Both the position numbers and the translations under genes were made by a program. 64,000 bases of DNA. It comes from a virus (taxonomy: Duplodnaviria > Caudoviricetes). Below the pieces are notes generated by a model. It was given only the letters and a program-made list of their open reading frames with translations. It searched no databases and was not told the origin of the DNA. The DNA lies in the IMG/VR virus record IMGVR_UViG_3300031992_000007, positions 32,001-96,000 of that record; one strand, 5' to 3'. Numbering within the stretch: position 1 is the stretch's first letter; each line of letters opens with the position of its first letter. Of this stretch, positions 1 through 64,000 are shown in pieces.

Positions 1-415
1 AGTCCAGAGCTTCGAGACCTTGTTCGGTCTTAAGGATCTTGGCTATGTTGACTATCACGTACTTCTCGAACGACTTCTTCCAGTAGTCCCTGATCTCCAC
101 TGGAGTAGAGATAAGCTGGATCTTTTCGACGATCGGCCCGAACGGCTTTTCCGCCCAGACAAATGGCTGCTCCGGGACATCCATAACGGACACTGTGCCC
201 AAGAGTAGTTTCTTGTGCGTCGTCTTCCAGTAGATGAACCTAACGAACAAAGTGAAATCAAGATGATTCACTTCTCCGGTGTCATCCGACCTGCTGCTAT
301 ACGCCCCTACATGGAGGTAGAGGTCGTACGCATCTGCGATCTGTCCAGTCGCAGTGATTTTCATATCGACGGACCGCCCAACCATTGAGCCGCCGTCTAG
401 TGCCTTGCTTAGCAT
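1..415 (-). CDS. hypothetical protein (partial, runs off window start)
   Basis: Manual translation: ATG at 415 after a purine-rich SD-like stretch, MLSKALDGGSMVGRSVDMKIT..., open to position 1; absent from the ORF track. Confidence 0.7.
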   Translation of the reverse strand, partial: MLSKALDGGSMVGRSVDMKITATGQIADAYDLYLHVGAYSSRSDDTGEVNHLDFTLFVRFIYWKTTHKKLLLGTVSVMDVPEQPFVWAEKPFGPIVEKIQLISTPVEIRDYWKKSFEKYVIVNIAKILKTEQGLEALD

Positions 416-515
416 TGTTTACCTTCTTTCTTTTTTGTTGTTACTACAAGCGTATGCCGAACGTCGGATCATTCCACTTGAGCATAATAAAGGTAATGAA
501 AATAAAAGATGACAG

Positions 516-542
516 CCTCTCTGCCCTTCATGGGCAGAGAGG
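516..542 (-). terminator. intrinsic terminator
   Basis: CCTCTCTGCCC-ttcat-GGGCAGAGAGG stem followed on the minus strand by a T-rich tract. Confidence 0.75.
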
Positions 543-547
543 GACAT

Positions 548-826
548 TCACAACACTTCATTAGTCACGTCTTTGAATTTACCTTCCGCTTCAGCCTGCA
601 TCATAAGACACAGATCGTGTGCCATCTTCTCAGCTTCCGCAGCAGGATCTTCAATCTTCCGCTGACCACAAAGAACATCGAGAGGTGCACTGACATGCAT
701 ACCTAGAAGACCTCTCTTCTCCTTCTTGAACTTGATGATCTTGTCGGCTTTGGATACCCAAGTACCTTCACCGTCAATAACAGACTTGATAAAGTCTGCA
801 AGTTCGTCGTCACGTTTTCCTGGCAT
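548..826 (-). CDS. hypothetical protein
   Basis: 92 aa ORF with GGAGG SD, directly downstream of 836..1948. Confidence 0.75.
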   Translation of the reverse strand: MPGKRDDELADFIKSVIDGEGTWVSKADKIIKFKKEKRGLLGMHVSAPLDVLCGQRKIEDPAAEAEKMAHDLCLMMQAEAEGKFKDVTNEVL

Positions 827-835
827 AACACCTCC

Positions 836-1948
836 TTAGTCAGGCTTGACTACTTTGTTGATCTTGAAGTTAAGACAGAACTTCTCGAAGGTCATCATGT
901 CACAACCGTATTTAGGGTAGGTCTTGAGTTCTCTCACCTCGATGACTGTCTTGCTGGAGTTGGCCATAGCCTTAGCAATCCAGGATATCAAAGCGTCTGA
1001 ACCGGGAGCCTTCCAGTCGTTAGTCTTGAAAGAACCCCACGAACCTTCGAGCCACATCCATTTCTTACTTGTCGGATCCTCGTAGATAACTGCAGTGTGT
1101 GCAGCCGAGTCGTGGTTGTAGTTCTCTCCACAGAGGAAGTAGGCTTTGTACTTGATGGGTGTCTTCTTGAGAGCAGCGATGCTCATAGCCACAGTGTCAT
1201 AACACACACCGCAGCCAGCGGAGATGGTCTCCTCTGGTGTGGCAAGTCTCCACACTTCGAAGTCATCGTCTATAGTAGTACTGTTGTGAGTATCCCTCCA
1301 CGGCTTACCAGTCTTGGGATCTCTAAGCCCGTACTGAAGTCTAGAGAACTCTTTCTTGAGACGGTCTATGACTAGAGTCTTCTCGTGAGACAAGTTGTCG
1401 CAACCGAAGATCTCAACAGACTTCTGGTCAGACACTCTCTTGTACCTATCGGGAAGAAGCCTCCAGTTGGAACAAGTCCTCTTCTGCTCAGCATCGTCAG
1501 GCTCAAGATGGATCATGTCGATACCAGTGCGAGCCCTCCATGAATGACATGGGTCTGCAGCAAGCATCTTGTATACCTTGGGTGGATACTTGGCTTTGAT
1601 AGTAGAGAGCTTGTACGGTCTCTCGTACTTTGTCTTCTTCAGAGTGAGAACTGCAATGTAATCGAACTTCTTGAGATATTTCTGCTGCCCTTCTGTCAAG
1701 TCCTTGTAGTACTTGCTGTCTTCGACATTGTGTATGACAGTCTTGTCTACAATTTCAAAACAATAGTTCTCATCAACTTCCTCAGAATACACATAGTCGC
1801 CCTTGTCATACTTGTTCGCATCGTCAGATACACGATGCGTCACGATAGTGTTCCTGGGTTTGAGAGACTGTATTTCTTCGGCAGGGAACTTTATGTCTTT
1901 TATGACATCTTCAACGACCTTAGTAAGTGCTTCTAAAGAATAACGCAT
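836..1948 (-). CDS. putative virion protein with C-terminal transglutaminase/papain-like Cys-His-Glu domain
   Basis: GGAGG SD before MRYSLEAL (SLE is a head-protease-type site); GCGVCYD...AHTAVIY...WMWLEGSWG triad pattern. Confidence 0.6.
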   Translation of the reverse strand: MRYSLEALTKVVEDVIKDIKFPAEEIQSLKPRNTIVTHRVSDDANKYDKGDYVYSEEVDENYCFEIVDKTVIHNVEDSKYYKDLTEGQQKYLKKFDYIAVLTLKKTKYERPYKLSTIKAKYPPKVYKMLAADPCHSWRARTGIDMIHLEPDDAEQKRTCSNWRLLPDRYKRVSDQKSVEIFGCDNLSHEKTLVIDRLKKEFSRLQYGLRDPKTGKPWRDTHNSTTIDDDFEVWRLATPEETISAGCGVCYDTVAMSIAALKKTPIKYKAYFLCGENYNHDSAAHTAVIYEDPTSKKWMWLEGSWGSFKTNDWKAPGSDALISWIAKAMANSSKTVIEVRELKTYPKYGCDMMTFEKFCLNFKINKVVKPD

Positions 1949-1952
1949 AAAA

Positions 1953-1984
1953 CCTCCTGCTATCCTCAAAGGATAGCAGGAAGG
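1953..1984 (-). terminator. hairpin/terminator after nrdD overlapping the SD of the next gene
   Basis: CCTGCTATCCT-caa-AGGATAGCAGG; on the minus strand the 3' arm contains GGAGG, followed by TTTTATG. Confidence 0.6.
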
Positions 1985-2004
1985 TGTTAGTTAATCACGG
2001 ACAA

Positions 2005-4227
2005 TCAGTCGACATGAAGAACACGATCTTTGATCTCCTGAGTGCGACCCTGATTCCAGTAGTTGCTACCCAGGTATCCGCAAGTACGTCTCACGACACT
2101 CATCTTGGACTGATCACGGTTACCACAGTTCGGGCATTCCCAAACCAGCTTACCATTATCATCCTTGACTATCTTGATCTCGCCATCAAAACCACAGCAT
2201 TCGCAGTAGTCGCTCTTGGTGTTCAGTTCAGCATACATGATGTTATCATAGATAAACTTCATGATGCTAAGAACCGCACCAACGTTCTTCTGCAAGTCGG
2301 GAACTTCGACATACGAAATCGCTCCGCCAGGAGAAAGCTTCTGGAACTTGGCTTCACCCGCTAGCTTCTCGAACGCAGTAACCTTCTCTGTCACCTTGTA
2401 GTGATAAGAGTTGGTTATGTAGTTTTTGTCAGACACGTCGGGAATAATACCGAAATCTCTCTGAAGGGCCTTGGCGAACTTGTAAGTGACACTTTCAATG
2501 GGAGTGCCGTATATTGAGTAATCAATATCTTCAGCCGCTTTCCACTTGGCTGTGTACTCATTGAGTTTCTGCATGATCTTGAGACCAAGCTCTTCACCTT
2601 CTGGTTCGTTGAGCTTCTTATCGATAAGTGCACGCACACATTCCCAAAGTCCAGCATAACCCAGAGAGATGGTAGAATATCCACCGTAGAGAAGCTTATC
2701 TATCTTCTCTCCCTTATTAAGTCTTGCCAGAGCTCCATACTGCCAGTGGATTGGAGAGGTGTCCGACAGAGTCCCGAGAAGACGTTCGTGTCTGCAACGG
2801 AGTGCGCGATGACATAGTTCAGCCACTTCATCCAGTCTGGTCCAGAACTTCTGAAGATCTCTTCCTGCCTCCAACGCAACATAGGGTAGGTCGATTGTAA
2901 CCACGCCTTGGTTGAAGCGACCGTAATATTTAGGCTTAGTAGGATCGTAGTCTTTAGCACGGGCTACATTGTTGAAACCATTGCCAGAACGATCGGGTGT
3001 GAGGAATGAACGGCAACCCATACATGTGTAGGTATCACCATGTCCAACTTCTTCTCCCTTAGAGAGTTTATACTCCTTCATCTTCTTCTCAGAGATGTAG
3101 TCTGGGACAAGACGTTTCGCAGTGCACTTGGCAGCAAGTTCAGTGAGATACCAGTAAGGAGCATTTTCCGTGATGTTATCTTCTTCAAGAGTGTAGATCA
3201 GCTTCGGGAAAGCCGGAGTGACATAAACACCAGCTTCATTCTTGACACCCTGGATCCTCTGCTTAAGAGTCTCCTCAATGATCAAAGCAAGATCTGCTTT
3301 GGTCTGAGGATCAGTAGCTTCACCAAGGTACATGTACACCGTAACAAACGGGGTCTGACCATTGGTGGTTTGCAGAGTAAGGATCTGATACTGAATGGTC
3401 TGAATACCAGCAGCTATCTCCCTACGAAGCCTTGCTGCAACCATGCGTTCGATATCATCACCACTAATAAGCAGACCGTTAGTTTCTTCCTCAACCTGTT
3501 TACGGATCTTCTGACGAGACACCTCTACAAATGGAGCCAGGTGGGTCAAGCTAATGGACTGGCCGCCGTACTGACAGGAAGCAACCTGCGCAACTATCTG
3601 GGTAGCGATGTTGCAAGCAGAAAGGAAGCTGTGTGGCTTCTCGATCATGGTACCAGAAATGACAGTTCCATTCTGAAGCATGTCATTCAGGTTAACCAAG
3701 CAACAGTTGTGAATATGCTGACTGTAGTAGTCAGCATCATGGAAGTGGATGAGTCCCTTGTCATGAGCCTCTACAATATCCTTAGGGAGAAGGACACGTC
3801 TTGTGAGGTCCTTGCTAACCTCTCCAGCCATATAGTCACGCTGTGTAGATGCAATGACAGGATTCTTATTGGAGTTCTCCTGCTTAACCTCTTCGTTCTG
3901 ACACTCGACGAGAGCAAGTACAGCATTGTCCGTGGTATTCCTCTTCCTGGCTTCTGTACGAGAATACCGATACACGGCATAGCTCATCGCAAGGCGACCG
4001 AAACCACGATCGGCAAGCTCGTTCTGAACTTTATCCTGTATCTCTTCTACCCCAGTGGCACGTTCGAACCCCCTGCACCAAGAGGTAACTTCTTCAACAA
4101 CAGACTTTAGTTGGTCTTCTGGTATACGGAATTTTTCATCGACTGACGTATTGGCTTTACCTATCGCTACTGCGATGCGATTAGGATCGAACTGAACCTC
4201 GGATCCATTGCGTTTGATCACGTTCAT
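2005..4227 (-). CDS. nrdD: anaerobic (class III) ribonucleoside-triphosphate reductase with N-terminal ATP cone
   Basis: VIKRNGSEVQFD ATP cone, IHFHDADY, NCCL, MGCRSFL, CECC..CPNC Zn site, RRTCGYL glycyl-radical motif; AAGGAG SD before ATG 4227. Confidence 0.97.
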   Translation of the reverse strand: MNVIKRNGSEVQFDPNRIAVAIGKANTSVDEKFRIPEDQLKSVVEEVTSWCRGFERATGVEEIQDKVQNELADRGFGRLAMSYAVYRYSRTEARKRNTTDNAVLALVECQNEEVKQENSNKNPVIASTQRDYMAGEVSKDLTRRVLLPKDIVEAHDKGLIHFHDADYYSQHIHNCCLVNLNDMLQNGTVISGTMIEKPHSFLSACNIATQIVAQVASCQYGGQSISLTHLAPFVEVSRQKIRKQVEEETNGLLISGDDIERMVAARLRREIAAGIQTIQYQILTLQTTNGQTPFVTVYMYLGEATDPQTKADLALIIEETLKQRIQGVKNEAGVYVTPAFPKLIYTLEEDNITENAPYWYLTELAAKCTAKRLVPDYISEKKMKEYKLSKGEEVGHGDTYTCMGCRSFLTPDRSGNGFNNVARAKDYDPTKPKYYGRFNQGVVTIDLPYVALEAGRDLQKFWTRLDEVAELCHRALRCRHERLLGTLSDTSPIHWQYGALARLNKGEKIDKLLYGGYSTISLGYAGLWECVRALIDKKLNEPEGEELGLKIMQKLNEYTAKWKAAEDIDYSIYGTPIESVTYKFAKALQRDFGIIPDVSDKNYITNSYHYKVTEKVTAFEKLAGEAKFQKLSPGGAISYVEVPDLQKNVGAVLSIMKFIYDNIMYAELNTKSDYCECCGFDGEIKIVKDDNGKLVWECPNCGNRDQSKMSVVRRTCGYLGSNYWNQGRTQEIKDRVLHVD

Positions 4228-4269
4228 GTGTTTGTTTCTCCTTACTTTACACCTTGCCCTTCCCAACGT

Positions 4270-4435
4270 CTATTTTGCCGAAATGACGGCATAGTCCCCT
4301 GCCCGCTTACCGAAGTAAACGGGCAGGTTAGTGCGTCGAATTAACCCTTCCGGGATTCGATGTAGGCTGACTTGCTGGGCAAGAATTAACTACCTTGGGA
4401 ATCAAGATGTTAAGCACATTTTAACCCCAAGATCG
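4270..4435 (-). ncRNA. candidate structured RNA / 5' leader of nrdD
   Basis: Five consecutive hairpins on the minus strand, including a cUUCGg-capped and a GGAA-capped stem. Confidence 0.5.
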
Positions 4436-4500
4436 CATACAATATTGTTCCTTTACAGGCAGTACATATCGACCAATAATATCTAAAAATAGAAGTACCA

Positions 4501-4526
4501 GCGCAACCCCACTGAAGGGGTTGCGC
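4501..4526 (-). terminator. intrinsic terminator after terminase
   Basis: GCGCAACCCC-actgaa-GGGGTTGCGC, T-rich tract downstream on the minus strand. Confidence 0.75.
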
Positions 4527-4534
4527 GTGGTTAG

Positions 4535-6637
4535 TTAGACGAACTTCATGTAGACATCTGGAGTGATGTTGGACATCGTCCTGGCCATCTGTTTCGAGTT
4601 CTTATTGATCTGATCCATCGGCTTCAGAGCAGAGTCCTCTTCCTTGGGAGCATCTCCATAAACAGCAACTAGTTTCTGGAGTTCTCTCTGGAAGACAGAA
4701 ACAACAGCAGGGTTGTCTTTGTTGTTCTTGATCTTCTGGGTAAGATCCCTGATCTGTTCGAAGGCCAACATCTCAGCCTTCTTCTTATCGGGGTCTACAA
4801 GTTCCCCATTAGACCGAACTTGACACATCAGCTCATCAGGACGTATTCCGTAGAACTGGTGATGAAGACCGAATAAGATGAAATACACCGCCAATAAGAA
4901 GGCTATTAACAAGTCGTCATGCCCAGATTCGGTATGGTCAACTCTACCATTCTTCATGGTCAAACCAGATATCTGATCCACCAACGAAGCATCATTAAGT
5001 CTATCACCGACCAAGTTAAGGGCATTCATAAGAACCGAAGAATACAGAAGATTGCGAGAGCTGGATGTTGTACTGAACCCGAAGTTCTTCCTTACTGTAC
5101 CATCGTCGTAGTTGAGGTTGTTCACATTCGTATCCGAGTTGTACTCCTGGAAGTACTTATTGTAGATACGAGTGAGAGGGTTGAAGTTCTCCAACCTCAT
5201 ATTAGCGAAGATGTAATCCAGCATGAACGCTCCGTTCTTGTTACGTTCAGGGATGAAGATAGCCCTAGGGAAATCCTTGAGGAACTTCACGATGATCGTA
5301 GTGACGAAGTACAGGTTGGCGGTGTTACAGCAGAAGGTAGCAACAACATGGAGATCGTAAGGATCGATCATGCACATCGTGGTGAAGTCAGATCCAACAT
5401 TGTCCGAAGTATCAAGTCCGATAACATACGGACGGTTCCTAAGGCTTTCATCAGCCATAAGTACTTTGGGATCATCGTACCACTTGATGATAACAGATTC
5501 GATGTTCGTAACAGCAACAGGATCCTTCTTAGATGTCTGGATCTTCTCAAGCATTTCCTTACCGAAGATAGATCCATCTGCACCGTGGAGCCACTGGTTC
5601 AAATAGTCCTTGGCAACTACCTTGGGATCCTTAGCACGAGTAACGAAGTTGAACCACTCTTCATCTTTACCAAGCTGTTTATAGCTATACTCCAAGTAAA
5701 CATAGTCGTTCTTGGAGTTGTGGTGGACCATACTCCAGAGTTCATCCCTGTTAGCACAGTCATAGAGTCGTTCAGTGAATCTGAAAGCATCACAAGCTAG
5801 CAAGTAGCACCACCTACCTCGAGGATCATCGATATCCCCAGCAGTAGAAGTCATGATAACTGCAGCGGGTAGTCCAGTCTCCTTAGCTAGAGGAGCAGCG
5901 GTATCCATAGCAGCAATAGCCGAAGGATAGCTAAGGTGAATGTTGTTATAATACACAGTCTCGTCCCAAGACTCTGTGAAGAAGGACTGACCACGAGCCT
6001 GGTCACCAGCTGCTTGCTTATCAGACTGAGAGACGAAGGTAGTAAGCTTGGTATTCAGAGCATCGTAACTTACACCTTCCTTGTTGTTAGTGTCGTTGGC
6101 CGTTTGATAAAGCATCCATTGAGGAAGAGCATCTCTGATCTTCTTGAAACGGTCGACGTTTTCGTATTGAAGCTTGTTGCCACGGCAGAACATTCCCCAC
6201 GCAGCATCACGGGCGGCTAGATACAATGCCCATACTTGAAGAGCTGCGGTACCGATAGTCTTACCGATCTGTCGGGGCATCACCTGGAAAGAGTTGATAC
6301 TGTTGAAGTACAACCAAGCTTGTGCTAGGTTACTTCGGTTGAGTACGTAAGGAACTGCACCCATACCAGAGGCTGTAATACGGCAGACCTCTCTAAGGAA
6401 GTACCATGGGTTAACTTTGCTTTCCCACGAGATACGTTGTCTTAGCTCAAGACTTGGATCCTTCAGGTCGTGGGGGTCTATACCTACTAAGTCTTTATCG
6501 AACAGACTGAGGAAGAATAAATTGTTTTGCACACCCATCTTGTTAAGCAAAATTGAGAGTTTCAAAAAACTCAAATTAGGTGTGTTGTAATCAACGATAG
6601 CCCCCTGCTCCTGGAAGTCTTTCTGGAATAGAATCAT
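4535..6637 (-). CDS. terL: terminase large subunit (phiKZ gp25-like)
   Basis: NPWYFLRE, Walker A PRQIGKT, Walker B SWDE, TSTAG coupling motif, nuclease GLDTS and GHDD motifs. Confidence 0.93.
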   Translation of the reverse strand: MILFQKDFQEQGAIVDYNTPNLSFLKLSILLNKMGVQNNLFFLSLFDKDLVGIDPHDLKDPSLELRQRISWESKVNPWYFLREVCRITASGMGAVPYVLNRSNLAQAWLYFNSINSFQVMPRQIGKTIGTAALQVWALYLAARDAAWGMFCRGNKLQYENVDRFKKIRDALPQWMLYQTANDTNNKEGVSYDALNTKLTTFVSQSDKQAAGDQARGQSFFTESWDETVYYNNIHLSYPSAIAAMDTAAPLAKETGLPAAVIMTSTAGDIDDPRGRWCYLLACDAFRFTERLYDCANRDELWSMVHHNSKNDYVYLEYSYKQLGKDEEWFNFVTRAKDPKVVAKDYLNQWLHGADGSIFGKEMLEKIQTSKKDPVAVTNIESVIIKWYDDPKVLMADESLRNRPYVIGLDTSDNVGSDFTTMCMIDPYDLHVVATFCCNTANLYFVTTIIVKFLKDFPRAIFIPERNKNGAFMLDYIFANMRLENFNPLTRIYNKYFQEYNSDTNVNNLNYDDGTVRKNFGFSTTSSSRNLLYSSVLMNALNLVGDRLNDASLVDQISGLTMKNGRVDHTESGHDDLLIAFLLAVYFILFGLHHQFYGIRPDELMCQVRSNGELVDPDKKKAEMLAFEQIRDLTQKIKNNKDNPAVVSVFQRELQKLVAVYGDAPKEEDSALKPMDQINKNSKQMARTMSNITPDVYMKFV

Positions 6638-6690
6638 TGTAACCTCCTATTATTGCAGGATATAAAATTTATCGAAAAAGTAAATGTGTG

Positions 6691-6716
6691 CCTTCCCTCC
6701 CGCAAGGGAGGGAAGG
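6691..6716 (-). terminator. intrinsic terminator
   Basis: CCTTCCCTCCC-gcaa-GGGAGGGAAGG. Confidence 0.75.
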
Positions 6717-6725
6717 ATGAAAGAA

Positions 6726-7502
6726 TTAGTTCTCGTCTTTGACTTCTTTCAGAGAGGCTACCCGATTTTGAAGCTCGGAACCGAACAAGGACAGCAACCC
6801 ACAGTTGCCATACATCCTGTCTATTTCCTCCTGAGTAAAGAGACCACGTTGAACGATGTAATCACTGAACTCTTTAAGAGAGTCACGAAAATCCTTGAGC
6901 TTCCTCTCGTAGTCGACGGTATCGCCTATGTACGCAGCAATAGGTTGACGCATGAAGATTGCGCCAATCTTGGGTATCATAAGCTTATCGCCAGCCAGCC
7001 ATATCACAACATCACCGACAGTAGTCAGTGTGCCTGCGCGTGTAATGACAGTACCCTTGCAACGATCTATGGCCGACAGTATTGAGCGTTGACTAATCGT
7101 CCCAGCTTCACCAGAGACATTAGACACTATCGTGAGATCTACGACATCCTTCTCAGACGCGGAGTCGATCAAACTCAGTACCAGAGGTAAGAACTCTGAA
7201 CGCTCATGCGGGCCCAGGATGATACAAATCCTCGCTACACCCTCTGCATCGATGACACGCGACACACAAGGTCTTGCGGGAACTTGACCACCACAATCCG
7301 GGCCAGCAACTACTTTACCACGCTCCTCGATAACAGACTCGAAGAAGGCCTCCAGACTACCGTGGAAGAACGAGTCCTTAGGAGTACCTCCGTTCTCATC
7401 CAACGCATCGATATTCTGGAGTCCAACATCATCTCCTATCAAGGAAACTTCAGGCTCTTCGGATTTCTTATCGAGTCCAGCAGAAGTTGTTCTGTTGGAC
7501 AT
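6726..7502 (-). CDS. ClpP/crotonase-fold protein, probably catalytically inactive
   Basis: Aligns by eye with the adjacent ClpP-like domain (CKGTVITRAGTLTTVGDVVIWLAGD..IFMRQP) but lacks the ASAG Ser and MxH His. Confidence 0.6.
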   Translation of the reverse strand: MSNRTTSAGLDKKSEEPEVSLIGDDVGLQNIDALDENGGTPKDSFFHGSLEAFFESVIEERGKVVAGPDCGGQVPARPCVSRVIDAEGVARICIILGPHERSEFLPLVLSLIDSASEKDVVDLTIVSNVSGEAGTISQRSILSAIDRCKGTVITRAGTLTTVGDVVIWLAGDKLMIPKIGAIFMRQPIAAYIGDTVDYERKLKDFRDSLKEFSDYIVQRGLFTQEEIDRMYGNCGLLSLFGSELQNRVASLKEVKDEN

Positions 7503-7521
7503 GACAGGATCTCCTTAAAGG

Positions 7522-9102
7522 TTACCAGAAACGACTCTGAGGAACCTTGCGAACATGAGAGTTCTTCTCAGCCTCGCCAGGGTTCAGGTTCGTCTCACCA
7601 GCGCGACGTTTCTTCTTCGGCTTGGCTTTCTTCTTGCCTTTGCCGTGCTTGGAGCACTTCGCGGCAGGAGCGCCTTCGCCCCCGTCATCATCATCGTCCC
7701 CAGCATCATCGTCATCGCCGTCGTCGTCATCATCCCCATCATCGTCATCGTCGCCGTCACCCGGCTCCTCAGTCGTCTCTGGGATCTCAACGCCGTTCTC
7801 TTCGCAAATCGTGTCGAAGATGTCTTCGACGGGAGTTTCCTCAACGGTCTCCTCCGTGGTCTCGGTCGTTTCACCTTCACCACCATCGTCGTCATCGTCG
7901 TCACCACACTCGCACTCTTCCATGGGCTTGCCGCAGTCAGGGCAGACTTCGCCTTCAGCACGACGCTTCTTGGCTTTCTTCTTACCCTTCTTAGCAGTAG
8001 GGGTTCCGGCGCCGCCCGCGCCGCCCGTATCACCCTCATCAGGATTCTCGGTGGTGGTTTCGGTGGTCTCGCCCTCTCCGGCCTCTTCCTCACCTTCGGC
8101 TCTGCGCTTCTTGCCCTTGGCCTTCTTCTTGCCACCCTTCTTACCTTCGGGGGCACTTTCTCCCTCACCTTCATCAGGCTGTGTCTCGGGAGCTTCAAGT
8201 CCGTTTTCCTCGCAGATGGTATCGAAGATATCCTCGACCGGCGTATCCTCGGTGACTTCCTCAGTCTCCGTGGTTTCAGTCTGGGTCTCCTCACCACCAT
8301 TATCATCACCGCCGCCTTCATCGGGGTTCTCTTCGCCCTCGGCAGAAGCGATGCGCTTCTTGGACTTCTTGATCACTTTCTTCTTCGTGTCCTTCTTGGC
8401 CGACGGTGTATCGGTAGGCTCCTCGCCACCGTTATCATCATCATCGGTCTGAGTCTCTTCGGTCCCTGTATTGGTCTCCTCGCCCTCACCAGGAGCAGGA
8501 TTACCGTCCTCGTCAACCCAACGGCGACGCTTACGGGCCTTCACGGTGGCAGCGGAGAGTTCGATATCGGCCTTACCATTGAGGATCTGCTGAACTTCAG
8601 CAGCAATGAGAACGCCGCGCTTCTCAGCATCTGACAGAATACTTGCCATGAATTTTACCAGTTCTGTTGCGTTTTCTTGTATTGTTAGACTCTTGCCCCA
8701 GTCTCCGTGCAACGAGGAGTGGAACATGAACCGAGCCCAACGCTCAACTTCTTGCTCTTGTCCGTAGAGCCAAATGAATGTCCCTGCAGACGCGACAAGC
8801 CCACTGGCGACAGTGGTTACTTTAGCCTTACAGCTCTCCATACGACCAACAATCTGCTGAGTCGTATAGACATCGCCACCAGGTGTATCTAGAACGATAC
8901 GCACCTGGTCTTTCTCGTCAGCTGTGTCCAGCACTTCGAGAACTTCCAGATATTGCGTTATCGGTCCGATCTCACCCACTAAGCTTATTGTGATAAGCTC
9001 ACCGCCAGCGGCATCCTCTCCCAAGGGGGTTTTAGATATCGCAGGTGGAATTCCTCCGAACGGCTTCGGCATTGGAATGTTCACTCCTTGTGGGATGACC
9101 AT
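7522..9102 (-). CDS. ClpP-like serine protease fused to a long acidic/basic repeat tail
   Basis: LDTPGGDV, GLVASAGTFI (Ser), FMFHS (His); C-terminal ~330 aa of alternating E/D/T/G and K/R blocks. Confidence 0.8.
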   Translation of the reverse strand: MVIPQGVNIPMPKPFGGIPPAISKTPLGEDAAGGELITISLVGEIGPITQYLEVLEVLDTADEKDQVRIVLDTPGGDVYTTQQIVGRMESCKAKVTTVASGLVASAGTFIWLYGQEQEVERWARFMFHSSLHGDWGKSLTIQENATELVKFMASILSDAEKRGVLIAAEVQQILNGKADIELSAATVKARKRRRWVDEDGNPAPGEGEETNTGTEETQTDDDDNGGEEPTDTPSAKKDTKKKVIKKSKKRIASAEGEENPDEGGGDDNGGEETQTETTETEEVTEDTPVEDIFDTICEENGLEAPETQPDEGEGESAPEGKKGGKKKAKGKKRRAEGEEEAGEGETTETTTENPDEGDTGGAGGAGTPTAKKGKKKAKKRRAEGEVCPDCGKPMEECECGDDDDDDGGEGETTETTEETVEETPVEDIFDTICEENGVEIPETTEEPGDGDDDDDGDDDDDGDDDDAGDDDDDGGEGAPAAKCSKHGKGKKKAKPKKKRRAGETNLNPGEAEKNSHVRKVPQSRFW

Positions 9103-9114
9103 GACAACACCTCC

Positions 9115-9969
9115 TTAGTTCGAAAAGCACATATCAAACAGCGAGACGTTCTTCCCGTCGTTCGTGAACAATTTAGGTGACGCACCTCTGGTGAGCACCG
9201 TGTCCTTCAACGTTATCTTGTCGCACATGAATGCGTCAAGTATGCGCTGATCTGTGATTATCGACTCTTGGCCGACGGATTGTAGTTTTTCCTGTGTCTC
9301 TAGGAACTGCTCCTTGCTAGCCTGAATTTCAACGTCAGCGACGTCGAACTTCCTGGAAGCATCTAGAGAAATTCCATAAGACTCGGTTGCAACATTGGGG
9401 TCTCTGAACCGTTTGCTTGCTTTTAGGAAGCCCGGTCCATCAACCGCATCGAAGGTAACCAAGCTCAGCATCTTCTTTTGGACGATGCCATTCTTAGTTC
9501 CTGTCTTGACCGCAGCGGATCTAAGACTGAACGATGTGTTGCGCAAACCATCCTGAAAACTCTCCTCAAGATACTTACCGTAAGGACCGAAAGGCTTGAC
9601 ATCTCCATAGATCATGATGATGTCATTACCACAGTCCACACCGTAGACTCTTGTGAAGAAATGGGAAACCTTTGTGCGGTCTATGTACAGAAGACGGTCG
9701 AGAGACTTATCTCCAGTCAGGAATGGGTGACCCCACTCGCCTTCCATATCTCCTGTAGACACGTTGGCCGCGAACCTCGCTTTAGCATCTGTGATGCAGT
9801 GCAGAACAGAGTTCTTTTCGTAAGAGCAGTTGTTACGGGAGTCACAGCCTATAACCGTAAGAGGGATGCCTGTGTAGACACCATCCTTGTTGGGTTTAAT
9901 AGCTTTGAGTTTCCTCCCTTCCATCTCCATTTGCGTCGAGATGGAGAATACGACATTGTTGCCGTTCAT
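9115..9969 (-). CDS. prohead maturation protease (T4 gp21/phiKZ gp175 family)
   Basis: GEWGHP (His), KVSHF, KPFGPYG, FSLRS (Ser), TFDAVDGPG; C-terminal ATES/GQES autocleavage-type sites. Confidence 0.88.
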   Translation of the reverse strand: MNGNNVVFSISTQMEMEGRKLKAIKPNKDGVYTGIPLTVIGCDSRNNCSYEKNSVLHCITDAKARFAANVSTGDMEGEWGHPFLTGDKSLDRLLYIDRTKVSHFFTRVYGVDCGNDIIMIYGDVKPFGPYGKYLEESFQDGLRNTSFSLRSAAVKTGTKNGIVQKKMLSLVTFDAVDGPGFLKASKRFRDPNVATESYGISLDASRKFDVADVEIQASKEQFLETQEKLQSVGQESIITDQRILDAFMCDKITLKDTVLTRGASPKLFTNDGKNVSLFDMCFSN

Positions 9970-9994
9970 GCATTCTCCTGTTGTAGAAGGTGGA

Positions 9995-10684
9995 TTAAGT
10001 GCGCAAGAGATCTTCGATAGGACTGTTCATCGTATTCGGATTGTCCAAAGCAGCATTGATGCCGTTCTTCATATCCGCACCGACTATACGTGCCTGAGTA
10101 GAACGAGCTGCGTGGGCAACATCGTTCAACTGGATCCTCATGAAATCATCTTTCATCGGACTGTTTCGGTACTGCACGTTAGGATCATTCGCATCTCTAG
10201 ACATGTAGGAGAAGATAGCTTCATAGACGACATGGTCGACAGGGAAGGTAATGCCTGACGTCTGTCTGATCTTGTCGAAGATGAAAGCCTGATCTTCATA
10301 CGTCATCGCTTTAAGCGTATTGCCGTACTTGATATATTCAAGCCAAATGTAGAATGCGAGCTTCTCCTCCACGATAAACTTCGTGGTCTTCATGAAGACA
10401 TCACCTTTGTTGAAGATGAGCTGCACGTAAGCTTTGTTGTCGATCACGATGTTGTTGATCTCAGATGGGAACATCTCTACTCTGGCTACCAGGAAGCAGC
10501 CAGATTGAATCCCATCAACTTCCATATCGAAAACACCTAGTGTCGTGACGGAGTCAGCAACCCTGAGACATTCGTAATTCTCTAGTTTCTGAAGAATAGT
10601 CACTATACACTTATCCCCCGTGAAGATCACGGGGGAGTTAGCGTCTTTCTGCGAAAATTTCTTCAAGACCGCTGGATTCTTCAT
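9995..10684 (-). CDS. conserved phiKZ-like hypothetical protein (gp176-like position)
   Basis: 229 aa ORF next to the head protease; C-terminal NP...PIEDLLR; synteny. Confidence 0.55.
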   Translation of the reverse strand: MKNPAVLKKFSQKDANSPVIFTGDKCIVTILQKLENYECLRVADSVTTLGVFDMEVDGIQSGCFLVARVEMFPSEINNIVIDNKAYVQLIFNKGDVFMKTTKFIVEEKLAFYIWLEYIKYGNTLKAMTYEDQAFIFDKIRQTSGITFPVDHVVYEAIFSYMSRDANDPNVQYRNSPMKDDFMRIQLNDVAHAARSTQARIVGADMKNGINAALDNPNTMNSPIEDLLRT

Positions 10685-10696
10685 TTAACCTTCCTT

Positions 10697-12097
10697 TCAG
10701 CCTCTGAAGATGAAATCATAAATGGCATAATCTGGCCACAAGATCACATCTTCTTTAGCGATGTCAGTCGGTTTCGTGAAAAGCATCCCTCTCGCCGACA
10801 TAAAATTGTCCTTGCTTGACTTGAGCTGCACTATTGGCAACTCAGGTCTAACAGTTACAGTCGATGTCTTCCAACGAATCGGTTCAGAAACATCGGCATA
10901 AAATGTAACAGTGTGCTCCTCACGGGCATAATCATAAACTAAGTCCGTCACCTGGTCAACAAGCAATCCTCTTGCAAGCTGATCGAACTGTGTTCGATGT
11001 GAACTTGCATAAGTGTTGGTTGTGATCTGAGGATTGGGCTTAATCGGTTCAGCAGTTGTCCACCATTTCGGATGAACGACTATCTGAAGATTTGGTTTGT
11101 TTACAATCACGAAGAAACTGTTATCATCTTGCATCAGGGACCAGATGTCAACAGTGGCTTCAAGAACAGTCTTGGTCGTCAGAAGTTTGCCTTCGCAGAT
11201 CTGTTCATCGATAAGAGAAGCAGGTGAGATAGCTCTCTTGTTGAGAAGGACAACATTCCCGACAACTTTGTAGTTCTTGGGAGTTAGGATCCTTCCCTTC
11301 AGAACGACAATAAGAGACTGCGTCTTAGAGTTGAACCTTCCGGCAGGAATAGTCACTTCTCCATTGAGACTTCTCTTGCAGTCAGTCATCCGGAGAAAAG
11401 AACACCCACCCTGACTATCGAAATCCATCAGAACCATCCCTCGGTTCCGTTTGTTAGGATCCTTGTAGTACTTGATCTCGTCGACTACTTTCCCGTCAGA
11501 ATTGGTATACCTTCTACCAAGAGTGACAAACAACCTTCTGTCTACAACTTTGGGAAAACAAGCAAAACCATTACAAATAGGAAGAGTAACATCAACATGG
11601 ATTGTTGGGTAGTTAAAGTCGAACTGATAACCAAGTACATTAGGGTTATCGGGATCCACAACCAGCGCTTCCCAAGTACTGTCGACCTTAAAAGGGAGCG
11701 CATGTTTCTCGCTATCCGGGTTGATGTACTTAGGAGAACAGTCATTATAAAAACGAAGCCAATGATCCAAATAAGTAGTTTCGTGAGCATATTCCACCTC
11801 ACTTACTTGGACTTTCGAGGGAGGAACGAACGGGCGACTGATTCGGTACTGGGCATAGGTTTCCGAGTCGAGGATGAAGTTACCTTCCTCGTCCGTTGGT
11901 CCAAGGTTCCAATCTTTAATCCCGGTCCTGGCCCGAGTGAAGTTGATTGCGACATATTCATCCCCTTCCTTACCATAGCCAATAACAGCGCCCTCCTTGT
12001 ACAGGAAGGGCGCGTCGGCCATATTGGCAAAAAATGAAGAGGAATAGAAGTCCATCTTGCCGGACTCGAACGCATGTAATACACGATCTATTGTCAT
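10697..12097 (-). CDS. hypothetical, probable virion structural protein
   Basis: 466 aa ORF with AGGAG SD within the structural gene cluster. Confidence 0.6.
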   Translation of the reverse strand: MTIDRVLHAFESGKMDFYSSSFFANMADAPFLYKEGAVIGYGKEGDEYVAINFTRARTGIKDWNLGPTDEEGNFILDSETYAQYRISRPFVPPSKVQVSEVEYAHETTYLDHWLRFYNDCSPKYINPDSEKHALPFKVDSTWEALVVDPDNPNVLGYQFDFNYPTIHVDVTLPICNGFACFPKVVDRRLFVTLGRRYTNSDGKVVDEIKYYKDPNKRNRGMVLMDFDSQGGCSFLRMTDCKRSLNGEVTIPAGRFNSKTQSLIVVLKGRILTPKNYKVVGNVVLLNKRAISPASLIDEQICEGKLLTTKTVLEATVDIWSLMQDDNSFFVIVNKPNLQIVVHPKWWTTAEPIKPNPQITTNTYASSHRTQFDQLARGLLVDQVTDLVYDYAREEHTVTFYADVSEPIRWKTSTVTVRPELPIVQLKSSKDNFMSARGMLFTKPTDIAKEDVILWPDYAIYDFIFRG

Positions 12098-12120
12098 TGA
12101 CGAACTCCTATTCTCATTTG

Positions 12121-13095
12121 TTACTTGTTGCCACGGAACGTGAGGGCAGCAATAGAAGAGTCCATTCCCTCACGGACCATGTCCGCACGGTTCACGAAAC
12201 CGATCAAGCTTTCCACAGCCTTGTAGAAGCTATCGGAGTTGTGACCGAACGATTCGAGAGTATGCGTCTCGTTAGGAAGCGAAGCACGGATGTTCGAGAC
12301 AGCTGCAAGGAAGTTCTCCTTGGAAGTCTTCATCTTGGACATTGCCGTGAGTGCATCCTCTTTCTTGTGGTAGCCGAGATCGACAAGAGTGTACTCCTGA
12401 CGAGCCAGCTTGCTTGCAGACTGAGACAGCGAGACATTGGTAGCACAGGCATTGATCACTTCAGTGATGGCATCTTCAGTCTCTTCCGTATGGAACGGAA
12501 TGTAGACCTGATGTCCAGTGCCCTGACCATTGTTCTCGTCGGGTTCCGGAGGATTCTCCTGCGTCTGCTGTTCCTCGTCATAGATACGCACCATGAGAGG
12601 AGCGACCTTGTTAAGGAACTCAGAAGCAGCATCGAGTGCTTCGGTAACCTTGTCGATAGCAGCACATGGGAAGCACGGATCAGCGAGCTTCTCTGTAGTA
12701 GCTGCTTTGCCGAATGCATTGTCCGACACCCGATGGTTGAACCTCAGTTCCCAAAGAGCCTGATCGTCCTTGACGGCAGCAGCCTTATTGAGAACATTGG
12801 TCAGATCCGCCTCTCGCTCAGCCACGAGGTTTCTGAGAGCCTCAAGAGTCTGATACTCCTGCTTGGTGAGACGATCGATGATCTCCAATCTGAGTTTGGT
12901 CTTCTCAGCGTTGGACAGAGTGTCAACTACAACAGACTTACCGAGAAGTCCTTCGAGGGCACCGTCAGACCCATTGATGCTATCGTAGAGTTCAGCTGTG
13001 AACGGACCGTTCTTGAGGATGAAGAGTGACTGGTTAAGGTTAGCCAGCACTTCCATTGCCTCTTTGTGAGCTTCAGTGAGCTTGATGTTTTTCAT
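12121..13095 (-). CDS. putative internal head protein
   Basis: 324 aa, helical, with AME/ALE (A-x-E) head-protease-type motifs near the N-terminus. Confidence 0.5.
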   Translation of the reverse strand: MKNIKLTEAHKEAMEVLANLNQSLFILKNGPFTAELYDSINGSDGALEGLLGKSVVVDTLSNAEKTKLRLEIIDRLTKQEYQTLEALRNLVAEREADLTNVLNKAAAVKDDQALWELRFNHRVSDNAFGKAATTEKLADPCFPCAAIDKVTEALDAASEFLNKVAPLMVRIYDEEQQTQENPPEPDENNGQGTGHQVYIPFHTEETEDAITEVINACATNVSLSQSASKLARQEYTLVDLGYHKKEDALTAMSKMKTSKENFLAAVSNIRASLPNETHTLESFGHNSDSFYKAVESLIGFVNRADMVREGMDSSIAALTFRGNK

Positions 13096-13195
13096 TGTAT
13101 TCTCCCAAAAAGAAAATGTTGTTCGGATTCCGTATATTTAAAAGTTAATCTACGTTACACGTAGGTAACATATACACGAAACCCGAACGAATTTA

Positions 13196-16057
13196 TCAGA
13201 CGACTTTCACGAATCGCTGAGGTGTTGACGGTATTTCCTTGTTGACTTCGTATGCCGTGTCATTAACGAACCTGTTATTGGTCGCATCAAACACGAAGTA
13301 TTGCACGCCAGACTTGTAGGTCGCGTCAGCTGTCGGACTATACGGGAACCGAACCTCAACAGGAACTCCATACACCCACTTGTAATCGACAGTGTCCTGG
13401 TCTTTAACCGCGAACTCCACGATCACTGAGCCCATCACCTGCGTGTTAAGGAGATCGTCGTCTCCAACCACAGTAGGCAGAGGACCACCGAGGGTGTTGG
13501 TAGGATAGTACCTGCTTCCAGAGATATTCTCTCCGTTGATCACAAGGTTGATCGCCGCATTGTTCATCGAGAACTGTTCAGGTATTTCCTTCCAGTCTGA
13601 AGTTATCGGACGGAGTCTCTGCAGGAACCAGGAGGTTCTCTGATCAGCGTTGAGAACTGTACCGACGACTGTGCCTATAACCTCAGTGTAAGTGGAAGTT
13701 GTCTCATCGAAGGTGAAGTACCTGAAGCCTGCCTGAACCTTGATGGTATAACGGTTAACCTTAGTCTTACCAGGGACTGTTGGGACCAAAGTTCCAGACT
13801 TGTCGAAATACTCAACTCCTTCAAGGGCATACTCAGAAGAGAGAGCATCGTACGTGTCAACTTCGGCGATCGTACGGATACGATATCTGTTGACAGCATC
13901 AGTCATTCCATCATTGTCGACATCGACAGGATCAGGATAAGCCTTAGTGAAGTAGTTCTTGAGGAACTCCGTCTTATTCATGAACGAATCGACGGTAGCT
14001 CTACCGATGTACAAGGTATAACCAGTACCAGTCTCAGCAGGAACACACTCTATCCAAGGACGGATAGCGTCAGTCACAGAACCATAAGGAACCTCACCAG
14101 AAGTGTACTCCTCAATAACAGAGGTATCAGTCCTGAACGAACCGATAAGCCACTTGGCAGCTATACCCATGTCAGTCCACGGCTGGAGACGCATCGCAAC
14201 ATTCTGTCTGTACACATCTGACTCGTAGCCGTCTTTCTTGACGACGTAAGCAAGTCTTCCGTGTTCATACAGACCGAAGTTCTCACCTAGCATCTTAGGA
14301 TCAAGAGCAAGGACACTTCCATTGGGGTCTTTGTAAGATGCGTTGTTGAACAGGAGGTTCATGGAACCACCAACCGCGCTTCCTTCCGATATCAACTTCG
14401 GTTCAGTGAACTCGTTGTTGTAGGGAAGGAACATGAACACATACTTACCCGTCTTGTAGTCCCACACTGGGATGGTACTTACCTTACGGACAGTTGTGCT
14501 AGCTCCAGCAACTACTTTGACCCTGAGGGTAGTGGAGACGAAGTTCTTCGACATGTTCTCGAACACTCCAGACACTTCTGTCGGGAAGAACTTGAACAAG
14601 ACGCTGAAGATCTGTCCTACATTGGCAGAGTTGATGTTCTCGATGCCGTACGCGAAAGACTGTACATTGTCGATAGGAACTACTTCGGATGAACCATCGT
14701 TGAAGTTGAGAGTAGGATGAAAGATCCATCCAAGCTCCTGAATAGTCCTACCAACTTCAAGCTTAACAGTCCCATCTGTGTCAAATTCAGCATTCTGAAC
14801 CACCACAGAGAAGTTGTCAAGCTGTTTGGTTATCTTGGTAGTTGGGTTAAGGACAGAACCAGGCTTGACTATGAGAGTCAAGCTAAGAACCATCCGGTAA
14901 GCATCACCCTCGAACTCATAGACTTCCATCGTCACGGTTTCACCGGACGAAAGATTTACTCCTGGCTTGAGATAGCATCTCTCAGGGTAACGAATGGATG
15001 CATCCGGGTTAGTAGACTCTGTTATCCATCCTTGGAACTCCTGATAACCAGCACCAGAGTAGTTGTTGATGAACTGATCACCACGGACGAAGATCCTAGC
15101 ATAACCAGGATCATCTCCAGAAAGCAGATAACCAACCTTGGTAGGTTCCTTGTCACCCTGCTTAGGATAGACATTGTAGTCCGTACCAGGAACAAGCTGT
15201 CGATAAGACTTCTTACCTGTCTGGTCGTAGACCTCTAGATAGTACGTCTTCCCCGAAAGGTAGTACTCATCAAGTGTCTTGCAGCGCACGCTGGCAGAGG
15301 TCGGGTCCGGAATGATGACAGTCCGGTAGTTTGCCCCAACTTTGATGGCGAAGAGTTTGCCTTGGTTGCCAGAGAGCTTATCCTTGGTGAGAGTGAGGCT
15401 TGTAGTTGTTTCTCCAGAATACGGGATAAGTGCATCGTTCGTGATTCCTATTAGAGACTTGTCCGGGACAGCAATCGAATGGCCTTTAGCATCCCTCAGG
15501 GCGTAGGCGTAGAGTCTATGCCCATAGAGCATGAGTTTCCTATCAGGGCAAGCCCTAATGAGATCCTCGTCCTTCTCGAGATACAACATGAACCTATCGT
15601 TGCCATAGTCCACTATCCTGGTGGAAGCTTCCGTATCCTGTCCATTAATAGACGGGACCAAGATGGACTTGAACGTTGGGTTGTCACCCTGATCGTCGAC
15701 AGACTCAACGATCAGGATGGATCTTTCTTTGAAGTTACCGTAGTCCGTGTCACAGACAACGACACTGTTGACAGCAGGAACGTACTTCCCCGTCTGGTCA
15801 GCATGAGCCTCATTAACTTCGTACCAGCCTTTCTCTTTAGGGTTAACTGGAGAAGTACTAGAGATGCTTACAGGAGTGAAGGTGATCGTTCTGTTGGCAT
15901 AGCTTCGTGTGTAGTACGTCTTATCCTGGACAGTTATGTCTTCGGTAGGGATGTACTGGTCGTTGTCAGGATCATAGATCTGGGTAATTCGGACGACATC
16001 AGGCCCGATATTTCCAAACAGGACTATCGGGTTATCTGTAGAAATTCCTCTACTCAT
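13196..16057 (-). CDS. baseplate/structural protein (phiKZ gp26-like) with inserted repeats
   Basis: 953 aa; GKYVPAVNSVV, PDRKLMLYG, SGETVTMEVY; position between terminase and sheath. Confidence 0.65.
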   Translation of the reverse strand: MSRGISTDNPIVLFGNIGPDVVRITQIYDPDNDQYIPTEDITVQDKTYYTRSYANRTITFTPVSISSTSPVNPKEKGWYEVNEAHADQTGKYVPAVNSVVVCDTDYGNFKERSILIVESVDDQGDNPTFKSILVPSINGQDTEASTRIVDYGNDRFMLYLEKDEDLIRACPDRKLMLYGHRLYAYALRDAKGHSIAVPDKSLIGITNDALIPYSGETTTSLTLTKDKLSGNQGKLFAIKVGANYRTVIIPDPTSASVRCKTLDEYYLSGKTYYLEVYDQTGKKSYRQLVPGTDYNVYPKQGDKEPTKVGYLLSGDDPGYARIFVRGDQFINNYSGAGYQEFQGWITESTNPDASIRYPERCYLKPGVNLSSGETVTMEVYEFEGDAYRMVLSLTLIVKPGSVLNPTTKITKQLDNFSVVVQNAEFDTDGTVKLEVGRTIQELGWIFHPTLNFNDGSSEVVPIDNVQSFAYGIENINSANVGQIFSVLFKFFPTEVSGVFENMSKNFVSTTLRVKVVAGASTTVRKVSTIPVWDYKTGKYVFMFLPYNNEFTEPKLISEGSAVGGSMNLLFNNASYKDPNGSVLALDPKMLGENFGLYEHGRLAYVVKKDGYESDVYRQNVAMRLQPWTDMGIAAKWLIGSFRTDTSVIEEYTSGEVPYGSVTDAIRPWIECVPAETGTGYTLYIGRATVDSFMNKTEFLKNYFTKAYPDPVDVDNDGMTDAVNRYRIRTIAEVDTYDALSSEYALEGVEYFDKSGTLVPTVPGKTKVNRYTIKVQAGFRYFTFDETTSTYTEVIGTVVGTVLNADQRTSWFLQRLRPITSDWKEIPEQFSMNNAAINLVINGENISGSRYYPTNTLGGPLPTVVGDDDLLNTQVMGSVIVEFAVKDQDTVDYKWVYGVPVEVRFPYSPTADATYKSGVQYFVFDATNNRFVNDTAYEVNKEIPSTPQRFVKVV

Positions 16058-19000
16058 TTCTTAGTTTCCTTGTGTTTGATGTTGTCTTCCGGCAGGAATA
16101 CCTCACACAGCTCACGAAGAGTGTCGTAGTCCTCCCTGTACTTGGCGACAAGCGGATGATAAATGCCATACACATCGATGAAGTTCAGGTAGTAGTCCAA
16201 CATCTTCCCCTTGTCATAGATGACATCCAGATCGTACAAAGCCTTGAAGTACGTGTTATCCAGGAACTGCTTCTTATAAGCTTCGATATTCGCACAGTCT
16301 TTAAGACGTGTGATCTCGTAACTTTCGTCAGTCAGGTACTTGGAGATAATAGCTTCAAGGAAGATAGAGTACAATCTGTGGGAATGGGGTATGATCGCAG
16401 TCATATCAGGAAGTTCGAAGTCCTCGATGAAGAACTCATGGATCTGTTCGATCCTTCTGAGATCCTCTTCCATAGCTTCATCATAGTCCATGATGTCCTT
16501 GATCATAGTGGACACTGAGGTTTTGACTTCATAGGTCGCACCGTTCCTGCACTTAACAGGATTGAGTGTCATCTCTCCCAACATCTGCTTGTAGTTAGCC
16601 ACAAGCTTGCCGTCTACAACAAGTGTACTGAGTTCATCGAACCAGATGGGAGTTTGTCCCTTCCAGGAGATGTGAGATCCAATGACGAATCCCCTCTGTA
16701 CAGAATAAGGTATAACAGTAGTGTTGGTTCTAATGACGTTCAACTCATTCTGTTCCTGCAGGTAGCTGACACACTGTCCGTAAACAGTGATGGTGTCTTT
16801 AGCACCTTCGATCGTTTCATAGCCCGAGGTGATGTAGTCCAGGTTGGGAATAAGACGCTTGTTGTTGATGAAGACTAGCTCGCTGTCCAGAGGGATGGCG
16901 AGCTGGTTAGCCGCACCATTTTCCTTCCAGAGCTTCTCCCCTATTATCCCAGTTGTGCCAGGGAAGTAGGAGGTGTCGTGGTAACCGCCACGGACTATTT
17001 CGAACGACTGAGAGTCTTCGACCGTGTTCGGACCTTCCATGATAAGGTAATCTTCCCCTCCGGCAACTATAGCCGGGAAGAAGGTGAAGGTATAGGTTTC
17101 CCTATCGAACACACCAAGATCCTCGGGATCCATCGGAGTGTAGACGTTCTTGGTAGAGCCGTCTATGTCCTCAGTTGTTCCAACCATGTAGATCTCCCAA
17201 GAGTCCAAGGTAGCGAACTTGTGCTTAACCTCGGCTTCCTCCTGGTGGTCTCCCATGTGCAGGATCTCGAAGGAACCTTTGTGTCTCCTGTCGAACAGTT
17301 CAACAGAAATAGTGTCGTTCAACTTGACATCGTTCTTCAACTCGTAGATGGGATCCATATCCTCAGCAGATGTAATGTCTCCAACAACTCCGTCCAAGCA
17401 AGCCAGTTCGTTGGGATCGAGCCCGATCAAGGAACCAGTGAAGAGCATATGCCCGTTGTTGTTCTCAACGAACTCAAGCATACTCTCCCCAGGGTTGTAG
17501 TCAACTCCCTTGACAAGCTTCCTGTATTCCCTATCGATACGTGCGAAATAGACAACATCGTCCTCGAAGTTGAGAGCTAACCGACCACGTTCTCCGTTGT
17601 CATCGAAATCTTCCTCAACAACTTTGACTGGAGTGGCCTCCACAACCAAAGCACGTACGTACTGATCACCAAGCGTCTTGTAATACCTGACGTCATTCCT
17701 GAACGTGTGATCCTTGGTTTCCCTATATACCTTATTAATACTCACCTTGAGACGAGTGGAGTAGTTAGCAGAGATGATGGAAGCAGCTTGAACAGTCTCG
17801 ATGTCATTGTGGTCGATCTCCCTGACATCAGTGTTGGTCGAGCAAGTCTCGTGCCAGGACACGTCACACTGATCTACCCTAACACCATTGTGGTAGACTA
17901 CAGGGTAGTAGTCCTCTGTTTCCAATTCAGGGTAGCTCAGAGCAAGGGGAACTGACACAACTACAGATTGGGTTCCTGCTTTAGTAACCCTGTAGTGGAA
18001 GATCCTCTTGCCTATAAGAGCAAGGACGTGGAAATACCCGAGAATATCGATGTAGTCCTGGATACTTCTCGAAGTGTAGAACGGACACATGTAGGTCTTG
18101 ATGGGATCTCCAGCCTGGTGATGAGGGCAAAGAGCATTGATACCACAGACTGAGCACTGACCACGACAGACAGGGTTGTCTGCGTAATTGTCCCTCTTGC
18201 ACCACTGTTTCAGATCGGTGGAGAAGTCTTCTTCATCGATAGCCACGAGGGTCTGCTCTTTACATCTCCTTCTAAGAAGAGCATCAGCGTATTTGCTGCT
18301 TTCCAGGAAGTCAGCCTTCCAGAACAAGAGCTTAGGATCACCGACAGTCTGCCAGCTGTGTTCACCAAGAAGCATCTTGATGATATCGTCATCATCCAGG
18401 TTGTAAAGGAAGTCGATATAGTGACCATCCCGAATGAACATGGAGGAATGTCCGTGCGTTCTCACATAAACCCTGACTGTGATACCCTCCCAGCCTTTGA
18501 GAGTGGCAATATCACTCAGTAGAGATGTACTGATGCTGAAGTCACTGTGAGTTATCTGGTGGAACTTGTCTACCCTGTCACAGGCGTACAGATGCAGTCC
18601 TTCAGTGCAATCCTTCCCAGTGGGATAGACCCACAACCCACACGTATCTGGGGTTATTAGTCTGTATTCCGGGTTAAGTGCTTTTGGGATGTGAATGAGA
18701 AGTCTTCTCTCGTTAGTAGGAGGAATAGACGGATCCTCAGTCTCTTGATCGATATAGATCAGTTCATCCTTGAGCTCAACATCAACCACTCCAAGGATGT
18801 CCTCATCCACAACAGCCTCGACATAGTCCTTGGCTTGGATAAGGGAAGAATAGTCACCGACACAGAGCATGCCGTTCTTAGTGACATAGTCAGCTTCGGC
18901 TATCTTTACAGATTCTCCTTTACCAGTGGGAAGCGCAACTCGCCCGATGGTCGCCATTGACCTGATTTTGGGAAGCTGAGATGCAGTGAGTCTAGCGAAC

Positions 19001-19626
19001 CCAACTTTGTTATCGGCAGTCTCGTCACTGTCGAAGTACTTCCCGAAGATCATGTCATCTGCATGAGGGAAGCAAACTCCCGTCTCGTCGTATTTACCGA
19101 TATCTCCAACGAGCTTCCTGTACATGTTGGACTCAACTGCCACGAGCATGCAGTCGTTCTGGTCAGCTTGTTTGATGTAGATGTAACCTCTGTTGAGGCA
19201 GATACCTTCAGTGGTGAACATCTGAAGGTCGAGGTGATTCTTGGTGCAGTAGGTGCTGAACAGAGTCCAATTCGGAATGTTGAGAACAGTTGAACCGAAG
19301 AAGGAAGCAGGTACTGAATAAACAGCGAACTGCAATCCATTCTTCGGCAACCAGTCCATCAGTTCCTCGTCACTCGAGTACGGCGGCAAGAGGATGCTGC
19401 CGTACCTGCTCGGGAAGAAGCCTGCAGCAAAGTAAGGACGATAGAGAACTTCACCCTGTCTATCCTTCTTCGGAACGCCGTTGTTATCCAATTCGACATT
19501 CTTACTTAGGAGTTCGGGCTTGATGTAAGACCGATACTGGGTGTAAGGTTCATTCCAGACCCTGTCAAAGACATACTTCTCAAGATGTTCACAGATCCTC
19601 TTAGTCGTACTGAGTTGCGTTGTCAT
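16054..19626 (-). CDS. baseplate/structural protein (phiKZ gp27-like)
   Basis: 1190 aa; VWNEP, HQITHSDFSI; ATGA overlaps with both neighbours; synteny. Confidence 0.65.
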   Translation of the reverse strand: MTTQLSTTKRICEHLEKYVFDRVWNEPYTQYRSYIKPELLSKNVELDNNGVPKKDRQGEVLYRPYFAAGFFPSRYGSILLPPYSSDEELMDWLPKNGLQFAVYSVPASFFGSTVLNIPNWTLFSTYCTKNHLDLQMFTTEGICLNRGYIYIKQADQNDCMLVAVESNMYRKLVGDIGKYDETGVCFPHADDMIFGKYFDSDETADNKVGFARLTASQLPKIRSMATIGRVALPTGKGESVKIAEADYVTKNGMLCVGDYSSLIQAKDYVEAVVDEDILGVVDVELKDELIYIDQETEDPSIPPTNERRLLIHIPKALNPEYRLITPDTCGLWVYPTGKDCTEGLHLYACDRVDKFHQITHSDFSISTSLLSDIATLKGWEGITVRVYVRTHGHSSMFIRDGHYIDFLYNLDDDDIIKMLLGEHSWQTVGDPKLLFWKADFLESSKYADALLRRRCKEQTLVAIDEEDFSTDLKQWCKRDNYADNPVCRGQCSVCGINALCPHHQAGDPIKTYMCPFYTSRSIQDYIDILGYFHVLALIGKRIFHYRVTKAGTQSVVVSVPLALSYPELETEDYYPVVYHNGVRVDQCDVSWHETCSTNTDVREIDHNDIETVQAASIISANYSTRLKVSINKVYRETKDHTFRNDVRYYKTLGDQYVRALVVEATPVKVVEEDFDDNGERGRLALNFEDDVVYFARIDREYRKLVKGVDYNPGESMLEFVENNNGHMLFTGSLIGLDPNELACLDGVVGDITSAEDMDPIYELKNDVKLNDTISVELFDRRHKGSFEILHMGDHQEEAEVKHKFATLDSWEIYMVGTTEDIDGSTKNVYTPMDPEDLGVFDRETYTFTFFPAIVAGGEDYLIMEGPNTVEDSQSFEIVRGGYHDTSYFPGTTGIIGEKLWKENGAANQLAIPLDSELVFINNKRLIPNLDYITSGYETIEGAKDTITVYGQCVSYLQEQNELNVIRTNTTVIPYSVQRGFVIGSHISWKGQTPIWFDELSTLVVDGKLVANYKQMLGEMTLNPVKCRNGATYEVKTSVSTMIKDIMDYDEAMEEDLRRIEQIHEFFIEDFELPDMTAIIPHSHRLYSIFLEAIISKYLTDESYEITRLKDCANIEAYKKQFLDNTYFKALYDLDVIYDKGKMLDYYLNFIDVYGIYHPLVAKYREDYDTLRELCEVFLPEDNIKHKETKK

Positions 19627-20678
19627 CTTGTTATTCTCTCGATAATGAATTTGTTCGCGACGATATCGTCAGCGAATCTGTCCATCTTCTTCTTGAGATT
19701 CGGACCACCGAACTTGAGAAGATTCATGAACAGTGGGTTCTTGCCTCCTCTCACATTATTAAGAAGGAGGTAGACGAAGTAAGGAGGATAGTCCATGGCG
19801 AACATCATGTTCTGGCTGTCCATCGGTGAACGAGACATGAGAACGTACAACATCCTCTCGTTGATCTTCTGCATGCGCAGAGGACCGTGTTTCCGGATGA
19901 GCTCGCAGATAACTGCGATGTTGAATTCACCACCTGGTGCGATCTTCTTCCTCGTCTCTGCTACCTGCTCGAAACGTCTGTACATATCCTGCATCGATCC
20001 ACCTTCATAGAGGAACGTGCAGCGATTGAGCAGCGGAGGAACATCCTGTTTGGCTGCTTTGGGATCGTCGAGCATCTGCGCGATGTAAGCTGCAAACATC
20101 GTCCTGACGAAATTGTACTCCTCGAGGTTGTTCAAGTTGAACAGACCTTTGAGGTGCATCGCGAACAGGGCAGAGTAAGCCTCGATAACAGGAACACTAA
20201 GTGCCGGAGGGAGCCACGTGTCAGAGTCATTGTAACTCATGCAGAGCAAGCCCTTAGTAACCAAATTGGCGAATCTGGTTACGTTAGCAACCTGTAAATT
20301 CCTATTATATGCATCGCGCCTTGAAAGGATTGGGGTTAGATTTACCCAAACTTTCTGGTAGGCCGGTGGCATGGACTTTGCGATGTACTTTCCGTCAATG
20401 GAAATGTCTTCCAAAGTAAGAACTGTCGGAATGTCTGCCAAGCCAGTGGTGTCGAACATCACGAACTCGCGCAGCTTCCCTAGGCTCATTGCCTTGTTGT
20501 AGATCTCGATGAGTGGAGTGGATACAGTCGGCTTCACGGTCGACTGTAGGTACTCTATTCCGTCGAGTCCCAAGACAGACGCTCGATTTTTCGCCAAAAA
20601 AGTCGCAGCCTCCACGCCGCGTTTACTAAGGTCTAAGCTGACCCCGTAAGGGGTCTCCGAAAGTGTGAGTTTATTCAT
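19623..20678 (-). CDS. virion structural protein (phiKZ gp28-like)
   Basis: AGGAG SD before MNKLTLSE; AMDYPPYF motif; divergent from the sheath gene as in phiKZ. Confidence 0.6.
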   Translation of the reverse strand: MNKLTLSETPYGVSLDLSKRGVEAATFLAKNRASVLGLDGIEYLQSTVKPTVSTPLIEIYNKAMSLGKLREFVMFDTTGLADIPTVLTLEDISIDGKYIAKSMPPAYQKVWVNLTPILSRRDAYNRNLQVANVTRFANLVTKGLLCMSYNDSDTWLPPALSVPVIEAYSALFAMHLKGLFNLNNLEEYNFVRTMFAAYIAQMLDDPKAAKQDVPPLLNRCTFLYEGGSMQDMYRRFEQVAETRKKIAPGGEFNIAVICELIRKHGPLRMQKINERMLYVLMSRSPMDSQNMMFAMDYPPYFVYLLLNNVRGGKNPLFMNLLKFGGPNLKKKMDRFADDIVANKFIIERITR

Positions 20679-20763
20679 ACTTTTCTCCTGAAAAGGCGAA
20701 GTAAAAACTATGGTCTTTTGCGAGACTATAGCATGGTTCAAAGAACAAAAAGGAATAAATCAA

Positions 20764-23667
20764 ATGTCAACTGTTGCTCCTTATCCTCACGTAGAGATTG
20801 GGGTCAGAGACGAGTCGATTTACATCCCTATTGACACTGAGGACATGCCGCTTTCGCAGCCGCTGTACTTCATGCGTGCCAAGAAGGGCCCTGTCGGGGT
20901 TCCTGTCTGGTGCGTGTCGTACGACGTAGCCTGCAGGGTGTTCGGCGCGGACACCTTCAACAAGCGCAGTCCGTACTTCTCGGAACAGGCGAAGTTCTTG
21001 CTCCAGACGTTCCCGATGAACGGCGCATGGATTATGCGTGTTGCCGGTCCGACGGTCACGTCCGCTGATATCCAGATCGAAGTGGGTATCTCTAAGGAGA
21101 CGGTCGATGTTCCGCAGTGGCAGAGGGACGAGAACGGCGCATTCGTTCTCGAACTCGACGGATCGAAGATTCCGATCAACGATGAGGGCAAGCCGTGCGA
21201 GAAGATAGAGAATCCTGATCACAAGGCTATCTATCGTCGCGCGACTGAAACGATCGCTATCCAGGGTCGTACCTACTTCACGCGCGATGCGAATCGTTCC
21301 TACGCTGCTATCAACCGTAGGGATCGTCGTATCAAGGACGTTGAGTATTTCGCTGGTAACGGCACGCCTACTCTGGCTGTTGTCGATACTGCCACAGAGA
21401 CTGAGCCTAAGGCTGGTGTCCGTTACTTCGAGTTGGACATCACGGGTGAAGAGGGTGCTGAGACGTATGCTGCGAAGTATATCGTCGATCTGACCGCTTT
21501 CGATAGCGAGAAGACATACCTCAAGCTCACGGGCTGGTCCGGTGGTTACACGGCAGTCACGACTGTCGATGATGGTTCTGGTACGCAGGTTGGTCCTGTG
21601 CTTCCGCAGATCCCCGTTGGTAACACGCAGGGTGATCGCTTCGTCAAGATTCAGGAGAACGTCAGCCTCAAGCTCGTTGAGGTCGATGGCGGTTACGCTG
21701 TCGATGCTTCTGATTCCGAGACGGCTGCGGCGTACGGTTCGTACTTCTTCATGGGTACGCTCGACGAGACCGATCCTTACACGTACACGAACGCTGAGGT
21801 TCCGGCTGGCACGTACATCGCTGACACCGAACTCTACTACTTCTACGGCTGGCTTGATGACTACACTCTCGAGCCGCAGGCCAAGATCCCTGGTCGCAAG
21901 CTTGTGTGGCGTGCTCGTGTCGCGGATCGCTCCGCTGATACTGGTCGTGCCGTTGGCAAGTTCAAGACCTACGAGACCGAGAACTTCAAGTGGTATCCAG
22001 TCGTGGATATCGTTGCGGAGAACCCGGGTAAGTGGGGCGAGTCGTTCGGTATTCGTCTGTACTTCGACAAGGATCGCAACACGATTGCGCTCCAGCAGCA
22101 GAACGGTGCTGTCAACTACACGGTTGCTCCTATCGAGCTTCTCGATGGTGACACGCTCCCGACGGCGGTTGTGTCGTCGACACAGGACATCTGCGTTGTC
22201 GGTACGATGCGTGACGGAGTTGTTGACCTCGAGACCGACGTTGACCTCTCGCTCAACAAGCGTATCCCGAACATGTACAAGGGCCTGCAGACCCTTCCGA
22301 TCAAGATCGTTCCGGTCTCCGAGGCTTGGAATGCTATCGGTAAGGAGTTGATGGCTGCTGAAATCTCGCAGGAAGCCCGTCGTGAGATCAAGCGTCTCTA
22401 TCCGACGTTCCGCACTGTTGTGGACACTGAGGGTACCGAAACGCCTGAGACCTTCGTGGATGCTCTCTACGGCAAGGTCGTCACTGACATGGCTGATGTT
22501 GGCGAGCTCGATGGTCACATGGCTAACCCGCTCAGCTGCATGGATGCGGAAGAGATTCCGTACTTCACGACGGCTGTTGTGGACAGCGATGATGAACTCG
22601 TTACTGCCGACTCGCGTATCGATGTTGCGAAGGTCTATGTCCCGGCGCAGTCTGTCCCGATTTACCTCGGCGGCGGTAACGACGGCGATATCCTCGATAA
22701 CGACATCGAGAAGTACATCCGTGCGCAGATCAAGGCTGGCCAGGGTGGTACGCAGGAATATCTCCTCGACTATCCGCGCTGCCCGTTCAACGCAATCTAC
22801 GACTCTGGTGTGTCGGTGAAGACGAAGAAGGCGTACATCGACATGATGGCCTTCCGCGACAACGTTGTGATCAACCTGGCTACTCAGACGACCTGGCGTA
22901 CGGCGACGAATGAGGAATACTCGCTCAACGGTGAGTACCCGAACAATCGCTCGGACGACGAGTCGATCGGTGCGTCGCTTCGCTCCTATGCGTGGCTGAT
23001 GCGTGAGGACGTGAACAATGGTACGGAAGCGTGCCGTTGCAAGATCTTCCTTCATGCTGGTAAGATCAGTGGTTTCGATGGCTGGGTACCTGCGACCCTC
23101 TGGATCGCGATGAAGGATGCCGAGTATCTGAACCTCGATCACATCGATCAGGAGCCTGCTGGCCTGCCTAACTCGGCGGTCACTTGCTTCACTGAGGTGT
23201 CGTGGCGTGCTGGAACTGCGGACACGCAGAGCCGTTGCTGGAATGCTGGTCTCAACTACTGGCAGTCTTACGACAAGGATACGGCTGATGGTCAGGCGCG
23301 TCTGCACTACGCTGCGCTCCGTACTGTCTACCGCTACGAGACTTCTGTTCTCGTCGACTCGGGCGTTGTGAACGCGCTCTGCTTCTCTAAGGACATCGTC
23401 CGCAAGAGCTGGGCTAAGTTCTCTGGCGTCAAGATGTGGTCGGCTGAGCTGAATGCTCGTGTCACCAAGGACCTTACTCAGCGTCTCAGCTACATGCTGA
23501 ACGGTAAGTATACGGCCGAGGTGAATGTGTATCAGACTGATGAAGACGTCAAGCTCGGTTATACGCGCCACGTCGACATCATCCTGACTTCGCCCGCTAC
23601 CAACCGCGTCTGGCAGACCACTATCATCTGTCGTCGTGAGGGTTACGATCCCAATGCGGCTGAGTAA
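20764..23667 (+). CDS. tail sheath protein (phiKZ gp29-like) with a large insertion
   Basis: GVRDES, KKGP, FGADTF, NPGKWG, YLGGGNDG, IYDSG motifs; strongly biased codon usage. Confidence 0.88.
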   Translation: MSTVAPYPHVEIGVRDESIYIPIDTEDMPLSQPLYFMRAKKGPVGVPVWCVSYDVACRVFGADTFNKRSPYFSEQAKFLLQTFPMNGAWIMRVAGPTVTSADIQIEVGISKETVDVPQWQRDENGAFVLELDGSKIPINDEGKPCEKIENPDHKAIYRRATETIAIQGRTYFTRDANRSYAAINRRDRRIKDVEYFAGNGTPTLAVVDTATETEPKAGVRYFELDITGEEGAETYAAKYIVDLTAFDSEKTYLKLTGWSGGYTAVTTVDDGSGTQVGPVLPQIPVGNTQGDRFVKIQENVSLKLVEVDGGYAVDASDSETAAAYGSYFFMGTLDETDPYTYTNAEVPAGTYIADTELYYFYGWLDDYTLEPQAKIPGRKLVWRARVADRSADTGRAVGKFKTYETENFKWYPVVDIVAENPGKWGESFGIRLYFDKDRNTIALQQQNGAVNYTVAPIELLDGDTLPTAVVSSTQDICVVGTMRDGVVDLETDVDLSLNKRIPNMYKGLQTLPIKIVPVSEAWNAIGKELMAAEISQEARREIKRLYPTFRTVVDTEGTETPETFVDALYGKVVTDMADVGELDGHMANPLSCMDAEEIPYFTTAVVDSDDELVTADSRIDVAKVYVPAQSVPIYLGGGNDGDILDNDIEKYIRAQIKAGQGGTQEYLLDYPRCPFNAIYDSGVSVKTKKAYIDMMAFRDNVVINLATQTTWRTATNEEYSLNGEYPNNRSDDESIGASLRSYAWLMREDVNNGTEACRCKIFLHAGKISGFDGWVPATLWIAMKDAEYLNLDHIDQEPAGLPNSAVTCFTEVSWRAGTADTQSRCWNAGLNYWQSYDKDTADGQARLHYAALRTVYRYETSVLVDSGVVNALCFSKDIVRKSWAKFSGVKMWSAELNARVTKDLTQRLSYMLNGKYTAEVNVYQTDEDVKLGYTRHVDIILTSPATNRVWQTTIICRREGYDPNAAE

Positions 23668-23691
23668 TCCAACACGAAAGGAGATTGAAAA

Positions 23692-24636
23692 ATGGCAAGT
23701 TACGAAAACTTTCTTAAGAACAAGAAGGTTCTTACGCCGGATGGTGGCATAGTCTCTGACCTCATCACAGGTGGTCAGCTCGGTTACGGTTACAAGGCCT
23801 CTGGCTTCGACGCCGCGACCCCGCTGGCTCTTCCGCCTGCGTTCATCGTCGTCCTTCAGACTCCTACGATGTGGGATAACCTGAATGACGAGGGTGTGCT
23901 TCGTCAGACTGTGAAGTGTCTCTTCGAGACACACGCCAAAGCGGTCACTGGTATCGATGCGAACTACACGCTCGAGAATCAGGGTCAGCCTGTCGGTCAC
24001 GACTCGCAGGAACTCAAGGTTCCGACGCGCTCCACTCGTGCTCCTGTTGATCCGAACTTCACCTGGAGTGAGGTCACGGGTAACCTGGTGTGGCGTGTCA
24101 TGCATCGCTGGATCTGGGATATTTCCAACCCGGATACTGGTACGGCGTTCGAGCACGAAGGTGCCAACGTCAGTGAGGCTGCGCTCAATACGTACACGAT
24201 GTCCTCGTATGCGTTGACGTTCGCGGTTCTCCAGTACGACAAGACGATGCATCCTGATCGTATGCTGGATGGCTCGATCATCACCAACGTCTACCCGACG
24301 ACCACTGGTGAGTTCGGTATGGAGAGGACGGAGGGAACCACGAAGGTTCCTGAGCGTGCTATCGCCTTCACTGGTTACATCATTCACAACGAGCGTACGA
24401 AGGAGATCGCCCGTACCATCGCCAAGAGCATCAAGCTCCGTGGTGAGACGTACAAGGTCGCCCGTGCGAACGTAGATGACAATGTGCCGGTCAGCCAGCT
24501 GCTCGGTACAGTTGGTCTGGGTGACAATATCCAGCTCACGCGTACCGCCGAGCGTAAAGACTGGAACATCGCTGCTCCTAGCGGTGAGAAGGGTCCTACG
24601 AATCAGCTCAACTACCCGTACGCGATCAAAGGTTAG
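23692..24636 (+). CDS. tail tube protein (phiKZ gp30-like)
   Basis: Follows the sheath; LFETHAKAVTGI, PNFTWSEVTGN; GGAG SD. Confidence 0.8.
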   Translation: MASYENFLKNKKVLTPDGGIVSDLITGGQLGYGYKASGFDAATPLALPPAFIVVLQTPTMWDNLNDEGVLRQTVKCLFETHAKAVTGIDANYTLENQGQPVGHDSQELKVPTRSTRAPVDPNFTWSEVTGNLVWRVMHRWIWDISNPDTGTAFEHEGANVSEAALNTYTMSSYALTFAVLQYDKTMHPDRMLDGSIITNVYPTTTGEFGMERTEGTTKVPERAIAFTGYIIHNERTKEIARTIAKSIKLRGETYKVARANVDDNVPVSQLLGTVGLGDNIQLTRTAERKDWNIAAPSGEKGPTNQLNYPYAIKG

Positions 24637-24674
24637 CGTAAGAACTTCGATCTACAAAGTCAAGTTCAACATCT

Positions 24675-24719
24675 CCATCCTGGGCCCTCACGGGTCCAGG
24701 ATGGGATCTTTTTCTTTTT
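24675..24719 (+). terminator. intrinsic terminator of the sheath/tube operon
   Basis: CCATCCTGGGCCC-tcac-GGGTCCAGGATGG followed by TCTTTTTCTTTTT. Confidence 0.85.
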
Positions 24720-24722
24720 GTT

Positions 24723-25695
24723 AGGTGGGACAGGATTGGAATACCCATTTGTGAACTATGGGGATCCATCCAGCTCCATGATAAAGGTAATAAACCATAG
24801 AGGGAAATACTCTGCGGATTTTACTCAAGGACAATCGATCTTAAGTGCTCCTGGATGGCTCTCCAGGTGGGTACTTATACAGAACAGATGTAGATATATT
24901 CAACTACAGTGAAGGAGGCATTAGCGACCTAGGTAGATGTGGAATATGGGATTCTGTTACAACACATCCAATACAGAAAACCAGATGGCTCTCCAAGGTG
25001 GAGAGTATCTATACGTCAATCCACGAAACAACTTGTCTGCACGGGTAACGCAAATTAAATATGATGGCACCAGAGAATTTATTCCATATAACTCGAATAA
25101 ATCTAAAGAACAGAACGAATTGGTGATATGGCTCTCCTAGTGATGTGAGAGGTAGTACGTGGCAGTATGCAGCATCTAGAATAGGTGTTCAAGGTAGGTA
25201 CGGAGAATGGACTAATATTTGGAACTGGCCATACAGCTCTCGGTCTTATGAATCACCAGTAAGAGAGTTAAGGCTCTCCCAGGGAGGTGTAGGAATGCAT
25301 AGACCAGATGGAGACAATGGAAATCCTTGGGTATGTGGATCTACAACTGTAAACAACATTGGACAACCTCTGACGTATTACTCGAGAGTTAATCTTGGCG
25401 CAGATTCTGTGAAGAAAGTAGTAAGGCTCTCCCACTCATAGGTGCAGCAGATTTCGGATTAATGATGTTGACTGTGGGCTACCCTATGGGTTATGCAGAT
25501 CATGGAAACCAAGGAGTCGATCATCCTGACAGACCTAGATTTCAAAGGCTCTCCGCCGGAGGTGGAAATGAGATTAGACCTTTTGGATCAATTATTGACT
25601 TTAACGGTCAACTCGATTACCTAGGAAATGGGTGGGTATATTTCTTACCAAATGATCCGTTATGGACCAATAAGTCTTATTCTAAAAGGCTCTCC
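24723..25695 (+). repeat. array of 7 variable coding cassettes bounded by AGGT and WGGCTCTCC
   Basis: GGCTCTCC at 24857, 24987, 25130, 25272, 25425, 25547, 25688 (spacing 122-153 bp); in-frame GGT codons, each preceded by A, at 24724, 24866, 24997, 25151, 25286, 25441, 25561; no stops in the cassette frame. Confidence 0.9.
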
Positions 25696-25740
25696 AAAAA
25701 TAAAAACATAGGGTAGGGTGGGCACGAAGCCCACCCTACC
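25696..25740 (-). terminator. intrinsic terminator of the portal gene
   Basis: GGTAGGGTGGGC-acgaa-GCCCACCCTACC with a T tract (TTTTTATTTTT) downstream on the minus strand. Confidence 0.85.
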
Positions 25741-25755
25741 TCTATTTCGAAGGCC

Positions 25756-28569
25756 TTACATATCGAAGTTGAGTTCGTCTCCACCTCCACCACCTTCGCC
25801 TCCCTCACCGCCTTCTCCACCTGTTTCACCACCTTCCTCTGTACCAGAGTCAGTAGTGGTCGTTTCAGATGTAGGAGTGTAAGTAGACCCAGCACCTTCA
25901 CCGTTGTTGGTCTGATCAGCAAGTTGGTTAAGTCCCATCTTGGCGATGTTGTCCATACGACGTTTGAAGTTGTTGAGGAACATAATGAGTTTGGCAGGCT
26001 GTTCAGTAGAGATCTCCTCGATATCAGGAATGTCAGCGATCTCATGGAACCCAAGACGAGGCAAGAAGTCTCGAATGAGCTTAGCCTTAGCGACTGCTCT
26101 GACCGAAGCCATAAGAGACCTGACGTCGTCATTAGGAGCGACATCATCAGGATAGATGCACTCGAGTATCTTGTCTATAGCGTCAACCTGAGCATTGATC
26201 TCCTCGAAGTGAGCTTTGTTACCAACCATATTCGGCGGAGGAAGAAGGAGTTCGACAGTGCCTATAACTCTCTTAAGAGCTTCCTCTACATCCTCATCGT
26301 TGGAAGGATCCTGAGTTGTAACTTCCTTCTCATCGTCCTTCTCGGCTTCTTCGATACCGACCTTAGTCTTAGTCTTCTTGCCATCCTTGTCATCGTGGAT
26401 GATCTTGCGGATCTCTTCCAGCAGGCTATCATGAGCCAGGATGTAGTTCATCAAGAAGATCTTGACCTGAGGTTTGATCATGTTCTGCCAGTTACGGACA
26501 GCATTGGAGAAGAACAGGTTGGAAGTCGCAACAGACCTGGAATATTCAGCCTCACTGAGCTGATTGAGAACAGAAGGAGGAACCTTAAGGGCAATACCTA
26601 TCCAGTTGTTCAGAGTATCCATCAAGTCCTGATCAGGAGCTTGAGACTGACCATACGAAGTCTCAGTTGTGATGTTCAGGTCATCCGTGTTACCAAGGAG
26701 GCCTTTAGGCACAATAGAGAGATGTTGATTCAGGATGTTCTCTGCAGCAGTTGAAGGATCAGTCGGGAACTGAGGAACCTTCTTAGCCATCCAGGCATTG
26801 CGGACGATATTGAGAGTGCCCAGAACATTCTGGTTCTTCTCATCGACGTTCACCTCGATACGTCTATGCTTGGTGGCGTTGTCCACAGCCGCCATGATCT
26901 TGGCTATGGTCAACGTAACACGCAGACCAAGCAGATAGGCTATGTCCTCAAGGAAGGTCTTGCCTGTACCATCCTCACGATGAGCGAACCTGATGTAGGT
27001 CATCATCGGTGCAGGGACGAATACAAGTTTGATCTTGTTCTTGGCAAGGAGATTGAAGAACAGACACTTACCCACAGCTTCGTGGACATGAATGTCCAGT
27101 CCAGTAAGACCCTGCTTCTTAAGCTTAGACTCAAGAAGGTGGTTGACAGCGACAGCGAAGACTTGCGTCATCTGCTGAAGCACATCACTAGTCTGTACAC
27201 CAGACTCCTTGTAGGTCTGCATGGTTATGCCGCCATAGACAGCCTTAGCTGCATTGGTAGCAAGCTTGTTGGTAGCATCGGTTGTAACACCACCATTGAA
27301 GACATAGTTACCACGAGCAGGTTGACCATTCTCATCCAGAGCAATGTAGTAGCCAATGTGGTTCTTGTTATCCCTAGGAGCACAGACAGGAATGACTGCG
27401 TCACAGGGAAACTCAATCACGATAGGCATATCGTTCTCGGCTGTCTTGATAACATCCGAAACAGTGTACACTGGGAGTTGGGGTCTTCCAGTTGCATCAT
27501 CAGTGGGATTGAACCCACGAATCAGAGACATGGCTTCCCTGGTAAGTTCATCCAATTTAGCACTGGCTTCTTTCCTACCTTTAGTAAGCTGACGGATGTC
27601 CCTGGTGATGGTTATTGCATCGTGGTTGTCACTCGTTCTGAGAAGTTTGAAGGCTCCTTTAGCAAGGGCTTTAGCAAGCTGATCAGCTGAGGAGTAAAGT
27701 TTCTTTTCGGATTCCGACTTACCCTCAAGGGAGATGTGTTCTTTACCAGCGTTGCTCTTCTCGATGAGAGCAGCAGCCAGTGTCTCCATAGAGGCTTCCA
27801 GTTCCGAGAAGTTTTCAGGGATATCCATCTCATCAAGAGAGGGGACATTACTCTCTGTAGCAACTCCATCCGGAAGTTTCTTCTTAACAGTCGACCAGCT
27901 AGAGAAATCAACAAGACTCTCTGTAGATGTTACAGCATTGTGCTCATTCTCGAATTCCCTCTTGGCATCCTGGAACTTCTTAAGGGTTTCAGGATCCCAC
28001 TTATCAGCAACCACATTGAGAATATCGAGTTGGTTCTTGGGGAGAACAAGGACAGGTTTAGCACCCTCTTCGAATCCAGCACAACCTAGCCACTCGGCCA
28101 ACCTAGGGCCAAGGGCATACTCCTTGTTGAAATAGTCAGTGAGCTTGGAAGAAATACTTGCATTGACAGACTCGTCCAAACCAGGATGATTAACCTGGAT
28201 GGCAATACTGTCAGTCTGCATCTCCAGAGGTGAGATAATGGAGGAGACGATAATCATCCTTGCATGATCGATCTCAGGAGCCATGATCTTCAAATTCTTC
28301 AGCTCGTCGATCGTCTTCCTAGTATTGGCGGAGATATCCGTCAACGTAGTCATGATCGCATCTTCAGTAAGCTGATCACGCTTCTTCTGAGCACGGTTCT
28401 GAAGAATACCGTCCAGGTGTCTAAGTTCTTGGGTTGAGAACATACCGAAGTGGGCAGTTTCCTCTGTTCCACGTCGACTGTCCGAGATCTCAGCGCTATT
28501 GTTGGTGCCGAAGAATCTTGCGACTCTCGACATCATTCTGTATGCACCTTCAGTAATACTTGACGCCAT
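25756..28569 (-). CDS. portal protein (phiKZ gp129-like)
   Basis: IIVSSIISP, AVIPVC..NHIGYYIALDENGQP, EDGTGKTFLED motifs; STES/ATES/SME/SLE processing sites; acidic C-terminal tail. Confidence 0.8.
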   Translation of the reverse strand: MASSITEGAYRMMSRVARFFGTNNSAEISDSRRGTEETAHFGMFSTQELRHLDGILQNRAQKKRDQLTEDAIMTTLTDISANTRKTIDELKNLKIMAPEIDHARMIIVSSIISPLEMQTDSIAIQVNHPGLDESVNASISSKLTDYFNKEYALGPRLAEWLGCAGFEEGAKPVLVLPKNQLDILNVVADKWDPETLKKFQDAKREFENEHNAVTSTESLVDFSSWSTVKKKLPDGVATESNVPSLDEMDIPENFSELEASMETLAAALIEKSNAGKEHISLEGKSESEKKLYSSADQLAKALAKGAFKLLRTSDNHDAITITRDIRQLTKGRKEASAKLDELTREAMSLIRGFNPTDDATGRPQLPVYTVSDVIKTAENDMPIVIEFPCDAVIPVCAPRDNKNHIGYYIALDENGQPARGNYVFNGGVTTDATNKLATNAAKAVYGGITMQTYKESGVQTSDVLQQMTQVFAVAVNHLLESKLKKQGLTGLDIHVHEAVGKCLFFNLLAKNKIKLVFVPAPMMTYIRFAHREDGTGKTFLEDIAYLLGLRVTLTIAKIMAAVDNATKHRRIEVNVDEKNQNVLGTLNIVRNAWMAKKVPQFPTDPSTAAENILNQHLSIVPKGLLGNTDDLNITTETSYGQSQAPDQDLMDTLNNWIGIALKVPPSVLNQLSEAEYSRSVATSNLFFSNAVRNWQNMIKPQVKIFLMNYILAHDSLLEEIRKIIHDDKDGKKTKTKVGIEEAEKDDEKEVTTQDPSNDEDVEEALKRVIGTVELLLPPPNMVGNKAHFEEINAQVDAIDKILECIYPDDVAPNDDVRSLMASVRAVAKAKLIRDFLPRLGFHEIADIPDIEEISTEQPAKLIMFLNNFKRRMDNIAKMGLNQLADQTNNGEGAGSTYTPTSETTTTDSGTEEGGETGGEGGEGGEGGGGGDELNFDM

Positions 28570-28609
28570 TGTATGTCCTTGCCTTTCTATAAGAAAAGGA
28601 GAAGTAGAA

Positions 28610-31600
28610 ATGTCACTTTTAGGTACTCTTGCGAACAAGGAAATCAACGACTTCCTGCGCACTGTCACTATCAAGAACGCCTACTTCGCAACTCGTAGCA
28701 GAAACCGTCAGCTTCACGCTAATGTTGCATCGGTTCCGGACAATGTTGTCCCCTACTATAAGCATATAGCTGGAGAGTATATTCTCAAGGAACCTGTAGT
28801 CTGCAAGGTGAAGAATCCTAAGACGGGACTTTATGAGTCTCAGACCTATGCTGCAACTGCCCTCATTATCAACGAAGTGGGTCGTCAAAATCGTGAAGTA
28901 AATAATGCCGACCTCTATGAAGAGTCGGCCTTCGACGAGATGATGTACGTCGTTTCGCTTGATACTGGAGAGGAGATTCCATTCACCCTAGAGAACCTGC
29001 ATGCAGAGTTCGCATCGGATGCTTCTGCAGTCCACGAAAAGACTCTTGAAGCATACAAAATTCCTGGTCGTTATTACGACCTTTTGTGTGAAAAATACCC
29101 AGCACAGGTAGACTTAATCAAAGCCATAGTATATCCTGTTACCGGCGTCCGTGGCATCACGGATGTCGAGTTAAACGAGTACGAAGTTAATGGAGAACCC
29201 CTTCCTGGTTATAAGCAAAGACGGCGTGATGCAATCGTTGCAGCAGCTGACTTTTCATTGCTCGCTTGTGACGAAACTATTCTTGAGGAATTGGAGCGTC
29301 ACGACCTGATAACTTATGCGAAGATGATCCTTCGCAACCTCGATAAGAGGTGGAACATCCAGGAGTTCTGGAAGGAGCAAAATTACCCACTCGTCCTCTG
29401 GACGATTGTGTGGTGTTCTCTGAAGCTAGGTCTCATCACCAGGCGTTACGAAAACATCAAGACTCAGTTTGCTCACTCTAGCCATGTGTGGGACTACCTT
29501 GAGTCCAAGGGGATGGAACCTTATCGTGGTTACTTGACCACGGCTCAGACGAAGTTTCTCTACAAGAACATCGAGTACATTCTCAGGAATAGAGGTAAGC
29601 AGAAAGTTACCAACATTCTTGTAGATGAGTTTCTTTCAGACATCGGACTTAATCTCAAGACGAAGACGATCGTTCTGGATACGACTGACACACTCGATAA
29701 GTCGAAGCTGCACCATATCTCGAATGTCAAAACTCAATGTGCTTCGTGCTCAAGGAGATCCTACTGTCACAAGAACATCACGAACTTCGAATGCCCCAAT
29801 TACCTCAACGTAACTGGACTGTGCGAAGCGCAGCCTATTGTTCTCACCGAGGAATTCGTTGGCGCACGCAAGTCTAAAATCATCGATGCTCTCATTAAGC
29901 AGTATGGTTACTCTGAAGATGATGCTAGAACGAAGTATGAACGTTCGATGATCTGGCGCGATGATGAAGTAGAAGCTATTCGTAGTGACTACGATCGCGA
30001 CCAGCTGACAGATGTCGGCGGTCCTACTGAATCTCTCGATGCTCTTATCCAGAGAGAACACTCATCTGGTCTGGAACCCGAGTACAACCAGAATGTTGTG
30101 GATCAGCAGACTAAGGAACTTCAGCACATAGCTGGAACTGTTGCGCCTACCAAGCTTATCGAGCTTACCAAAAACAAGCCGTCTGCTAAGTATGCTTCGA
30201 TGTTCAACAAGTTCCTTACCGAGACTCTTCTTCACTTGGCTCCTAGACTGTACACTTATGTGGACGACAACGGTAAGACGGTTACGGAAACTCTCACGAA
30301 AGTCTTCAATGACTACAATGTCACTTTCAGGGATGTAAGTACGAACTGTCAGTTGTCGTATGGCGAACTCATCGCCATGATGTACTTGGGCACGATCAAG
30401 GAATACAAGATCGATCTCTTCTTCGATCATGTGTTCGGAGATACTGCTTATGCCAGAGACTGCCAGTACTACCGTGCTGCGGATCTCAGTCTCGAAGGCG
30501 AAGCTTACAAGACAGAAGTAGTTACTCTGAGCAATGCTCTGAAGATAGCTCCTATCTATCCTGGAGATTATGTCATCGGTACAGTTGTTCCTACTGAGGG
30601 TGTTTATGTCAAGGTAGGTGAACGATACGTGCCTTGTCAGGACAGGGTGTTCAATGAAGACACGGACTACTACAAGTTCGATGAGGAAGTGTCTGATTAT
30701 GTCAAGATGACCTCTGGCGACTACGTTGTCGGAGAAGCCGTCAATAGAGACGATGTCTATCTCTGGGCACCTTACAAGATCATCGATAGTCGTCCTACCA
30801 AGCCTCTTGAGATGGCTGCTGGTCATGATCCTCTTACCGACTTCCAGCATACCTGGACTTACGAGTTCCCTGTCCCTGGTGGGGCTAGGATCAAGAACGC
30901 GTTCAAGTTCGGTAGACCTGTTCCACAGCAGGCTCTGGTAGATGCTTGGTACACAGATTCCGATTCCGACTTCGACTACGAGGGTATTATTCCTTCAGAC
31001 CTAGTCGACAAGTGGATTACTGGTGGGGTGGACTTCCATATCCTTACTGTCAATGGTTCTGTGTATGTTGTGACTGCCATAACCAACACCGTCTCTGAGA
31101 TGTGGGAAGGATGGCCTGTCGCCCTGAGGATCGAAGGTATCATCAAGAACAGAGCATTCTTCCCAGCTAGAGATGAGACAACTATCATCCCCAAGTATGC
31201 TCGGTGGTATTCTGACCACCTTCTTCCTGACAGCGATGGTCAAGCGACTAGCTCGACTGATGTTGATGTTATCGAAGATGGTGTTCTTCCTCTAGATGAG
31301 GACTCTGTAACGACCAGTGATGAGCAAGAGACGAAGAAGTTGGTTATCAAGTTCGATGCTAACAAAGGTCGTAAGTACATCCAGTTGGAGATTGAGAAAT
31401 ACTTCGACATGGATAAGTTCCTTAACGACTATGTGGATCTCATGGAGAATGTAACTTCCCAGGAAGCCCTTGGAGCGTACATTGCCAAGATGTTCACTCT
31501 ACTTGAACACACCTTCGTCTACGGAGAATCGTCTCCTTCTATTGAAACCCAAATCTGTGTCAAGGAAGTTCTTGATAGCTGTATGGTCAACATACAGGAC

Positions 31601-32725
31601 TACAAGTTCGACTTGGTTGGAACAGCCAAGACCTCGAAGTGGATCCAAGAAGGTATTTCAAGGTATCCTATCGAGAAGCCACAGAAGTCAGTTGCTTTCT
31701 ACAGTGACTGGCTTAAGAGGACTAAGAATCTTTACGATATCTGCCAGTCTGTCGACAGCAATGTCAATGCTGAGGATATCTGGAAAGAGTTCAACCAAGA
31801 CTGCATCATGGGTGTTCTTGAAGGATGTAACATTCCCTATGTCATCACGGCTAAGGATACAGAGCTGACCGCCAAAATACGTCAGCTGGTAACATCTCTC
31901 AGTAGCTACAAGATCGCGTTCATCGATGGAGACAGCACAGATCGGTTCACTGATTCGATAGTTGCAGTTGTCTCTGGTTCTGCTTTCAAACACCTGACTA
32001 CAACATCCAGGGAATACATAGCTCCCATACTTGACTCGACATGTCAGCCTCATATCGCGTGCTACGAGATACAGGATGACGGTTGTATCATGATGAGAAC
32101 TCCAGATACCTATGCTGTTGAAGGTAAGGTGTACTACAAACTTGTCAATACGTCCAATGTGAATGATGAATTGGAAAACGATGAGTTTGAGGTCATTGAC
32201 GTTCCTGTCATCATTGGTGAACAGGAGGTTATGATACCGACCATTGAGGTTACGGACAACAACGATCTTGACGTCGTCACTTACGAAGGGGTGTCGTTCG
32301 AAGAGGATACTCTTCTTCCTCCTAACACCTACTACGAGAAGATAGACATCCGTAGAACACTTGGTGTGTCCGGTAGATCGATAGTGGTTGAGTTCAAGAG
32401 AGAAAATGGAAAGTGGTATTGTAGAGTAGGCGCTTCGGTTGTGAAGACTAAGGTTGTTCCAACCTATGCTTCTGACTGGGAGGCTGATAAGTCTCAGGAT
32501 ACATTTATCCAATCTCTCAAGATAGACGAAACTGAGAAAAAGAAACTCATCTCGTACAAGTACAGGAAGACCATAGCTTACAACGACTATGGCTGGACTG
32601 CTTGGATGGATGCACCTAAGAGTCTCAAAGACCACTTGGCAGTATTTGCTGCCTCGAGAACTGTCTATCTCCATGACACCATAGACCTAGACATCATAGT
32701 AGAACGTGCTGCCTCGGAAAGCTAA
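28610..32725 (+). CDS. large baseplate/structural protein (phiKZ gp128-like)
   Basis: PYYKHIAGEY, MYVVSLDTGEEIPFT, HVWDYLESKG, FLYKNIEYILRNRGKQ; divergent from portal; AGGAG SD. Confidence 0.7.
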   Translation: MSLLGTLANKEINDFLRTVTIKNAYFATRSRNRQLHANVASVPDNVVPYYKHIAGEYILKEPVVCKVKNPKTGLYESQTYAATALIINEVGRQNREVNNADLYEESAFDEMMYVVSLDTGEEIPFTLENLHAEFASDASAVHEKTLEAYKIPGRYYDLLCEKYPAQVDLIKAIVYPVTGVRGITDVELNEYEVNGEPLPGYKQRRRDAIVAAADFSLLACDETILEELERHDLITYAKMILRNLDKRWNIQEFWKEQNYPLVLWTIVWCSLKLGLITRRYENIKTQFAHSSHVWDYLESKGMEPYRGYLTTAQTKFLYKNIEYILRNRGKQKVTNILVDEFLSDIGLNLKTKTIVLDTTDTLDKSKLHHISNVKTQCASCSRRSYCHKNITNFECPNYLNVTGLCEAQPIVLTEEFVGARKSKIIDALIKQYGYSEDDARTKYERSMIWRDDEVEAIRSDYDRDQLTDVGGPTESLDALIQREHSSGLEPEYNQNVVDQQTKELQHIAGTVAPTKLIELTKNKPSAKYASMFNKFLTETLLHLAPRLYTYVDDNGKTVTETLTKVFNDYNVTFRDVSTNCQLSYGELIAMMYLGTIKEYKIDLFFDHVFGDTAYARDCQYYRAADLSLEGEAYKTEVVTLSNALKIAPIYPGDYVIGTVVPTEGVYVKVGERYVPCQDRVFNEDTDYYKFDEEVSDYVKMTSGDYVVGEAVNRDDVYLWAPYKIIDSRPTKPLEMAAGHDPLTDFQHTWTYEFPVPGGARIKNAFKFGRPVPQQALVDAWYTDSDSDFDYEGIIPSDLVDKWITGGVDFHILTVNGSVYVVTAITNTVSEMWEGWPVALRIEGIIKNRAFFPARDETTIIPKYARWYSDHLLPDSDGQATSSTDVDVIEDGVLPLDEDSVTTSDEQETKKLVIKFDANKGRKYIQLEIEKYFDMDKFLNDYVDLMENVTSQEALGAYIAKMFTLLEHTFVYGESSPSIETQICVKEVLDSCMVNIQDYKFDLVGTAKTSKWIQEGISRYPIEKPQKSVAFYSDWLKRTKNLYDICQSVDSNVNAEDIWKEFNQDCIMGVLEGCNIPYVITAKDTELTAKIRQLVTSLSSYKIAFIDGDSTDRFTDSIVAVVSGSAFKHLTTTSREYIAPILDSTCQPHIACYEIQDDGCIMMRTPDTYAVEGKVYYKLVNTSNVNDELENDEFEVIDVPVIIGEQEVMIPTIEVTDNNDLDVVTYEGVSFEEDTLLPPNTYYEKIDIRRTLGVSGRSIVVEFKRENGKWYCRVGASVVKTKVVPTYASDWEADKSQDTFIQSLKIDETEKKKLISYKYRKTIAYNDYGWTAWMDAPKSLKDHLAVFAASRTVYLHDTIDLDIIVERAASES

Positions 32726-32737
32726 AAGGAGTTAACA

Positions 32738-33577
32738 ATGAGCAATACTACATTTCGTGATCAGAACACAGTGACGACCATCTTGGCCATCCGGAATCAG
32801 TTGGCGGCTAACATCGCCATCTCTCTCCAGATAGACCATCCAACGACGATCAATACCAAACGTGGTGTCCTCAAGGACTGGACTCCTACGACGTTCCCTA
32901 AGATCCGGTACTTCGGTATTGGTATCGGAGGTTACGCCAACCTTACGTCCGAGGAGAACATCGCTCAGCCGTATGTCCCGTCCCCTGAGAACTGCGACCT
33001 GTACCATCCGATCCCGTTCCGTTGTGTCAGAACAACTGCTGACTTGACAGACGATGAGAAGGCTCAGTACAGAATGCGTACCAAGACTACCATCGATGGT
33101 GTTGAGTATTTCCAGTACTGGCTTAAGAAGATCGTCTTCGAGAGCTCTGTAGCTAGAACTACCAAGATCGTGGATGGTGTCGAGTCTGAGTATACCTTTA
33201 CCCAGGCTAATCTCACTCCATCTCCAGTTGACCTTTATCCTACGGACTTGGCTGATACCAAGAACCGTATCGTTGCCTCCGTTACTGGCATCTGCCGTGT
33301 GACTGGCAAAGAGGTCCTCGAGGTGTGCAATGCGATGTACGGTGGAGACATCCGTCGTATGCGTATCAGTGAGTTCGGTACCTACTCTGGATGTGAGTGG
33401 GGTGTCAACAACAAAGAGAACCCCGTGAATCCTACCGACGCTTCTTGTGTCCGTAAGGAAGCTGGATATGTTCAGCTGTGCACCCACAAGTGTACGCTTG
33501 GACAGATCCTGTCTAACGAGGAAGACATCCTGATTGAGAGAAAGGTCCTGGAAAACTCAAGCTGTGTCGTGGTCTGA
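32738..33577 (+). CDS. virion structural protein (phiKZ gp127-like)
   Basis: IRYFGIGIGG, LYHPIPF, YWLKKI, ISEFGTYSG motifs; synteny. Confidence 0.65.
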   Translation: MSNTTFRDQNTVTTILAIRNQLAANIAISLQIDHPTTINTKRGVLKDWTPTTFPKIRYFGIGIGGYANLTSEENIAQPYVPSPENCDLYHPIPFRCVRTTADLTDDEKAQYRMRTKTTIDGVEYFQYWLKKIVFESSVARTTKIVDGVESEYTFTQANLTPSPVDLYPTDLADTKNRIVASVTGICRVTGKEVLEVCNAMYGGDIRRMRISEFGTYSGCEWGVNNKENPVNPTDASCVRKEAGYVQLCTHKCTLGQILSNEEDILIERKVLENSSCVVV

Positions 33578-33595
33578 CGCAAAAAGAATCAACCA

Positions 33596-33623
33596 ACCTG
33601 CTGGGCCTTGCGGCCCAGCAGGT
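33596..33623. terminator. bidirectional terminator between convergent genes
   Basis: ACCTGCTGGGCC-ttgc-GGCCCAGCAGGT flanked by A and T tracts. Confidence 0.8.
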
Positions 33624-33634
33624 GGTCTTTCCTT

Positions 33635-35281
33635 TTATTTCCAGTAACGAGAACAGCCCAGCCAGATTCCGCTATCAACGGTCCAGCCATAGTTCATTGC
33701 AAACGTGGACTCTTCGTACTCGAAATAGATCGATCTTGGGATGCGCTTCTTGGTCGCATCAGAACCTTCTTCGACCGCTTTCAGGAACTCCGCCACGAAG
33801 AACTGAATATCCGTCTTGGGATTGTTGAGATTCCACGTGGAAGGCTGGCACTCTCCAGTCTCGGAATATCCGACTGTGGACGACGCGGGATAATCGGTCC
33901 ATGTTGTCGTGCGCCACACCCAGAATACCGTGAACTGTTTGTCCAGCTCTTCGATCTTCTTCTTAAGAGCAGACCCTGCTGCTACAGCACCATCTGTCTT
34001 CGACCCGTTGATTTGGACGTTGGATGTTACCCAGAGCTCCATCAGGTCATCCGTTCCCTGCATAGCCAGATTGTTATCTGTTGTCCAGATCGGCGGCAGA
34101 GCACGCATATAACTCCCGAGCATAGCCAGGTATTTGTTCGGATCAAGGATCTTCTTCGAGAAGTTCAGTGCAAGGTCATAGACGATATCGTCGATGATCC
34201 TGTTCAAGGTCTTGTAATAGTCGGGGATGTTCTCCAACGCAGTCACAGTCGACCTGTCGATCTCCTTGGCCGCGAAGGACACAATATCCGCTATCGAGTT
34301 GAACCTGTTCAGAACCATCTTTGTATTCTTCATGGTCGTCAGCTCGCCGCACTGCATGTGAAGATCGAACTCGTCACAGAACAGTTTGTTGTACGCTTCC
34401 GAACACGCGAAGGAATACCTTGACCCACGAGTGATGCTGACGATCGTTTTCAGTCTTGCGACCAGATCGTTCTCCATCTTGCTGATGCTCAGCGCCACAT
34501 CGTTCGCCAGCTTGAGCATTTCCTCGCGACCAACAGGAAGAGCCTTGAGCTGTTTGTACTGAATGGTCACGAACTTCCTTGTGCTGTGAACAGTCTTGAA
34601 ATACGGCTTGAACGTTTCGATGACATCCATGTCGGAGATGTACCGGAGTCTCGGATCACTGATCAGCATCCGCGCACAAGTCGATCCATCGTGCAAGTTG
34701 AACTTGCCGTAGAGGACGTTAACGCTGTTGCACACAGTGAACTTGGACGTCGAGAACTCCTGATCGAACTCTGGAAGCTTCCATGGTTTTGGTGGCTCTG
34801 CTTCCTTGAGCTTAGTCGTAGGAGCCTCTTTCGGTTCTTCCTTCTTCTGAACAGTCGGAGAGGACTTGAGTTCTCCGAACAGTCCGGCAGCCATAGACCT
34901 TGCGGAACCAAATGAAGTCATGGGCGGAGTCTGACGACCCATCGTACCTATGCCTCCCATTCCCATTCCACCCATAACGGACATGCCGCCACCTCCCATC
35001 ATCATCAACCTCTGTCGAGCCGACTGACGCATGGCTGGGAGATAAGAGTCATCGATCTCTGTACGCATCTGCTCTTCGGTGATACCGTTGGGATAACGGA
35101 CACCTAAACTCTGAATGAACCCTACTGTCTGCTGCCCAGGATTCTGAGCCATCGCAGCCATGAGCTGAAGTTCTTGTGGAGTAATCGCACCCTGGGAAGA
35201 CCAGTACTGTATGCGCTGACGTAGCTGATACAGAAACTTCTGGTAGTAGGGGTGGGACTCCAGTGCATTGTTTCCTAGCAT
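33635..35281 (-). CDS. hypothetical protein with Met/Gly-rich low-complexity segment
   Basis: 548 aa, GGAGG SD, downstream of the nvRNAP subunit. Confidence 0.7.
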   Translation of the reverse strand: MLGNNALESHPYYQKFLYQLRQRIQYWSSQGAITPQELQLMAAMAQNPGQQTVGFIQSLGVRYPNGITEEQMRTEIDDSYLPAMRQSARQRLMMMGGGGMSVMGGMGMGGIGTMGRQTPPMTSFGSARSMAAGLFGELKSSPTVQKKEEPKEAPTTKLKEAEPPKPWKLPEFDQEFSTSKFTVCNSVNVLYGKFNLHDGSTCARMLISDPRLRYISDMDVIETFKPYFKTVHSTRKFVTIQYKQLKALPVGREEMLKLANDVALSISKMENDLVARLKTIVSITRGSRYSFACSEAYNKLFCDEFDLHMQCGELTTMKNTKMVLNRFNSIADIVSFAAKEIDRSTVTALENIPDYYKTLNRIIDDIVYDLALNFSKKILDPNKYLAMLGSYMRALPPIWTTDNNLAMQGTDDLMELWVTSNVQINGSKTDGAVAAGSALKKKIEELDKQFTVFWVWRTTTWTDYPASSTVGYSETGECQPSTWNLNNPKTDIQFFVAEFLKAVEEGSDATKKRIPRSIYFEYEESTFAMNYGWTVDSGIWLGCSRYWK

Positions 35282-35306
35282 TTCTTTCTAACCTCCTGAA
35301 GTTTGT

Positions 35307-36875
35307 TTAGTCGTAGACGTGGATGATCTCGTCGGCGTAATCTGGTCTGATGATGTTCCCGCTCTCTGGATCTATCTCTGCGTACGGACTCATGTCTCCT
35401 GTCTTCACCGGTGCTGAAGCCGGGATGGTCAGAAGTGCAGTCACAGTCAACTGAGAATAGTGTGCCTTGAGCAGATACGGAGAGGTAGTGGTCTTGCTAC
35501 CTGTTTTCTTCCGTTTCGAGAACGACGAAGCAATAGGCTCCAGAGACAGGAATCGTTTGAGACCCATCTGAGTCAGCCAATTGTCATTATACAGAACAGG
35601 GTTCGGCCTGAAGATCGTATCACCAGCCTTGATCCAAGACGGCCTTTGCGAGGCGCGTTTGCAGAACTGTTCGACAGTCTTCGCTTCCAAGATAGACTTC
35701 TTCGAATTGATGATGTTGTACTGCGTCTTCACGATGTTGCGTGCTGGGCAATACGCCAAGTCATCAAGACCTTCAATCTTCTTATCGTACAGATTGGTCG
35801 GATCGTACGTCACGAGCTGATCGTCAATGTTAAAGTACATCCAGAACAACAGGTCGTAGATGTCTTCACAATTGCAGTTCACAGATCTAAGCTGTTCCTG
35901 CGCGACCTTATCCAGCATGGGGTCGGTCATCGCAAGGTGTTTGTTCGCATTCGGAATGAGAAGTTTGTTCTGGTTGTCATCACGGGAACCTATGAACTTC
36001 CCGAGGACGGCTTTGTAATATGAAGGATCGTTTCCGAAGATATCGGTATCACCGAACTCCGGAATTTCCATGAACATTCGATAGAGAGACAGAACCATTC
36101 GCCGCTTATAGCTCTCGGCAAGCACAGTCCTACGAACCTTCAGATAACGTTTGTGATCCGGCAGTTCGAAGTACTCCCACTCAGGGTCTTTGGTGTCAAA
36201 TGTGTGAGATATCTGGATGTCACTCGGATCCATCCCATATTTCTGCATGGCTCCATTATAGCCCAACTTACAGAAATGGTACAGAACCAGAGGTGTGGTC
36301 TCACTCTTCTCACCCGATGTTGCACCCTGGTGTATCTTGACTGTGATCAGCAACTCCGGATAGAGCGTGCCGCTCACAGAGATCATCTTGTATTTGTTCG
36401 TCGAACGACGCCCAAAAGTAATCGGTACACGCATGACTTTGACGATGATCGTACCATGATCCGTACGGTTGATACCACCCTTCTCCACGATCGGGAACTG
36501 CGGATAGTACTCAGTGTCGTTATACACAACACGTTCGTTGATCAGGTACGGCACATCAATGTACACGTAATACGGACGACCTTCGAATCGTAGCTCGAAT
36601 GCAACCAGACTCGTTTCGGTATTGCGTATCTGTACGCTTCCCTTGGTAAGCTGGTTGTTGACCAGATAGTCGATATGCTCCTCTGGTGTCAAGACCCGCC
36701 AACCTGCATACTCCAACTGGAAACTGAAGAACGCCACGATCTGATGGAATATCTTGTCGAGATACTCAGGGATCTTGTCGATCTTGTTCCTGCGGAAGTC
36801 GTAGATTAGTGTATCGTTGAACGGCCTTAGCTGTTTAGCCGCTTCACCGAACAGATAATCCCATTTGTCATCCAT
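35307..36875 (-). CDS. non-virion RNA polymerase beta N-terminal subunit (phiKZ gp123-like)
   Basis: YIDVPYL, VKVMRVPITF, TTPLVLYHFCKLG, NLYDKKI; TAATG coupling with the upstream gene; synteny with the gp127-129 block. Confidence 0.7.
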   Translation of the reverse strand: MDDKWDYLFGEAAKQLRPFNDTLIYDFRRNKIDKIPEYLDKIFHQIVAFFSFQLEYAGWRVLTPEEHIDYLVNNQLTKGSVQIRNTETSLVAFELRFEGRPYYVYIDVPYLINERVVYNDTEYYPQFPIVEKGGINRTDHGTIIVKVMRVPITFGRRSTNKYKMISVSGTLYPELLITVKIHQGATSGEKSETTPLVLYHFCKLGYNGAMQKYGMDPSDIQISHTFDTKDPEWEYFELPDHKRYLKVRRTVLAESYKRRMVLSLYRMFMEIPEFGDTDIFGNDPSYYKAVLGKFIGSRDDNQNKLLIPNANKHLAMTDPMLDKVAQEQLRSVNCNCEDIYDLLFWMYFNIDDQLVTYDPTNLYDKKIEGLDDLAYCPARNIVKTQYNIINSKKSILEAKTVEQFCKRASQRPSWIKAGDTIFRPNPVLYNDNWLTQMGLKRFLSLEPIASSFSKRKKTGSKTTTSPYLLKAHYSQLTVTALLTIPASAPVKTGDMSPYAEIDPESGNIIRPDYADEIIHVYD

Positions 36876-38086
36876 TACTTTCCTTTCTTGTTTTGAAGAG
36901 CGACTATTGCGACAACTGCGGAAGCCACAGCTGTTACAGTAGCCCCGATCATCTTCATATTGTCCCAAAATGCCTTGTCCGATGCAGCCTTGGCATCTTC
37001 AGCTAGCTTGAGAGTTTTATACCGCTCCTGCAGAAGTTTCTCCTGCATTGCATGCATGTCATTCATCGAGTTAGACGAAGACTTCCAATTGCCAATCTGC
37101 GCCTTCAATTCACTGATCTCCTGGTCCTTCTTCTGGATCTCCGCTCTCATCTGGATATTCTTAGTTTCCTGATCCAGTTTGAGATTCTCGATCTCTTGCT
37201 TATGTGCAGCGTTGATTCTGTCTATCTCCGCTTTGAACCTACGTTCCGCATCATCGTAAATATCCTTGGAAATCATGTTCGGAAGAGATGTCACCTGAGG
37301 AGCATTAGTTATATAACCAGCTCTCTTCTTGGCAATCACCTTTGCAAGAGCATCCATGGTTGGAGCAATGCATATCACATCACCACCGGGAACAACTATG
37401 GGCTCTTCCTTGAGAACATTCTCCAGAGATACTTCGAAGACCGTTGTCGTCGGTTGAGAGACCGAGCTGTATTGATGAGGATACCTCAAGTAACAGCAGA
37501 GTTTTCCATGATCACTCAAATCACTTGATTCAGACCCTACAAGTGGGCACGGATCTGCCCAATGTCCAGCCCTCAGGATAATCGTCTGACCGAATACTGA
37601 AACATAAAGTTCGCCCCATCTACGTGCAGGATCAAGTACCTGGAAGCACAGTCTTGGATCTGTTATTTCTTCGTCTACGGACGTTTCATATACAACCGGA
37701 TTAAAGTTACTCTCGCTAAGCATTTGTGCAGCTGCGTAAGAGTGATCCACAGTTGAAATGATAAGGTCGTATTCACGAACCCTGTAAGGCGCAGTTCTAA
37801 TCAATTCATAAGGGATCCTAGTCATGGAGCCCGGAATTGGAAGAGCTTCTTTGCCGAACCTAGTTTCTTTAGATCTAAGACCATTGAACTTCAGTCTCGA
37901 TAACTCAACACTTGCCTCAGACTCTCGATAGTTCGGGTTATCCGTAGGAAGCACTTCCTGAGTGCCATCCCTGAATGTAACCACCATATCCACGTGAGTA
38001 AAGTTTCTGACTTGTAACTCACGATAAAGCCCAGGATAAGCGTTGCTCAATGCACAGACGGAAATTTCTTGGGTTGTAGGTCCCAT
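36875..38086 (-). CDS. conserved hypothetical protein (phiKZ gp122-like position), coiled-coil and hydrophobic C-terminus
   Basis: 403 aa; AGGAG SD; downstream of an early promoter motif. Confidence 0.65.
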   Translation of the reverse strand: MGPTTQEISVCALSNAYPGLYRELQVRNFTHVDMVVTFRDGTQEVLPTDNPNYRESEASVELSRLKFNGLRSKETRFGKEALPIPGSMTRIPYELIRTAPYRVREYDLIISTVDHSYAAAQMLSESNFNPVVYETSVDEEITDPRLCFQVLDPARRWGELYVSVFGQTIILRAGHWADPCPLVGSESSDLSDHGKLCCYLRYPHQYSSVSQPTTTVFEVSLENVLKEEPIVVPGGDVICIAPTMDALAKVIAKKRAGYITNAPQVTSLPNMISKDIYDDAERRFKAEIDRINAAHKQEIENLKLDQETKNIQMRAEIQKKDQEISELKAQIGNWKSSSNSMNDMHAMQEKLLQERYKTLKLAEDAKAASDKAFWDNMKMIGATVTAVASAVVAIVALQNKKGK

Positions 38087-38127
38087 TTGTTCTCCTAATT
38101 GTGCAGTTGTGAAACTACTTCAACTAG

Positions 38128-38135
38128 GTAATATA
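38128..38135 (-). promoter_or_regulatory. phiKZ-type early promoter motif TATATTAC
   Basis: Exact motif ~40 bp upstream of ATG 38086, just past a terminator. Confidence 0.75.
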
Positions 38136-38208
38136 TGCGTGATAGGCGAACGAAGAAATGTCCAAATAACTAATTGCATAAGGTTGCTTCCGTGGATAAA
38201 AAATAATA

Positions 38209-38237
38209 CCAGCATCCGGCACAAAGCCGGATGCTGG
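38209..38237 (-). terminator. intrinsic terminator
   Basis: CCAGCATCCGGC-acaaa-GCCGGATGCTGG plus a T tract on the minus strand. Confidence 0.8.
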
Positions 38238-38242
38238 AGTGT

Positions 38243-40447
38243 TTACCATTCAGGAAACTTGTCAAGAATAGTAGGGATTCTCACTGCTCGAACATCAGCT
38301 GGAACCTGAGTTCCATTGACATCGTGGTCCAAAGCATATGCCATATTCAGATCGTACGTATCAAGCCCAATGCCAGACAGTTTAACCATCTCGGCAACAG
38401 GGACTTGGTTACGTGTAATCAGACTGGGTGTAAAGACAACATTGTCTTCATAGTCCTTGGAGCTCACTGACACAATAGGTTCATAAGCAAAACCTGTAGG
38501 AAGAACCACAGGATCACTTATCTTCTCAAGTGCTTCAAGTGCTCTTGCAGCAACGATGATGTCTTCCGGATCTTTACCAGCATCTCGTCCGTCAACTAGA
38601 TTGTTTTCGAACAGAGCTTTGCTAGCAGCTCCTCCACCACCAGACACTGGAATGACAGATGAATCATACGCAGCTTCAGTTGCTTCGATAGAGGGGATCT
38701 TCTCCTTAGGTTTGCTAACCTTCTCAGCAGAGATAGATGGCGGAGCATCATCTGCGCTAAGAGTAGGTCCTCTTTCTTTGGCAGCTTTCTGGGCAGCAGC
38801 ATTAGCACGAACATTCATCGTAGTGTTGCCAGGGGTGATACCAGATGCAGGAGGTGCATTGGTGTGGTTATCCACAACAGCAGTCTCCAACATCTCCTCT
38901 ATCAAGTCCTCCAAAGGAGTTCCTGTGCGCTTAGCTTCTTCTACGAGATTCTTGGCAACCTCCATAGCTGGAGCAGGGGTTTTGGTGATAACATCGACAA
39001 GGTTACCGATGTCCTGCTTTTCGTACAGAGTTCCATATTCCTGTTCGTACTGTGCAATAGGTTCACCAAGCTTCGGCTGAACAGGCAAGGGTTGATAAGT
39101 TCCAGTGTCGTCCAGATAGTAGTAAGTCTTGGGAACTGGTTCACCTGCGTCATTCGAAGGTTTCTGGGGATCGATCTGAACAGTCCTATCCGACACCGGA
39201 ATGTGAGTTTCCGTGGTTGGACTCTTGGTTGGAGGATTGGAAGGCTCTGGCTTGACCAAAGCATCAGTTACCGACTTAACAGAATCAGCACATCTCTGAG
39301 CTCTCTCAGAAACAGGCGTTCTTCCAATTATGTCGTTAGCACGATGATCTGTCATCCTTGCGCCAGTGCAATTTCTTCCACCACCTTTACCACCACGAGA
39401 CCAAGGTCTAGCTCTGAACATATCTCCAGAGTCTGTTCCAAGGTTGCACATGATGTCATTGAGCAACTCGACATAGTGGTCTCCACCACCACCTGATCTG
39501 ATAGCGTCACACAAGGTAGCTGTGAGTTCATGACGAAGATCATGATGAGCAGCTTGTCTGGAGAAACTCCTAAGAGACTTAAGAGCACCATGAACAGCCA
39601 TACTGCCAATGATAGCAGCAGCTGCTGTTCTACCAGCAAGCAAACCAACAGTACCGAACTCTGCACCAAGCATAGCGGCTATCTGGCCAGGACAGACGAA
39701 TCTCTGCTCAGCCCAACCAACCTGTCCCTGATTAAGAGCATTGAGACAATCACGAATACCTCTGAGATAGTCGACAATGTCAACTTCACTCATCTGCATG
39801 ATAGCAGCGGCATACTGACAGAACTCACATTCAGGATAGGGTCTGTTAGCACAGAACTCCGTCTGGAAGTCACGAGCTGTTTCCCACTGTGCCTGGTTGA
39901 TAACAGGAACGTCAGAATTCAGAACGTCGTCTATGGTAGACAGAATGGTCGTGCCTATACCAGGGGTCTGTTCCTGCACAGGTTGCTGTACAGGCGCTTG
40001 CACTCCCTGTTGGGTGCTTTTGAATGCATCGGCTATTTGAGCCTGAGGCTGCTCCTGCTGCTCTTCATTAGCGAAAGCAGCTTGTTCCTTAGCAGCAGCT
40101 TGATCGAGCACATTCTGAGTTGCCTCATCATTAGCTCCACTACCACTATAAAGGTTAGGAGGGCAACCCTTTCCTCCACAAGCACTTTTACCACAACAAC
40201 CACCACAACAACATCCACCACCGCCACTACCAGTCTTAGAACTGGTACCGCCAGCACAGCAGCTAGAGGTAGAAGCAGCGAATTCACCAGAAGCAAGTAC
40301 CTGCATGTCGGACTTAGCTTTGCAAGCACAAGGTAGGTCTGCAGCAGACTTCGCCATTTTCATCAGATAGGTCTTGACGCAGGCAACAGGAACACCAACA
40401 TTAGAACAGCATTTTGCTACGCCGTCTGTTTGACCAATCTTGTACAT
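38243..40447 (-). CDS. hypothetical protein with Cys/Gly-rich N-terminus
   Basis: 734 aa; AGGAGG SD; GGGGCCCGGCCGKSACGGKGC segment. Confidence 0.7.
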   Translation of the reverse strand: MYKIGQTDGVAKCCSNVGVPVACVKTYLMKMAKSAADLPCACKAKSDMQVLASGEFAASTSSCCAGGTSSKTGSGGGGCCCGGCCGKSACGGKGCPPNLYSGSGANDEATQNVLDQAAAKEQAAFANEEQQEQPQAQIADAFKSTQQGVQAPVQQPVQEQTPGIGTTILSTIDDVLNSDVPVINQAQWETARDFQTEFCANRPYPECEFCQYAAAIMQMSEVDIVDYLRGIRDCLNALNQGQVGWAEQRFVCPGQIAAMLGAEFGTVGLLAGRTAAAAIIGSMAVHGALKSLRSFSRQAAHHDLRHELTATLCDAIRSGGGGDHYVELLNDIMCNLGTDSGDMFRARPWSRGGKGGGRNCTGARMTDHRANDIIGRTPVSERAQRCADSVKSVTDALVKPEPSNPPTKSPTTETHIPVSDRTVQIDPQKPSNDAGEPVPKTYYYLDDTGTYQPLPVQPKLGEPIAQYEQEYGTLYEKQDIGNLVDVITKTPAPAMEVAKNLVEEAKRTGTPLEDLIEEMLETAVVDNHTNAPPASGITPGNTTMNVRANAAAQKAAKERGPTLSADDAPPSISAEKVSKPKEKIPSIEATEAAYDSSVIPVSGGGGAASKALFENNLVDGRDAGKDPEDIIVAARALEALEKISDPVVLPTGFAYEPIVSVSSKDYEDNVVFTPSLITRNQVPVAEMVKLSGIGLDTYDLNMAYALDHDVNGTQVPADVRAVRIPTILDKFPEW

Positions 40448-40458
40448 GGCGTTCCTCC

Positions 40459-41169
40459 TTAAATGTTATTCGATATCATCATTCCTTCAAGAAGGACTCT
40501 ACCGATAGTTGCCGACCTGGCACGGGTTCTTGGATCAAGAGAAGACAGCTTAGCTTCACCATTCTCCTCAAGCTGACGGCTGAAATCACCATAAGCGTTG
40601 ACGTCGCCTCCACGAACTCTTACAAGTTCATTCAAGGTCTGGTCAAGACCTCTAACGTGCAAGGACTGGATTTCAATACCCGAGATAGCCGAAGCTTTGT
40701 CAGTCGAAACAACCTGTCCGGTCAGAGCATCGATCTTGTTGTCACGCTCAGGGACAGATAGCTTCTTATCAACTTCTTGCTGAGCCCTTCTAATAGGAAG
40801 AGTGAGAACAAGATACTTCTCGTTGGTAAGGTATTTCTTACCAGGTCTCGTTCTGTCAGGAAGCCACAGTCTGTGAGATGTCTTGTAGTTGACAGCTTTG
40901 GCTGCTTCAAGAAGATCCGCAATACGAAGCTGTTTCTTCATGTTGGGCATGACAAGGTTCATCGCAACCTTCTTATCTGCAAGATGCTTCATGAACTTCT
41001 CAAAACCCTTATCATCCAACTCCTTGAAGAATGTCTTCCAGCGTTTCGTATTATCGCCAGCGGGATCGAGGATATCCATTACCTTGTAAACATAGCTCTC
41101 TATCTTCGACCGAGCAGCCTTGTGCTTGGCATCAAGACTCTCTGTAGACGGTGTTGCTTGTTCAGACAT
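40459..41169 (-). CDS. virion RNA polymerase beta C-terminal subunit (phiKZ gp149-like)
   Basis: LPIRRAQQ..KKLSVP..IDALTGQ, ELVRVRGGD; GGAGG SD before MSEQATPSTES. Confidence 0.8.
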   Translation of the reverse strand: MSEQATPSTESLDAKHKAARSKIESYVYKVMDILDPAGDNTKRWKTFFKELDDKGFEKFMKHLADKKVAMNLVMPNMKKQLRIADLLEAAKAVNYKTSHRLWLPDRTRPGKKYLTNEKYLVLTLPIRRAQQEVDKKLSVPERDNKIDALTGQVVSTDKASAISGIEIQSLHVRGLDQTLNELVRVRGGDVNAYGDFSRQLEENGEAKLSSLDPRTRARSATIGRVLLEGMMISNNI

Positions 41170-41264
41170 AAATCCTCCGTACAATAAGCATTTACATAAA
41201 ATAAGGAAAAAGAAAAAGAGAGAAGAGCTTGCGCCCTTCTCCTTCGAGTGAGGCCTTTTCGACC

Positions 41265-41471
41265 TCACTCCCTGTTCGCAGTCTTGCTAATGATGATGCA
41301 TTCAGCAGCGACAGCCGCCGTGATAACCACGGCCAACGTCGCCACAGGATGCGCCTCAACCGCATCGAAGAAGCGCTCGATGCACCCCTTCTTGTTCTGT
41401 TGCTGGAGCTGCATAGCCTTGAGCTGCTGCTCCTGGATCTTCGTGATCATTTCCAACATTTCCTTGTCCAT
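41265..41471 (-). CDS. small membrane-anchored hypothetical protein
   Basis: 68 aa, hydrophobic C-terminal helix; early motif TACATTAC at 41552-41559. Confidence 0.6.
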   Translation of the reverse strand: MDKEMLEMITKIQEQQLKAMQLQQQNKKGCIERFFDAVEAHPVATLAVVITAAVAAECIIISKTANRE

Positions 41472-41551
41472 TGTCTTTTCCTTTTTGTATCCCGGCTCCC
41501 GCGCATCATGCGCAGGAGCTCAGGATGGGTTTTATTGTTTCGTACGCCAAG

Positions 41552-41559
41552 GTAATGTA
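41552..41559 (-). promoter_or_regulatory. early promoter motif variant TACATTAC
   Basis: Intergenic, same orientation and context as the other copies. Confidence 0.65.
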
Positions 41560-41587
41560 TAAACGAACAAATTTGATTAACACGAAA

Positions 41588-41914
41588 TCACGAACGACTC
41601 ATTACAGTGATCTTGAAAGGCTTCTTCTTGGAGCCAATGCTGACCGTGCACTCGTACCTGCCATCCTGGGTCACACCGTGAGGAACCTCGGTCTCGAATT
41701 GGAACACGAAGTTATCCGCGTCGTATTCGAGCATATGACTCATCTCAGAGAGTGCGATTTCCGTATCCTCAGCGGACAGGGAGTCAACAGTCTCCTGGAG
41801 AATGTCAGTAAACTCAGTGAGAAGTTCCTGCCAGTCATCAGTCAGTATAAACTGGGCAAGCTTGGAACCGAACTCATTCAAACGTTCTTTAGTAATCGTC
41901 GGGGTCTTCTTCAT
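41588..41914 (-). CDS. hypothetical protein
   Basis: Acidic ORF MKKTPTITKERL..., GAGGA SD; start uncertain. Confidence 0.55.
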   Translation of the reverse strand: MKKTPTITKERLNEFGSKLAQFILTDDWQELLTEFTDILQETVDSLSAEDTEIALSEMSHMLEYDADNFVFQFETEVPHGVTQDGRYECTVSIGSKKKPFKITVMSRS

Positions 41915-42200
41915 TGTCATCATCCTCTGTTTGGCAGCCGTCATCTTCATCAGGGAAGATATCCTCACTGCCGTCAGGGATATCCTCTGGAGTTTGCTTT
42001 GCTTCAGACTCTTGTTCTTCGGCAACAGTTTGAATTTCCTCTTTATGAGGTAAGATGTTCTCAAGTTCAGGGAATAGAATTCCTCTGGACGGATCCTCTT
42101 TGTAGCAATCGAAACACAGATTGCTTACCGAGTATTCCCGATATTCCTCAGGCCACTCGTAACGATCTGTGTGCTTGCCACAGTATTTACACAGTGCCAT
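41889..42200 (-). CDS. small Zn-finger protein (CxxC...CxxC) with acidic tail
   Basis: CKYC...CFDC; GGAGG SD; early promoter at 42255. Confidence 0.65.
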   Translation of the reverse strand: MALCKYCGKHTDRYEWPEEYREYSVSNLCFDCYKEDPSRGILFPELENILPHKEEIQTVAEEQESEAKQTPEDIPDGSEDIFPDEDDGCQTEDDDNEEDPDDY

Positions 42201-42254
42201 ACATTTGGTTTACCTCCTGTATAAGTTTCGATATCATTAGACATTTGCGATAAA

Positions 42255-42262
42255 GTAATATA
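42255..42262 (-). promoter_or_regulatory. early promoter motif TATATTAC
   Basis: Exact motif upstream of 42200. Confidence 0.75.
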
Positions 42263-42346
42263 TAATCACGTGTCCAATGGGATCCTTTACACTTTTATTG
42301 GCACACACATACTTATGAATAATTTTGCAACCGAAAGGAGGCCGAT

Positions 42347-42817
42347 ATGTTTGGCCCTGTAAACAACGCATCTACTCTTTGGGTTCCTGTCAAAGTTCCT
42401 GTTGGCAAAGCTGCCCTCCAGGACTTCATGCGCAACTGGAAAGAAGGACAAATGCAGGGAGCCCCGTTCAATGGTGAAATCAATTTGCCTTCCGAAGATC
42501 CTAAACGGAAGATAACAATCGACGAAAACAAGATCAGTCATTGCATAACAGAGATCGACGAGAACTCGTTCGATCCGACCAAGAACACAGTCATGGCGAG
42601 AGTTAGATTCTGTGGTCCGTACGGAGCTGAAGCTCGAGAGAAATACATCAGGAAAGATCTCCGCTTCATTACTCGTACTGTCGGAGTCAAGCACAAGACT
42701 ACTGGCGAGCGCAAAGATGCAATCGTTACTGTCGACTGTGTATCTCGTCCTACGGATCCGAAACTTGTTGACGACTGCAGGACTTATTTGGATAGTGTTA
42801 AAGCAAAACGCGGTTAA
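42347..42817 (+). CDS. degenerate paralog of the prohead protease (probably inactive)
   Basis: GEINLP..IDENKISH..RFCGPYG..FITRT..VTVDCV parallels GEWGHP..IDRTKVSH..KPFGPYG..FSLRS..VTFDAV of 9115..9969; GGAGG SD. Confidence 0.6.
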   Translation: MFGPVNNASTLWVPVKVPVGKAALQDFMRNWKEGQMQGAPFNGEINLPSEDPKRKITIDENKISHCITEIDENSFDPTKNTVMARVRFCGPYGAEAREKYIRKDLRFITRTVGVKHKTTGERKDAIVTVDCVSRPTDPKLVDDCRTYLDSVKAKRG

Positions 42818-42879
42818 AAATAAAAATGAATAGACATCCAGGGCCCCCGAAATGGGAGCCCTGGTGTCCAGATCTTTTT

Positions 42880-44094
42880 TTATAACGAAAGTTGGATCTC
42901 GTGATTGGCTCTTATACAAGCAGCCAACACTTCATCTGATTCCGTACCATCGATGATCTCCATGAGCGGAAGTCCACACGCCTTGTAGTCGTGTTTGGTG
43001 AAGAACCTGATAAGGCGGATGGTTGCATCCACGTCTTCCTTGACCTTGTCAAAGATGTGGATATTCTCACCTACATTCAGGATCACCATGAACATCTCCG
43101 CACGAGCGTCGGCGTTCATTCCATCTACAGCAAGATCAACAAACTTCTTGATAGCCAAGATGAGTTTGACTGTCTCGCTGTCTGGATGTCGGAACTGCTC
43201 GAACAACTCAGGAGTGAAGATCTTCCTGGATATCCGATCAGGTTTGCTCTTATTGATGTACTTGTACAGACGTTCTACGAAGTCTGATACCAGTTGTCTG
43301 CGCTGCTCAGCAGCTTCCTCTTCAGCTTTGCGCTTCAGTTCAGCTTGCTTCTCGAGCTCGATCTGTTCCTTCTCTTCCTCAGTGAAGTAGACCTGCTGAT
43401 CGCAGTGTTCCAAGACCATTGATCCTTTCTCATCCCAGAACTTCATAATGAAGCCCTGATCACCAGAGTCTTTTAAGACGGTGTTCTCGAACGACTTGTC
43501 CCAACCTATGCATTCGCACACTTTGGTCAAATAGTAAGCAGCATGCTGGAGAACTGGGCTGAGGACAGGAAGAGTCACGATCCTTGAGTACAGACAATAC
43601 AAAGCATAGAGGTTTTCTTTCCACGCTTGAGTATCGAAGATCTCCCAAGGTCCGGCAATATGGTCATCGATAGAAGGGTTATCGTACTCCTTCTTGATGT
43701 AATGTACCAGAACCTTGGCATCATACACTGCCTTCCTCAACTCCGGCACCATAGCGACATGCTCACCAAATGGATCGGTGGACATCATCTCTGTAGGCAC
43801 ATCGGGGTTAGCGTAGACTGTACCCAGACCATTCCTGTTCAGTACGGTATGGAACCACTGTACTCTGTCAGTGATCTCACTCATTCGAACAATGTAGTTG
43901 CGAATAAACGCATGTCTGAACATCTTCGGGATGTTGGTGAGCTTCCAGTTAGATCTATCCGGAAGGAAGTGATCCAACCCGTTCTCCAGTTTCTCGATCT
44001 CGTCCGCTATATCACCGACCTTTTCCAAGTCAAGCTTGAATGGAGTCGGCACAATCTGACTGTTGAGCAAGTCTTCAGCCTTCTTTGTGTCCAT
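42880..44094 (-). CDS. hypothetical protein
   Basis: ~404 aa, GGAGG SD before MDTKKAEDLL. Confidence 0.7.
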   Translation of the reverse strand: MDTKKAEDLLNSQIVPTPFKLDLEKVGDIADEIEKLENGLDHFLPDRSNWKLTNIPKMFRHAFIRNYIVRMSEITDRVQWFHTVLNRNGLGTVYANPDVPTEMMSTDPFGEHVAMVPELRKAVYDAKVLVHYIKKEYDNPSIDDHIAGPWEIFDTQAWKENLYALYCLYSRIVTLPVLSPVLQHAAYYLTKVCECIGWDKSFENTVLKDSGDQGFIMKFWDEKGSMVLEHCDQQVYFTEEEKEQIELEKQAELKRKAEEEAAEQRRQLVSDFVERLYKYINKSKPDRISRKIFTPELFEQFRHPDSETVKLILAIKKFVDLAVDGMNADARAEMFMVILNVGENIHIFDKVKEDVDATIRLIRFFTKHDYKACGLPLMEIIDGTESDEVLAACIRANHEIQLSL

Positions 44095-44680
44095 TGTTGT
44101 CCTCCGGAAGTTTGGCGGCTTCAACCGTAGCTTCCTCTACAGAAGCATCGATCTTGCTGAGAATTTGACTGTATTCGTTGAAGACGAAGGAAATCTTCGC
44201 CACGTAGGCTCCAAGAACAGGATCCTTTGGCTCCATATCCGAGAGCTTCAGACTCTGCGGCTTCTTCTCATCCCTCTTGTAGATGTTGAAAGCCAGCTTG
44301 ACGATAGCCGAGTCCGTCAGCTTAACCACATCCTCGTCGGTGTAGTCGAAGAGCTGAGCCAGAGTTGCAACAGCCGTGAGAATATTACGCATATCCTCAA
44401 CATCCTGCTGAGAGAGGGGATGCTCCCTGTACTTCTCCTGACCGCTCTTGAATGCCTGGTTGACCATCAGGGCTTCGCCGAGATGGACACCATCGAACGG
44501 ATGCCAGAACTTGTTGCCGTCCAAGTCATCCACGAGAACGTAGAACTGGAACTTGTTGGCGATCACACGACATACGTCATGCAGGTTGTGTTTCTCGATG
44601 GCTGCAACTGCATCATCCATCGTAGAGTAAACCTTGACGACCTTTTTACTTTTTGTTTCTGAAGTAGATTGCTCGCTCAT
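44075..44680 (-). CDS. hypothetical protein
   Basis: AGGAG SD before MSEQSTSETK. Confidence 0.65.
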   Translation of the reverse strand: MSEQSTSETKSKKVVKVYSTMDDAVAAIEKHNLHDVCRVIANKFQFYVLVDDLDGNKFWHPFDGVHLGEALMVNQAFKSGQEKYREHPLSQQDVEDMRNILTAVATLAQLFDYTDEDVVKLTDSAIVKLAFNIYKRDEKKPQSLKLSDMEPKDPVLGAYVAKISFVFNEYSQILSKIDASVEEATVEAAKLPEDNNGHKEG

Positions 44681-45347
44681 TGATGCGCTCCTTTCTGAGT
44701 TGTAGAAGTTTGCCAGTTGTTTTTCTTTCGTCTTCGTTGTAGCTGAAGTCAACGTTAGACAGTTCGATGGGTTCGTCTGTACCACAGGGTAAAGACCAGG
44801 AAGAACGATGAAGGTCGATATAGTAGAAACTCTTAGGTGTGTCGAACACCTTGAGAGTAATCACATACCTTATAGCTGGGATAGTCCTAGCTGTAGAACC
44901 TTTCTTAGTCAGCCAGTTCTTGACTCTGTCAGACCACTCTTGTTTGATCTGTGTACGTTCGAACCTAGTTGACAACTCGATGTATGTTTCCTCGGTTTTG
45001 GTCTGGATCAACCAGGCTGATTCACCGTAGTAGTACTTGGAACCCAAGCTGCCAGATGGGTTATTCTTGTGCGTGTAGTCAAACAAAACCAGATCCGTGC
45101 GGATCGTGCGGTCGTTGACAAAATTGATCAGTGAATTATGAACTCGTATAGAGGCTGTTTCGAATGTGTTCTTGATTCCGAACTCTCCACTCTTTCCCAA
45201 CCCCTGTGACAGGAACTTGACCTCATCGACCGTTGCGATCTGTTTCATCAACTTAGCAGCCAGAGTTAGCTGGGTAGTATAAGGAAACAGACATTGTGTT
45301 TCTTGTTGTTCACCGTGATAGTAGATAGGAACTCGTTGTACTCTCAT
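44646..45347 (-). CDS. hypothetical protein
   Basis: 233 aa, AGGAG SD. Confidence 0.6.
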   Translation of the reverse strand: MRVQRVPIYYHGEQQETQCLFPYTTQLTLAAKLMKQIATVDEVKFLSQGLGKSGEFGIKNTFETASIRVHNSLINFVNDRTIRTDLVLFDYTHKNNPSGSLGSKYYYGESAWLIQTKTEETYIELSTRFERTQIKQEWSDRVKNWLTKKGSTARTIPAIRYVITLKVFDTPKSFYYIDLHRSSWSLPCGTDEPIELSNVDFSYNEDERKTTGKLLQLRKERINERAIYFRNKK

Positions 45348-45412
45348 TCGAACTCCTTTCTTTAAAGCCCCAACACCTACCGGGCAGAACCCGGTAGGCG
45401 CCAGGGATTACG

Positions 45413-47719
45413 TTAGATAGGCTTCGCAAGGACAATAGTTGACTTACGACGCCAGACTGTTCCTGTGAAGTGGGATGTCTGTTGACGATCTCCACGACCA
45501 TACAGGAAACCTTTCTTCTCGCCCAGTTTCAAACACTGTCCAAGATTCTCGAATATGATGTGCCTGACCTGACAACGAGCACGCAACTCCTTAGGAATGT
45601 TGATGCACACTCGTTCAGTATTGACTGGAAGAACAGCTAGAACATGCCAGTCTCCATAGACGACCGTATGAACCTTCTTGGATCGGTTGATACGTTCCAG
45701 GACCAGATAGTTCGGCTGTGTGGTAGACGCATGGATAACAATACACTCATCGTCAAGAACATCAGACACATACACGGCATCGCGCAGTGTAGCCATGACA
45801 TTCAACGACCTTCTGGTTGTCTTGTCATCGACGGTGTACTCAAGCCACTCGCCCTTCTTCGTAATGACTGTGAACTTGTCGTTGACCAGGATTGTTCTGC
45901 TGACGTTGTCTGTCGCCGCAGCTACTCCTGTAACAGCAAGCACACCACCATCCTTAGCAACGGCGGCTGTATTCTTCTGACCATTGAACTTATAGATCGA
46001 CCTAGCCTTCATGTACTTCGGAAGGTCATCACCTTCCTTGAGATTCTCCTCGTGACCAAGGGCCAACAGATACTGGAAGTCGTCTGTTCTGTCGAACAGC
46101 TCGAACTCAACCTGTTCAGCTGGGAAGGTTTTGAGGACATCATCCATCTCTTCAAGAGATTCCAGCATGATGTAGCCCGTCTCCTTGTACCTGGCATAAC
46201 CGACATACTTGGGGATCAAGCATCTCTGCGGGAACTTCTTGACAAACTCTTGTTCAAACTTCTCAATAGACTCGATCATCAGGTCATTGACCTTAGTCGA
46301 CAGAGTCTGAAGTTTCTTGCGCTTCTCATCCACTTCCTTCATCGCGCGGATAAGCTCATCCTTACCGGTTCCGGTAAGCTGACTCAACCTAAGACTGTTC
46401 AGGTAATTAGCCTGGAAGCTAGTCAGGTTGAATCTCTTAGCGATCTCTCTAACTGCATCCTCTGGAGAAGCAGCTGTATTGTAGATGTTTGTAACTTCTT
46501 TAGCATGATCTGCGATGATGATCAACGCCTTGAGCTGGCGAAGTCTTTCGATACACGCATCGATCTTCTGTTTGAGGTCACCCAGAACAGATTCATTGCG
46601 GACCTTGTACCAGCGGTTGAGAAGAGTGAAAGGTGTCTCAACAAGCTTCTTACCACGGTTATCCACGAAGGTTGGTTCAGGTACCCAGGAGGATGAGAAC
46701 ACAACTCTCTTCTTCAGTTCTGCAAGAATATCAAAGGGGTTGACACCTCTTCTCAAGATACAGTTGAAGTTACCGCGCATGATGCCCGCACCAGACTTCT
46801 TGCCCGTAAAGTCCTCCATCTGCTGGAATGTTCTCTGCTCCCAAGTATTCTTGGCAAGCTTTGTACTCATCTGACAACCAACAGCATCTGTGGTCGAGTG
46901 AAACTCCTCATTCGGAGCAATGGTAGAGAAGATGATGTTGAAAGCGAACGAGTTGTTGTCGTACACTATCTTCATCTTACCATCAGTCACGATCGGGAAG
47001 TTGAACTCACCTCTCTGATAGGCTTTAATCAAAGCCTTGCTGTTGCGAAGATAACTGTCAGTGGCATAGTCCGGAATCAGATACTTGCAGAGGGTCTTCT
47101 CCCACCGCTGCCAATCCTGCCTTGTTGCTCTGAGCTTGATATACTCCTTGGCCAACTTGCAGACATTAGCCAACCCATATGCTGGTGTGCACGTTCTGCA
47201 GCCAGATGCAATACCGAAAGACCTTATCAGCAATGTTGTCGGGATCCTCGGTTTAAGATACAGAGGTTCCAAACCATCTTCGGACTCAGGCGGAACCATG
47301 TGGATAGTTGCCTGGTTGGTATCACCGAAGAAGATTGCTTCTGCTACTTCAGATCTCGCAACGTCCACATATCGCATTGCAGCTGCACCATGACCATCAT
47401 TGGAGTAAGCTCCGATGTTGGATTCGGAATACACCAACGGAACCACATGTGTAAATGGCTGAGCCAAGTTGACGATGGCATCTGCGATGGATTGGTCACC
47501 ATGTGGATGCAGTTTCATCACATCACCAACCAGGATCGTTTCCTTGTGAAGAGTTTCGAAATCTTTGTTCTTGTGTATGGCCCAGACAATTCGGCGCTGA
47601 ACGGGTTTAAGACCATCGATACAGTTCGGAAGTTTGGTCCACACTGTGTAGTCTGTGTACCTGGCCATATTGTCGCATATGGACTCCGAACAGGACATCT
47701 CAGATTTGAATTCTGTCAT
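45413..47719 (-). CDS. gyrA: type IIA topoisomerase subunit A (GyrA/ParC-like)
   Basis: DGLKPVQRRI, HPHGDQSI, AAAMRY catalytic Tyr motif; divergent C-terminal domain. Confidence 0.88.
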   Translation of the reverse strand: MTEFKSEMSCSESICDNMARYTDYTVWTKLPNCIDGLKPVQRRIVWAIHKNKDFETLHKETILVGDVMKLHPHGDQSIADAIVNLAQPFTHVVPLVYSESNIGAYSNDGHGAAAMRYVDVARSEVAEAIFFGDTNQATIHMVPPESEDGLEPLYLKPRIPTTLLIRSFGIASGCRTCTPAYGLANVCKLAKEYIKLRATRQDWQRWEKTLCKYLIPDYATDSYLRNSKALIKAYQRGEFNFPIVTDGKMKIVYDNNSFAFNIIFSTIAPNEEFHSTTDAVGCQMSTKLAKNTWEQRTFQQMEDFTGKKSGAGIMRGNFNCILRRGVNPFDILAELKKRVVFSSSWVPEPTFVDNRGKKLVETPFTLLNRWYKVRNESVLGDLKQKIDACIERLRQLKALIIIADHAKEVTNIYNTAASPEDAVREIAKRFNLTSFQANYLNSLRLSQLTGTGKDELIRAMKEVDEKRKKLQTLSTKVNDLMIESIEKFEQEFVKKFPQRCLIPKYVGYARYKETGYIMLESLEEMDDVLKTFPAEQVEFELFDRTDDFQYLLALGHEENLKEGDDLPKYMKARSIYKFNGQKNTAAVAKDGGVLAVTGVAAATDNVSRTILVNDKFTVITKKGEWLEYTVDDKTTRRSLNVMATLRDAVYVSDVLDDECIVIHASTTQPNYLVLERINRSKKVHTVVYGDWHVLAVLPVNTERVCINIPKELRARCQVRHIIFENLGQCLKLGEKKGFLYGRGDRQQTSHFTGTVWRRKSTIVLAKPI

Positions 47720-47788
47720 ACCTGCTTCCTTCCTATTAAAGGATAGACTGACCTAGTAAAACGATATCCAATGTCCTTCATCACAAAA

Positions 47789-47796
47789 GTAATATA
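47789..47796 (-). promoter_or_regulatory. early promoter motif TATATTAC
   Basis: Exact motif upstream of the gyrA-like gene. Confidence 0.75.
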
Positions 47797-47851
47797 TCGC
47801 TATTAGCAAGACTAAATATCCTGGCTACAATAAGCAAAAATAAAGATAGAA

Positions 47852-47878
47852 GCATCTGGCGGACGAACCGCCAGATGC
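47852..47878 (-). terminator. intrinsic terminator
   Basis: GCATCTGGCGG-acgaa-CCGCCAGATGC plus a T-rich tract on the minus strand. Confidence 0.8.
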
Positions 47879-47883
47879 CCCAA

Positions 47884-48324
47884 TCACTGCACACTTTTGT
47901 ATTTCTCTTTGGTCTTCGAGGTACTGAAAGTGTGCACCTCTCCGAGATCGTCTTTGAACGTGACAGACCTGTCAATGATTTCAAATCCGAGAGTTCTCAT
48001 GGTTTCTTCAAACCTGTTGTTAGAAATGCCGCCTTTTTCCAAAGTACGAATTAGGTTTTGAGTGTCACTCTTAGCCTGTTCGCGGGTGCGGTCCTCGACA
48101 GTTCTAAAGTACTCTACGGACTTATCGCTGAAGTATGATCTGCCTATCTCAAACGAAACGAAGACATCGCGCATCAGCAAGTCCAAACTATTCTGAGAGT
48201 CTCTCACGTCTTGCGCACTGAAGACAGGAGCACCATCTCTCATTCTAGAATGACTTATTGCAGACACGGACGGTCCAGCGCTCAGTAGCGCACGGATGTT
48301 CTCGTCTGGTGTTGGAATGTGCAT
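47884..48324 (-). CDS. hypothetical protein
   Basis: 146 aa, GGAGGAG SD. Confidence 0.65.
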   Translation of the reverse strand: MHIPTPDENIRALLSAGPSVSAISHSRMRDGAPVFSAQDVRDSQNSLDLLMRDVFVSFEIGRSYFSDKSVEYFRTVEDRTREQAKSDTQNLIRTLEKGGISNNRFEETMRTLGFEIIDRSVTFKDDLGEVHTFSTSKTKEKYKSVQ

Positions 48325-48360
48325 ATGTCAATAACTCCTCCAAGTGAAGTTTTGTTCTGC

Positions 48361-49191
48361 TTATTCCCGCTTGACTTTCTTCTTGGGATGGATCCCAGTT
48401 AGGTCAAGAAGTCCCGAAAACAGGGAGGGTTTGTCTATCCGTAAGGGTGCGGTATCTAAAGCGCGTTGTAGCAGCTGAACCTGCCCTTGCAGTATCGACT
48501 CAACCTCCCCGAAATGATCTAGATCTAGTGAAGGTTCTGAACGATGAACTCTGACTACTTTGACCAAGTTGACGAACCATGCAAGGTAGCTTATCGTCGA
48601 TAGAAGGTCATCGTTAGTCAATGTCCCAATGGTGAACAAAGCATGGATCTCGTTGGACAGCCAAGAAGCGTAGAGCATCGGCGCGCTCGCAACGAACTCC
48701 ACAACAGCGTTCGTGTTGACCTTGTATTCAATATGTCTCTGGTAGAAAGCCAGGCAGTCATACAGACACATCTTTACAGATGGTAGTTTGGGTTGCGCCA
48801 ACAGAGTCAGCGCCAGCGTCATGTACGACCTTCTGACTCCATTGATCCCAACCAAGTCTGTTACTAGCCATTTCGGATCCCTCAAGAAATCCAACAGCAA
48901 GTTCCACCGAGGTGCCCTGTTGCATGGATCTGTGAAGTCCAGCAACTTCTCGAACACCTCGGTTCGTCTTTCATCGAACAAATGCGACTCTGCTGTGGAT
49001 GTCACAGGGTCACACCCTAGTAATAAATATCTGAAGTACGCGTGGACTATTCGAAGATCCGCATCTTTTACCTTCGGGCCTAACAAACTCACCAGGCTAG
49101 CGAAGACATGCAGATGCTCGTCTGCCGAAGGACGCGCACATGTGCTCGGTCTAATGAACCATGTGTTCGTCCGTTCGGCTAGTTTAGTCAT
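48361..49191 (-). CDS. hypothetical protein
   Basis: Starts MTKLAERTN 1 bp after the gyrB stop; GGAGG SD inside the gyrB 3' end. Confidence 0.65.
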   Translation of the reverse strand: MTKLAERTNTWFIRPSTCARPSADEHLHVFASLVSLLGPKVKDADLRIVHAYFRYLLLGCDPVTSTAESHLFDERRTEVFEKLLDFTDPCNRAPRWNLLLDFLRDPKWLVTDLVGINGVRRSYMTLALTLLAQPKLPSVKMCLYDCLAFYQRHIEYKVNTNAVVEFVASAPMLYASWLSNEIHALFTIGTLTNDDLLSTISYLAWFVNLVKVVRVHRSEPSLDLDHFGEVESILQGQVQLLQRALDTAPLRIDKPSLFSGLLDLTGIHPKKKVKRE

Positions 49192-49192
49192 C

Positions 49193-51709
49193 TTAGTCCT
49201 CCAGATAACCTCTGTTGATGAGTTTCTTGCGTGCCGAGGTATCGACACCCAACATCTCGTAGATCTTGTCCACATCACCGATAGATCTGATCGTAACGAA
49301 CGATCTCTCCTTCGGATCGACGCACGTTTTCGTAATAGCTTCAGCACTCATCTCGCCAAGACCTTTGAACCGTCTAACAGTGAAGAGGCGGTTAAGATCC
49401 TGGAAGACTCGGAAGAGCATCGCGAACGTGCACGGCGTTCCTTTGTAGAGCTCACTGTACTTAGTCGAGATGTACAGGTTGATCTGATCCCAGTGACCGA
49501 TTTCGTACTTGGGCAGGATGACGTGCTTCAAAGTGTACTGAAGTCTTGGTAACGGAATTCGATGTTCGATCTCCTGCTGGTCAACAAGAACAAGAACATT
49601 GTCCTCCTTCATCCAGATCGCATCGTTGAGCAACAACCTCTTCACGATCTCTTTCGTGTTGATGTTGTTCTCATCGAGGCAGTCGATGACATGGAGAAGC
49701 TGCTCCAGTTCCTGGTACGGGATATTCAGAAGCTCAGCCTGCTGAACCAAGGTATTGCCGATCTCCTCAACCAACATACACAGATCACGGAAAGCATCGT
49801 GATGTTTGCTAACCGAGATGGTGTTGTTGAGATGGACCCACTTGCCTTCGTTGTTCTTAGCACGAACTTCCATATCAATGTCAAGCAGCGCCTTGTACAC
49901 AGTGATGCGAGAATCTCTAAGCGCAGCTTCATCACGAAGATAGACTGCGCCCAGTCGTTTATCGATGAACGAATACAGCGGCGGAGTCGTAACGATAACT
50001 CTACCTTCTTCAATGATGCGCTTGTTGATCCTGTATATGATGCCCAGCAGTAGAGCAACTATGTGATAGCCGTCAGGGTCGGCATCGGTCATGATCACGA
50101 TCCTAGCGAACCTCATGTTAGAAAGATCTGTATCAGAAGGCGTCACACACAAGATCTGCTGAAGATCGCAGAAGATGGCATTCGCATCGAGCTTCTTCTT
50201 GTCACTGCGGATGGCGTTCAAAGGTTTACCAGACAACTTGAGAACTGCCTGGGTATTCTCATCACGCTCAGTCTCTACACGACCCGCAGCAGAATCTCCC
50301 TCAGTGATGATAAGTTCAGTTATGCGGTTGTCTTGAGACTTGCAGTTACGGAAAGAATCTTTACGACGCAGATCATACGTCATGTTCTTGAGATTCTTAG
50401 CTATACCAAGAGAACGTTTGGAGAACTTGGCGTACTCCTGAGTGAAGTGCTCCTGAATCAGTTCCCACAACCTGTCCCACATACCTTCACCATTGGTGTC
50501 AGTAAGCTTCTTCAGGTATCTGCGGAGATACTGTCTGTAACACTCGGAGAACTGTCGGTTTTCGAACCTGGACTTATCCTGACCGATGAACTCAGCTCCA
50601 ACCCATGTCACAAATACCGTGCCAGAGAAAGGAACTTTGTATCTGGACTCTAAGAAAGCCTTGGCGTCTGGATCCTCAACGTTGTCGTCAAGGAAATCCT
50701 TCAAAACCGTCTGAAGCATCGCGATGTGAGAAGACTCTGGATGGTTGATCGGAGTGTAGTTAACAGCACCAATTATTCCATTCTCACCTTTCAAAGACCT
50801 GTCATCTATGAAGATGTCGATGTCTATCCCAAGTGGATCGTCATTGTCTTCATCTGGTTCTTTAACGATCTTTGGAAGCTCCCAAATAGGTTGACCAAGA
50901 CCAAACTTCTTGATGAGATAGTCCCTGCGAGAAATGGCAGGATCAGTTTCATACACAACAGTTGTCTTGAAGTTTGTTAGGTCGGTCAGATACTTCCACA
51001 GTTCATACGGATCCTTGTTTAGATCTTTCTTACTGAGTAGACCTTCTACAGTACGAATCGTGAGTTTTACATTTCCCCTGAACAGAGATGTCATCTCCAT
51101 CCTAGAAACGTGTTTCTCGAATCCGTTCATGTCTCCGACTACAGCAGGTTTCCCAAACATCTCAGAGATGGCCGCGAACATGTCTGGATCTGGCTGAAGT
51201 AGAACCGTTGTGCCTACAGACTCGTCTGACTTATCTGCAGGTTTCTTGAACGTTTGACTGTCTTGAATCTCACCTCTCGACATCTTTAGATAGCCAAAGC
51301 CATCTTTACGATTGGTGAAAGCAATGAACAATATAGAGAATGCTGCAGCTGCTTTAGAACCAACGCCGTTCGTTCCCGAGCTCGCGCCTCCATACGTTCC
51401 CTTGTACTTACCACTCGTAAACTCGCGAGTGAAGCAGCTCTCTAACTTCCCTACAGGTATCCCGCGTCCATGATCTCGAATGAGACACTGATACGTAGAC
51501 TTATCTTTCGCAACAAAGAACGTTATATCTACCGGATAGATCTTTGTTTTATCCAAAGCTTCATCGGCAGCATTGTCGTAGACCTCTTTGATCTGAATGA
51601 GTGGGCCTTCAATGTTTGCAATAGGAAATCCCCACATTGATGGGCGCAATCTCATTTGAGCGCACATGCTCAACGTTGTGATGTTGTCATCGTTGTAGCT
51701 TGAACTCAT
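49193..51709 (-). CDS. gyrB: type IIA topoisomerase subunit B (GyrB/ParE-like)
   Basis: EVYDNAADE, DHGRGIP, GTNGVG (GHKL ATPase); TEGDSA, LSGKPLN, MTDADPDG (Toprim); RFKGLGEM. Confidence 0.92.
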   Translation of the reverse strand: MSSSYNDDNITTLSMCAQMRLRPSMWGFPIANIEGPLIQIKEVYDNAADEALDKTKIYPVDITFFVAKDKSTYQCLIRDHGRGIPVGKLESCFTREFTSGKYKGTYGGASSGTNGVGSKAAAAFSILFIAFTNRKDGFGYLKMSRGEIQDSQTFKKPADKSDESVGTTVLLQPDPDMFAAISEMFGKPAVVGDMNGFEKHVSRMEMTSLFRGNVKLTIRTVEGLLSKKDLNKDPYELWKYLTDLTNFKTTVVYETDPAISRRDYLIKKFGLGQPIWELPKIVKEPDEDNDDPLGIDIDIFIDDRSLKGENGIIGAVNYTPINHPESSHIAMLQTVLKDFLDDNVEDPDAKAFLESRYKVPFSGTVFVTWVGAEFIGQDKSRFENRQFSECYRQYLRRYLKKLTDTNGEGMWDRLWELIQEHFTQEYAKFSKRSLGIAKNLKNMTYDLRRKDSFRNCKSQDNRITELIITEGDSAAGRVETERDENTQAVLKLSGKPLNAIRSDKKKLDANAIFCDLQQILCVTPSDTDLSNMRFARIVIMTDADPDGYHIVALLLGIIYRINKRIIEEGRVIVTTPPLYSFIDKRLGAVYLRDEAALRDSRITVYKALLDIDMEVRAKNNEGKWVHLNNTISVSKHHDAFRDLCMLVEEIGNTLVQQAELLNIPYQELEQLLHVIDCLDENNINTKEIVKRLLLNDAIWMKEDNVLVLVDQQEIEHRIPLPRLQYTLKHVILPKYEIGHWDQINLYISTKYSELYKGTPCTFAMLFRVFQDLNRLFTVRRFKGLGEMSAEAITKTCVDPKERSFVTIRSIGDVDKIYEMLGVDTSARKKLINRGYLED

Positions 51710-51752
51710 TGATCCCTCCTATTAAGGTTGCTATAAGACCTTGAACATTAAG

Positions 51753-51760
51753 GTAATATA
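51753..51760 (-). promoter_or_regulatory. early promoter motif TATATTAC
   Basis: Exact motif upstream of the gyrB-like gene. Confidence 0.75.
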
Positions 51761-51902
51761 TGCACACGTGTTAGACGAGAAGTGGGTCTTCAAGCCTAAA
51801 GAAAAGATGCATAACTTAGTACAAATTTATAGAAAAATATAAAAAAGAAACCCCGAGGATCAGACGGGGAAAGAACCACCTTTCGGCAGTTCTTATTTTT
51901 GG

Positions 51903-52097
51903 CTAGCGCAACTTGATCAGCAGCGCCTTCACCCATTCAGTAAGGTGTTGCATACCGAGATCGTAATAGAGAGAACCCTTGGGGGTTCCGTCCAAACACA
52001 TCACGGTTACAACAAGCCAGTAGCCAATGTACAACATCGCGATGAGCGCGATGCATCCAATGACATTCGAAATGATCTCTTTGGTCTCTTGCTTCAT
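51903..52097 (-). CDS. small membrane protein
   Basis: 64 aa with a TM segment; AAGGAG SD; own TACATTAC motif at 52138-52145. Confidence 0.7.
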   Translation of the reverse strand: MKQETKEIISNVIGCIALIAMLYIGYWLVVTVMCLDGTPKGSLYYDLGMQHLTEWVKALLIKLR

Positions 52098-52303
52098 TTA
52101 GTTCTCCTTGAGAGGGTTAATTGTTTTAGACACATGAGTAATGTATAAATGAGCAGAAATGAATGACATTGTTTCTCTATTTTTTGTGTTGGTCGAGGAA
52201 ATAAAAAGAAAGGGTGATCACGTATGACAGGCGCGTCACCCTCTCCCTTCTCAGAATAATACCACTATGTACGGAGTAATTCTCAAATGAGTACCTTCAG
52301 TAA

Positions 52304-52465
52304 CTAGAAGAATATACGGATCAGAATGGCTACTGTTATCCGGTACAATCCTTCCAGTATGTACGTGAGTCTTGGGTAAACCTTGAGCTCACGTATTTTG
52401 GCGAGACCTGCCAACGGAGTCAGAACAACCATCAGCAAGAATGCCACAATACTAGAGATATCCAT
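52304..52465 (-). CDS. small hydrophobic protein
   Basis: 53 aa, AGGAGG SD; own TACATTAC motif at 52539-52546. Confidence 0.55.
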   Translation of the reverse strand: MDISSIVAFLLMVVLTPLAGLAKIRELKVYPRLTYILEGLYRITVAILIRIFF

Positions 52466-52598
52466 AAGGGAATCCTCCTTAGTGGTTATGAACATCGGAC
52501 TATGATCACCCGGTCATTGTCTTTGTTCTTACACCAAGGTAATGTATATCTGAGTAGAATCGATTGACACTCTTTCTGTAAAAAAGAAAGAACCTTAG

Positions 52599-52626
52599 CC
52601 TACCCCCACCATCAGGTGGGGGTAGG
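52599..52626 (-). terminator. intrinsic terminator
   Basis: CCTACCCCCACC-atca-GGTGGGGGTAGG plus a T tract on the minus strand. Confidence 0.8.
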
Positions 52627-52636
52627 TTGGGGAACT

Positions 52637-53116
52637 TTACTTTCTGTCGAACAAGGCTAGCTCTCTGGTTCGTCTAGCAACCAAACCATTGCTAACTTTA
52701 CCACCAGATAACCTGAACTCTGCCCATTCTTTCTTGGCCTGTTCATAGTTGCCAGCTACCAGACATTTGAACGTCATCGACTTGGAGAACTTAGTCCTTC
52801 CCAGGTTGTACAGCAAACTAGTCACTGCAGCCAACTGGTTGTTGTTGAGGTTCGGGCATTTGAACTTCAGCCAACGCATCTCCAACTCAACCCTCTTCTT
52901 AAGGATCGCTTTGGCTTCATCCTTAGTAACCTTACCCTTGGCAAGCACATCTTCATCTGTACACCCGTATCCGATGGTACGCTGACCACCCGGGCAGATG
53001 TACGGCGTAGCGACGAAGTTCTCCTCCGTTGCTATGAAGTTGACTGCCTTGTCTACTACCGATGCCTCCAGAACAATGTTCATCAGGGACATAACTATCA
53101 CCACCACTTTCTTCAT
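52637..53116 (-). CDS. GH24 (T4/P1-type) lysozyme with N-terminal signal/SAR-like sequence
   Basis: E-x8-C-x5-T triad (E-NFVATPYI-C-PGGQR-T-IGYG), SLLYNLG, GLVARRTRELALF; MKKVVVIVMSLMNIVLEA leader. Confidence 0.88.
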   Translation of the reverse strand: MKKVVVIVMSLMNIVLEASVVDKAVNFIATEENFVATPYICPGGQRTIGYGCTDEDVLAKGKVTKDEAKAILKKRVELEMRWLKFKCPNLNNNQLAAVTSLLYNLGRTKFSKSMTFKCLVAGNYEQAKKEWAEFRLSGGKVSNGLVARRTRELALFDRK

Positions 53117-53159
53117 TTGGTTTCCTTTCCGTTTAGAGTTTAATGGTTTAGACATTGGT

Positions 53160-53167
53160 GTAATATA
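53160..53167 (-). promoter_or_regulatory. early promoter motif TATATTAC
   Basis: Exact motif upstream of the lysozyme. Confidence 0.75.
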
Positions 53168-53282
53168 TGCTTGTCTAGATACCATTAACACTCCACAGCG
53201 GAGCAAAATATAGAACAGCACTCACCCAGGTACGGCCGACCTAGCCGTACCCGAGTAAGTGATGCCTTCTTTTGGTTAGAAA

Positions 53283-53440
53283 GAAATTCTCATGAGGCGA
53301 CAGTAGAACTGACGATGGTGTTGAATCGGTAGTTGTTCGCATAACACCCTAGACTAGCCATCATCAGAGGCCGTTCTACTGGAACTAACCCAAGTCAGAT
53401 AAACACGGCAAATTACCTTGCTTGAGCGAGCCTCGTTTTC
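53283..53440 (-). ncRNA. candidate small structured RNA
   Basis: Nested pairings GAGGC/GCCTC, CAGTAGAAC/GTTCTACTG, CTGATGATGG/CCATCGTCAG; TATG at the 5' end; hairpin downstream at ~53221-53261; strand inferred. Confidence 0.5.
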
Positions 53441-53490
53441 ATATAATATGTGCTGTGGTATTTGTATTTTAATACTCAAAAGGAGTTAAA

Positions 53491-54021
53491 ATGGCTAACA
53501 GTAGCGAATTGGATCAAGCTTTCAAAGAACTGGAAGAAGACTTTGGATTTTCCAAAGAAGCGCGCCGTGAAGTAATTCGCAACCTTCGTTCTCAGGCAGC
53601 GAGTGTCAAGATCAGCGAGTATGATAAGGCCACTACCATCATGGCCAAGATGTCTATCGTCAAGACATTCGATGACCTTCTCAAGAGCGATAGCGACTTG
53701 ACTCTGCAGAAGCTAAAGATGAAGCTTGCTCGCAAAGACTCTGAGACCAACGGGCTAGTAGGTCAGACAATTGCTTCTATGCTCAAGAGCATTCGTGTCA
53801 GTGATACTCTCAATGCACAGGCTAAGGTTGATCCTACAGAAGGTGCGATGGATGCTATCAAGCAAAGAGCTGAAGAACTCCTCAAGTCTGGAGACAAGAA
53901 AACAGCTAAAGCTCTTACTGTCACGGAAGGTGAAACAACTGACTGTGGTGGTGCTGGTCCAACGACATCTACTCCAGTCGCTAAGCTCAAACCTCTCAAG
54001 ATGGAAACTGAAGAAGAATAA
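53491..54021 (+). CDS. hypothetical protein
   Basis: 176 aa, AGGAG SD, TATG at 53447-53450 upstream. Confidence 0.75.
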   Translation: MANSSELDQAFKELEEDFGFSKEARREVIRNLRSQAASVKISEYDKATTIMAKMSIVKTFDDLLKSDSDLTLQKLKMKLARKDSETNGLVGQTIASMLKSIRVSDTLNAQAKVDPTEGAMDAIKQRAEELLKSGDKKTAKALTVTEGETTDCGGAGPTTSTPVAKLKPLKMETEEE

Positions 54022-54032
54022 AAAGAGAACTC

Positions 54033-54062
54033 AGCTTACGGCCCCGATGAGGGCCGTAAGCT
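54033..54062. terminator. bidirectional terminator
   Basis: AGCTTACGGCCC-cgatga-GGGCCGTAAGCT between convergent genes. Confidence 0.8.
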
Positions 54063-54079
54063 AGGGATTATTTTTCGAG

Positions 54080-54913
54080 TTACTTACGCTTCTGAGCGAG
54101 ACGTTTCTCGATACCGACACGAAGGTTCTCGATAGCTGTCATGACAGCAGGACTGTCAATGATCTTAGCGAGACGATCGTTCATGAACGCGATGTGGTCG
54201 GATGCACCGGTAGCAGCCTCTACCAACTGGATCATTGCTCCAGTGAAGATATCCATCTTGTCGATCACCGCCGGGTTACCGAGAGAGTAGTCAAGACGGA
54301 AAATAGAACTGTCCGTATAGATCTTGCCCCAACCTTCCATCAACTCGTTGAAGAAGATCATGACCAGATCCTTGCCGACCTGAGTGTTCTTGAGCTTGTA
54401 CGGACAAGTCTGCTGAACAATAGCTGCCAACATCTTGGCACGCTTGGAGTGTTCATACCTATCCGTAGTCTTGACCGACATAGCTGTCTTGTATTCCTTG
54501 AACATCTCAAGGAGTTTGAGACCAGCCGGAGTGTGGAGTTGTGCTTGACTCATAACGCATCTTTGCATGGGAGAAATCTTCGTCGGAAGAAGATCCTCAG
54601 CCATCACCTTTCTTGCTGGGAGTTTGATCTGTTTGATTTCGATCGCAGAAGGCGTCGGACCATCGGGAGGTGCACTAGGCTGCTCCTCAACAGCAGGAAC
54701 TTCCTCCGCAGGAGCTTCCGCTTCTTTAGCAGGAGTGGTTTCCTCTTTGTTTTCCATCGCCTGAGCGAACACATCTTCCAGAGAGGTCTCTTCACCCTCG
54801 ACAGGGGAAGTCTCTTCCGGTTCAGTCACAGTTCCAGTGTCGGGTTGAGATGGAGTCATCACGACACCCGGAGCATTTTGTCTGTTCTTGTTACGGTTCT
54901 TGTTCTTACTCAT
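54080..54913 (-). CDS. hypothetical protein, probably virion-associated
   Basis: Acidic Pro/Glu-rich N-terminus with an SLE motif; directly downstream of the vRNAP subunit. Confidence 0.65.
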   Translation of the reverse strand: MSKNKNRNKNRQNAPGVVMTPSQPDTGTVTEPEETSPVEGEETSLEDVFAQAMENKEETTPAKEAEAPAEEVPAVEEQPSAPPDGPTPSAIEIKQIKLPARKVMAEDLLPTKISPMQRCVMSQAQLHTPAGLKLLEMFKEYKTAMSVKTTDRYEHSKRAKMLAAIVQQTCPYKLKNTQVGKDLVMIFFNELMEGWGKIYTDSSIFRLDYSLGNPAVIDKMDIFTGAMIQLVEAATGASDHIAFMNDRLAKIIDSPAVMTAIENLRVGIEKRLAQKRK

Positions 54914-54951
54914 TTCAACCTCGTCTTTCTGGAATTGCAACCATAAAGATA

Positions 54952-56382
54952 TCACAGAAAAATATCTTCCAGTTTAGGTTGCACTACCTGGAGTACAGTT
55001 CCATGCATGGACTTCATAGCAGTCTGCATGAACTTGGATGTGATGTTGACTACCTGTACGCCGATGATGTTGCCATAGAATTCCTTGGTCTTGAGACCAC
55101 AGCACTTAAAGCACAGGTCACCCTTGCATTGACAAGTCAACGGTGAATACATGTCAACGACTTTGCCATCGTATTTCGCCATGTTGTCTTCTGTTATAAC
55201 AATGTCAGAAGAACCTACACGAATAGTCCGACCAATAAAGTCTTTGATGCGACACTGCTTAGCGAAGTCAACCTTGATGGTCTTCTTCGTACCACAGTCA
55301 TCAATACTGACAGTAAGATCCTGGAACACACGGACAACGAGTTTAGTTTCTGCACCGCCTTTAGCGGTTTCCATACCACGGTCGTACGATCCCTTACGAG
55401 TTTCGTTAGCACGGGAAGGAAGATCCTTGATAGTCCAGCCTTCATCCAGGGAGTTGGCGATGAAGTCATACTTGCCAGTAGACTCATCGAACGCCGGAAC
55501 ACCACCTGTCGTGAGAAGAAGTTTCTTACGATGCAGATTGTAGGACTTCTTACCAAGACCATCGAAGAACAGAACAGAAGCATCCTCGTGATCAGTTCCC
55601 TGACCAAGCCACTCCTTGTCCAGTTTGATCAGTTCATCCTCAAGCTGTTTAACAACAAGTGGATCTGTCATCTGGTCCTTGTGTTCTGCGATGAACTTCT
55701 TCTTGAACTCCTTCACCTTGGGGTTGGTGACCAAAGACCTTTCAGTAAGCGAAGGAACAGAGATCTCCGTGATGTGGTTCAGGAAGAAGAAATTATTGTC
55801 GAACGACTCATACTCGTCAACCGTGATCTTCTTGTTGATCAGAAGGTTGGTCATCCTGTCGATCATCGTCGCAGGAGTCATCATCTCGTTGTAGTACGGG
55901 AGGGACTTGAAGTTGGTCGGGTATTGGAAACAGAACATGTTTTCCAACCACCTTCCCAAAGTCGTTGCGTACAGAGGCATCCCGTCTTTGTCCTTCAGAG
56001 GACCAGACTTGATGCTGTCTGTCATCGGGTTAACCCCAAGGTACTCCTTGAATAACGCGGGGTTAAAGGCCAACACATCGAATCTGTGGAAGATGGGGTT
56101 CTTACCGTCACTGAGTACTGCAACCTGGACTACTCCAGATTTGTTCTCCAAGACGATACCAACATGATGTTCGCCAACTCCGATAACAATGCCTTCTTTA
56201 ATCTCGGTCAAGTTACCTGTATGGTCTTCAACAGTCGACCCTACCTTGGGGTTCTCTGCCTCAACTTTGACATCAAATCCGTTCGTAACAGTGCAGGCAT
56301 CAAGCAACCAAGCCCTCGTCATGAGAGCTCTGCTTCTCGTCGCTGCCAAAATAGCCCTGACCTGTAGATCATTGAGCAACAT
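54952..56382 (-). CDS. virion RNA polymerase beta' C-terminal subunit (phiKZ gp80-like)
   Basis: RKGSYDRGMETAKGG (bridge helix), DDCGT, SPLTC..CFKCCG Zn site, TAMKSMH (trigger loop). Confidence 0.85.
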   Translation of the reverse strand: MLLNDLQVRAILAATRSRALMTRAWLLDACTVTNGFDVKVEAENPKVGSTVEDHTGNLTEIKEGIVIGVGEHHVGIVLENKSGVVQVAVLSDGKNPIFHRFDVLAFNPALFKEYLGVNPMTDSIKSGPLKDKDGMPLYATTLGRWLENMFCFQYPTNFKSLPYYNEMMTPATMIDRMTNLLINKKITVDEYESFDNNFFFLNHITEISVPSLTERSLVTNPKVKEFKKKFIAEHKDQMTDPLVVKQLEDELIKLDKEWLGQGTDHEDASVLFFDGLGKKSYNLHRKKLLLTTGGVPAFDESTGKYDFIANSLDEGWTIKDLPSRANETRKGSYDRGMETAKGGAETKLVVRVFQDLTVSIDDCGTKKTIKVDFAKQCRIKDFIGRTIRVGSSDIVITEDNMAKYDGKVVDMYSPLTCQCKGDLCFKCCGLKTKEFYGNIIGVQVVNITSKFMQTAMKSMHGTVLQVVQPKLEDIFL

Positions 56383-57466
56383 TCGTCACCCCTCCTTCCT
56401 GTTTCAGGACTATGTTTGCTAGAGCATTATCCGTCTCTTCCCGGATGAACTCATAGTTCTTCCCGAGAAGATCACGAACTTTTTCAATAGCATCGATAAC
56501 CATCGCCTTCGCTGCAGAGTTGTTGATCCCGGCATCTACGAATAGTGTGGCCACCATGATGTCAACATCAAGTTCAGTCGGGCTTTGGGAAGCACTTATC
56601 TCCGGTCGTATCCAGTGCTCAAGACAATGCGTCCAGTTCGGCGTGAACTTACTGCGGATCTCATTCAACGTCTTGTTCTGGTCGGAACTCTTGGCACATT
56701 CGATAACATACTTGGTTCTACCAAGCTCTTTCTCGAAGTCAACCATCGCCCCACTAACAACCTGCTTCCTGTAAGCACTCATGTCCGCCATACTCTCCGT
56801 AGACGGCGCACTCTTGATAACGACACTGTACATCGTGGAAGCGATCTCTTCGATCATCCTCTTCCGACCGCCGAGATAAGCAACGAATTTGGTAGCTGCT
56901 TCCTGGTAGTCCTCCTCAACAGGATCAGGAGGCCCCATCCGATCGATCCTCTCGATCGTCCCAGTAACCCCCTCTACGAACGCCTCACTGCTAACCACTA
57001 TTCCGGGACGATCTTCCATCGTCCGTCCGATGTATTCCCAACCTTCGTCAAGAGGACACGCTCTGTTGCAAGCAAGAACAACCTGCTCTACGCAGTCAGT
57101 GTCCTCGCTGACGAACTCTCCGATCTCTTCCCTGAGCTCCTCACGATCCCTGAGGAAGTTATACAGTCTGTCCCAGTCGAATTTAGAGCGAAGGGTTAGC
57201 GCAAGGTGGACGAGGACAGGGTCAACACAGATCTGCGCTCGGTCAGCCTGGATGCTAACACCCCTGTCCTCGAGCTCTTCAACGATCTTGACGATCAGTC
57301 GGTTACGCAGCCACTGAGGGTCTACAACCAACTGATCTTCGACTTCCGTCAGGTACCGCTGCGTAACGACGTACTCCTCGATCTCGGCTGAGAGCTCTCG
57401 AGCTTTTGCGATGATCTCAGCCGAGTAAGTATCATCGACCGATAGATTCTCTTGAACCGAATTCAT
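56369..57466 (-). CDS. hypothetical protein, probably virion-associated
   Basis: 365 aa, AAGGAG SD, PSTES motif, overlaps the vRNAP subunit start. Confidence 0.7.
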   Translation of the reverse strand: MNSVQENLSVDDTYSAEIIAKARELSAEIEEYVVTQRYLTEVEDQLVVDPQWLRNRLIVKIVEELEDRGVSIQADRAQICVDPVLVHLALTLRSKFDWDRLYNFLRDREELREEIGEFVSEDTDCVEQVVLACNRACPLDEGWEYIGRTMEDRPGIVVSSEAFVEGVTGTIERIDRMGPPDPVEEDYQEAATKFVAYLGGRKRMIEEIASTMYSVVIKSAPSTESMADMSAYRKQVVSGAMVDFEKELGRTKYVIECAKSSDQNKTLNEIRSKFTPNWTHCLEHWIRPEISASQSPTELDVDIMVATLFVDAGINNSAAKAMVIDAIEKVRDLLGKNYEFIREETDNALANIVLKQEGGVTNVAQ

Positions 57467-57717
57467 GATAGTCTCCTTCGGAGAGAAGTTAAGTTTCTAA
57501 AAATCAGGTACAAAAAATAGTCTGCCAGTAGAGCTCCGCTCGTCTTTTAGAACTTAGCCCCGATCCCGTAGCTACGCTGTAAGCTATGCTAACGGATCGG
57601 GGCTTCGCCTTTCTTTCAATGATTCTTCTGCTGACGCAGAAAGTTTTGAAAAAGAAAGAAAACACACGAGCTGCCTCTGCGGCAGCTCGTTTTCGTACCT
57701 TTCTTTAAGTCTGTTAT

Positions 57718-57789
57718 GGTATGCCTTAAAGGTATGCCTTAATGGTTTGCCTTTCTTTGGTAATGAAAGCCTTAAAGGTTTGCCTTATT
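57718..57789. repeat. 13-bp iteron-like direct repeats GGTWTGCCTTWNN next to an AT-rich tract
   Basis: Copies at 57718, 57731, 57744 and 57777, plus a partial copy ending at 57776. Confidence 0.7.
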
Positions 57790-57912
57790 AGATATATAAA
57801 AATTTGGGCACATATGAATGTTACATTCCGTAAATAAAAAAATATACCTTTTCCTTCATTTTGACAGAAATTGATTTCGATACTTTTCTACACGACCATC
57901 CGCTATCATTAT

Positions 57913-58216
57913 GAATCACAACTGGTCTTGCATTGTTGAACTTCAGATTCTTCCACTTTTCGAAATCACGTCCAACTTTCTAATAAGACCTTCACCGTAA
58001 GCTGGCACACAAAGGTTGAGCTCAAGAAAATTCCTAGTGTGGCTCAGTAAGTTAGTTCATTCGATGCTCAATAACTCGGATTCGTTTGTTCTACACCTGT
58101 CGGCCCAAGGTGACACAGGATGCAATGACCAGATCTGATGGAGTTCAAGTTCGTACGGTGATGTAGATTCTTTTGTGATTTATTTTGTTCACTCCTCACC
58201 CAGGGAGGGTGAGGAG
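57913..58216 (+). ncRNA. candidate structured RNA with crossing long-range pairings
   Basis: 57914-21 pairs with 58173-80, 57922-33 with 58120-32, 57936-48 with 58133-48; TATG at 57910-13; terminator-like hairpin at 58192-58216. Confidence 0.55.
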
Positions 58217-58282
58217 GACATTTAACCTTTTTCTTTTTACTAAACTGACACATTGTCATAGTTTAACCCAAGGAAGACAAAC

Positions 58283-58801
58283 ATGAACGAAAATCGTGAG
58301 TTCGATGTGATCGCTGCGTCTATGCCTAGCGTTACCATCTTCAGCGATGGTTCGTTCAAGCCGCAGCTTGGTACAGGTGGATATGGGTCGATAGCTGTGT
58401 GTGGTGGATATACTCAGTTCTTCTATGGCGGTTATTACGATACCAGTAACAACGCCATGGAACTTAGTGGAGCCCTTGTTCCGATAAGGAGTTTAGTTGT
58501 CCCATGTAGAGTTCTCATTGTCTCTGACTCCCAGTACTTGGTTAATGGAATCAACAAGTGGGTTAGCAACTGGCATGCTAACAACTGGAGGAAGTCAGAT
58601 GGCCTTCTTATCCAGAACAAGGAGTTGTGGGAAGAGATGTACATGTACATGCAGACCCACCTAATCTCTGCTCAGTGGAGAAGAGGTCACACTGCAGGGA
58701 ACTTTGATAACACTATCGCAGATCAGTTCGCTTGCATAGGTGCGTACGGAGAAGCAAGAAGAGACATTCCTCCTCATCTCCTTGACATAGCCAGAGCGTA
58801 A
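58283..58801 (+). CDS. rnhA: ribonuclease HI
   Basis: FSDGS, TSNNAMEL, SDSQYL, NKELW, WRRGH, N..ADQFA motifs. Confidence 0.93.
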   Translation: MNENREFDVIAASMPSVTIFSDGSFKPQLGTGGYGSIAVCGGYTQFFYGGYYDTSNNAMELSGALVPIRSLVVPCRVLIVSDSQYLVNGINKWVSNWHANNWRKSDGLLIQNKELWEEMYMYMQTHLISAQWRRGHTAGNFDNTIADQFACIGAYGEARRDIPPHLLDIARA

Positions 58802-58815
58802 AAAGAAAAGATCAA

Positions 58816-58843
58816 CCTCTCCCTGGCACAAGCCAGGGAGAGG
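58816..58843. terminator. bidirectional terminator
   Basis: CCTCTCCCTGGC-acaa-GCCAGGGAGAGG between convergent genes. Confidence 0.8.
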
Positions 58844-58862
58844 GTCAACTCTTTATTCTTCG

Positions 58863-59405
58863 TTAAAGTGAGAGTTGGTAGTAGCAGAGGAAGATGGTCA
58901 TCCCTATCTGGATCAGGTGAAGTATCTGATCCGTACACAGGTTGATCTTTTCCTTGTTGCATTTGAGATGATCGATCACTCCATGGACCAGGATGTTCAG
59001 GAGAAGAGCGATGGAGAAAGCTTTGGCTGAGACAACGAACATCAGAGGGAAGAATGTTACAACTCCCCACATGACGCAGTGACAAGCCATGCCAGCGATG
59101 TAGTCGTGGTTGTAAGTAGGACCACTCTCTACACCTTTGACACACTGTATGTATTCGGTAAACTTCTCAGTCAGAGCAATGCGTTTATCGTTATCGGTGA
59201 TGTTGTTGATCCCTTCGAGAATATTCTGTCCGATCTTCCCGAGGTTACCGATACGACTATTGCGCTCACTGATCTGTTTGTCCCACCAGCTTTCTGTCTT
59301 GAACTTGTGAAGGTTCCCAAGGATCTGTAAGACGAAGTCTGAGAACACATGTAGTCCCAGACATATCCACAGAAGGTTGAACGGATTAGTCAGAGCATTT
59401 ATCAT
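58863..59405 (-). CDS. DUF3307-like membrane protein
   Basis: HVFSDFVLQ, HGVIDHLK, DQILH motifs with TM helices. Confidence 0.75.
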   Translation of the reverse strand: MINALTNPFNLLWICLGLHVFSDFVLQILGNLHKFKTESWWDKQISERNSRIGNLGKIGQNILEGINNITDNDKRIALTEKFTEYIQCVKGVESGPTYNHDYIAGMACHCVMWGVVTFFPLMFVVSAKAFSIALLLNILVHGVIDHLKCNKEKINLCTDQILHLIQIGMTIFLCYYQLSL

Positions 59406-59781
59406 AGATCCTCCCATCTACGTTGATTGTGACGGTGTTTCCTAGGTTAACCTTTACATCTGAGAGAGAAATTGCCTCTAGTTCACATCCGAGTTTTGTT
59501 TTCGGATAGAATACAGCGTATAGGTCTTTGTGATCGTGCCTGATGTTCTTGTTGAACACAAGGAACGTCATCCTTCTGGATAGTGTAGCCTTAGGTGGAG
59601 CTGATTCCAGTTGGATATCGAAGTTGTTGCTGATCTCTTGATGACTATTCAGATCATCGACAAGCACATTAGCTTCTTTTAGATGGCTTCTGTGAAAACA
59701 CATAGACCATGCCTGAATAACATCGACGATCGTTGAGGCCACATTGCGGTGAGCTCTTTCGTACGTTACTTGTACTTCCAT
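59386..59781 (-). CDS. hypothetical protein
   Basis: 131 aa, AGGAGG SD. Confidence 0.65.
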   Translation of the reverse strand: MEVQVTYERAHRNVASTIVDVIQAWSMCFHRSHLKEANVLVDDLNSHQEISNNFDIQLESAPPKATLSRRMTFLVFNKNIRHDHKDLYAVFYPKTKLGCELEAISLSDVKVNLGNTVTINVDGRIYDKCSD

Positions 59782-59790
59782 AGTTCCTCC

Positions 59791-59934
59791 TTAAAGTAGA
59801 ACTAGGATAACTAAACCTAAGATCACCAAGAGTAAGGTGGAAGGTTCAATAATCCCAGCGATGACAAGTATGATGAAGATGACGATGAGACATCCACATC
59901 CTTCTTTGCTATCTTGATCTAGTTCCTTACTCAT
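59791..59934 (-). CDS. small membrane protein
   Basis: MSKELDQDSKEGCGCLIVIFII..., AGGAGG SD. Confidence 0.65.
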   Translation of the reverse strand: MSKELDQDSKEGCGCLIVIFIILVIAGIIEPSTLLLVILGLVILVLL

Positions 59935-59947
59935 GGTGACCTCCTTG

Positions 59948-60430
59948 TTAGTAGATCGATGTCCATCGGACGATGCTGCCGTCTGCTTCGACAACAGGCA
60001 TCATGACGGTATTGAGACCGACTACGAAATTCGCAGGTAGCTTGGATATACCCACGAGTTTGACATCATAAGGTGATCCACTGCAGACGTACACGTCATG
60101 CAAAGCAGACATGGCTTCTACAGGGAAAGGTTCACGCAAGCAAAGGATGTGAAGGGTTTCCTTCGACTCAGCATGTACGCACACCTTAGCGATGTTGAGA
60201 AAGTTCTCCGCGTGGTCTTGATCTTCATCTCCAGTGCTGACGAGATCGAACGCGACTGTAGTTACACTTGTAGTGTATTTACGGTCGGTTTCTGTCTCCC
60301 TGCGGATAGTGCGGATCATGTCCAGCACCATCTCTCTATCTTCGGGGGTGAAGGGGATTCCTTTGGGCGACCAATAAAGGATCTCTACATGAGTAGGATC
60401 CTTGTGTGTAGCAGGTTTGTTCTCGTTCAT
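59948..60430 (-). CDS. hypothetical protein
   Basis: 160 aa, AGGAG SD. Confidence 0.65.
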   Translation of the reverse strand: MNENKPATHKDPTHVEILYWSPKGIPFTPEDREMVLDMIRTIRRETETDRKYTTSVTTVAFDLVSTGDEDQDHAENFLNIAKVCVHAESKETLHILCLREPFPVEAMSALHDVYVCSGSPYDVKLVGISKLPANFVVGLNTVMMPVVEADGSIVRWTSIY

Positions 60431-60459
60431 TTGACACTCCTTTTATCTGAACGGATGAG

Positions 60460-60723
60460 TCACATTGACTTAAAGTTGTGAGACTTAGAACGCTTCCGTT
60501 CATATGTGAATTTGCTGTGATCGATTCTTCCAAGTGAACCTCCTGGAGGAGGAACTGGTGTAGTATCTCCAATGTGATATTCCCAGCGATGGTCTGAAGG
60601 ATTCTGACCTTTGTGCGTTTTGCACCAGCACTCCTTAGAGCATATCTTGATACCCCAGGGTTGCGAGTTCTTCTCTTCTTCGAGTGTAGGTTCGAAAGTA
60701 GAATTACAAACAGGACATTTCAT
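60460..60723 (-). CDS. small Zn-binding protein (CPVC...CSKEC)
   Basis: 87 aa, AGGAG SD, CxxC..CxxxC pattern. Confidence 0.6.
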   Translation of the reverse strand: MKCPVCNSTFEPTLEEEKNSQPWGIKICSKECWCKTHKGQNPSDHRWEYHIGDTTPVPPPGGSLGRIDHSKFTYERKRSKSHNFKSM

Positions 60724-60802
60724 TTAGTCGCTCCTTTATGATAGACTGAAGAAGATGCTCACCCTAGGTAGCCCTAGGGTGAGTCTTGGGAAGTAAGGGA
60801 AC

Positions 60803-61780
60803 TTACTTGGTCTCGCCAGCTTCAGTTTCCTTTGCCTTGTTCTCCTTTTCACGGATGAACTTGAGCAGACCCTCTTCGAGCTCCTTGGGAAGTTCACCAG
60901 GCTTGATGATCCCAACTTTCGGAGTCTTCCTCTCGCCCTTGTACTCTGGGGTTTCCTTAAGAACAAGCTTTCCGTCCTTGACGGTATAGTTCTCTTCGAG
61001 ATCCTTGTCATTCGGGAACACTTCAGGATCTTCTGTGAGATCCATCTCGTTTATCAGACGAGCATGACGATCACTGTTGTCACGAACGAACTTTAGGTAA
61101 GCCTCAAGCTGCATCAACCCAGTACGGATGCAGTCGTGACACGGGCAGTCGCCGTACTCGATCTCATGAGCCAAGGAGCTCAGACGCTTGCCAACCAAAG
61201 CGGTGGCTGTGCGGAGAGCAACCTCCTCAGTGAGCACATAGCCCTCATCCAAGAGTTTGCGTTCTGCGTCCTTGAGAGTATCCTCTGCTTCGTTCTGATG
61301 GGTGGCCGGATCTTCGTTCATGAAGACCATAAGCGTCTTGACGGTACGCTTTGGGTGACCATTGTCATCACTGAAGACGTACATGACGCCACGAACAACT
61401 CCAACGAAGAAGGGTTTCTTTTTTGGAGAATTGATAGGCTTACCAGACAGCTCAAGGATCGGAGCGGTCTTGCCATGTTTAGTCTTTACATGACTTGCGG
61501 CTGAATCCCCTTCTGTGATGATGAGTCTGTCCTTCTTGCTGACCTGGTAGGTTGCGAACTTCTTGCCCGTGTCAGGATCAAGAGTCCTGCCAACGTACTT
61601 GACCTCGATATCCGGGTAGTTGACCAGAACGCGCTTGGCACATTCCGCGAGGGTTTTGTGTGTCTTCTTCTTGAGTTCAATGACTTCGATGATCATCGGC
61701 TGAAGTTCCTCAACACGATCGGCCAACTCTTTGGTGTAGTCGAAGGTGTAGTTTTCCTTGATTGGTTTCTTTGTTTTCAT
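60803..61780 (-). CDS. hypothetical protein containing a GyrB Toprim-like fragment
   Basis: 325 aa; [10 protein letters not shown]...[14 protein letters not shown] SD. Confidence 0.7.
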   Translation of the reverse strand: [325 protein letters not shown]

Positions 61781-61947
61781 TTGTTTTCTCCTTTTAGTGG
61801 TGTTTGGTTTTCATCGATTACAACTTGAATGACATTTCCATTGACCTTTATAGTGGCTTGAGCATGACCAGCGTGAGCAGCTTGTATACAAAGCGCTTCT
61901 AGTTTAGCGACTGTGCAAGGTGCAGTGATGGAGGAGAACACTTTCAT
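61777..61947 (-). CDS. small hypothetical protein
   Basis: 56 aa (MKVFSSITAPC...), below the ORF-track cutoff; ATGA overlaps at both ends. Confidence 0.6.
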   Translation of the reverse strand: MKVFSSITAPCTVAKLEALCIQAAHAGHAQATIKVNGNVIQVVIDENQTPLKGENK

Positions 61948-62462
61948 GGCGGCGATACCTCCGAGCTGCGTGCAAGTATTGCACTTGAGTTATACCTATA
62001 ATCACGGCAACCTTTGCAGACCTGGAACTCTTCAACTGTTACAAGAACCTGCTCCCAAGGAAGCTGTTCCACGAAATGCTTCTTCATCGACTCGAATGCC
62101 TCCGTGGGAACCTCGTGTACATTCTTGAAGAACTTGAGGTTCTTAGGATCCATCGTGTAGATCCTGAAGTCATAGTTGAACTTCTTGGCGAGTTCAACCA
62201 GTTCGGCAACTGAACCTTCGCTACAACCAACCCTGCTGACAGCAAGATTGACCTTCTGCTGCATCGCTGTAGTGACCATAGCGTGCACATAGTCCCTGAC
62301 GCGACCACGAGGATCGCCTTCATTGACGTACACATACGAGCCTCCAGGCGTGATCCACACCTGATCGTTCTCTATTTGAAGCATTCCAGGGAATGCCTTT
62401 TGAACAAATGTGGTCTTGCCAGTACCAGGCAGACCACGAACAATATGGATGATGTTATTCAT
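61944..62462 (-). CDS. P-loop kinase (AAA_33 / polynucleotide kinase-like)
   Basis: IVRGLPGTGKTT Walker A; NVHEVP motif. Confidence 0.8.
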   Translation of the reverse strand: MNNIIHIVRGLPGTGKTTFVQKAFPGMLQIENDQVWITPGGSYVYVNEGDPRGRVRDYVHAMVTTAMQQKVNLAVSRVGCSEGSVAELVELAKKFNYDFRIYTMDPKNLKFFKNVHEVPTEAFESMKKHFVEQLPWEQVLVTVEEFQVCKGCRDYRYNSSAILARSSEVSPP

Positions 62463-62727
62463 TTGTGTCCTTTTTGGTTGGTAACCGATCTCTCGGTATA
62501 AATTGCCCATCGATGTAGACTATGTCGAACCCTAGACATAGATCTCGAATGCAGAACGCGTCTGTTGGGACTTGGAAGAACTTTGCTAATTCAACTAACT
62601 TGGTAGCTAGCTCTTCCTTGCTCTCAGAATAGTACTGAGTGATATTGATCAACTTGAAGGTCCATGCCTTATGGGCATGATAGGGCTTGAGTAGGAACCT
62701 AGCTTTTTGTGGACTGGTTACTATCAT
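62455..62727 (-). CDS. hypothetical protein
   Basis: AAGGA SD before MIVTSPQK; early-like TAAATTAC at 62786-62793. Confidence 0.55.
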   Translation of the reverse strand: MIVTSPQKARFLLKPYHAHKAWTFKLINITQYYSESKEELATKLVELAKFFQVPTDAFCIRDLCLGFDIVYIDGQFIPRDRLPTKKDTNE

Positions 62728-62811
62728 CGCTACACAATCCTTTCTTGTTAAAGAATTCAAGCTTTACATATCAGACTACACAAAAGTAATTTATAACTGA
62801 AATAGGGTCGA

Positions 62812-62836
62812 CCCTTCTCCCATTAAGGGAGAAGGG
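62812..62836 (-). terminator. hairpin terminator
   Basis: CCCTTCTCCC-attaa-GGGAGAAGGG just after the RNAP stop. Confidence 0.65.
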
Positions 62837-62843
62837 CCTTAGT

Positions 62844-64000
62844 TCAGAACGAGTCCTTAGGAGGGTTCGCTGTCAAAGCATGAACTGTAATTGCTACAAG
62901 GTCGTCTGTACCTACCTGGGTTTTGCCAGAAGGAAGGATGTAGTTCTGCGGAGAGTTGCAGTACTTCTCGCATTCCTCGTTGGCTTCTTTGCCGTAGATA
63001 GGGTTCCAGGACACTGTATCCCCGTCGTAGTCCGCCGTCAACCCAGCACGTTTACTAGGATGGAACTTAAGAACGTCCTCTACCGTCGCTCCCATCACTG
63101 GATACTCAGGGAGAAGTTCACCAGCTCCAGTTGAAGCGTTGGTAACGAAGTTAACAACTCTTGCAGGAGCGGTGCTCATCAGGTGAGTCTTGGAAGGGAA
63201 GATCGACTGCTGATCAGTTACAGGATAACGAGTGATCAAACCGTACTTGCCTTTGCTGGCGTAGTACGTGGCTATGTACATCATCTCGATATAGGTAAGA
63301 GGATGCAGCTTCTTGGGATCGAATGTTCCTTTGTAGTCCTGTTTGAACTCGTTCAGGTTACGGAAGATGTAGATGTCCTTGACATCGTCATACACCAGAT
63401 AGAGGTAATAGGGTTTACCCTTAGACCTGACTATAACAGGACGGAACCTGAAGTCAGGATCCCTGAACCTGTCGATAGTCTTCTGTATTCCATTGGAAGT
63501 CAGAAGAAGGTCTTTGTCCTTGTCGTCTATTGGAACGTAACCAAGTAGGTTAGTTTCAGGATCGATCATCGATACGGAATCTGAACCCTGACTTATTACA
63601 TTCGAGTAGAACAGGAGTCTCATCCAGTAAACAACCAAAGACGAGAAGCCTTTAGCAGCCTGGTAAAGAGGAACCTTGACTTCATTAGGTCTGTGAGCCT
63701 GAGGACTGTCAGGTTCAGGAGCTTCCATATTGGTAGCTGTAATGACGTTACGAGTACCACCAACGATGTGACGGTGGGCAAGTTTACCCTGGAGGAAGCC
63801 CTTCTTACCTTCAACCATGTTGTACAAGCACTCATAGATTTCCATCACTTTCCTCTGGATAGAGAAATGGACGGAGTCATAGAGAGGATCTTCATTGCCG
63901 AAGGGAGGCATGGCTTTGGTAGAGCTAAGCAACGAGGTGTAAAGTGAGTTGATAGAACCCTTCTCTATCCTACCTTCTTCCTCGGACATATCTCTGATGC
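62844..64000 (-). CDS. virion RNA polymerase beta' catalytic subunit (phiKZ gp180-like), probably 5'-truncated by the window edge
   Basis: GKKGFLQGK, GTRNVIT, TRYPV, catalytic ADYDGD (DxDGD). Confidence 0.87.
   Translation of the reverse strand, partial: IRDMSEEEGRIEKGSINSLYTSLLSSTKAMPPFGNEDPLYDSVHFSIQRKVMEIYECLYNMVEGKKGFLQGKLAHRHIVGGTRNVITATNMEAPEPDSPQAHRPNEVKVPLYQAAKGFSSLVVYWMRLLFYSNVISQGSDSVSMIDPETNLLGYVPIDDKDKDLLLTSNGIQKTIDRFRDPDFRFRPVIVRSKGKPYYLYLVYDDVKDIYIFRNLNEFKQDYKGTFDPKKLHPLTYIEMMYIATYYASKGKYGLITRYPVTDQQSIFPSKTHLMSTAPARVVNFVTNASTGAGELLPEYPVMGATVEDVLKFHPSKRAGLTADYDGDTVSWNPIYGKEANEECEKYCNSPQNYILPSGKTQVGTDDLVAITVHALTANPPKDSF

Follow-up and report, generated by a model that had tools for sequence, protein, structure and literature searches.

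Seven short coding cassettes lying head to tail behind the tail tube gene of a giant phage probably belong to a large, previously undescribed host-range switching library. The genome holds 52 silent units of this kind in ten stores, and one further unit sits inside a gene, which we call the acceptor. We think it somewhat likelier true than false that the silent units form a library from which cassettes are copied, directionally and non-reciprocally, into this one expression site at two fixed borders. The stretch of DNA that we analyzed (the window, 64,000 nucleotides) comprises bases 32001-96000 of one viral contig of 265,480 bp, whose G+C content is 47.6% and which CheckV rates as a 100% complete genome. 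Genes for a gp29-type sheath, a tail tube, and DUF7193 mark it as a phiKZ-like giant phage. Coordinates below are those of the window unless they are marked as genome coordinates.

The window array spans 24723-25695 on the plus strand. The 8-mer GGCTCTCC was found in it seven times, at 24857, 24987, 25130, 25272, 25425, 25547, and 25688, exactly where the original prediction had placed it. Each of the seven head-to-tail units starts with A-GGT(G/A) and ends with [A/T]GGCTCTCC (here and below, the hyphen marks the border of a cassette). Cassette 1, at 24723-24864, runs from A-GGT to TGGCTCTCC and has no stops in its own frame and six and one in the other two. Counted with the A that precedes GGT, cassettes 2 to 6 occupy 24865-24994 (with a 0-nt spacer before AGGT), 24996-25137, 25150-25279 (the sole AGGTA variant of the array), 25285-25432, and 25440-25554, all on the plus strand, as is cassette 7 at 25561-25695. 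Measured from GGT to TCC, the seven units span 24724-24864, 24866-24994, 24997-25137, 25151-25279, 25286-25432, 25441-25554, and 25561-25695. Their lengths are 141, 129, 141, 129, 147, 114, and 135 nt (47, 43, 47, 43, 49, 38, and 45 codons), every one a multiple of 3. Read in the GGT frame, none of the seven contains a stop, whereas each other frame contains one to seven. Shuffles that preserve composition gave a joint chance of 5e-10 for seven interiors without a stop, and adding the in-frame lengths lowered it to about 2e-13. The gaps between units measure 1, 2, 13, 6, 8, and 6 nt, and the frame changes at four of the six junctions. Stop counts and gap lengths alike thus bear out the earlier description of in-frame, stop-free units that do not share one frame. 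The G+C content of the array is 0.41-0.45, compared to about 0.55 in the flanking structural genes.

Several simpler identities for the array were considered and set aside. We rejected AGGT as the ribosome-binding sites of small genes because it is phase-locked and start codons are absent. An array of tRNAs or structured RNAs was rejected because neither ARAGORN (tRNA) nor Rfam returned any match in the window. A CRISPR array was rejected as well: CRISPR repeats measure about 23-50 bp, separate non-coding spacers, and come with cas genes, whereas here an 8-nt repeat and a separate 4-5-nt 5' motif enclose open coding units of 114-153 nt in fixed phase.

The array sits exactly between two convergent terminators. 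Upstream lie the tail sheath gene (20710-23667; phrog_3242, E 8e-66) and then the tail tube gene (23692-24636, plus strand; PF23806, Phage_TTP_14, E 1.9e-27). The intrinsic terminator of the latter (24674-24705, plus strand; a 14-bp stem and then a T-run) forms the upstream boundary, and the first cassette starts just past it. After the last unit comes an A-rich trailer (25696-25711, plus strand), which on the minus strand is the T-run of the neighboring gene's terminator. The hairpin of that terminator (25712-25740, minus strand; a perfect 12-bp stem) forms the downstream boundary and belongs to a convergent virion structural gene (25756-28674, minus strand; phrog_3004). A CAAAAATAAA-like trailer and a hairpin follow nine of the ten arrays of the genome. 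No match to a sigma-70-like promoter was found in the window array.

Does the same grammar hold outside the window? A search of the whole genome for further motif-delimited arrays showed the phenomenon to be larger than first described. GGCTCTCC occurs 50 times on the plus strand and 3 times on the minus strand, where about 3.6 occurrences per strand are expected, and all 53 close an in-frame, stop-free unit. Apart from the acceptor's own unit, they make up eight plus-strand arrays of 4-9 units each, one lone plus-strand unit, and one 2-unit minus-strand array. The arrays run head to tail and are spread over the genome, up to about 220 kb from the acceptor, and 50 of the 52 silent units are inverted relative to it. 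Units range in size from 114 to 153 nt. In all of them the Gly codon is GGT and the Leu-Ser codons are CTC TCC; 50 of 52 units have A at position -1, and upstream of it conservation fades gradually. Since these codons are invariant, the borders are evidently constrained at the nucleotide level, in a fixed codon phase.

The acceptor gene that had been predicted, expressed and with A-GGT...[W/R]LS borders, was found as a 1412-aa ORF (P0001; genome 224574-228812, minus strand, equivalent to window coordinates 192574-196812 and so outside the window). It is encoded 168 kb from the window array and on the opposite strand. Its C-terminus reads YWWLRSAGG, then a 50-aa cassette ending in RLS, then PLITIG and a stop codon; the nucleotide borders are (GCCGG)A-GGT at the 5' end and GGCTCTCC-CCGCT at the 3' end. 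Strikingly, its last 160 nt before CCGCTG are identical at all 160 positions to genome 243698-243857; this stretch comprises the final unit of the array at genome 243018-243857 together with its GCCGGA spacer. Identity extends from CTCCGCCGGAGG to GGCTCTCC, with unrelated sequence on both sides. None of the 47 adenines differs between the two copies, the acceptor tip shows no relation to the remaining 51 cassettes, and the constant sequences that flank the acceptor cassette are unique in the genome. By its perfect identity, the 160-nt copy appears to be a recent event with the donor retained; it is a single event, and its direction could equally have been from acceptor to array. A second, independent JGI assembly of the acceptor (L044; JGI metagenome 3300035054) has the same gene with the same tip; within-population variation of the tip was not seen in the two assemblies.

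Cassettes and acceptor share very little at their borders, 4-5 nt on the 5' side and 8 nt on the 3' side, though in some cassettes the match reaches 14-17 nt. In the window array the extension belongs to cassette 7. The spacer before it (25555-25560, plus strand) is GCCGGA, the same 6 nt that precede GGT in the acceptor gene, and it lengthens the 5' match of this cassette to 14 nt (CTCCGCCGGAGGTG). GCCGGA spacers are found at five array junctions genome-wide, and a longer acceptor-type flank (15 nt) is found once. Because cassettes are multiples of 3 and both borders stand in fixed phase, any swap keeps PLITIG in frame.

The acceptor had no Pfam, PHROG, or PDB sequence match, and an AlphaFold model of its C-terminal domain, built on a 12-sequence alignment, was unusable (pLDDT 43.7). 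Among 30 ESM Atlas neighbors of its C-terminal 223 residues, 28 were DUF6273 clusters, with scores up to 0.95. Pfam DUF6273 itself matches weakly in 2 of 12 members of the acceptor family, and hhalign of the acceptor against the neighboring DUF6273 proteins gave a probability of 92% (E 5e-7). These proteins likewise end in WLRS, a variable stretch, and a short hydrophobic strand; the variable block of the acceptor lies between WLRS and the last strand. The gene upstream of the acceptor matches a tail-fiber PHROG. DUF6273 is a C-type-lectin-like receptor-binding domain that carries DGR variable regions at its C-terminus (PMC11792537, PMC10743442, bioRxiv 10.1101/2024.10.15.618418). By these comparisons the acceptor domain resembles DUF6273 and would be C-type-lectin-like, and the homology suggests that a cassette replaces the part that DGRs mutate. 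Each cassette is probably one of many alternatives for the 38-51 residues that precede the last strand of a DUF6273/C-type-lectin-like domain. A putative fiber or receptor-binding role of the acceptor is probable from its likeness to DUF6273 and from its gene neighborhood.

The cassettes were then examined for coding constraint. Six homologous cassette pairs gave dN/dS values of 0.18-0.53 and contained indels only in multiples of 3; pooled over homologous pairs, pS was 0.52 and pN 0.26. Cassette 7 has an orthologue in the related phage L019 (L019:3581-3715, minus strand), to which it shows 55.6% amino-acid identity (pS 0.47, pN 0.30, dN/dS 0.53). GC3 is 0.37 in the cassettes versus 0.585 in the acceptor gene, a low value that would fit long unexpressed storage. 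The substitution pattern would fit cassettes from which nonsense mutations are purged although expression is rare. We conclude from these sequence comparisons that the silent cassettes are maintained as coding sequence.

Relatives of the acceptor are few. A homologue search of 5.8 billion proteins found seven, 41-64% identical, on ENA metagenome contigs, the longest of them 259 kb; the relatives' contigs include ERZ27280006 k141_1410216, ERZ26858457 NODE_4, ERZ27280833 k141_289608, and ERZ27279222 k141_195714. When 1.8 billion representatives were searched exhaustively, only ten acceptor homologues were returned, and the family is therefore rare. INPHARED held no close relatives by blastn and none by tblastn of the acceptor, and related-locus searches with the tail tube protein or the acceptor alignment found none either. 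Pattern matches in IMG/VR and the JGI metagenomes (13 each) were judged to be chance: they fell on GC-rich contigs or collagen-like repeats and came with no arrays or acceptor motifs.

Aligned with one another, the eight acceptor homologues share a conserved scaffold as far as YWWLRSAGG, after which 40-55 aa cannot be aligned. [R/W]LSPLITIG is then conserved in six of the eight; P0007 carries extra cassettes, and P0008 stops at its contig end. The motifs GCCGGAGGT and GGCTCTCCCCGCT are kept even at 41% protein identity. Between the related phages L019 and L020, identity is 94.0% over the 600 nt leading up to GCCGGAGGTG, falls to 31.8% within the cassette, and is 88.4% past GGCTCTCC. The tips of relatives thus bear out the expectation that unrelated alternative segments occupy shared borders.

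The relatives' arrays obey an identical grammar (9, 3, 14, and 3+2 units, and so on), and their content differs. The syntenic arrays of L019 (9 units) and L020 (3 units) have no cassette in common. At the site after the tail tube gene, where our phage has 7 units, L037 has nine plus-strand units and L036 at least five inverted ones, none of which resembles the seven window cassettes; the more distant L038-L041 have no units there. Some cassettes are orthologous across phages yet are housed in different arrays. Cassette number, order, and orientation all vary across strains, and no relative was found to carry the region as one intact repeat-protein ORF; with the acceptor in place, the conditions that the original prediction had set for its own refutation did not hold. 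The acceptor of L021 holds three cassettes, spaced as in an array, between its 5' anchor and PLITIG. In the more distant L022, cassettes alternate in orientation, their joints are palindromic (of the forms GGCTCTCC-N4-15-GGAGAGCC and ACACTT..AAGTGT), and the end of the contig coincides exactly with the 5' site of the acceptor. Donor copies for the relatives' tips were not found in the roughly 35 kb read per contig; a further 9.5 kb of one relative's contig contained two more arrays and no donor match for the tip.

We then considered which enzymes might act on the cassettes. No match to the reverse transcriptase family RVT_1 (PF00078) was obtained at E<=1 in the whole 265-kb genome, and none of the called genes of five related loci encodes a reverse transcriptase. 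Serine (PF00239) and tyrosine (PF00589) recombinases, the IS110 family, and RecA also had no genome-wide match, and no annealing protein was identified. The one HNH_3 homing-type endonuclease lies at genome 177302-177430, far from the acceptor locus. Four genes downstream of the acceptor, a conserved 333-aa protein (genome 221821-222822) matches phrog_3206, "Avd protein of DGR" (E 1.3e-7). Its Avd-like N-terminal domain is a predicted four-helix bundle (pLDDT ~90). The best structural matches of this fold are to the S23/IVP family (2gsc, 2rld; TM 0.83-0.87), and it also matches the Bordetella phage Avd and DGR ribonucleoprotein (4dwl, 8ubb; TM 0.72-0.81). Pfam 23S_rRNA_IVP (PF05635) matched neither the Avd-like protein nor anything else in the genome, and PDB sequence searches of this protein and of a 435-aa neighbor were uninformative.

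How might a cassette reach the acceptor? Under directional copying, the reading that we favor, one cassette or a run of adjacent ones would be copied into the expression site and the donor kept. Such copying would probably begin at a break or nick, as gene conversion or synthesis-dependent strand annealing; the invariant 3' motif would serve as its anchor, and it would be resolved at the 5' motif, which is shorter and looser. The outcome would be an altered ligand-binding surface and an altered host range, and the same copying between arrays would shuffle cassettes among stores. The retained donor, the independence of orientation and distance, and the three-unit tract of L021 fit this reading; stacked cassettes like those of L021 are expected if a copying tract ran over several units. 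The original prediction had proposed a stored library copied into an expressed gene, and the acceptor, the exact copy, and the unrelated tips of relatives support it.

Functionally, such a library would stand closest to silent-cassette conversion of the vls/pilS type, working on the target that in phages is served by DGRs and tail-fiber shufflons. In Borrelia (vlsE/vls) and Neisseria (pilE/pilS), as here, there is one expression site and many promoterless, start-less, in-frame silent cassettes, and short conserved sequences flank the cassettes (17-bp repeats in vls). There too copying is non-reciprocal, the donor stays intact, and the silent array often runs in the opposite orientation to the expression site. 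In our genome we found both the single expression site with its silent in-frame units and, in a single event, a retained donor. The bacterial systems vary an antigen, whereas here the carrier is a virus and the target a putative receptor-binding tip. They convert segments by way of long internal homology, whereas here whole cassettes of 114-153 nt lie between borders of 4-5 nt and 8 nt. The cassettes of the phage are, moreover, mutually unrelated and dispersed in ten arrays over 265 kb, and no RecA-type function was found.

Could the same library instead be worked by conservative site-specific recombination, of a shufflon or Min/Rin-like kind, at GGCTCTCC and the 5' site? Crossovers would then take place between inverted sites or between sister genomes, and two crossovers would swap cassettes. 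This is a real if unlikely possibility. The inversion of 50 of the 52 silent units relative to the acceptor would suit it, as would the array after the tail tube gene that is inverted in L036; the alternating orientation, palindromic joints, and contig stop at the 5' site in L022 are the layout of multiple inversion. An invariant 8-mer also suggests recognition by a protein, and Rin uses 11-bp rix sites (PMC6109161). However, this complete genome has no match to a tyrosine or serine recombinase or to IS110. The donor copy was retained, which simple intramolecular inversion cannot yield, and with head-to-tail arrays up to about 220 kb away one crossover alone would flip much of the genome. A duplicated tip could nevertheless arise by exchange between sister genomes.

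The known inversion systems, Gin (Mu), Cin (P1), Min (p15B), and Rin of Bifidobacterium prophages (PMC6109161), resemble the present one in that a constant N-terminal part of a fiber or receptor-binding protein is joined in frame to start-less C-terminal alternatives at a short repeated site. They serve host-range variation, and L022 shares their alternating inverted layout. In those systems, however, each segment has one crossover site, the 2-6 local segments are complete C-termini, and a serine or tyrosine invertase is encoded next to them. In our phage the segment is internal, lies between two different motifs, and is followed by a constant tail, and 52 silent units sit in dispersed head-to-tail arrays with the donor retained and no such recombinase found. 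In short, the genome shows no invertase, no inverted clustered segments, and a duplicated tip.

A bolder version of copying can be entertained, though it is speculative and rather unlikely: an enzyme-directed "cassette homing" machine of giant phages, of a new kind. Its ancestor may have been a DGR whose reverse transcriptase was lost or is hidden and whose Avd-fold factor was kept. Starting from the invariant 8-nt anchor, such a machine would copy into the lectin-like tip any one of about 50 unrelated loop cassettes, evolved beforehand and stored anywhere in the genome.

We consider it quite unlikely that the transfer is itself RNA-templated, that is, a DGR-derived but non-mutagenic route in which an array transcript is turned into cDNA from the 3' motif (an IMH-like anchor) with an Avd-like helper. 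The target is of the DUF6273 type and is varied where DGRs vary it; copying would be unidirectional regardless of orientation and distance; and a strict 3' border with a looser 5' border recalls DGR retrohoming. The protein near the acceptor that matches phrog_3206 and has an Avd/S23-type predicted fold could be the helper, but four-helix bundles are common and Pfam 23S_rRNA_IVP does not match it. The lack of a reverse transcriptase match in the genome or the five related loci argues against this route, as do the 47 of 47 adenines unchanged in the 160-nt copy and the position of the window array between terminators without a recognizable promoter.

True DGRs act on DUF6273/C-type-lectin folds (BPP-1 Mtd; the tentaclins of gut phages, PMC10743442; Faecalibacterium prophages, PMC11792537). 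The present system would share with them the scaffold, variation at the C-terminus, and a unidirectional transfer that leaves the template unchanged; a candidate for their Avd protein, with an Avd/S23-type predicted fold, is encoded near the acceptor. A DGR has one TR homologous to its VR, whereas here 52 unrelated templates are ready-made, none of 47 A residues was changed, and no reverse transcriptase was found. Judged against the features that define a DGR, the locus thus has the C-terminally variable, probably C-type-lectin-like target and lacks the reverse transcriptase and the single, adenine-variant template. For the arrays of this genome, the original view that they are not a shufflon, a CRISPR array, or a single-template mutagenic DGR has held up.

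Perhaps there is no programmed system at all, and the units are displaced old tips or orphan 3' ends left by rare illegitimate recombination, as in orphan CDI/Rhs arrays, with exchange on an evolutionary time scale only? No enzyme was identified and the two assemblies showed no within-population variation, array content turns over between lineages, and the tips of L021 are stacked behind the acceptor like displaced orphans. Debris would decay, though, whereas all 53 units here and about 45 in relatives are stop-free and in phase, and dN/dS is below 1 in homologous cassettes. Even at synonymous positions the two motifs do not vary among lineages with acceptors of only 41-64% identity, and the perfect 160-nt copy points to a recent event. 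We regard debris as very unlikely. Orphan cdiA-CT/rhs-CT arrays do resemble the present ones in having start-less C-terminal modules behind or away from a large gene, with one short junction at their start, and L021 is stacked similarly. Those modules are whole toxin domains with immunity genes that recombine at a single junction by homologous recombination over a conserved motif region, whereas here tiny loop cassettes have two borders and a constant tail follows.

That the units are expressed where they stand, whether as a multitude of small peptides or as a single repeat protein with recoding or frameshifts, is extremely unlikely: AGGTG is Shine-Dalgarno-like and unit 5 has GGAGGTG with an ATG 5 nt on, but AGGT holds a fixed codon phase unlike a ribosome-binding site, most units have no in-frame start near the 5' end, the gaps of 1-13 nt offer no slippery sequence or matching take-off and landing codons, cassette GC3 is far below that of expressed genes in an array enclosed by terminators, and no relative has a single ORF.

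We found no prior description in the literature on the motif or on silent cassettes in phages. Programmed retargeting of receptor-binding proteins in phages is known to proceed by DGR mutagenesis and by local DNA inversion; the present system would be a third. It would offer a library of about 50 ready-made, selectively maintained binding loops in a C-type-lectin-like scaffold, a strategy that is combinatorial rather than mutagenic. The recognition of GGCTCTCC poses a question of enzymology, and the exact in-frame borders would provide a natural grafting point for the study of lectin-fold binders. The system would also bear on how far the target fold of DGRs tolerates replacement of a whole loop. 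For the viromes of gut and rumen it would matter to host range, since dozens of receptor specificities would be open to a single giant phage, provided that switching is active.

Codon usage differs strongly between stored and expressed sequence: third-position G+C is 0.37 over all of the silent cassettes versus 0.585 in the acceptor gene, the 1412-aa tail-fibre-like ORF at genome 224574-228812 (minus strand) whose tip consists of one cassette. The cassette arrays carry sequence of the acceptor type at some of their junctions. We observed the acceptor-type spacer GCCGGA at five of them (window 25555-25560; genome 11380, 136573, 243702 and 246687), and 15 nt of the acceptor 5' flank are present at one of these (genome 136568-136578). 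Such sequences look like footprints of transfers between acceptor and arrays, or else like the product of selection for longer homology.

Beyond the acceptor locus, and outside the window, lie two more fibre-like genes with DUF6273-type C-termini (genome 218551-220463, minus strand). The phage thus has three lectin-like tips, only one of which has the cassette borders.

What proteins might act on the cassettes? Four genes downstream of the acceptor, also outside the window, is a gene for a conserved 333-aa Avd-like protein (genome 221821-222822, minus strand; L014:1821-2822 in the stretch of this genome that contains it). The N-terminal part of this protein, a four-helix bundle, is matched by the PHROG family "Avd protein of DGR" as well as by structures 2gsc, 2rld and 4dwl, whereas the C-terminal half is proline-rich, charged and disordered. 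No reverse transcriptase was found in the whole 265,480-bp genome. The only HNH-type endonuclease ORF found in the genome (HNH_3, 283 aa; genome 177302-177430, minus strand; outside the window) is a generic candidate for the source of an initiating break.

In this genome, the sole silent array sharing the acceptor's orientation is a two-unit array at genome 10854-11106 (minus strand; outside the window), which stands back to back with a plus-strand array at genome 11111-11913. A related phage, L036, has a tail tube protein with 85% identity to the one encoded here; its array following the tail tube gene (L036:6480-7449) is inverted relative to the window array, and the contig stops within it. 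Cassette orientation alternates in a more distant relative, the 239-kb scaffold L022 (L022:1-5700 and L022:15990-16050). There, palindromic joints occur at both cassette ends, GGCTCTCC-N4-15-GGAGAGCC at the 3' ends and ACACTT..AAGTGT at the 5' ends, and a fold-back sequence terminates the scaffold precisely at the 5' site of the acceptor. From this layout, L022 looks like a true multiple-inversion form of the same cassette system.
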